Shown here in pieces: positions 1-27,884 of a stretch of DNA of 27,884 bases. Position 1 is the first letter of the stretch. Each line of letters opens with the position of its first letter. Position numbers and translations under genes: made by a program. A model generated the notes under the pieces. It worked only from the letters and a program-made list of their open reading frames with translations, was not told the DNA's origin and ran no database searches. Source of the stretch: a virus (taxonomy: Duplodnaviria; Caudoviricetes); the IMG/VR virus record IMGVR_UViG_3300042451_001385, positions 1 to 27,884 of that record; one strand, given 5' to 3'.

Positions 1-2
1 AT

Positions 3-176
3 ATGAAAAGAGATACGGAAGAAATGTCTACATCATCTCAAACTGTAATGAACCTAACCGATAAGGTATTACAAATAACTTACTTTAAGAACAAAGTAAA
101 CGAATTCAAAGGTATTAATAGACAACTGCCTGAAGGATATCAACCTAAGATTACAATCGAAGTAATCCCAGTTTAA
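3..176 (+). CDS. 3' end of a gene entering the window (hypothetical protein)
   Basis: Frame 3 is open from the window edge: MKRDTEEMSTSSQTVMNLTDKVLQITYF...KITIEVIPV, TAA at 174-176. Not in the ORF track; probably truncated by the window. Confidence 0.7.
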   Translation: MKRDTEEMSTSSQTVMNLTDKVLQITYFKNKVNEFKGINRQLPEGYQPKITIEVIPV

Positions 177-197
177 TTTCAACATTTTAATAGAATC

Positions 198-206
198 ATA
201 TTTATA
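198..206 (+). promoter_or_regulatory. ATATTTATA motif, putative phage late promoter
   Basis: Same motif recurs in seven intergenic gaps, 23-39 nt upstream of a start codon. Confidence 0.6.
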
Positions 207-232
207 TACATACAAAATGTAAATATATTAAT

Positions 233-625
233 ATGTCAACTGAATTCGAATTATTTAAAGGAAAGAATTTAAGCTCTCTTTTCGAAGATATCTATAATAA
301 CCAACTTTCAAAAAAATCAAAAATAAGTTCTCTAATAGAGGAACTTAAAAAGATGATTAAACACTCTGGTGATGTGGCATCTGTAGGACCTATCCTATCT
401 TCACTAATTGATAGTTCAGTAAAGAACGATGACCAATTGGTTAAGTTAGCAACAATTGCAACTAAGATTATTGCATCTGAAAAGAAAGCAGAAGGGCAGG
501 ATGGTTTCCTAACGGAATTTGAGAAAAACCAATTATTGCAAGATTTAGAAGATACCAAAGCAGAAGTTGAAAGAGTGGATGATTTGGAATTTGAGTTGGA
601 AGATTTAAAAAAGAAAATGAAATAA
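233..625 (+). CDS. Hypothetical helical/coiled-coil phage protein
   Basis: 130-aa ORF, charged and helix-rich, packed against the spike gene; no catalytic motif recognised. Confidence 0.8.
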   Translation: MSTEFELFKGKNLSSLFEDIYNNQLSKKSKISSLIEELKKMIKHSGDVASVGPILSSLIDSSVKNDDQLVKLATIATKIIASEKKAEGQDGFLTEFEKNQLLQDLEDTKAEVERVDDLEFELEDLKKKMK

Positions 626-626
626 T

Positions 627-1898
627 ATGGGATTACAAAATGCAAGTGTTTCAAATGCTCTGAATAATAGATTTGGTACTAAAGATACTACTTTATCTAG
701 ATTTGGTGTAGTTTATTCTGTAATATTAGATGAAACCCATCCGAAAATAAAACAATCACCAAATGATTCATTTGATTCAAGAATAGTTGGATGTGTTGAA
801 TTTAGATATCAAAATGATTTCACTACAAATGATAGAGATTTACCATTAGCATATCCATTTGATAAAAATTTTGTAAACCTACCAACAAAAAATGAAGTTG
901 TAGAAATAATTCAATCAAACGCTGGGCCTATATTGTATAAAAGAATAGGTGCAGAACCATCACCAAATATAAATGCACAATCTACTTTAATAAGTAGTGT
1001 ATTTGCACCAGGTTCTACACAATCTCCAGAGAAAACTACATCAGATTATTCCAAAGTTTCACAAACAGGTATAACAAAAACAAACACATCTGGTAATTTA
1101 AAATATGATGGATATGGAAAATACTTTAAAGCTGAAAAAACTCATAAATTAAAACTATATGAAGGTGATACGTTAGTACAGAGTAGATTTGGACAATCAA
1201 TAAGATTTTCGGCATATAATAATGAAAAAAATATATATTCACCTGTTATTCTTATTAGAAATTCACAAAATGAAATATCTAAAAAGCAAGATATATCAAC
1301 AATTGTTGAGGAAGATATAAATAGAGATGGTAGTACAATAGCAATAACATCAAATCAATATCAATTACCATTCCAACCGGGAACAGTATCCGATAAAGGT
1401 TCATCTGATTTTGAAACAAAACCAAATACATTCAAATCATATCCATCCAAACTAATAGGAGACCAGGTATTAATTAATTCTGGTAGAATAATATTATCAG
1501 CAAGAAATGCTGAAATGATATTCTACTCAAAAAAAAATTATGGGTTTATTTCAGATGGTGCAATGTCAATAGATAATAAGCTTGGTATAAACGTAAATGT
1601 AAACGATACAATTGATGTAAAAACAAATGATAGGGATATAAGACTTGTTACTGGTACTGGTAGAATATATTTGGGTAGATATGGAGCTTCTGGTGATGCT
1701 GGTGCCCCTATACAAAAAATGGTAATGGGTGGTGAGTTGGTTAAAATCCTAAAAGATTTAATAGATGCTGTAACTAAACAACAATATGCAACCCCTTGTG
1801 GACCTACTGCATTAGGACCAACTAATTTAGCAGATTTTAATTTAATAAAAACAAAATTAAATCAAATTCTATCAAACAACAATTATTTAAGTAGATAA
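627..1898 (+). CDS. Baseplate central spike/hub protein (gp5/VgrG-like, no lysozyme domain evident)
   Basis: OB-fold-like N-terminus (GVVYSVIL...GCVEFR...AYP...LPTKNEVVEI), YEGDTLVQSRFGQSIRF and GDQVLINSGRIILSAR beta-repeat segments, C-terminal TPCGPT; lies upstream of gp25/gp6. Confidence 0.65.
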   Translation: MGLQNASVSNALNNRFGTKDTTLSRFGVVYSVILDETHPKIKQSPNDSFDSRIVGCVEFRYQNDFTTNDRDLPLAYPFDKNFVNLPTKNEVVEIIQSNAGPILYKRIGAEPSPNINAQSTLISSVFAPGSTQSPEKTTSDYSKVSQTGITKTNTSGNLKYDGYGKYFKAEKTHKLKLYEGDTLVQSRFGQSIRFSAYNNEKNIYSPVILIRNSQNEISKKQDISTIVEEDINRDGSTIAITSNQYQLPFQPGTVSDKGSSDFETKPNTFKSYPSKLIGDQVLINSGRIILSARNAEMIFYSKKNYGFISDGAMSIDNKLGINVNVNDTIDVKTNDRDIRLVTGTGRIYLGRYGASGDAGAPIQKMVMGGELVKILKDLIDAVTKQQYATPCGPTALGPTNLADFNLIKTKLNQILSNNNYLSR

Positions 1899-3331
1899 TG
1901 TGGGCAATCTATAAAGTAAACATGCTAAGAAAGATGTCCAGTGGGGCATTTGCAAAAGATATAGATGGTTTTGCAATATCATTTGCCGATGAATTTGATG
2001 CGTGTATAAAAAGAGGAGGAGACTTAATCAACGGATGTAATGTAGTAAATGGTAATAAACAAGCTTTAATTTTAGGAATAAAGGATGCATTAAAAAAAGG
2101 ACAAAGTGCTGGTATTGGTAATTTTAATTTGTTAAATGAATTAGGACCTGCAATAGTTGCATATTGGTCTGGTGCAACATTATCACCATATCCAAATCCT
2201 TTGGTAAAACCGGGAGGTTGGCAAAGTACACCACCTGCAATTGGTACTGTTTTAAATTTAGGACCAGAACCAATACAAACCGCCGCATCTGCTGCAAAAA
2301 TAACTGCTGAAAAAACTGCAACCAAAATAGCAATAGATGAATTAAAAAAACAAAAGATAAATATTCCTCCTTTGGGTGAAGTTAATATATACGATACTGT
2401 TGAAAAGATATTAGCTAAAAAAATAAATGACCCACAAATATTAGCACATCCCGCAATATACCCAGCCGTACTATTGGTTAAGTTAGCAAGAGAAACTAAA
2501 ATACCTTCTCCAAATTTAGCGTTAAAACCTGGTAATTTTATAAAATTTCCACCACTTCCAGATAGAAAAAAATTAATAGAGGAAGCAAAGAAAAAATTAG
2601 AGGAAGAAGCTGAAAAACAAATAAAAGAGCAAATCAAAAAACAAATAATAGAACCTGTAAAGGAAGCAATACTTACGCCAATAGAACAGGCAATAGAACA
2701 GGCAATAGCAATAGCTAATACAGTTAGACCTTTACCAACCAAAGCTCAAATAAAAAAATATGTTAAGGATACGTTTGAAGGTATAATACCTGATTTACAA
2801 TTACCTGGTATAACAATACCAAAAATACCAACTAAAGCAGAAATTGAAAAAATTGTAAATGATATAATAGCAGGATATATACCAAATATACCAAATCTAA
2901 AATTACCAAAAATACCAACCAAAGAGGAAATAAAAGCTATGGTATATGAGATGATTAAAGATAAAATCCCACAAATACCAAATTTTAATATAGTCCTTCC
3001 TAGTTTGTATTTTAAACCAAGTTCAAACATTTTAATAAATCCGTTGGTTAATTATTGTAAAACGCAAATGCTAACAACTGGTGGTATAATAAATGTATTA
3101 GCACAATATCCACCACCAGCAATACCAGCACCAGCTATTATTAAATGGGATGGATATAGAGTTCCTGATGGACCTCCTGTACCTGATATACCAATACCAC
3201 CGGCATTTCCATCAAATATACCATTACCAGATACTTCAAAATTAATAACAGAATTACCTAAAATTAAATTAGAAGTACCTAAATTTGAAGTACCTTCGTT
3301 GGGTAGTGTGGCATCTATAATAACAATATAA
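1898..3331 (+). CDS. Proline-rich putative virion protein with internal repeats
   Basis: 477 aa; TAATG overlap with the spike gene; three PTK(A/E)xI repeats and a Pro-rich C-terminus. Confidence 0.75.
   Translation: MWAIYKVNMLRKMSSGAFAKDIDGFAISFADEFDACIKRGGDLINGCNVVNGNKQALILGIKDALKKGQSAGIGNFNLLNELGPAIVAYWSGATLSPYPNPLVKPGGWQSTPPAIGTVLNLGPEPIQTAASAAKITAEKTATKIAIDELKKQKINIPPLGEVNIYDTVEKILAKKINDPQILAHPAIYPAVLLVKLARETKIPSPNLALKPGNFIKFPPLPDRKKLIEEAKKKLEEEAEKQIKEQIKKQIIEPVKEAILTPIEQAIEQAIAIANTVRPLPTKAQIKKYVKDTFEGIIPDLQLPGITIPKIPTKAEIEKIVNDIIAGYIPNIPNLKLPKIPTKEEIKAMVYEMIKDKIPQIPNFNIVLPSLYFKPSSNILINPLVNYCKTQMLTTGGIINVLAQYPPPAIPAPAIIKWDGYRVPDGPPVPDIPIPPAFPSNIPLPDTSKLITELPKIKLEVPKFEVPSLGSVASIITI
2679..2714 (+). 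repeat. In-frame tandem repeat (CAATAGAACAGG x2 followed by CAATAG x2)
   Basis: Seen directly; encodes IEQA-IEQA-IA-IA. Confidence 0.85.
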
Positions 3332-3371
3332 GTGACAAACCTGTATTAATTCCCAAAAATAATCTAATCAA

Positions 3372-3380
3372 ATATTTATA
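3372..3380 (+). promoter_or_regulatory. ATATTTATA motif, putative late promoter
   Basis: Recurrent intergenic motif, 29 nt before ATG at 3401. Confidence 0.6.
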
Positions 3381-3400
3381 AACATAACAAACAAGACAAT

Positions 3401-3895
3401 ATGGATACTGATAAACTATTAAAGGCTATTCAGATTCTTATTAAAGAGGAGCTTAAAGAGCAATTACCTGCTTTAATTAAGGAAGGTGTGAAAGCCGAAA
3501 TGAAAAAAATGTTAGCAGAGATTAAACAACCAGCTAAACCAAAAACTACTGGATTATCAATGGCAAAAGCTATGATGGAAGATGAATTGATAGAAGAATC
3601 GGTTCAAATGAATGCATCCGCAAAGCAATTTAGTAAAAACCCAATGATTAATCAAATTCTAAATGAAACCGCAATGGCACCAAAAAGTTCTGGAGATGGT
3701 TATAGAACGATGAGTTTTGGGCAGGGAGACATGGGTTCGATTGTAGGTAGAACAGCAATAGCTGAAAAAATGGGATATGGTGATTTAGCAAAAGGACCTT
3801 CTCCAACTGGATTGGGTGTAAACACTGGTGTACCTGAATTAGATAAAGCATTGAATAGAGATTATTCTGAACTTGTTAAAAGATTTAAAAAGTAA
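3401..3895 (+). CDS. Hypothetical phage protein in the baseplate module
   Basis: 164-aa ORF with a helical N-terminus, NPMINQILNETA and C-terminal ALNRDYSELVKRFKK; directly upstream of gp25. Confidence 0.8.
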   Translation: MDTDKLLKAIQILIKEELKEQLPALIKEGVKAEMKKMLAEIKQPAKPKTTGLSMAKAMMEDELIEESVQMNASAKQFSKNPMINQILNETAMAPKSSGDGYRTMSFGQGDMGSIVGRTAIAEKMGYGDLAKGPSPTGLGVNTGVPELDKALNRDYSELVKRFKK

Positions 3896-3901
3896 TATAA
3901 A

Positions 3902-4330
3902 ATGGCAGTACCTTTAGGACAGGAATTAGTAGTTGATAGTAAACAATTTTCTGACTATGCTATTGGAATAACACTTCCAATACAAATAGGTAATACTGCT
4001 TTTAATCAAACTTTTTACACAATAGACCAAGCAAGAACTAATATAAAAAATTTACTATTAACAAAAAGAGGAGAAAGATTAATGCAACCTCAATTCGGAA
4101 GTGGGTTACAGGAGTTTTTATTTGAACCGATTACTGATGAAATTGCCGATAGGATTGAATCTGAAATACTAAATACAATAGCACTTTGGTTACCATATAT
4201 AACTGTAAATTCAATTGAAGTAGATACTACATCAGATAGGGAACAAAGCACTATTAATTTAAATCTATCATTTTCGGTTGCAAATGGTACAGCAAATACA
4301 AATAATACTACAATTAGATTTCAACAATAA
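3902..4330 (+). CDS. Baseplate wedge / sheath initiator, GPW/gp25 family
   Basis: Signature NIKNLLLTKRGERLMQPQFGSGLQEFLFEP...IALWLPYITV. Confidence 0.92.
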   Translation: MAVPLGQELVVDSKQFSDYAIGITLPIQIGNTAFNQTFYTIDQARTNIKNLLLTKRGERLMQPQFGSGLQEFLFEPITDEIADRIESEILNTIALWLPYITVNSIEVDTTSDREQSTINLNLSFSVANGTANTNNTTIRFQQ

Positions 4331-4337
4331 AAGATAG

Positions 4338-6356
4338 ATGAACAAAAATTTTAAAAATAGAGGAAAGGATATAAAGTACTTAAATAAAGATTTTGGTGCG
4401 TTTAAAAATAATCTAGTAGATTATGCCAAAACTTATTTTCCAAAAACTTACTCCGATTTTAGCGAAGCTTCTCCTGGTATGATGTTCATAGAAATGGCAG
4501 CATATATAGGCGATGTTATGGGATTTTATATAGATGATACTTTGAAAGAATCATTGATGCCATACGCTGAAGATATAAACAGTGTAATTACACTATCTCA
4601 ACAATTGGGTTATGTACCAAAAGTAACATCCCCAGCAATTACAACATTATCTGTATATCAATTAGTTCCATCGGTTGGTAATGGAGCGGCTAATGCACCT
4701 GATTCAAAATATTATTTAAGAATCAAAGAAGGTATGCAAGTTGAAAGTGCAAACAATATAAATTTCTTAACAACAGATGTTGTAGATTTTGCAGATGAAA
4801 CAAATAGAGAGATAGCAGTTTATCAAACCGATTCTATAACAAAAGAACCAACATTCTATTTAATTAAAAAATATGTTCAAGCTATATCTGCAACTGTTAA
4901 ATCTGCTGAATTTACATTTGGTAATTATCAAGCTTATCAAACGATAGATTTACTTGATACTAATATTATTCAAATATATGATGTTAGGGATAGTGATAAT
5001 AACAAATGGTATGAAGTTCCGTATTTAGCACAAGAAATGGTATTCATTGATTATCCAAATACAGAAGCAAATGATCCTGAATTAGTTCAATTCAAAGAAT
5101 CTGTACCATTTATTTTGAAAACTATAAAAACTCCAAAAAGATTTACTGTAAGTGTGAATCCAAATGGTACAAAATCAATTCAATTTGGAGCTGGTGACCC
5201 ATCAGCATCTGATGAACAATTAATTCCAAATCTTAAAAACGTAGGATTGGGATTACCAAATTCAATAAGTAGATTAGAAGAATCATTTGACCCAACAAAC
5301 TTTTTGAAAACAAAAACATATGGTACATCACCAGCAAACACAACCATAACTGTAAAATATTATGTTGGTGGTGGTGTTGAATCAAATACTCCAAAAAATA
5401 CATTAATAAGATTAGGAACGTATGAATTGGATAACGATGTATCAACATATACAGAAGCTCAAAAAGCAGTTTTTAATTCAATAAAAAATTCAATAGGAGT
5501 TGATAATGAAATTCCTGCTGTTGGTGGTAGAGGTGGTGAAACTATTGAAGAAATAAGACAAAACGCATTAGCAAATTTTGGTTCACAAAATAGAGTAGTA
5601 ACTGCAAAAGATTATCAAGTAAGAGCTTTATCATTAAATCCAAAATATGGTTCTATTGCAAAAGCATTCGCTATAGCTGATGGTAAATTAGATAATAATT
5701 CACCGGCATCTATATTAGCATCTCCAAATAACTTACAAGAGTTTACGGATTTGGTTATGTCATTTGTTAAAAAGCCTGATAACGAAGAACCAACGGAGGG
5801 AAGTGTTAAAAGTGATATCCAAAAATTTTTAATAGGAAAAACAACAAATATGGATGAGAAAAACAATCCATTTGCTGTAAACTTATATTTGCTTGGGTAT
5901 GATAACGAAGGACATTTAACTGAACTTAATATGGCAGTTAAAGAAAATCTTAAAACATATTTAAATGAATATAAAATATTAACCGATGGTGTTAATATAA
6001 GTGATGGTTTTGTTATAAATATTGCACTGGATTTTGAAATAAAAGTTTATAACAATTATAATAAGAGTGAAGTTTTAGTTAATTGTATAAATGAATTAAA
6101 AGATTATTTTACAACAGACAATTGGACATTCAACCAAACAATAAACATAGGTGAAGTTGAACTAATTATAGCAAATGTTGATGGTGTATCGTCTGTTGCT
6201 AAAGTTGAATTTACAAATAAATGCGGAGACCCATACTCTCCAAATCAATATAATATAGCAGGGGCAACTAAAGATAAGATTATATATCCATCGTTAGACC
6301 CTTCGGTTTTCGAAATTAAATTTCCGAATTCGGATATAAGAGGGAGGGTTAAATAA
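4338..6356 (+). CDS. Baseplate wedge subunit (T4 gp6 / baseplate J-like)
   Basis: YLNKDF...YSDFSEASPGMMFIEMAAYIGDV, IQFGAG, GGRGGETIEEIRQNA...QNRVVTAKDY motifs; follows gp25. Confidence 0.9.
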   Translation: MNKNFKNRGKDIKYLNKDFGAFKNNLVDYAKTYFPKTYSDFSEASPGMMFIEMAAYIGDVMGFYIDDTLKESLMPYAEDINSVITLSQQLGYVPKVTSPAITTLSVYQLVPSVGNGAANAPDSKYYLRIKEGMQVESANNINFLTTDVVDFADETNREIAVYQTDSITKEPTFYLIKKYVQAISATVKSAEFTFGNYQAYQTIDLLDTNIIQIYDVRDSDNNKWYEVPYLAQEMVFIDYPNTEANDPELVQFKESVPFILKTIKTPKRFTVSVNPNGTKSIQFGAGDPSASDEQLIPNLKNVGLGLPNSISRLEESFDPTNFLKTKTYGTSPANTTITVKYYVGGGVESNTPKNTLIRLGTYELDNDVSTYTEAQKAVFNSIKNSIGVDNEIPAVGGRGGETIEEIRQNALANFGSQNRVVTAKDYQVRALSLNPKYGSIAKAFAIADGKLDNNSPASILASPNNLQEFTDLVMSFVKKPDNEEPTEGSVKSDIQKFLIGKTTNMDEKNNPFAVNLYLLGYDNEGHLTELNMAVKENLKTYLNEYKILTDGVNISDGFVINIALDFEIKVYNNYNKSEVLVNCINELKDYFTTDNWTFNQTINIGEVELIIANVDGVSSVAKVEFTNKCGDPYSPNQYNIAGATKDKIIYPSLDPSVFEIKFPNSDIRGRVK

Positions 6357-7441
6357 TGTATAGCTTTTTAACAGCATCAAAAGATGCAACGATTTACTTA
6401 CAGCAACCCAATCAAAATACTGGGTTGGATGAAATATTAGAAGTAAGTAAAATTTATTATGGCAGTGTAAAAGATATATCAAGATCTTTGATAAAGTTTG
6501 ATATATCCTATATTTCGCAATCACTAATAAATCAAACTGCACGTTTGGAAGAAGTTTCACTTATAATGAAAGAAACTCAAAGTGAAGAAATTCCACTTGA
6601 TTACACATTATATGCTTATCCTATTTCCGGAAGTTGGGAAATGGGTATTGGTACTCGATTTGATGAAATATCAACAATGGGAGTTACTTGGAGAAATAGA
6701 GAAGGCGATTCCAAACTTAAATGGTTGATAGATACTACCACAGATGGTATAACTACAAACTTTGCAGCAGGTTCTACTGGTTCGTATTCTGGATATGGTG
6801 GAGTTTGGTATACTGGATATACAGCTGAACAAAATTATTCATACAATACGGCGGATATACATATGGATATAGAACTTATGTTGAAAGGTTGGTTGAGTGG
6901 CTCTATACCAAACGATGGAATTATAGTTAAATTTTCAGATGATACCGAAACTGATAATAATGATTATGGTATAGTTAGATTATTTGGTAAAGAAACGCAT
7001 ACCATATATCAGCCAAAAATAAGAATTGGGTGGGATGACCAAACATTTGTAACTCAATCATTAGAACCATTGGTATCTAACGAAATTAAAGTAACAGTTA
7101 CTAATTTAAATAAAGAATATAAAGTAAATTCAAAACCAATTATAAAAATATTTGCTAGAGAATTATATCCATTGAAAACATTTAGTTCTAACTTTAGATA
7201 TAAAACTGTAAAGTATTTACCACAAACAACTTATTATCAAATTAAAGATTTGGATACGCAGGATGTAATAATACCATTTTCGGAATTTTCAAAAGTTAGT
7301 TGTAATAATAATGGTAATTTTATTCAACTTGATTTGACAAATTGGGAAACTGATAGGGTATATAGTATTGAAATAAAGGTTGATAATAATGGTAATGTTC
7401 AATATTTTGATGATGATTTAACATTTAGTGTTGTAAAATAA
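6356..7441 (+). CDS. Virion structural protein with a DNRLRE/carbohydrate-binding-like beta domain
   Basis: KDATIY...NTG..EILEV...RSLIKFDIS...W...TW...W..G...NDG..VK...P.I pattern resembles DNRLRE domains; TAATG-coupled to gp6. Confidence 0.55.
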   Translation: MYSFLTASKDATIYLQQPNQNTGLDEILEVSKIYYGSVKDISRSLIKFDISYISQSLINQTARLEEVSLIMKETQSEEIPLDYTLYAYPISGSWEMGIGTRFDEISTMGVTWRNREGDSKLKWLIDTTTDGITTNFAAGSTGSYSGYGGVWYTGYTAEQNYSYNTADIHMDIELMLKGWLSGSIPNDGIIVKFSDDTETDNNDYGIVRLFGKETHTIYQPKIRIGWDDQTFVTQSLEPLVSNEIKVTVTNLNKEYKVNSKPIIKIFARELYPLKTFSSNFRYKTVKYLPQTTYYQIKDLDTQDVIIPFSEFSKVSCNNNGNFIQLDLTNWETDRVYSIEIKVDNNGNVQYFDDDLTFSVVK

Positions 7442-7445
7442 AAAA

Positions 7446-8453
7446 ATGAATACTGGTTTAAAAAACGAAAAATTAGTTGGCAAAATTTTAGTGAGTGGTT
7501 CATCTGCACTAAAACCTAAAAATAATGGTATCAATTTATTTGAAGAATTGAGTACCGATGATGGGGTAGTGTCTTCTAAATTACTTAAACCAAAGTATAA
7601 TAAAGAGCAATTAATAAAATCCATAGATACCACAATTATAGAACTTATACCAGTTGAAGTTCCTGAACTTCCTGATATGGTACTTCGTTCTATATGGTTG
7701 GAAGCACTTGCTGAAATCGAAATAAGAGATAACGAAATACGAAGATTGAATGGTATCATTTCTGGATTGGAAGCTAGAATTTTAGAATTAGAAGCAGAAT
7801 TAGAAAATTTAAGAATTGAACTTGATTCTCAAAAAATATTATCAGCAACATACCAAAACCAAAATCAATTATCAGTAACAAGAGTACAACAATCAATTGG
7901 TGATTTGCAAAACTCTTTACAAAAAGCAACAGCTGAAGCAATACAAAGAGTTTCTTTAACTGCTAGAGTTGAATCTTTATTTGAAGAAAATAAAAGATTA
8001 AAAGATGTATTAGAAGGTAAGCAAGCTAAACAAGCGGAAGGTGCTAAAGTTGGTATGGATTTTTCAATTAAAGTTATTACTAAGGGTGATGCAGCAAGTC
8101 AAGACGATTTGATATTTAATGCTAGAGCTAAAGATGATGGTAGAGGTAAGTGGATTAATGGACCTGATATAGAATTATATAATTTTAGTAGTGAAGAAGT
8201 AACAATTAGCTTTACACAAACTGGAGAAGTTAAAGGTATAATAAACCCAGTAAGTTCTGTTACATTAAAACCAAAACAAACATCTAAAATTACGTTAAAA
8301 ACAAATGATGATAAGGTAGATGATTTTGCACCATCTGCTGGTGTTGGACTTACTGGTGATAAAACATATAGAGGTTCATTTGTAGCAAAATCAAATAAAT
8401 CAACACTAAATCTTTCTATACAATTACAAAAACAAAGAGGAAACCAATTCTGA
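7446..8453 (+). CDS. Coiled-coil structural protein with a beta-rich C-terminal domain
   Basis: Heptad-rich centre (LEARILELEAELENLRIEL), beta-rich C-terminus; within the baseplate operon. Confidence 0.7.
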   Translation: MNTGLKNEKLVGKILVSGSSALKPKNNGINLFEELSTDDGVVSSKLLKPKYNKEQLIKSIDTTIIELIPVEVPELPDMVLRSIWLEALAEIEIRDNEIRRLNGIISGLEARILELEAELENLRIELDSQKILSATYQNQNQLSVTRVQQSIGDLQNSLQKATAEAIQRVSLTARVESLFEENKRLKDVLEGKQAKQAEGAKVGMDFSIKVITKGDAASQDDLIFNARAKDDGRGKWINGPDIELYNFSSEEVTISFTQTGEVKGIINPVSSVTLKPKQTSKITLKTNDDKVDDFAPSAGVGLTGDKTYRGSFVAKSNKSTLNLSIQLQKQRGNQF

Positions 8454-8465
8454 TAATAAAAAATT

Positions 8466-10022
8466 ATGGCATTACAAAATTTTAAAGATATTATTAACAA
8501 TAAGGCGTATCGTATTCAATCGAAGGATAGAGAAATTTTTGAAAAAGGAAATTTACAATCTTTCTTTGGGTTTAGTGATAAGGACGTTATTGAGTTTATA
8601 GTATATGATGCTAATGATAATCAACTACCTCAAAAAGACTGGGGAATAGTTAGATATATACCAATGACAGATGAAAATATAGGAGATTATTTTTTAATAG
8701 CAGACGGTACTATTTTACAAGCTTACAACTTTCCAAATGAATACTTTATTGATATTGAAAGACTCTTAAATGAAGCTGGTTATGAAAATGGTATATTTAA
8801 AACACAAATAAATTTACTTAATAATAGAGTAGGTAGTTCTCAAAAGTTTGATAAATTATGGATATCGGAAGTATCTCCATCTAGAACTGAAATAAGAGTG
8901 TTTCCATTAAAAAGAAAGGAAACGGAAGGAACTGATTTGTTTGAAAGATTTAATATATTTGTTAAAGATGGTGAATTTAGAGAAGATACAATCAACTCTG
9001 CATTATCTATTATAGAAAAGGTATCACCGCAACAAGTTGCAAGTGCACTATCTACCAAATATGGAAAAAATTGGGTTGATAAATTAAGGAGTGAATACAA
9101 CATTACAAATTTAGAATTATTTTTAAATAACGTACAAAGTAAATTTGTACAAGCATCCTTATATGAATTTACAAATAGGATTTCAGACCCATTAGATTTG
9201 AATTATGGTAAACCAAAAAGAACAAAACCAAAGTTGGATTTATCAAAAACAAATATTAAACAAAAATGTGTAGACCTTTATATAAGAGCTTTGGATTTTT
9301 ATTTATCAAGACCAGCTTTTGTACAAAATAGTAGTTTTGATTTGGATACCGATTCAAGTAAAGATATAGTTGGACAAGTATTACAAAGAACACAATCAGA
9401 TTCACTTATAGATACTACTTCTCCTACAGTTAAAGTAACAAAAGTTACAAAACCAAATATAAGTAGTTCTGAAATACAACTTAAATCTGAAATAATTAAA
9501 GAATTACCACCACCACCTCCACCTACACCGGTAGTTGGCCCACCACCACCATTTAACCCTGAAATAGGAGGAGGAAATAATTCTGGAAAAAATTATTACC
9601 AAATTAGAGTAACAAGAATGGGAATTCCTGCTACACTTGAACAAAGTGCTTTTACATTTATAAATTCAAATGGGCAGCAAGAAACTATACAATATGATGG
9701 ATATGGTTTGGTTGGTGTATATTGTATGTTAGATGGTTCTTGGCAAAATGGGTCATATTATTTATATGAACTAACTCAAGTTGGTTTATGTGGACCTGCA
9801 AACAATAATAAAGATTTGATAGATGTTATTGATTACAAAACACCACAAGATACAATACAAAAACCAACGGAGTTTATAACACCAGATGGATTACCAAATG
9901 TAAGTATTGTAAATGATACTAAATATGTGGACACGGTTGTAAATAATGATAATTACAATAGAAATGACTTTATGAATGATAGAGCAATGGCTGATACACC
10001 TAATAGAATTAACGAATTATAA
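8466..10022 (+). CDS. Putative baseplate/tail structural protein with a polyproline linker and accessory C-terminal domain
   Basis: 518 aa; LWISEVSPSRTEIR core, then a PPPPPPTPVVGPPPP linker and a small two-Cys domain. Confidence 0.7.
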   Translation: MALQNFKDIINNKAYRIQSKDREIFEKGNLQSFFGFSDKDVIEFIVYDANDNQLPQKDWGIVRYIPMTDENIGDYFLIADGTILQAYNFPNEYFIDIERLLNEAGYENGIFKTQINLLNNRVGSSQKFDKLWISEVSPSRTEIRVFPLKRKETEGTDLFERFNIFVKDGEFREDTINSALSIIEKVSPQQVASALSTKYGKNWVDKLRSEYNITNLELFLNNVQSKFVQASLYEFTNRISDPLDLNYGKPKRTKPKLDLSKTNIKQKCVDLYIRALDFYLSRPAFVQNSSFDLDTDSSKDIVGQVLQRTQSDSLIDTTSPTVKVTKVTKPNISSSEIQLKSEIIKELPPPPPPTPVVGPPPPFNPEIGGGNNSGKNYYQIRVTRMGIPATLEQSAFTFINSNGQQETIQYDGYGLVGVYCMLDGSWQNGSYYLYELTQVGLCGPANNNKDLIDVIDYKTPQDTIQKPTEFITPDGLPNVSIVNDTKYVDTVVNNDNYNRNDFMNDRAMADTPNRINEL

Positions 10023-10034
10023 TATTTAGTATTA

Positions 10035-13000
10035 ATGGCAACCATATTTAAAAATATATTGAATAAGATAAAAGCAAACGCTAGTGAAGTTGGTAAAACG
10101 GTTGCTAAAGGAGCTGGAATTTTTGGGAAACGAAGTGCAAAAACAAAAGTTACCGGTGAAAACGAACCAAGAATATTTAGTGGTTTGCCTGTTGTGGGTG
10201 CAACTGCAGTTAGAAGCGCTGGTGGATTATTCTCATCTAGAGGAGCATCTGTTTCTGTTCAAAATAGTTCTGTTGAAGATATAGAAAATAAAATAACACA
10301 ACCAATATTTTCAGATACTTTAGAAAAATTACCACCACCCATTGTTAATAGAGACCCTAATTATTTAGGTACTGAAAACGCAGATATACAAAATAGATTT
10401 AGAATTTTTTCAAATATAAAGGGAGCAAGTATATTTGTAAATGGTGAAAATACATTTAAAGAAACTCCAAATAGTTTAAACTTTTTCTTTTCCGATATAC
10501 TAAAAGATGGGCAAAAAGTAATAACTTTAGAGAAGCAAGGATATGTTGCGGAAGAATCTTATGTAATAAATGTAATATCTAATAGAAGTGAAGCAGATGA
10601 ATTTATACAACCAGAACCAATAGATTATAGTATTCAAGGTTATGATTCCTTTTTTAGAAGAAATGATGTAACTGCAAGAGATTCTATTTTTAAACCTAAT
10701 TTAGCTTATTCATCAAAACCAAGATATCTATTCAATGTAACAAAAATTGTTGGTACTCAAACTGAAATTTTAGAAATAGATGATGCGCAATTCAAAAGCT
10801 TACAATTTACTTTAAATACAAAAAAAGAAGATGTACCAACCGAAGAAGATAAAAATGATATAACTGTTGAAGTTTCGGCAAAAAATCCATTAGCTGTAAA
10901 AGTAACTATAATAAGGTCAGGAATAAATCTAATTAGAGGTTCACAGGCTTTACCTATTACACTACAAGCTGGACTTAATAAAATAAGTGCACCTAAAAAT
11001 TCTAAAATAAAAATAGAATCTGCAGATTTAACATCATATAGAATAACTGAAATAGCTGCTTCTGGTAAAACAACTAATTACGAAACACAAAAAGCATCAA
11101 ATTCCACAAGTTTATCAACTACGTTAGATTTGTTGGAAGATATATCATTTGGCGTAACTACGGAAGATTTGGAGGTAATAGTATTGGATATACCAACTAT
11201 AAAATTAAACAATCCTTCTGTAGATAGAATATACAACAAAAATACTAATACTGGATTACCAATTGGTATAACTAAAACTGGAACATTAACTAGATTAGTT
11301 GCATATGTAAATAATAAAGAATTTAACTTTAGTGATTTAGGAAATACAAACGGAAGTGGTGAAGCCAATTTAGGAATCGTAATACCAGCTAATGTTATAA
11401 CTACAGTAGGTAGATATAAAGTTGTATTAATACCATATAATGTAAATAATGCAGGTGAATCAATTGAAATTTTATATAATGTAGTTGATGATGTATTTGT
11501 TGAGGTTCCTGATATATTTGATATAACATATCCAAGTGAAATACAAGCAGCAGATTACGTTGGTACTGATGTAAATTTCAAAATAAAATTTGATTCAAAG
11601 AATACAACATACGTTAGAATATACTTTGGAGAAGCTTGGCAACAAATACCTGCATCAGGAGAATATCAATTAAATGTACAACAAGCATTAGATTTACTTA
11701 ATAAAAAATATACAGAAAGTGAAACTGATATAAACTTTTCTCTTAAATTAATACCATATAACACATCTGGTAAAGAAGTAGTTGAGGGAAAATCGGAAAT
11801 AATATCAATTAAATTTAATAAAGGAAAATTATTTGTACCTAGAGCAGTAGCAATTAATAGAATAACAGATTCATTTAAATCCTTATTAGATTTTGTTGAA
11901 GCTGAGGATGAATCATCTAAATACTTAACTCACTTATTACATCTTGGTAATGGTAATAATAAAGTTATTACAACTTGGACTGGTAGCAAGGATTCACTAA
12001 TTTTAAAATTATATGAACCAATTGGAACTGATATACAACCAAATGATTTGGTATGGATTTCAAAACCACAAGCAAATCCAATAATTGAAACTGTAACTTT
12101 AGTTTCAAATCCACAAACGCAATGTAATTCATTAAAAGGACCTAATTTTTTATTGGAGATTGATAATGGTATTGGTTGGTCTGTGTATGATGAGTTAATA
12201 TCAAATGGTTCTGAAACATCTACACAATTAGTAAATAAAATAGCAAGTGGGTCTAAAATAGATACTACTAAATTAGATATATTATATGTAAGTGGTTCTG
12301 AATTACTATTTCAAAATTTTGTAAATTATAGTTCGGCTGAAGAAAGAGTTAATAATTTTTACTATAAAGTTCAATTAGTAGAAGCATATCAATCTAAGTA
12401 CAATTCTATAATGAGTGGTTCTGGTGGAACTTCATCAGATGTATATAATAATGCACAAAGATACAAAGATTCTATAAATGAGATAGTTAATAACTTTGAT
12501 GGGTTTGAAAACTTTTTATATACAGACACAGAATATGATACAACTATATCATATCCAAAAGATGTAAATGGTAATTTAAAACCATCTACTCATATTGATT
12601 CTGTGGCTTGGTTGGATTATATAAGTTCTTTATCAAATTATTACGATAGAGATAATCCAAACTACTTAGTAAACAACATACCTGAATTTATAAAAGAAGA
12701 TTATAATAACGAAGATTTTTTCCTATTTTTAAATATGATAGGAAATCACTTTGATATTTTGTGGATGTATATAAATGCATTTGCAAGAAATAAAATATCT
12801 CACCATAAAAAGAATTTAGGTGTTATAGATGATATGGTATTCCATATGTTAGAAAGTTTTGGTTGGGATACTAAAAAAGCATTCGATTCTCAATTCCTTT
12901 GGGAATATGCATTTGGTTTAAATAAAGATGGTTCTCAGAAATACGGAATATCTTTAGCAGATGCTAATCAAGAAGTATGGAGAAGAATTTTAAATAACTT

Positions 13001-15275
13001 ACCATACCTATTGAAACATAAAGGTACTGCTAGAGCTATGAAAGCTATTATGGCTTGTTATGGTGTACCACAATCTATGTTGACAATAATGGAGTTTGGT
13101 GGTCCACAAGACCCAACTCGTGGTGGTGTTACACAATTTACATTTGATGATAGAACGGCAGCTATAAATTTAAATGAACAATCTGCAATAAAAGTTCCTT
13201 GGCATGATTTCCAAACCGAAGGATATCCGAATTGTATAGAGTTAAGAGTACTACCATCTAAAATACCAAACACAATATACAATATTGTATCTGGTAGTGA
13301 ATGGTCTTTAGACTTGGTAAGTACAACTGGTTCTTTTGCTAAATTAGAATTAAATTTTGGTGGAGATATAGCAGCATCTCCTTATATGGAAACTCCATTT
13401 ATAAGCGCTTCTGTTTCAACTACATATTTTGATACATCAATTGAATATGTGCTTGGGCCTGATGTTAAAACAGGAAGTTTAGATTTTCCAATATCAACAG
13501 AGTACTATTCGAATATTGCTATCAATAGATATAATAGTCCTGGTACTGGATCTTGGTATGAAGTTTGGCTAGCAACTACTGACGGTCAAAGAATAATAAC
13601 ATCAGTTAGTATGTCTTTGTTTACATTGGATAGCCAATGGGAAACTGGTTCTACTTTACAAATAGGAGGTGGTGGATATGCTGGTAATGTGGATGAATTC
13701 CGTTTATGGAGAGTACCTCTACAAAAAAGTAAATTTAATAATCATACTCTATTCCCAGATGCAATTAATGGTAACTCATATACAGCATCAACTTCGGATT
13801 TAATATTCCGATTGGATTTTGAATATCCAAAAGATAGAACATTAGATAATAATATTAAAAACGTTGCTATAAATGATGCATACGGAGAACCATATGCATA
13901 TGCACAAAACTTTTATTCAGCATCAACATATCCTTACCAATATGACCCATATGATAGAACTGTAACTGCAAATGTTCCATCTTCTGGATTTGGATATGGT
14001 AATAAGATTAGATTTGAAGACATTGAAATTGAATCTGGTAAAACTTTATCTCACAAAGCAAGAGCAACTAAAAAATCATTTGATAGAGCTCCAATAGATT
14101 CAAATCGTTTAGGATTATTTTTCTCTCCAATTAAGGAGTTAAATATGGATATCTTAAAAGCATTTGGTGATTTCAATATTGATAATTATATTGGTGACCC
14201 TAGAGATGAATATAAAGATGAGTATAGAGAACTGGATAAATTAAGAGAATACTATTTCCAAAGACTTGATAGAAATATAAATGAATATATTCAACTTGTT
14301 AGATATATTAATAAATCATTATTTGATGTATTGGAAGATGTTACTCCTGCTAGAGCAAAAATATCTAAAGGTTTATTAATTGAACCTCACTTTTTAGAAA
14401 GAAATAAAACCAAATGGATAAAACCAGTATCACAAAAGTTAGATTATGATAGTAGTATAAATGTTGATGAGAATAACAAAGTAGATTCTTCATATGAATC
14501 AAAAGATGCTGATTTAGATGCAACAAATTTAGTTGTATTTGATAATTCATACGATACATATGATACATCTTTGGATGCTACCGAAATTATCAATTTAGAT
14601 GCAACAAATCCAAACTACGAATCAACAATAAATGCTATACCTGATAATTTAATAGAATCAACTTATCCAACATATCCACCAACTGGTTCGGTTAATATAC
14701 AATGTTATTTTGAAGCGGAATTAATAGGACAGGCTGATAGTTTTAAATTTACTGAAATTGGTATGGATAAAAATTCATTATCTAATTTGGGATTTGGATT
14801 GTATGGAAAAAATGGAGTAGCTAGGGTTAGTAGTATTGATATATTTGGAAACAAAATATCAAGTAATCAAAACGTTTTCTTAGTAAAAGAGAAATATACA
14901 GAAAAAATACCAACACAAACTGGTGGATGGCCGGCAACAAATTCTGGTCAAATAGTATATGAGGATATAAAAATAGATAAATACAAATATAAAATATCTT
15001 TATTACCATTAGCCGCTGGAAATGAAGCAGGACCCGCTGTTGTTGATAATATTGTAGAAGTTACTCCTTTGCATGGATATTTCCCAACTCATTATAAATT
15101 TGTTGGAAATCTAAGTGAAGGATTACAAAGGTCTTACTACAAAGGGTCAGTTCAATCAATAGCAACAACACCAGATGGTTTAGACCCAGTAGAAACATTC
15201 ACTACAAATCCTAATATTCTTAAAGTTGCTAAGACTGGTAGAGGTAGTGGTGAACCGATACTTGAAGTAGATTAA
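10035..15275 (+). CDS. Large baseplate wedge protein (T4 gp7 / P2 gpI-like core) with PEGA/Ig-like and LamG-like domains
   Basis: LVNNIPEFIKED...FLNMIGNHFD...RRILNNLPYLLKHKGTARAMKA (gp7/gpI KGT motif); PEGA-like SNIKGASIFVNG..TP...ITLEKQGY; LamG-like LQIGG..YAGNVDEFRLW. Confidence 0.7.
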   Translation: MATIFKNILNKIKANASEVGKTVAKGAGIFGKRSAKTKVTGENEPRIFSGLPVVGATAVRSAGGLFSSRGASVSVQNSSVEDIENKITQPIFSDTLEKLPPPIVNRDPNYLGTENADIQNRFRIFSNIKGASIFVNGENTFKETPNSLNFFFSDILKDGQKVITLEKQGYVAEESYVINVISNRSEADEFIQPEPIDYSIQGYDSFFRRNDVTARDSIFKPNLAYSSKPRYLFNVTKIVGTQTEILEIDDAQFKSLQFTLNTKKEDVPTEEDKNDITVEVSAKNPLAVKVTIIRSGINLIRGSQALPITLQAGLNKISAPKNSKIKIESADLTSYRITEIAASGKTTNYETQKASNSTSLSTTLDLLEDISFGVTTEDLEVIVLDIPTIKLNNPSVDRIYNKNTNTGLPIGITKTGTLTRLVAYVNNKEFNFSDLGNTNGSGEANLGIVIPANVITTVGRYKVVLIPYNVNNAGESIEILYNVVDDVFVEVPDIFDITYPSEIQAADYVGTDVNFKIKFDSKNTTYVRIYFGEAWQQIPASGEYQLNVQQALDLLNKKYTESETDINFSLKLIPYNTSGKEVVEGKSEIISIKFNKGKLFVPRAVAINRITDSFKSLLDFVEAEDESSKYLTHLLHLGNGNNKVITTWTGSKDSLILKLYEPIGTDIQPNDLVWISKPQANPIIETVTLVSNPQTQCNSLKGPNFLLEIDNGIGWSVYDELISNGSETSTQLVNKIASGSKIDTTKLDILYVSGSELLFQNFVNYSSAEERVNNFYYKVQLVEAYQSKYNSIMSGSGGTSSDVYNNAQRYKDSINEIVNNFDGFENFLYTDTEYDTTISYPKDVNGNLKPSTHIDSVAWLDYISSLSNYYDRDNPNYLVNNIPEFIKEDYNNEDFFLFLNMIGNHFDILWMYINAFARNKISHHKKNLGVIDDMVFHMLESFGWDTKKAFDSQFLWEYAFGLNKDGSQKYGISLADANQEVWRRILNNLPYLLKHKGTARAMKAIMACYGVPQSMLTIMEFGGPQDPTRGGVTQFTFDDRTAAINLNEQSAIKVPWHDFQTEGYPNCIELRVLPSKIPNTIYNIVSGSEWSLDLVSTTGSFAKLELNFGGDIAASPYMETPFISASVSTTYFDTSIEYVLGPDVKTGSLDFPISTEYYSNIAINRYNSPGTGSWYEVWLATTDGQRIITSVSMSLFTLDSQWETGSTLQIGGGGYAGNVDEFRLWRVPLQKSKFNNHTLFPDAINGNSYTASTSDLIFRLDFEYPKDRTLDNNIKNVAINDAYGEPYAYAQNFYSASTYPYQYDPYDRTVTANVPSSGFGYGNKIRFEDIEIESGKTLSHKARATKKSFDRAPIDSNRLGLFFSPIKELNMDILKAFGDFNIDNYIGDPRDEYKDEYRELDKLREYYFQRLDRNINEYIQLVRYINKSLFDVLEDVTPARAKISKGLLIEPHFLERNKTKWIKPVSQKLDYDSSINVDENNKVDSSYESKDADLDATNLVVFDNSYDTYDTSLDATEIINLDATNPNYESTINAIPDNLIESTYPTYPPTGSVNIQCYFEAELIGQADSFKFTEIGMDKNSLSNLGFGLYGKNGVARVSSIDIFGNKISSNQNVFLVKEKYTEKIPTQTGGWPATNSGQIVYEDIKIDKYKYKISLLPLAAGNEAGPAVVDNIVEVTPLHGYFPTHYKFVGNLSEGLQRSYYKGSVQSIATTPDGLDPVETFTTNPNILKVAKTGRGSGEPILEVD

Positions 15276-15295
15276 GATGAAAATATTAATTGGTT

Positions 15296-15304
15296 ATATT
15301 TATT
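15296..15304 (+). promoter_or_regulatory. ATATTTATT motif, putative late promoter
   Basis: Recurrent intergenic motif, 39 nt before ATG at 15335. Confidence 0.55.
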
Positions 15305-15334
15305 TTAGAAATACGTTTAAAAAAACAATAAAAA

Positions 15335-15961
15335 ATGGCATATTTAGATAACACCGAAATTACGGTAGATGCAATTCTTACCAAAAAGGGAAGACAAAAA
15401 TTAGCATCAGGTCAACGTCTTGACATTACAAAGTTCGCTTTGGGTGATGATGAGATTGATTATACATTATATGAGCCAGCACACCCAAAAGGTTCGGCTT
15501 ATTACGATTCAGCAATTAGAGCAATTCCTGTAACGGAAGCATCGCCTGATGAAACTCAAGTATTGAGATACAAATTGGTTACATTACCAAAAGGTACAAC
15601 TAAAATACCTGTTGTAGCATTGGGTATAAACCAAATTGGAGTTTATCAATATGAAGGTGGTGTGGCAATGACACCTACAACTTCACCTGCTGGAAATCAA
15701 AACACAGGATATACAGTAGTATTGGCAAATCAAAATGCTGGTACATTAACTGTGACAAGAGGAGCTAACGCAGTTGGTTCTGTTCCTGTATTCTTAGGTG
15801 AAGAAGTAACAACAACAGCACAAGTAGTAAGTGGTTTAGAATTTAGATTTACACCAAATCCAAACCTAACAACTGATATTAGAACTACTATCACTGTGTA
15901 TGGTAACGAAACGGGTGGTTCTCAAAGTATCCCTGTAACTGTAACATATAGACAACAATAA
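15335..15961 (+). CDS. Virion structural protein resembling the N-terminal part of tail-collar/fibre attachment domains
   Basis: DAILTKKGRQKLA...ITKFALGDDE resembles the LT..G...LA....IT.FA.GD start of DUF3751-type tail-collar proteins. Confidence 0.55.
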   Translation: MAYLDNTEITVDAILTKKGRQKLASGQRLDITKFALGDDEIDYTLYEPAHPKGSAYYDSAIRAIPVTEASPDETQVLRYKLVTLPKGTTKIPVVALGINQIGVYQYEGGVAMTPTTSPAGNQNTGYTVVLANQNAGTLTVTRGANAVGSVPVFLGEEVTTTAQVVSGLEFRFTPNPNLTTDIRTTITVYGNETGGSQSIPVTVTYRQQ

Positions 15962-15976
15962 TAAAAGTAACATAAT

Positions 15977-17215
15977 ATGGCAGAACAAATAACATCGCCC
16001 GAAATTACGGCGGCCTTACAAGAAGAAATAACTCGTACAGGTGGATTTGATTTAGATAATTTAATATCAAGAGTAAACGCAGTTTTACCTGCTGGAAAGC
16101 AAGTGGGTACTAACATTGGAGTTACTACTGGTGTATATAAAAGATTTGGTGATTTTGATAAAGTTAATGCTAAAGTTGAAGTAGTAACCACTGGTTTGTG
16201 GACTAATGATTCAGCATCATTAACATCATTTTACACCTCATCTACACAATCGCAAACAGCGGTTGGTAAATACTACTTTAATGTATTTGATGTTAATCCA
16301 ACATCATCTGATTCAGAAGAAGTACAATTTGCAATAGCATATGGACATGTTTATGCTAGTGGTTCAGCAACATTGGATATTGATCCTGATTCTTTATTAG
16401 AAACAAAAGGAACATACGCTCAGTATAAATCAATGTTATTAGAACCAACTGATAATTTCTTCTCTTTTGATAATAGTTCTGCAATAGCAACAGATTCTAA
16501 CGATATATACGTTATCAATGTAGCTAGAGCTAGATATAGAGAGCAAATGGATGCTGGTAACTGGTCATTAAAACTTTCTGGTACTAATGGAACATTTACT
16601 TTCATTGATGATAGTGGTAAGAAATTTGGCGATACATTGGGTAAAGCTGGTAGAGTATTTAAGATTGTATCTGGTTCTTTAAATTTAGGAACGCAAAATG
16701 ATGCAACTGTTTATTCTGAAACAGCAGCAAATGGTTTAGGTTATGGTTTATTCTATCCTGATAGAGGTATATTGGTAATAAACCCAGCTGCAATAGCTAA
16801 CACTGTTGGAAACGTTCCTACACAAACCGTATATACGGAGGATGGATTGTTTGTAATAAGTGGAAGTTTAGCTGGAAACTTAGGAACTGATAAAGCTCAA
16901 TATAACCACGCTAGATTATATTCAGCTATTAAAGATGGAGCTGATTTTGATGCTCGTAGAACTGAAAATATTTCTACACAACATTTCTTTGTAAGAGCAA
17001 CAAATAGAGAATTTAACTACTCAAATAATCCAACGTATGTAAATGCGGATGGTACATTTGCGGAAGTAACATTTAATACTGACCCACAAACTTTTGTAAC
17101 AACTGTTGGATTGATGAATGATTCAAATGAATTGATAGCTGTGGCTAAAACATCTCAACCAATTGTTAAATCGTTTGATAGAGAAATATTGATAAAAGTT
17201 AAATTATCATTCTAA
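15977..17215 (+). CDS. Virion structural protein (tail-collar-like C-terminal domain), paralog of 17294-18232
   Basis: EFNYSNNPT...FVTTVGLMNDSNELIAVAKTSQPIVK motif shared with the next gene. Confidence 0.65.
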   Translation: MAEQITSPEITAALQEEITRTGGFDLDNLISRVNAVLPAGKQVGTNIGVTTGVYKRFGDFDKVNAKVEVVTTGLWTNDSASLTSFYTSSTQSQTAVGKYYFNVFDVNPTSSDSEEVQFAIAYGHVYASGSATLDIDPDSLLETKGTYAQYKSMLLEPTDNFFSFDNSSAIATDSNDIYVINVARARYREQMDAGNWSLKLSGTNGTFTFIDDSGKKFGDTLGKAGRVFKIVSGSLNLGTQNDATVYSETAANGLGYGLFYPDRGILVINPAAIANTVGNVPTQTVYTEDGLFVISGSLAGNLGTDKAQYNHARLYSAIKDGADFDARRTENISTQHFFVRATNREFNYSNNPTYVNADGTFAEVTFNTDPQTFVTTVGLMNDSNELIAVAKTSQPIVKSFDREILIKVKLSF

Positions 17216-17234
17216 TTACAATTTTTACTAATAT

Positions 17235-17261
17235 AAAAGCCCCCTTCAATGGGGGTTTTTT
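17235..17261 (+). terminator. Intrinsic terminator, possibly bidirectional
   Basis: AAAAGCCCCC-TTCAAT-GGGGGTTTTTT: GC stem flanked by A and T tracts, just after the stop at 17215. Confidence 0.85.
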
Positions 17262-17270
17262 ATTTTAGAA

Positions 17271-17279
17271 ATATTTATA
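17271..17279 (+). promoter_or_regulatory. ATATTTATA motif, putative late promoter re-initiating after the terminator
   Basis: Lies just downstream of the terminator and 23 nt before ATG at 17294. Confidence 0.65.
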
Positions 17280-17293
17280 TAAAATCAAAGTAG

Positions 17294-18232
17294 ATGTTAA
17301 AAGAAATTCCACAATCGGATATTATCGTAAGACCTTTCAAAGTTTATAAAGAATGGAGATTGGATGAAAATGATATTCCACCTATATATGGTGAAGATAA
17401 TACTGGTACTTTTGTAGATTTGGATGGTGAGATACCAAGTAATGGAAAGAATAAAAAAGTGGTATATGCATCAATAAAATCACAATTTTATCTAAACTCA
17501 GCAACTGCTTCAATTTTGACTGAAGTTGGTAGGAGAATATCATATGCATCCACCAATGAAAGAAATTTAGAAAATGAATTAGTAGTAATATCAGTACCTC
17601 AACAATTTTACGGAGAAGGTATAAAGTACAACTCTGTAAGAATTGAGGATAACCAAACATCAAAAGTTTATACAGATGATGGTTATTCAAATTTATTAGA
17701 TTCTACTGGAAGTATATGTGGTAATGTATTTTATGATAGAGGGTTGGTTGTATTATCAAAGGGAATTATATCTGGTTCAAGTATGGGCTCATTCTTTTTG
17801 GATTTCCGTTCAACCAAAACAATATATGAAAATGAAATATTCCTTTCTGTTTTAGAAAATGAATTTAATGTATCGCAAAACCCAACCGCAGTTTATGAAA
17901 TTGGTGGTAAAGTTGAAAACGTAACAATAACAAATCCATATAAAACAGATGGTAGTACATTAACAAAAAAAGTATATACAGCCGGCACAAAATATATTAG
18001 AACTAATCAATATCCATTTACATCTTCATTAGATTCTACTAAAAATGCTAGTTTCGATGATTATTTGATAAGTGGTTCTGTTGACCCTACTGGTTCATAT
18101 TTAGCGCCATATATTACAACTATTGGTTTATATGATGATGATTTGAATTTAGTTGCGATTGCTAAATTACCACAACCCATTAAGTCTTTACCTGATTATC
18201 CGTTGAACTTCATAATTAGGTTTGATACTTAA
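17294..18232 (+). CDS. Virion structural protein (tail-collar-like C-terminal domain), paralog of 15977-17215
   Basis: GNVFYDRG, EFNVSQNPT and PYITTIGLYDDDLNLVAIAKLPQPIK motifs match the preceding gene. Confidence 0.65.
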   Translation: MLKEIPQSDIIVRPFKVYKEWRLDENDIPPIYGEDNTGTFVDLDGEIPSNGKNKKVVYASIKSQFYLNSATASILTEVGRRISYASTNERNLENELVVISVPQQFYGEGIKYNSVRIEDNQTSKVYTDDGYSNLLDSTGSICGNVFYDRGLVVLSKGIISGSSMGSFFLDFRSTKTIYENEIFLSVLENEFNVSQNPTAVYEIGGKVENVTITNPYKTDGSTLTKKVYTAGTKYIRTNQYPFTSSLDSTKNASFDDYLISGSVDPTGSYLAPYITTIGLYDDDLNLVAIAKLPQPIKSLPDYPLNFIIRFDT

Positions 18233-18245
18233 ACAAAAAAATGTT

Positions 18246-18254
18246 ATATTTATT
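18246..18254 (+). promoter_or_regulatory. ATATTTATT motif, putative late promoter
   Basis: GTTATATTTATT is identical to the copy at 15293-15304; 28 nt before ATG at 18274. Confidence 0.55.
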
Positions 18255-18273
18255 ACTATAAAACAATAACAAA

Positions 18274-18525
18274 ATGGCAGATAAGAGCATTGTAAGTAAG
18301 AAAATACCATATCAGGGAGCAGTTGATACTAAAGGTATAGATAAAACACCAATAGAAGCAAGTGTATTTCCTTTTCCAAATTCTTTAGATTTATCTAAAG
18401 ATGTAGCTAGAATAAAAAAAGGTAGAGGTGGTGACTTGGGTTCTAATTCAAGAGTACCTGCTCAATATGTGGGTGGATACAACGATATTAAGCCTTATAG
18501 CAAAGTGGTAAAAAAGAATCCATAA
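18274..18525 (+). CDS. Small basic hypothetical protein
   Basis: 83-aa ORF with an A-rich leader and its own ATATTTAT motif. Confidence 0.7.
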   Translation: MADKSIVSKKIPYQGAVDTKGIDKTPIEASVFPFPNSLDLSKDVARIKKGRGGDLGSNSRVPAQYVGGYNDIKPYSKVVKKNP

Positions 18526-18534
18526 TTAGATTAA

Positions 18535-18945
18535 ATGTCTTGGAAATTTAATGGAAATATTGTTACAGAGGAAAACACACCGGAAGGTGCGGTTGGGTTT
18601 GTCTATAAAATGATACACATACCAACTGGTAGATTTTATATAGGGAAGAAATCCCTAAATCAGGTTCGAAGATTGAAGCCCCTTAAGGGCAAGACTAGAA
18701 AGAGAGTTGTTAGAAGTGCTTCCGATTGGGAGAAATACTATTCATCAAACGAATGGATTAAATCCGAAGTAAAAGAAGGTAGAGCTGGTGATTTTGAAAG
18801 AGAGATTATCCAGTTTTGCTTTTCCAAAAAATCCTTATCATATTACGAAATTAAATGGCAGTTTCATTACGATGTACTAGCCAACGAACAAGCAATAAAC
18901 GAAAACCTTATGGGAAAATTCTTCCGTAGGGATATTATAAACTAA
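18535..18945 (+). CDS. Small GIY-YIG family endonuclease (Seg-like catalytic domain)
   Basis: GFVYKM...RFYIGKK (GIY-YIG), SDWEKYYSS, F.REII, conserved E and N near the C-terminus. Confidence 0.8.
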   Translation: MSWKFNGNIVTEENTPEGAVGFVYKMIHIPTGRFYIGKKSLNQVRRLKPLKGKTRKRVVRSASDWEKYYSSNEWIKSEVKEGRAGDFEREIIQFCFSKKSLSYYEIKWQFHYDVLANEQAINENLMGKFFRRDIIN

Positions 18946-18949
18946 AGTT

Positions 18950-19150
18950 ATGACAATACCTGAAATCGCTCATAAGTACGGAATCTCCGAAGCTTATTTA
19001 AACGCAAAAGATGATGCACTTCAAATAGCGGCAGCATCATTAGTAGACCTTAAAGGAATGGTAACAAATAATGTACCAAGAGAACAAATCGCTAACAAAT
19101 TACAATTTTTAGCAGATTTCCTTTATGATGTAAAGAATTCTAACCATTAA
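18950..19150 (+). CDS. Small hypothetical protein
   Basis: 66-aa ORF filling the gap between the nuclease and the primase promoter; N-terminus MTIPEIAHKYGISE is weakly HTH-like. Confidence 0.65.
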   Translation: MTIPEIAHKYGISEAYLNAKDDALQIAAASLVDLKGMVTNNVPREQIANKLQFLADFLYDVKNSNH

Positions 19151-19182
19151 TTAGGTTATATCAGATAATTTTCGTATATTTG
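19151..19182 (+). promoter_or_regulatory. Bacteroidota-type housekeeping promoter (-33 TTAG / -7 TATATTTG)
   Basis: TATATTTG at 19175-19182 matches TAnnTTTG exactly; TTAG at 19151-19154 (consensus TTTG) lies 20 nt upstream. Confidence 0.7.
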
Positions 19183-19201
19183 TGATAATAATATCCAAAC
19201 T

Positions 19202-20140
19202 ATGCTATCTGGTAGAAACAAATTACAAATAATCACAATATTAGATTCTACACTAGGTGTGGGTTCATCCCTTAAGGGAAATGAACAGGCCCATCATTGT
19301 CCTTTTTGTAATCACCACAAAAAGAAACTACAAATCAATTTAGATACTCAAAGATGGCATTGTTGGGTGTGTGACTCAAAGGGTAGAAGTATTTATTCAC
19401 TACTCCGCAAACTCAATGTAGATATTAGAGACCTGAATAAGGTTAGAGATGTATATGGTGATGAGCCTGAATACGATTCTAAAGAGGAGTATGTAGCTAA
19501 GTTACAATTACCAAAAGAATTCAAACAATTATATTTCAAACCAACTGGGTCATTTAATCCATCATATAATCAGGCCATTCATTACCTAAGTAAAAGAGGT
19601 ATTGCGAAAGCAGATATTGTAAAACATAATATTGGATATTGTGAAGATGGATTATATGGTGGTAGAGTAATCATTCCATCTTATGATGATGGTGGAGAAC
19701 TTAATTACTTTGTAGCTCGTTCTTTTTATGAAGATGAACCATACAAATATAAGAATCCGCCAATTAGTAGAGATGTAATTGTATTTGAGAACCAAATTAA
19801 TTGGAATGAACCGATTACGTTAGTGGAAGGAGTATTCGATTCATTTTCAGTAAAGAGAAATGTAATTCCATTGTTAGGTAAGTTTCTACTTAGCAAACTC
19901 AAAAACAAAATTATGGAAATGGGTGTTAAAGAGGTAACGATTATGTTAGACTCAGATGCCGTAGATGATTCAACTAAACATACTGAATGGTTTATAAATA
20001 ATGGAATAAAAGTGCGTAATATAATACCAACTGATAAAGATGCTGGTGAAATGGGATTTAAAAAAGTAAACGAACTCCTAAAGGGAGCAAAACAAACTGG
20101 ATGGGATGACTTAGTTCTATCCAAACTAAATAATATATGA
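19202..20140 (+). CDS. dnaG: DNA primase (CHC2 zinc finger + TOPRIM)
   Basis: CPFC...HCWVC zinc finger; GRVIIP, YFVARS, KYKNP; TOPRIM LVEGVFD and LDSDA, KDAGE. Confidence 0.92.
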   Translation: MLSGRNKLQIITILDSTLGVGSSLKGNEQAHHCPFCNHHKKKLQINLDTQRWHCWVCDSKGRSIYSLLRKLNVDIRDLNKVRDVYGDEPEYDSKEEYVAKLQLPKEFKQLYFKPTGSFNPSYNQAIHYLSKRGIAKADIVKHNIGYCEDGLYGGRVIIPSYDDGGELNYFVARSFYEDEPYKYKNPPISRDVIVFENQINWNEPITLVEGVFDSFSVKRNVIPLLGKFLLSKLKNKIMEMGVKEVTIMLDSDAVDDSTKHTEWFINNGIKVRNIIPTDKDAGEMGFKKVNELLKGAKQTGWDDLVLSKLNNI

Positions 20141-23100
20141 GGTTAAAGAGAATTTATCACATTGCGGATATACACATTCGTAATATAAAAAGACACAAAG
20201 AGTTTAGAGAAGTATTTTACTCAATGTTTGAAGAAATACAAAAAAGAGGAACGGAAGATTCTATTATCTACTTAGCTGGTGATATCGCTCATGCTAAATT
20301 GGAAATGAGTCCTGAATTGGTAAGTGAGATTAGCTGGTTGTTTACGGAATGTAACAAACTATGTCCTACAATTGTAATCGCTGGTAATCACGATTGTAAT
20401 ATGAATAATTCGGACAGAATGGATGTACTTACCCCAATCGTTGATGCATTGAAATTACCAAACCTAACTTATTTAAGAGATACTCAAGTTTATGGTATTG
20501 GTGGGGTGGACTTTGCAGTATTCAGTATATTTGATAACAAAGATAATTGGCCAAAAGCTAATACACTATTTGCAAACAAAAAGATTGCACTATTTCACGG
20601 ACCTGTTGATAACTCCACAACCGATGTAGGGTATGTGGTTAGTAGTAGACACTTTACAACTGATATATTTGATGGATATGATTTGGCCCTGTTAGGAGAT
20701 ATCCACAAAAGACAAGAGATGATATCACCAAGCGGATGTAAGGTGGTATATGCCGGTTCTTTGGTACAACAAAACTTCGGTGAAACCCTTGACAAGCACG
20801 GATTCTTAGTTTGGGATTTAGATACAATGACCTATGAGGAAGTTGATATCCAAAACGATTACGGATACTATACTTTAGATGTTGATGGTGGTATTGTGCC
20901 GGATGTAACTGATATGCCGTTATACCCTCGTTTAAGAGTAAGGATAACTAATACGGATACCGCAGATACTAAAAGGATGATGGCTGATATTACGGCAAAG
21001 TATGGCGTAGAAGATTTTACAATCATTAGAACGGATTCATTCAATACCAAGAAAACCAACGATAGAGAAGCAAGGTTGGAAGTAGATAGTGTGGCTGATA
21101 TAAACCATCAAAACTCTTTAATAGGGGAGTATGTGGAACGTATGATGCCATTTGTAACGAAGGAGGACTTGGCTGGAATAGAGAAAATAAATCGTGACAT
21201 TAATAGTAGAGTGCAACCATCAGAACAACAAAGGAATATAAGCTGGAAACCTGTAAGATTTGAATTCTCTAATATGTTCAGTTATGGAGAGGACAATGTT
21301 ATTAAGTTTGATAAGATAAACGGATTGATGGGATTATTTGCACCAAACGCACAGGGTAAATCATCCCTATTTGATGCAATATCATTTTGCTTGTTTGATA
21401 AATGTAGTAGGGCTTATAAGGCAGCTGCAATTATGAATAATAGGAAGCAAGATTTCCATTGCCAATTGGATTTCACTATTGATGGTGTAATGTATCATAT
21501 CCGTAGGGAAGGTAAAACTATTAATAAGGGAAGAAACGTAAAAGTGGATGTGGAATTTTGGAAAGAGGGGGATACCGGTAGGGAATCACTTAACGGAACG
21601 GAACGTAGGGATACAAATCAAGTCATTGAAGGATATGTAGGCCGTTATGAGGATTTCGTAATGACAGCATTGAGTTTGCAAGGAAACAATGCACTATTCA
21701 TTGATAAATCACAATCTGAAAGGAAAGATTTGTTGGCTCAATTTATGGGATTGGACATGTTTGATAAGCTGTATGAAACTGCTACCAATGATATTAAGGA
21801 TGTGAACGCACTTATCAGAAATTTTAGAAAGACCGACTTCACTTCCGAATTAGCCCAAAAAGAAACCGACTTGAATGCAAAGAAAGTTGAATATGGTGAA
21901 TTGGATTCTGAGAAGTTAGAATTAGAAAATCGTAAGGGTGAGATGGAAGAACAAATTGTAACTCTATCTCAACAAATCATTCCAATTCAAGGTAACTTAG
22001 ATATTGATGAATTAAATCGTAAATTAAAAAAGATTGAGGGTGAATTAACAACTTGGGGAGATACTAAGTTTGATAAAACCCAAAAACTTACGGAAGTAAA
22101 AGAATTGGTTAGAGAAGCTAAGGAAATGGTTGATTCTAAAGTTACCATAAACGGAATTAGTATAGAAGTTGTATATTCAAATTACCAACGAGAACAAAAA
22201 GCTTTAATTGAAGCAGAAAAAACTTATTCAATAGTAAAGTCACAATTAGATTCCGCCAAAGAAAAGATTAATCATTTGGATAAGCATGAATATGACCCAA
22301 ATTGTAAATTTTGTTGCGATAATGAATTTGTTAAAGATGCAATGAGAGCAAAAGAAGCATTGCCTGAATTGGAAGCGTTTGTTAAAAATGCAACTATACA
22401 ATGTACGGGTATTCAACAAACTTTAGATTCTTGGGAAGGTGTAGAAGAACAATTCAAACAATGGAAAGAATATACCGATGAATACAAAAGATTAATTAAT
22501 GTTACAGAAAGATTGGAAGGTGATATTAGAACTGCAGATTCTAAAATTGAATTATCACAAACTCAAAAGGAAACTGTAAACGCTGATATTCAAAGATACA
22601 ATGATAACGAAGAAACAATTGTAAAGAATCAAGCATTAGATATCCAAATACAAAATGTTCGTAGATTGAAGCTAGGTGTGGAAAGACAAATTTCGGATGT
22701 GAACAAACTTATGTTGAAATTGATGTCAGAAGTAGGTGCAACAAAAACTTTTATAGATAATATGAAAGCTAAGATGGAGGAAGTAAAAGAATTGGAAACT
22801 AAAAATCAATTATATACATTCTACTTAGATGCAGTTAAAAAAGATGGTGTACCATACGAATTAATATCCAAAGCACTTCCAGCAATTGAAAACGAAGTGA
22901 ACAACATATTAGGACAGGTAGTAGATTTCTCAATAGCAATGGATACCGATGGAAAGAACATTAACGCTAGAATCGTTTATGAGGACCAGGAGTGGGCTTT
23001 AGAAATGTGTAGTGGTATGGAGAAGTTCATATCGGGATTAGCGATTAGAGTGGCTCTAATTAACATTTGCAACCTACCTAGACCTAACTTCTTAGTAATC

Positions 23101-23280
23101 GATGAAGGGTTTGGTACATTAGATGCAGATAACCTATCATCTTTATTTATGATGATGCAATATCTTAAAACTCAATTCGATTTCATTTGGGTAATTTCTC
23201 ACTTAGAACAAATGAGAGATATAGTAGATGGGCTTATCGAAATTAAGAAAATAGATGGGTTTTCTAAGATTAATTTTTAA
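20137..23280 (+). CDS. Fused Mre11/SbcD nuclease - Rad50/SbcC ATPase (T4 gp47-gp46-like) recombination exonuclease
   Basis: Metallophosphoesterase motifs ADIH, AGD, GNHD, FHG, GDIH; Walker A APNAQGKSS, Q-loop, coiled coil with CKFC zinc hook, CSGMEK signature, Walker B/D-loop IDEGFGTLD, ISH; ATGA overlap with the primase gene. Confidence 0.93.
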   Translation: MRLKRIYHIADIHIRNIKRHKEFREVFYSMFEEIQKRGTEDSIIYLAGDIAHAKLEMSPELVSEISWLFTECNKLCPTIVIAGNHDCNMNNSDRMDVLTPIVDALKLPNLTYLRDTQVYGIGGVDFAVFSIFDNKDNWPKANTLFANKKIALFHGPVDNSTTDVGYVVSSRHFTTDIFDGYDLALLGDIHKRQEMISPSGCKVVYAGSLVQQNFGETLDKHGFLVWDLDTMTYEEVDIQNDYGYYTLDVDGGIVPDVTDMPLYPRLRVRITNTDTADTKRMMADITAKYGVEDFTIIRTDSFNTKKTNDREARLEVDSVADINHQNSLIGEYVERMMPFVTKEDLAGIEKINRDINSRVQPSEQQRNISWKPVRFEFSNMFSYGEDNVIKFDKINGLMGLFAPNAQGKSSLFDAISFCLFDKCSRAYKAAAIMNNRKQDFHCQLDFTIDGVMYHIRREGKTINKGRNVKVDVEFWKEGDTGRESLNGTERRDTNQVIEGYVGRYEDFVMTALSLQGNNALFIDKSQSERKDLLAQFMGLDMFDKLYETATNDIKDVNALIRNFRKTDFTSELAQKETDLNAKKVEYGELDSEKLELENRKGEMEEQIVTLSQQIIPIQGNLDIDELNRKLKKIEGELTTWGDTKFDKTQKLTEVKELVREAKEMVDSKVTINGISIEVVYSNYQREQKALIEAEKTYSIVKSQLDSAKEKINHLDKHEYDPNCKFCCDNEFVKDAMRAKEALPELEAFVKNATIQCTGIQQTLDSWEGVEEQFKQWKEYTDEYKRLINVTERLEGDIRTADSKIELSQTQKETVNADIQRYNDNEETIVKNQALDIQIQNVRRLKLGVERQISDVNKLMLKLMSEVGATKTFIDNMKAKMEEVKELETKNQLYTFYLDAVKKDGVPYELISKALPAIENEVNNILGQVVDFSIAMDTDGKNINARIVYEDQEWALEMCSGMEKFISGLAIRVALINICNLPRPNFLVIDEGFGTLDADNLSSLFMMMQYLKTQFDFIWVISHLEQMRDIVDGLIEIKKIDGFSKINF

Positions 23281-23443
23281 TAGTTGATAATGTATTATTA
23301 GGTGTGGTCTTTTTTAAAGACTGCACCTTTTCTTTTATAAGAGTTTCTACTAATCCATTTATCTTATACCCCTTTTCTTTACAAAATTCTTTTAATGCTT
23401 GATGTACATCGGCATCAATTTGTATCATTGCGTATTTTTTCAT
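23270..23443 (-). CDS. Small ribbon-helix-helix (CopG/Arc-like) DNA-binding protein, 57 aa
   Basis: Manual translation: MKKYAMIQIDADVHQALKEFCKEKGYKINGLVETLIKEKVQSLKKTTPNNTLSTIKN*; strand-helix-G-helix pattern typical of RHH. Below the ORF-track length cut-off. Confidence 0.8.
   Translation of the reverse strand: MKKYAMIQIDADVHQALKEFCKEKGYKINGLVETLIKEKVQSLKKTTPNNTLSTIKN
23300..23337 (+). terminator. Intrinsic terminator for the primase/Mre11-Rad50 transcript
   Basis: AGGTGTGGTCTTT-TTT-AAAGACTGCACCT forms a 13-bp stem with two G-U pairs, followed by TTTCTTTT; about 20 nt after the stop at 23280. Confidence 0.7.
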
Positions 23444-23462
23444 TCTTTAGATTTCTTTAGAT
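23443..23462. repeat. Perfect tandem 10-bp direct repeat TTCTTTAGAT x2, candidate RHH operator
   Basis: Seen directly, abutting the RHH start codon in a divergent intergenic region. Confidence 0.65.
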
Positions 23463-23482
23463 ATAATTATATAAAAATTTAA

Positions 23483-23491
23483 ATATTTATA
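23483..23491 (+). promoter_or_regulatory. ATATTTATA motif, putative late promoter
   Basis: Recurrent motif, 23 nt before ATG at 23506. Confidence 0.6.
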
Positions 23492-23505
23492 TTATATTTA
23501 AAGAT

Positions 23506-26070
23506 ATGGAAGAAAAATATATTTCATTTGATGGTTGGTGGGGTGGTTACTCAAATATAAGAATGTCATATGAGATGATTGCGGCTATAAGCGTAATTAC
23601 CAACAGAACTATAATACTACCACCAAAACTTTATTGTTTATTCTTATCACAACATAATGATAAATCTACATTTTTTGATATGTGGAAAACATTAGATATT
23701 GAAGCATTTAAAAGAGAATTCAAATGTATTCATTATGAAGAAGTACCAGAGTATGCTGTATTGGAAAATAATACACAATATTTTTCTGGAATTGATAAAA
23801 TTGCTAAAATAATTTTATTTGATAGTGATTATAATGATTGGGGAGTTCAACAAGGAATACAAGATAATCAATTAATTGCTTGTAACGTATTAGATAATGA
23901 TGATTACACTTCATTTTCAAATGGAAGAACTTTAATAGATTTAAATTGTGATGACAAATTTATACATTTTCCAAGAAATTTATTTGGACATTTTTATTAT
24001 CATATATACGGAAATACTGCTACGCAAAGGAATATAATAAAAGAAAAAATAAAAAAAGGTGTAACATACAAAAAAACCTATTTTGAGATGACTGATGTAG
24101 TAAAAAATAAAATAGGAGAATACAACAGTATTCATATTAGAAGAAACGATTTTTTACAAACAAGAGAATATACAGCAAAACCGCAGCTAGAGAAATTGTT
24201 AGATGATATTAAAGATAGAATTGATACAAATATACCACTATACATAGCTACAGATGAAAATGATAAATCTTTATTTGAATTTTTAAAAGAACATTACACA
24301 ATATATTTCTTAGATGATTTTTTTATAGATTTACAAAATTATGAAAAATTAATGGTTGACCAAATAATATGTTCTAAATCTAAAATATTTTTAGGAAGTA
24401 AATTCTCAACATTTTCTGATTACATAAACATATTAAGAGGATATTCTAATAAACTTGATTTTCATAGAGAAGGCACTAATTTTAAATTACCAAAATTAAA
24501 CTACGATAGGTTTCCTTGGGAAGTTGAATCTTATAGTTGGGATAAGATTTGGGATTTTTGCTGGAAGTATGAGAGAAATTATTTTAATTTAGGATTCTTT
24601 GGTTCACATAATTCAGCTATGGCAATATCTTATAAAGGTGATGTATTAGAAGTTGTTGAATTAGAAAGATGGGTTAACAAAAAGAATGCAGCTTTTTATT
24701 ATCATTTTCCAATAGATAATCCCGATGATGTTGCAAAAAATATTTACGAATATTTTAAAAATAAATATGGTGCATATTATTATGATAACGTTATTTGGAA
24801 TTCAAGTAAAACTGCACATTTACAATTTCCTGCTAAAAATTATGAATTCAAACCACATCACTACGCGCATGTATGTAATGCTATGTATCAATCACCTTCT
24901 AAAAAATCATTAAATATTTCATTTGATGGTGGTAGTGATGAGGGTACATTCAATATTTATTTAGGTGAAAGAGGTAAAGAACCTGAAAAGATTTTTACAT
25001 CTTCAAAAGACTTGGCAGTTTGTTATCAAACAATAGCACATTATTTAAGTTCAATAAAAAGAGAAGATAATTGGTGGATAGGTAATTTAGTTTATGCTGG
25101 AAAACTTATGGGATTATCATCATATGGAAATAATACGGCATTATTGGTTAGTAAGATGGTTGAATTTTATGAAGGCCAAGAAACAGATGATGTTAATAAT
25201 GCACATTATAGATTTCAAAAAATATTTGGATTTACAAATGAAACAAGGTTAACGGGTAATTTTGAAAAAGATTTAGCAAGAGTAAATCAATTTGTTTTTG
25301 AAAAAACGTTTAAAAAAATAGTAGAACCATTCATTGAAAAATATAAAGATAGGGAATTGCAATTTAGTGGAGGTGGTGCTATGAATATAATAAATAATAG
25401 TATATACGATGCATTTGTATCACCAAATCCAGACGATAGGGGTATTGCATTAGGGCTTGTTTTGAGTAAAATAAAAACAGGAAACATCATAGATTCTACA
25501 TATTTGGGTTCTGAACCATATGATAGTTTGCCCGATTATTTTGATTTAAATATAGAAGAAATTGTAACAGATTTAATAAATGGTAAAATTATAGGAATCA
25601 TTCAGGGTAATAGTGAGCATGGCGCTCGTTCTTTAGGTAATCGAAGTATAATATGTATGCCATCGGTTGGCATGAAAGAAAAATTAAATTCAGAAGTAAA
25701 GCATAGGGAAATGTTTAGACCTTTTGCACCTGTTGTTAGATTAGAAGATGCTAGTGAGTTTTTTGAATTTGGTAATCATACTAGATGGATGACTCATAAT
25801 TCTATTGTAAAAGAAAAGTACAAAAGTAAAATACCAGCAATAACACATATAGATGGTACAGCACGATTGCAAACTGTAACTAAACATCAAAATGAATTAA
25901 TATATACACTATTGTCAAAGTTAGAAAATAGAGGACATATACCGGTATTATTGAATACATCATTCAATATTCAGGGTAATCCAATACTAAATAGATATGC
26001 CGATGCTATACTAATTAGAGATACTACTGGATTAGATAAGGTAATTACTGACAAATTTTTATTAAAATAA
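23506..26070 (+). CDS. Fusion of O-fucosyltransferase-like glycosyltransferase (N-terminal ~355 aa) and NodU/CmcH-family O-carbamoyltransferase
   Basis: GT half: GGYSN, NRTIILPP, SIHIRRNDF, LYIATDE, DQIICSKSKIFLGSKFSTFS. Carbamoyltransferase half: GSHNS, ELER, HHYAH, DGGSD, GKLMGLSSYG, SGGGAMN, EHGARSLGNRS, KHREMFRPFAP, HIDGTARLQTV, PVLLNTSFN. Confidence 0.88.
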   Translation: MEEKYISFDGWWGGYSNIRMSYEMIAAISVITNRTIILPPKLYCLFLSQHNDKSTFFDMWKTLDIEAFKREFKCIHYEEVPEYAVLENNTQYFSGIDKIAKIILFDSDYNDWGVQQGIQDNQLIACNVLDNDDYTSFSNGRTLIDLNCDDKFIHFPRNLFGHFYYHIYGNTATQRNIIKEKIKKGVTYKKTYFEMTDVVKNKIGEYNSIHIRRNDFLQTREYTAKPQLEKLLDDIKDRIDTNIPLYIATDENDKSLFEFLKEHYTIYFLDDFFIDLQNYEKLMVDQIICSKSKIFLGSKFSTFSDYINILRGYSNKLDFHREGTNFKLPKLNYDRFPWEVESYSWDKIWDFCWKYERNYFNLGFFGSHNSAMAISYKGDVLEVVELERWVNKKNAAFYYHFPIDNPDDVAKNIYEYFKNKYGAYYYDNVIWNSSKTAHLQFPAKNYEFKPHHYAHVCNAMYQSPSKKSLNISFDGGSDEGTFNIYLGERGKEPEKIFTSSKDLAVCYQTIAHYLSSIKREDNWWIGNLVYAGKLMGLSSYGNNTALLVSKMVEFYEGQETDDVNNAHYRFQKIFGFTNETRLTGNFEKDLARVNQFVFEKTFKKIVEPFIEKYKDRELQFSGGGAMNIINNSIYDAFVSPNPDDRGIALGLVLSKIKTGNIIDSTYLGSEPYDSLPDYFDLNIEEIVTDLINGKIIGIIQGNSEHGARSLGNRSIICMPSVGMKEKLNSEVKHREMFRPFAPVVRLEDASEFFEFGNHTRWMTHNSIVKEKYKSKIPAITHIDGTARLQTVTKHQNELIYTLLSKLENRGHIPVLLNTSFNIQGNPILNRYADAILIRDTTGLDKVITDKFLLK

Positions 26071-26073
26071 TAC

Positions 26074-26091
26074 TCTAAAGTATTCTTTAGA
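26074..26091. repeat. Inverted repeat TCTAAAG-TATT-CTTTAGA sharing its core with the 23443 repeats
   Basis: Seen directly, in the gap after the carbamoyltransferase gene. Confidence 0.55.
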
Positions 26092-26128
26092 ATTCTATAT
26101 AATCTAATTATGTAAATACATAATGCTA

Positions 26129-26137
26129 ATATTTATT
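26129..26137 (+). promoter_or_regulatory. ATATTTATT motif, putative late promoter
   Basis: Recurrent motif, 29 nt before ATG at 26158. Confidence 0.55.
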
Positions 26138-26157
26138 AAAGTAACAATTGAATATCA

Positions 26158-27884
26158 ATGGCAATAATAAAAAAATATCCCGAAACGCTATACCCAAATT
26201 TAACCACATATAATACGTTTGTGGTTGATAGTAATCCAAACTCTACATATTTTAGAATAACAGAGTTTAAAGAATCGTTTACGGGTGGTAAGAATGGATT
26301 TTTAATAGAAGGCTCTGAACATTTAAAAGAAACAACTGAAATAAAAATTGAAATTTTAGATGTAGAGGGTAATCCTATATATTGGGAACCTGGTAATGGT
26401 ATTCCTGAATATTATGAAGGATTATCTAAAGTAGTTGCTGTTTACATATATGAAGATACTCCGATTGGAGAAGCCAAAATTACAGTATTAGGGGAATTAA
26501 AAACTTATATAGATTCCGATGGAGTTGTAAGAGATGTACCCGATGAATGGAAAAGTGTTTACAACTTAAAGTGGGAAAGAGCATTTAAAGTAAATAGACT
26601 TTTATTGAACGAAGATAAAGTTCGTTTTTATAAAAGACCAGATGTTAGAATAGATGAATTAGTAAAACCATTATTTTCAGCAGCAACTCCTGTTGTAATT
26701 CAAACTGGTAGTGTTGATGGAACGGCGGTTGCACCACAATCTCAACAAAAACTAACAAATTATACTCTACCAACTTTTTATAGATTAACAATAAATGATA
26801 ATACAAATTGGACTGGTTCGATTGTTGGTACTAGATTATCATTTCCTGAATTAAATTGGAATCCTTTAGTAGAACAGGTAATTACAAATAAAGAATTGTT
26901 TGTATCTGACCCATATACAATAAATGGATATGTTGAAAATTTGGATAACGTTGGATACACAGCATCTTTTGCAGATACATCAAACACATCTAATTTAAAA
27001 ACAGCATTAACTGGTTCTTTTGCAAAAATTACTTTAAGCAATTTAGAAACTTTTGTTGGGGATGTTGTTTCTGTGGACATTTATAGAAAATCTTTATCTA
27101 AAATAGGAGATTATGAATTTGTTCAAAAAGTAATATTAGAATCAAATGAAATATTAAAAGATTATGATACTAAGGAAAAGAACGAAGAAGTATATGGTAT
27201 ATTATCAGCTGATATATTAAAAAATTATTGGGTAACATCATCAAATGCATTAACATCACAATTTAATCAAAATTATTTATATAACTCATCTAAGTTAGAT
27301 ACATCTGGTACTAAAAACTATTTTCATACAACACAATCATTTAGTTTAGTAGAGGGTGGTGAGTATTCGTTAAACTTTAACACTAGAAAATTAAATACTG
27401 GTGGCGAACTTAGAGTATTTATAAGTGGTTCTAAAGAAACTACATTTAATGGAAATTTAACAACTGCACAAGTTGAGCAAAATATTATTACTGTAGATGG
27501 TACATCAAATTCATATTTACAAAAAACATTAATTACCAAAAATTTTAAAGCTGATAATATATCTAATGCAAAATTATATTTTGAAGTAATTGGTAATGAT
27601 TGGTATGTGGCGGATATTAGTTTAAAATCATCACAAGAAAGTTCATTCTCACCAAACGAAGTAACATTCGTACAATCAGTACCAAGAAGTTTAATAGCTG
27701 AAACTTTTCAATATCTTTTCAAATTTTATGATGTAAATGGTAATTTAATACCAATATCAATTGATGAGAATCAGTTATCAAAAACATTTGATGGTGGTAA
27801 TATTCAAAGAATTGAAAAGAAGTTAGATTTAAATCCATCATCATTATATTTTCAATTTGATTCCGGTTCACAACCAGTACCACC
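26158..27884 (+). CDS. 5' part of a large virion structural protein (tail fibre/spike-like), runs off the window
   Basis: ATG at 26158 and no stop to the window end (575 codons): MAIIKKYPETLYPNL...SFTGGKNGFLIEGS...EIKIEILDVEGNPIY...; beta- and S/T-rich. Not in the ORF track. Confidence 0.85.
   Translation, partial: MAIIKKYPETLYPNLTTYNTFVVDSNPNSTYFRITEFKESFTGGKNGFLIEGSEHLKETTEIKIEILDVEGNPIYWEPGNGIPEYYEGLSKVVAVYIYEDTPIGEAKITVLGELKTYIDSDGVVRDVPDEWKSVYNLKWERAFKVNRLLLNEDKVRFYKRPDVRIDELVKPLFSAATPVVIQTGSVDGTAVAPQSQQKLTNYTLPTFYRLTINDNTNWTGSIVGTRLSFPELNWNPLVEQVITNKELFVSDPYTINGYVENLDNVGYTASFADTSNTSNLKTALTGSFAKITLSNLETFVGDVVSVDIYRKSLSKIGDYEFVQKVILESNEILKDYDTKEKNEEVYGILSADILKNYWVTSSNALTSQFNQNYLYNSSKLDTSGTKNYFHTTQSFSLVEGGEYSLNFNTRKLNTGGELRVFISGSKETTFNGNLTTAQVEQNIITVDGTSNSYLQKTLITKNFKADNISNAKLYFEVIGNDWYVADISLKSSQESSFSPNEVTFVQSVPRSLIAETFQYLFKFYDVNGNLIPISIDENQLSKTFDGGNIQRIEKKLDLNPSSLYFQFDSGSQPVP

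Follow-up and report, generated by a model that had tools for sequence, protein, structure and literature searches.

Hydroxyproline glycosylation in plants, algae and protists starts with a prolyl 4-hydroxylase (P4H) followed by HPAT/GT95, and in the Skp1 pathway PhyA is followed by Gnt1/GT60. The carbamoyltransferase TobZ uses carbamoyl phosphate and ATP to form carbamoyl-AMP. Sugars are the substrates of TobZ, NovN and NodU; NodZ and NodU modify an oligosaccharide, and cephamycin CmcH carbamoylates a hydroxyl made by an oxygenase. Some phages modify DNA by 2OG oxygenases and glycosyltransferases (GTs). Only a few cases of phage virion glycosylation are known, and such genes are usually classed as host-directed auxiliary genes or DNA modifiers. 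Mycobacteriophage GTs modify virion proteins (Freeman et al. 2023, as cited in a passage of PMC12619734), and the accessible text of PMC9602691 presents related genes of Synechococcus phage S-SCSM1 as host cell-wall genes, from annotation.

Here we analysed a 27,884-nt stretch of lake phage DNA (the window). We propose, with a probability of about 60%, that a fusion enzyme encoded in it decorates the phage's own Pro/Thr-repeat proteins through proline hydroxylation, glycosylation and carbamoylation, giving a predicted carbamoylated sugar.

A fused glycosyltransferase and carbamoyltransferase

The fusion ORF occupies 23506-26070 on the plus strand, starts with ATG and encodes 854 aa. It is a two-domain phage enzyme, joining a POFUT2-like glycosyltransferase to a TobZ/NodU-type carbamoyltransferase. 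A domain-architecture search found PF10250 (O-FucT; residues 11-313, E 6e-18, 65.9 bits against a cut-off of 31.5), Carbam_trans_N (428-650) and Carbam_trans_C (689-853) in this one ORF, and its AlphaFold2 model had a pLDDT of 91.4 and a pTM of 0.89. The domain junction lies at residue 358 (about nt 24577), in agreement with an earlier, sequence-only reading of the window that had put it near 24580. The GT-B and Kae1-like/YrdC-like carbamoyltransferase domains assigned in that reading were borne out by the Pfam and structure matches.

The GT-B domain (23506-24576, plus strand, residues 1-357) was defined by PF10250, the POFUT2-like fold and invariant residues, and its C-terminal tail is Trp-rich. 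Structure comparison of residues 1-356 gave human POFUT2 as the best match (Z 21.0, rmsd 3.9, 290 aligned), which answers the earlier concern that this domain might not be GT-B, followed by POFUT1 (Z 17.5), AtFUT1 (15.5) and NodZ (14.6). All the GT motifs quoted earlier are present, namely GGYSN at 13, HIRRNDF at 210, YIATDE at 246, DQIIC..FLG at 285-297 (read from the sequence) and STFS at 301. Residues G13, G14, N17, H210, R212, D215, F216, T249, D250, E251, S301 and T302 were invariant in 37 sequences. The N-terminal loop, WGGYSN, contains three of these invariant residues (G13, G14, N17) and lacks an acid; it may lie opposite the POFUT2 catalytic Glu E54, as judged by motif and not by residue-level superposition.

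The second half comprises a Kae1-like domain (24577-25485, plus strand, residues 358-660), defined by Pfam, structure, motifs and invariant residues, and a YrdC-like domain (25486-26070, plus strand, residues 661-854), defined by PF16861 (E 4e-53) and invariant residues. The former carries GSHNS at 366, PHHYAH at 450, FDGGSD at 473, SGGGAMN at 621 and PDDRG at 642, with H368, H451, H452, H455, D474, D643 and D644 invariant in 37 sequences; the latter carries EVKHRE at 730, RWMTH at 760, THIDGTAR at 780 and LNTSFN at 816, with K732, R734, M762, N817, T818 and S819 invariant. The catalytic and metal-binding residues (HHxAH, DG, Asp, the N-terminal His, and the YrdC Lys and Met) are present and align to VtdB, and presumably correspond to those of TobZ. 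Residues 358/359-854 matched NovN, TobZ and VtdB with Z 32.7-34.3 (rmsd 2.7-2.9, 466-474 aligned). The enzyme is compact, at 497 aa against 571 for TobZ, with both domains retained, and scored 124 bits against the NodU equivalog NF041651 (cut-off 1000). In a quick tree the phage carbamoyltransferases formed a clade (SH-aLRT 99) containing a fused subclade (support 83), with P0041 separate.

Single contigs from runs X4, X5 and X8 bridged the junction with 0 differences, as did a variant contig in X20 (possibly an RNA run) with 21 differences in 484 nt. Among the matches listed, 39 homolog clusters spanned 99-100% of the fusion protein at 51-96% identity. Since independent contigs cross the junction and these clusters are full-length, the assembly artefact that the sequence-only reading had allowed for is ruled out. 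The nearest record, G001, matched the left part of the window only, with no match to the fusion. A GTDB scan returned two short MAG contigs with phage-like neighbours, which were not counted as host evidence. The earlier reading knew of no description of this fusion, and our literature search of titles and abstract starts, in which subscription papers were thinly covered, likewise turned up none of the fusion or the cassette.

Association with prolyl hydroxylases and Pro/Thr repeats

The fusion gene follows primase and SbcCD and, in DNA alignment with relatives lacking it, is flanked by two similar AT-rich blocks, as an insertion. The upstream block includes the promoter-like motif ATATTTAT at 23483-23490 (plus strand), 23 nt before the fusion ATG; the second copy (TTCTTTAG...ATATTTAT, the latter at 26129) spans 26090-26157 (plus strand), before a large gene. 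This is the late-type motif of the sequence-only reading. The total count of ATATTTAT was at chance (11 found, 11.3 expected), and significance by count alone was rejected. Of its 8 plus-strand copies, however, 7 are placed 23-39 nt ahead of an ORF start, a result that ranks first among 56 letter permutations, and the motif is probably a late promoter. A divergent 57-aa ORF (23270-23443, minus strand), which relatives conserve whether or not they carry the fusion, marks the left border of the insertion and lies outside the module.

The large (S/T)GS-rich gene noted earlier as a neighbour starts at 26158 (26158-27884, plus strand) and is of virion type; its product has 2486 aa in the overlapping record G002 and a weak C-terminal Peptidase_S74 hint (E 0.03, below cut-off). 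G002 overlaps the window end (99.7% identity over 3,467 nt) and comes from a very close strain, if not the same genome. In it the fusion is followed by the large gene, two PTPAAP-repeat proteins, of 705 and 281 aa, and a 185-aa P4H (PF13640), in this order. We infer that the repeat proteins are the substrates and the P4H the first enzyme. Because neither repeat protein had a PHROG match, their place in the virion is judged from position, and they are probably virion parts; Atlas matches of the 705-aa protein, below 0.9, gave a lead to SprB-repeat proteins only. In other phage groups, the proteins that contain the repeats match a virion structural PHROG and the C-terminal domain of the crAss muzzle.

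Among relatives, L081 (76% identity) has the fusion, the large gene and a 784-aa repeat protein in this order. In the fetched flanks of 23 others anchored on the large gene, none had a fusion or P4H profile match and none exceeded 7 Pro per 30 residues. The close relatives L222, L224 and L244 are empty at both the fusion and the repeat/P4H site, the complete relative G009 lacks the GT half and the four-Pro repeat, and in several relatives (e.g., L233) the place of the fusion is taken by a different PF13640 oxygenase. The fusion, the P4H and the two PTPAAP-repeat genes are therefore jointly gained or lost in this phage family, which makes Pro/Thr-repeat proteins the likely target.

Both halves occurred together in 69 of 83 fetched loci, being fused in 21, adjacent in 26 and about 1.4 kb apart in 9; in the other 13 the GT belonged to a three-domain GT protein encoded immediately upstream. 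This pattern supports functional coupling of the halves. A 2OG-Fe(II) oxygenase was present in 66 of the 69 loci, a P4H-type domain in 48 and a second oxygenase domain with the 2OG fold in 64. The P4H-type domain of a relative matched Bacillus P4H (E 1e-24) and viral collagen P4H (5e-20) in the PDB. The second oxygenase had no match in a sequence search of the PDB, and its fold search gave tied top Z values among 2OG oxygenases, from which a substrate is not readable. Outside cyanophages, the module genes lie in virion gene rows beside P4H and repeat proteins, with a Pro/Thr-repeat protein (at least 12 Pro in 30 residues) in 46 of 60 loci; nearby repeats occurred in 0 of 9 cyanophage-like loci, and the one short Pro run of S-SCSM1 is in the baseplate spike, 65 kb from the module. 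Because the loci are redundant and related, these counts overstate independence; after merging at 75% identity, oxygenases were found in 15 of 17 groups and repeats in 11. The P4H-type domain was absent from 12 of the 60 non-cyanophage loci, and near-complete G005 had no PF13640 match. Pro/Thr repeats are not sufficient for the module: of 80 viral loci chosen by the pattern PTPAPTPAP, 6 (from 5 contigs) were flanked by a module gene of any kind, and in no case was it this carbamoyltransferase.

Donor sugar, acceptor and rival explanations

There is reason to doubt the GDP-fucose donor of the sequence-only reading. Outside cyanophages, the 21 epimerases next to the module were all GDP-mannose 3,5-epimerase-like (E 6.5e-96 against Arabidopsis GME), and for this reason the transferred sugar may be L-galactose, not fucose; fucosyltransferases accept GDP-L-Gal, according to the part of PMC8787198 available. 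Fucose is suggested by P0215, in which part of the GT is combined with a GDP-fucose-synthase-like piece. For the window's phage, the suggested check for GDP-sugar synthesis genes found no epimerase gene in the roughly 50 kb covered.

In the proposed decoration, the hydroxylase would convert repeat prolines to hydroxyproline, and the N-domain would move an L-sugar from a GDP-sugar onto hydroxyproline or a neighbouring Thr/Ser. This sugar would most likely be L-galactose where a GDP-mannose 3,5-epimerase is encoded, and possibly host L-fucose here. The C-domain would form carbamoyl-AMP from carbamoyl phosphate and ATP and carbamoylate a hydroxyl of the L-sugar, either before this sugar is transferred or afterwards. 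Proteins decorated in this way would form rigid stalks of an extensin-like or mucin-like kind, able to withstand proteases and glycosidases or to modulate adhesion. Since 32 of 60 non-cyanophage loci lack a GT60 or HPAT-like match, it is probably the PF10250 domain that initiates the glycan; 5 of these 32 hold another protein that is GT-like by eye, which counts against this role. We advance a broader scheme only tentatively, as a rather doubtful one: unrelated aquatic phages would swap a portable cassette for extensin-like virion stalks bearing carbamoyl-L-galactose on hydroxyproline, made by a plant-style route with a new hydroxyproline L-galactosyltransferase as starter and an antibiotic-style carbamoyl cap, the fusion being its minimal core.

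Virion proteins, favoured in the sequence-only reading, are still supported as the most likely class of target, whereas its version in which GDP-fucose is placed on their (S/T)GS motifs and then carbamoylated now seems very improbable. POFUTs act on Ser/Thr, and the motif is enriched in virion-type proteins of the window's phage (19 copies in the large protein, where 3.9 are expected, and 10 in a 1746-aa protein, where 1.5 are). However, it is at background in most other module carriers and persists in relatives without the fusion at the site, at 2.5-10.5 per 1000 aa in 22 of 23 and 1.1 in the remaining short locus, and also in G009. As the three close relatives empty at both sites keep (S/T)GS-rich proteins, the motif is unlikely to be the fusion's target. 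The window's phage also encodes, together with RfaE genes, a protein O-heptosyltransferase of the Ser type that is distinct from the fusion (Aah/TibC, 283 bits against a cut-off of 200). This enzyme type occurs in L222, L224 and L244 too; since it is absent from G009, as well as from G010 and G011, it was rejected as the enzyme that would act on (S/T)GS throughout the family. The window ORFs 1898-3331 and 8466-10022, though mildly Pro-rich, were not accepted as targets, having too few P[TAS]P tripeptides (2 and 1). Glycosylation and carbamoylation of a hydroxymethyl base in DNA appears just as remote. The position after primase and SbcCD would suit it, as would the 2OG oxygenases and GTs that modify DNA in other phages. 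A phage carbamoyltransferase does make 5-carbamoyloxymethylcytosine, but in the accessible text of PMC8670742 it pairs with a thymidylate-synthase homolog, and PF00303 was absent from all five carrier records (complete G003, G005 at 98%, S-SCSM1, G004 and G002) in a search whose control matched in 10 of 14 genomes, with the window's own genome only partly covered. Because three complete or near-complete carriers lack this homolog, to which a thymidylate-synthase-like dCMP hydroxymethylase would belong, a DNA target is unlikely and the earlier DNA alternative is weakened. The linked oxygenase is moreover P4H-like, and no DNA methylase or TET family was found among the neighbour proteins scanned. 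A TET/JBP search matched 0 of 5 carrier records, but its controls gave no match either.

A closer competitor, which we consider improbable, is that the carbamoyltransferase acts straight on hydroxyproline, or on some other hydroxylated residue, while the GT modifies Thr/Ser separately, so that no carbamoyl-sugar forms. An oxygenase adjoins the pair in nearly all loci, and CmcH offers a precedent. The halves can also separate: in P0146 the GT is intact but the carbamoyltransferase has decayed, and in XacN1 the carbamoyltransferase is accompanied by GT60 and HtrL genes, with no PF10250 gene nearby. Against this, the carbamoyltransferase clade is repeatedly fused to glycosyltransferases (GT60, a weak HPAT-like domain, HtrL/GT2 domains) and to no oxygenase among the 120 matches listed, and TobZ, NovN and NodU act on sugars. 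Modification of a host surface glycan (LPS, capsule, exopolysaccharide or glycoprotein), for instance in superinfection exclusion, is quite improbable. The oligosaccharide substrate of NodZ and NodU fits it, and the split S-SCSM1 pair belongs to a large cluster of sugar genes that has no repeat protein close by. The S-SCSM1 authors class the O-fucosyltransferase under cell wall synthesis/modification, but this assignment is annotation-based, and the word carbamoyl is absent from the accessible text (PMC9602691). Outside cyanophages, the module lies within virion gene rows and is gained or lost together with P4H and repeat proteins, which argues against a host target.

Comparison with known systems

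The lake phage enzyme likely gives probable virion proteins a plant-cell-wall-like carbamoylated sugar coat; the literature searched held no measurement of such a coat on any phage. If this is true, a self-directed hydroxylate-glycosylate-carbamoylate module is present in several groups of lake and marine phages; it would bring a new kind of protein modification and allow Hyp-glycopeptides to be made in the bacterial cytoplasm. A testable role would also fall to some phage 2OG-Fe(II) oxygenases, GDP-mannose epimerases and Nol-like carbamoyltransferases, and testing would be simple, with one soluble enzyme, a 185-aa hydroxylase and short repeat peptides.

In the mycobacteriophage system, the targets are capsid and tail-tube C-termini, and the citing passage mentions neither a hydroxylase nor a carbamoyltransferase (PMC12619734). 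The phage 5-hydroxymethylcytosine enzyme is likewise phage-encoded and has the same Pfam pair, differing in its thymidylate-synthase homolog (PMC8670742, in the text available). Among 50,697 records, S-SCSM1 was the one cultured phage in which the GT half occurred. It encodes split homologs of both halves, ORF113 (O-fucosyltransferase, GT 36%) and ORF117 (carbamoyltransferase), with GME and 2OG oxygenases near the pair; unlike the fusion, it lacks adjacent repeat proteins.

With POFUT2 (GT68; PDB 4AP6, 5FOE) and the PF10250 family, the phage GT shares the conserved Arg, Asp and STFS nucleotide-sugar motifs. It differs in being phage-encoded, at 16-20% identity and without a signal peptide, in an N-terminal loop that has Gly/Asn where an acid would be expected (mapped to E54 by motif), in showing no EGF or TSR targets, and in a donor that may be GDP-L-galactose. 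The O-carbamoyltransferases TobZ, NovN, VtdB, GdmN and NodU share the Kae1-like plus YrdC-like fold, the invariant metal His/Asp and the catalytic His/Lys/Met, whereas the phage enzyme is about 70 residues shorter, belongs to a separate phage clade, is fused to a GT and has a protein glycan as its predicted acceptor. Plant, algal and protist hydroxyproline glycosylation resembles the phage module in combining P4H, O-glycosyltransferases and Pro/Thr/Ala/Ser dipeptide-repeat proteins, and GT60 is present in 28 of 69 phage loci. We know of no carbamoyl cap in those pathways; the phage version is phage-encoded, probably cytoplasmic, built on a PF10250 enzyme as its core GT, and would carry such a cap.

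The fusion protein and the phage that encodes it

The AT-rich window (26-36% GC) is a piece of a large, myovirus-like phage. Its genes include baseplate wedge genes, a primase and a fused SbcCD; a terminase and a T4-like portal are encoded in G002, the overlapping record of a very close strain, and the complete relative G009 measures 202 kb. Nineteen runs labelled lake water metagenome contain 0.74-1.00 of the window's words, and three of these are possible sources. SbcD and SbcC share a single 1047-aa ORF (20137-23280), and are separate ORFs in loci L228 and L229. A conserved 57-aa ORF (23270-23443, minus strand; 58 aa in L224) overlaps the SbcCD end, diverges from the fusion gene and, by eye, looks like a ribbon-helix-helix regulator. 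The motif ATATTTAT was found at 198, 3372, 15296, 17271, 18246, 23483 and 26129, 23-39 nt ahead of seven ORF starts, and probably serves as this phage family's late promoter. In G009, which has no fusion, an ordinary 565-aa carbamoyltransferase (L245:9444-11141) lies immediately ahead of the baseplate gene row.

The sequence-only reading that one ORF (23506-26070) joins a GT-B domain to a complete carbamoyltransferase was borne out. Pfam matched O-FucT, Carbam_trans_N and Carbam_trans_C in the 854-aa protein, and its structure was predicted with a pLDDT of 91.4. Residues 1-356 were closest to POFUT2 (Z 21.0), followed by POFUT1, AtFUT1 and NodZ, while residues 358-854 matched NovN, TobZ and VtdB at Z 33-34, and Foldseek agreed. 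Catalytic-type motifs were invariant in both halves across 37 aligned sequences, and identity to the second carrier, L081, was 275/357, 243/303 and 132/194 over the three domains, indicating that neither half is decaying. An assembly artefact was also dismissed, since contigs from three other runs crossed the junction without changes and 39 of 120 homolog clusters among the matches listed were full-length fusions. The homolog P0146 retains an intact glycosyltransferase (GT) and a truncated, decayed carbamoyltransferase without catalytic His motifs or YrdC domain.

Coupling of the two halves across carrier loci

Both halves were present in 69 of 83 loci, where they were fused (21), adjacent (26), arranged with the GT inside a longer multi-GT protein just upstream of the carbamoyltransferase (13), or separated by a 1.4-kb gap in cyanophage-like loci (9). 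The carbamoyltransferase occurred without the GT half in 12 loci, three of which begin within the gene at a contig edge and seven of which form a distant clade (27-29% identity), leaving L063 and Xanthomonas phage XacN1; L001 stops ahead of the second half. Stand-alone GT halves were numerous (132 proteins). The fusion is real and widespread, and its two halves belong together.

In a quick tree of 53 dereplicated rows, the compact carbamoyltransferases formed one clade separate from ordinary ones (SH-aLRT 99). Members of this clade were also fused to GT60, to HtrL_YibB plus GT2 and, by a weak match (E 4e-4, below the cut-off), to an HPAT-like domain. These other fusions (P0041, P0050, P0102 and P0104-P0116) comprise a four-domain HPAT-like/O-FucT/GT60/CarbT protein, GT60-CarbT, CarbT-HtrL_YibB-GT2 and one with a further inserted domain. 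XacN1 (L080, ORF330-334) encodes a compact-clade carbamoyltransferase with GT60 and HtrL_YibB genes, and Pro repeats occur in several parts of its genome; another three cultured jumbo phages (hits H3-H5) matched the carbamoyltransferase at XacN1's level.

Neighbouring genes and the proposed acceptor

We propose, with a probability of roughly 0.6, that hydroxylated Pro/Thr-repeat proteins are glycosylated and carbamoylated by the fusion enzyme. Inside the window the gene appears isolated. G002, which shares the final 3,467 nt of the window at 99.7%, continues past the fusion with genes for a 2486-aa protein, two PTPAAP-repeat proteins (one of 705 aa with 39 P[TAS]P tripeptides, one of 281 aa with 18) and a 185-aa PF13640 hydroxylase. 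Up to its end, L081 shows this gene order too. We recruited 23 other relatives via the large gene, representing five or six lineages because about ten are near-identical. None carried the fusion ahead of the large gene, and none had a repeat protein or prolyl 4-hydroxylase (P4H) profile match in the fetched flanks, 15 of which reach at least one ORF beyond it. In the closest non-carriers (L222, L224 and L244), the large gene is followed directly by a small ORF and a GT4 gene. The carrier and non-carrier gene orders thus indicate that the fusion gene occurs together with the hydroxylase and repeat-protein genes or all of them are missing, even though a 7.5-kb gene separates the fusion from the others. 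Our strongest evidence on the target is this pattern, a correlation drawn from two carriers and a few non-carrier lineages. Two similar AT-rich upstream blocks flank the fusion, whereas relatives have a single such block. A different PF13640 oxygenase (L233:9014-9727) fills the fusion's slot in one group of the relatives, making the site an exchange hotspot.

Among the 69 two-half loci, a P4H-type domain was found in 48, a second 2OG oxygenase domain in 64, either in 66, GT60 in 28, an epimerase in 28 and a Pro-rich repeat protein in 46. After grouping at 75% identity, 17 groups remained, with an oxygenase in 15, P4H in 13, an epimerase in 7, GT60 in 7 and repeats in 11. The six groups without repeats were five single loci of 4-11 kb, one of which (L034) shows a repeat at the contig edge, and the cyanophage group. 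The repeats are runs of PT/PA/PS/PV, and in some groups they are inserted within proteins that match a virion structural PHROG or the crAss muzzle domain. For a relative's P4H domain, the matches were prolyl 4-hydroxylases from bacteria, humans, viruses and algae; the second oxygenase has a 2OG fold, with no match decisive for substrate. ORFs of 177-183 aa after the carbamoyltransferase (L014, L018-L043) encode a third small, conserved protein, present in 25 of the 69 loci; it has no Pfam match, and its HxD...H motifs suggest a possible 2OG oxygenase.

Several results weigh against the proposal. The reverse test was weak: of 121 PTPAPTPAP loci, 80 were retrieved together with their flanks, and among these 80 six had any module gene and none a compact-clade carbamoyltransferase. 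S-SCSM1 encodes the pair, a GDP-mannose 3,5-epimerase (GME) and oxygenases, but only a single short repeat run, within a spike protein. No PF13640 match was found in the carrier record G005, and G009 and G010, which lack the GT half and the repeats, each encode one ordinary carbamoyltransferase plus three PF13640 genes.

Alternative acceptors, sugar donor and precedent

DNA bases had been suggested as an alternative target. According to PMC8670742, a phage DNA carbamoyltransferase pairs with a thymidylate-synthase homolog. No such homolog was found in five carrier records, and Pfam scans of 101 neighbour proteins (mostly cluster representatives) and of another 65 ORFs (out of 77) from G003 and G005 revealed no family of DNA methylases, TET enzymes or hydroxymethylases, which argues against DNA. 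The (S/T)GS motif, previously put forward as the acceptor, is enriched in virion-type proteins of the window phage, but relatives lacking the fusion keep it and most other carriers have little of it, which makes it an unlikely acceptor. Downstream of the window, G002 encodes a second glycosylation set (L084:6884-11322) with a GT4-methyltransferase fusion, an Aah/TibC protein O-heptosyltransferase (283 bits against a cut-off of 200) and a split RfaE kinase and adenylyltransferase. Both the GT4-methyltransferase fusion and the heptosyltransferase also occur in L222, L224 and L244 and are absent from G009-G011; the heptosyltransferase is the better (S/T)GS candidate in the closest relatives, not in G009.

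For the sugar added to the repeat proteins, L-galactose has about an even chance. Each of the 21 module-linked epimerases from non-cyanophage loci resembles GME. It bears a primary 6-hydroxyl that fucose lacks, and TobZ and NodU carbamoylate this hydroxyl on their sugars. Against it, an epimerase lies nearby in only 7 of 17 groups, cyanophages encode both enzymes, and in P0215 part of a GT is joined to an Fcl-like segment; no epimerase gene was found in the readable part of the window phage (window plus overlapping record). According to PMC8787198, the product of GME is GDP-L-galactose, L-gulose and D-altrose forms arise as by-products, and GDP-L-Gal is accepted by several fucosyltransferases. 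L-fucose is a possible but less probable choice, and another sugar is more doubtful still.

Our searches of the literature found no description of the fusion or of the cassette. As far as they reach, neither the fusion itself nor the carbamoylated Hyp-glycan predicted for a phage has a precedent, while the individual parts of the cassette each have one.
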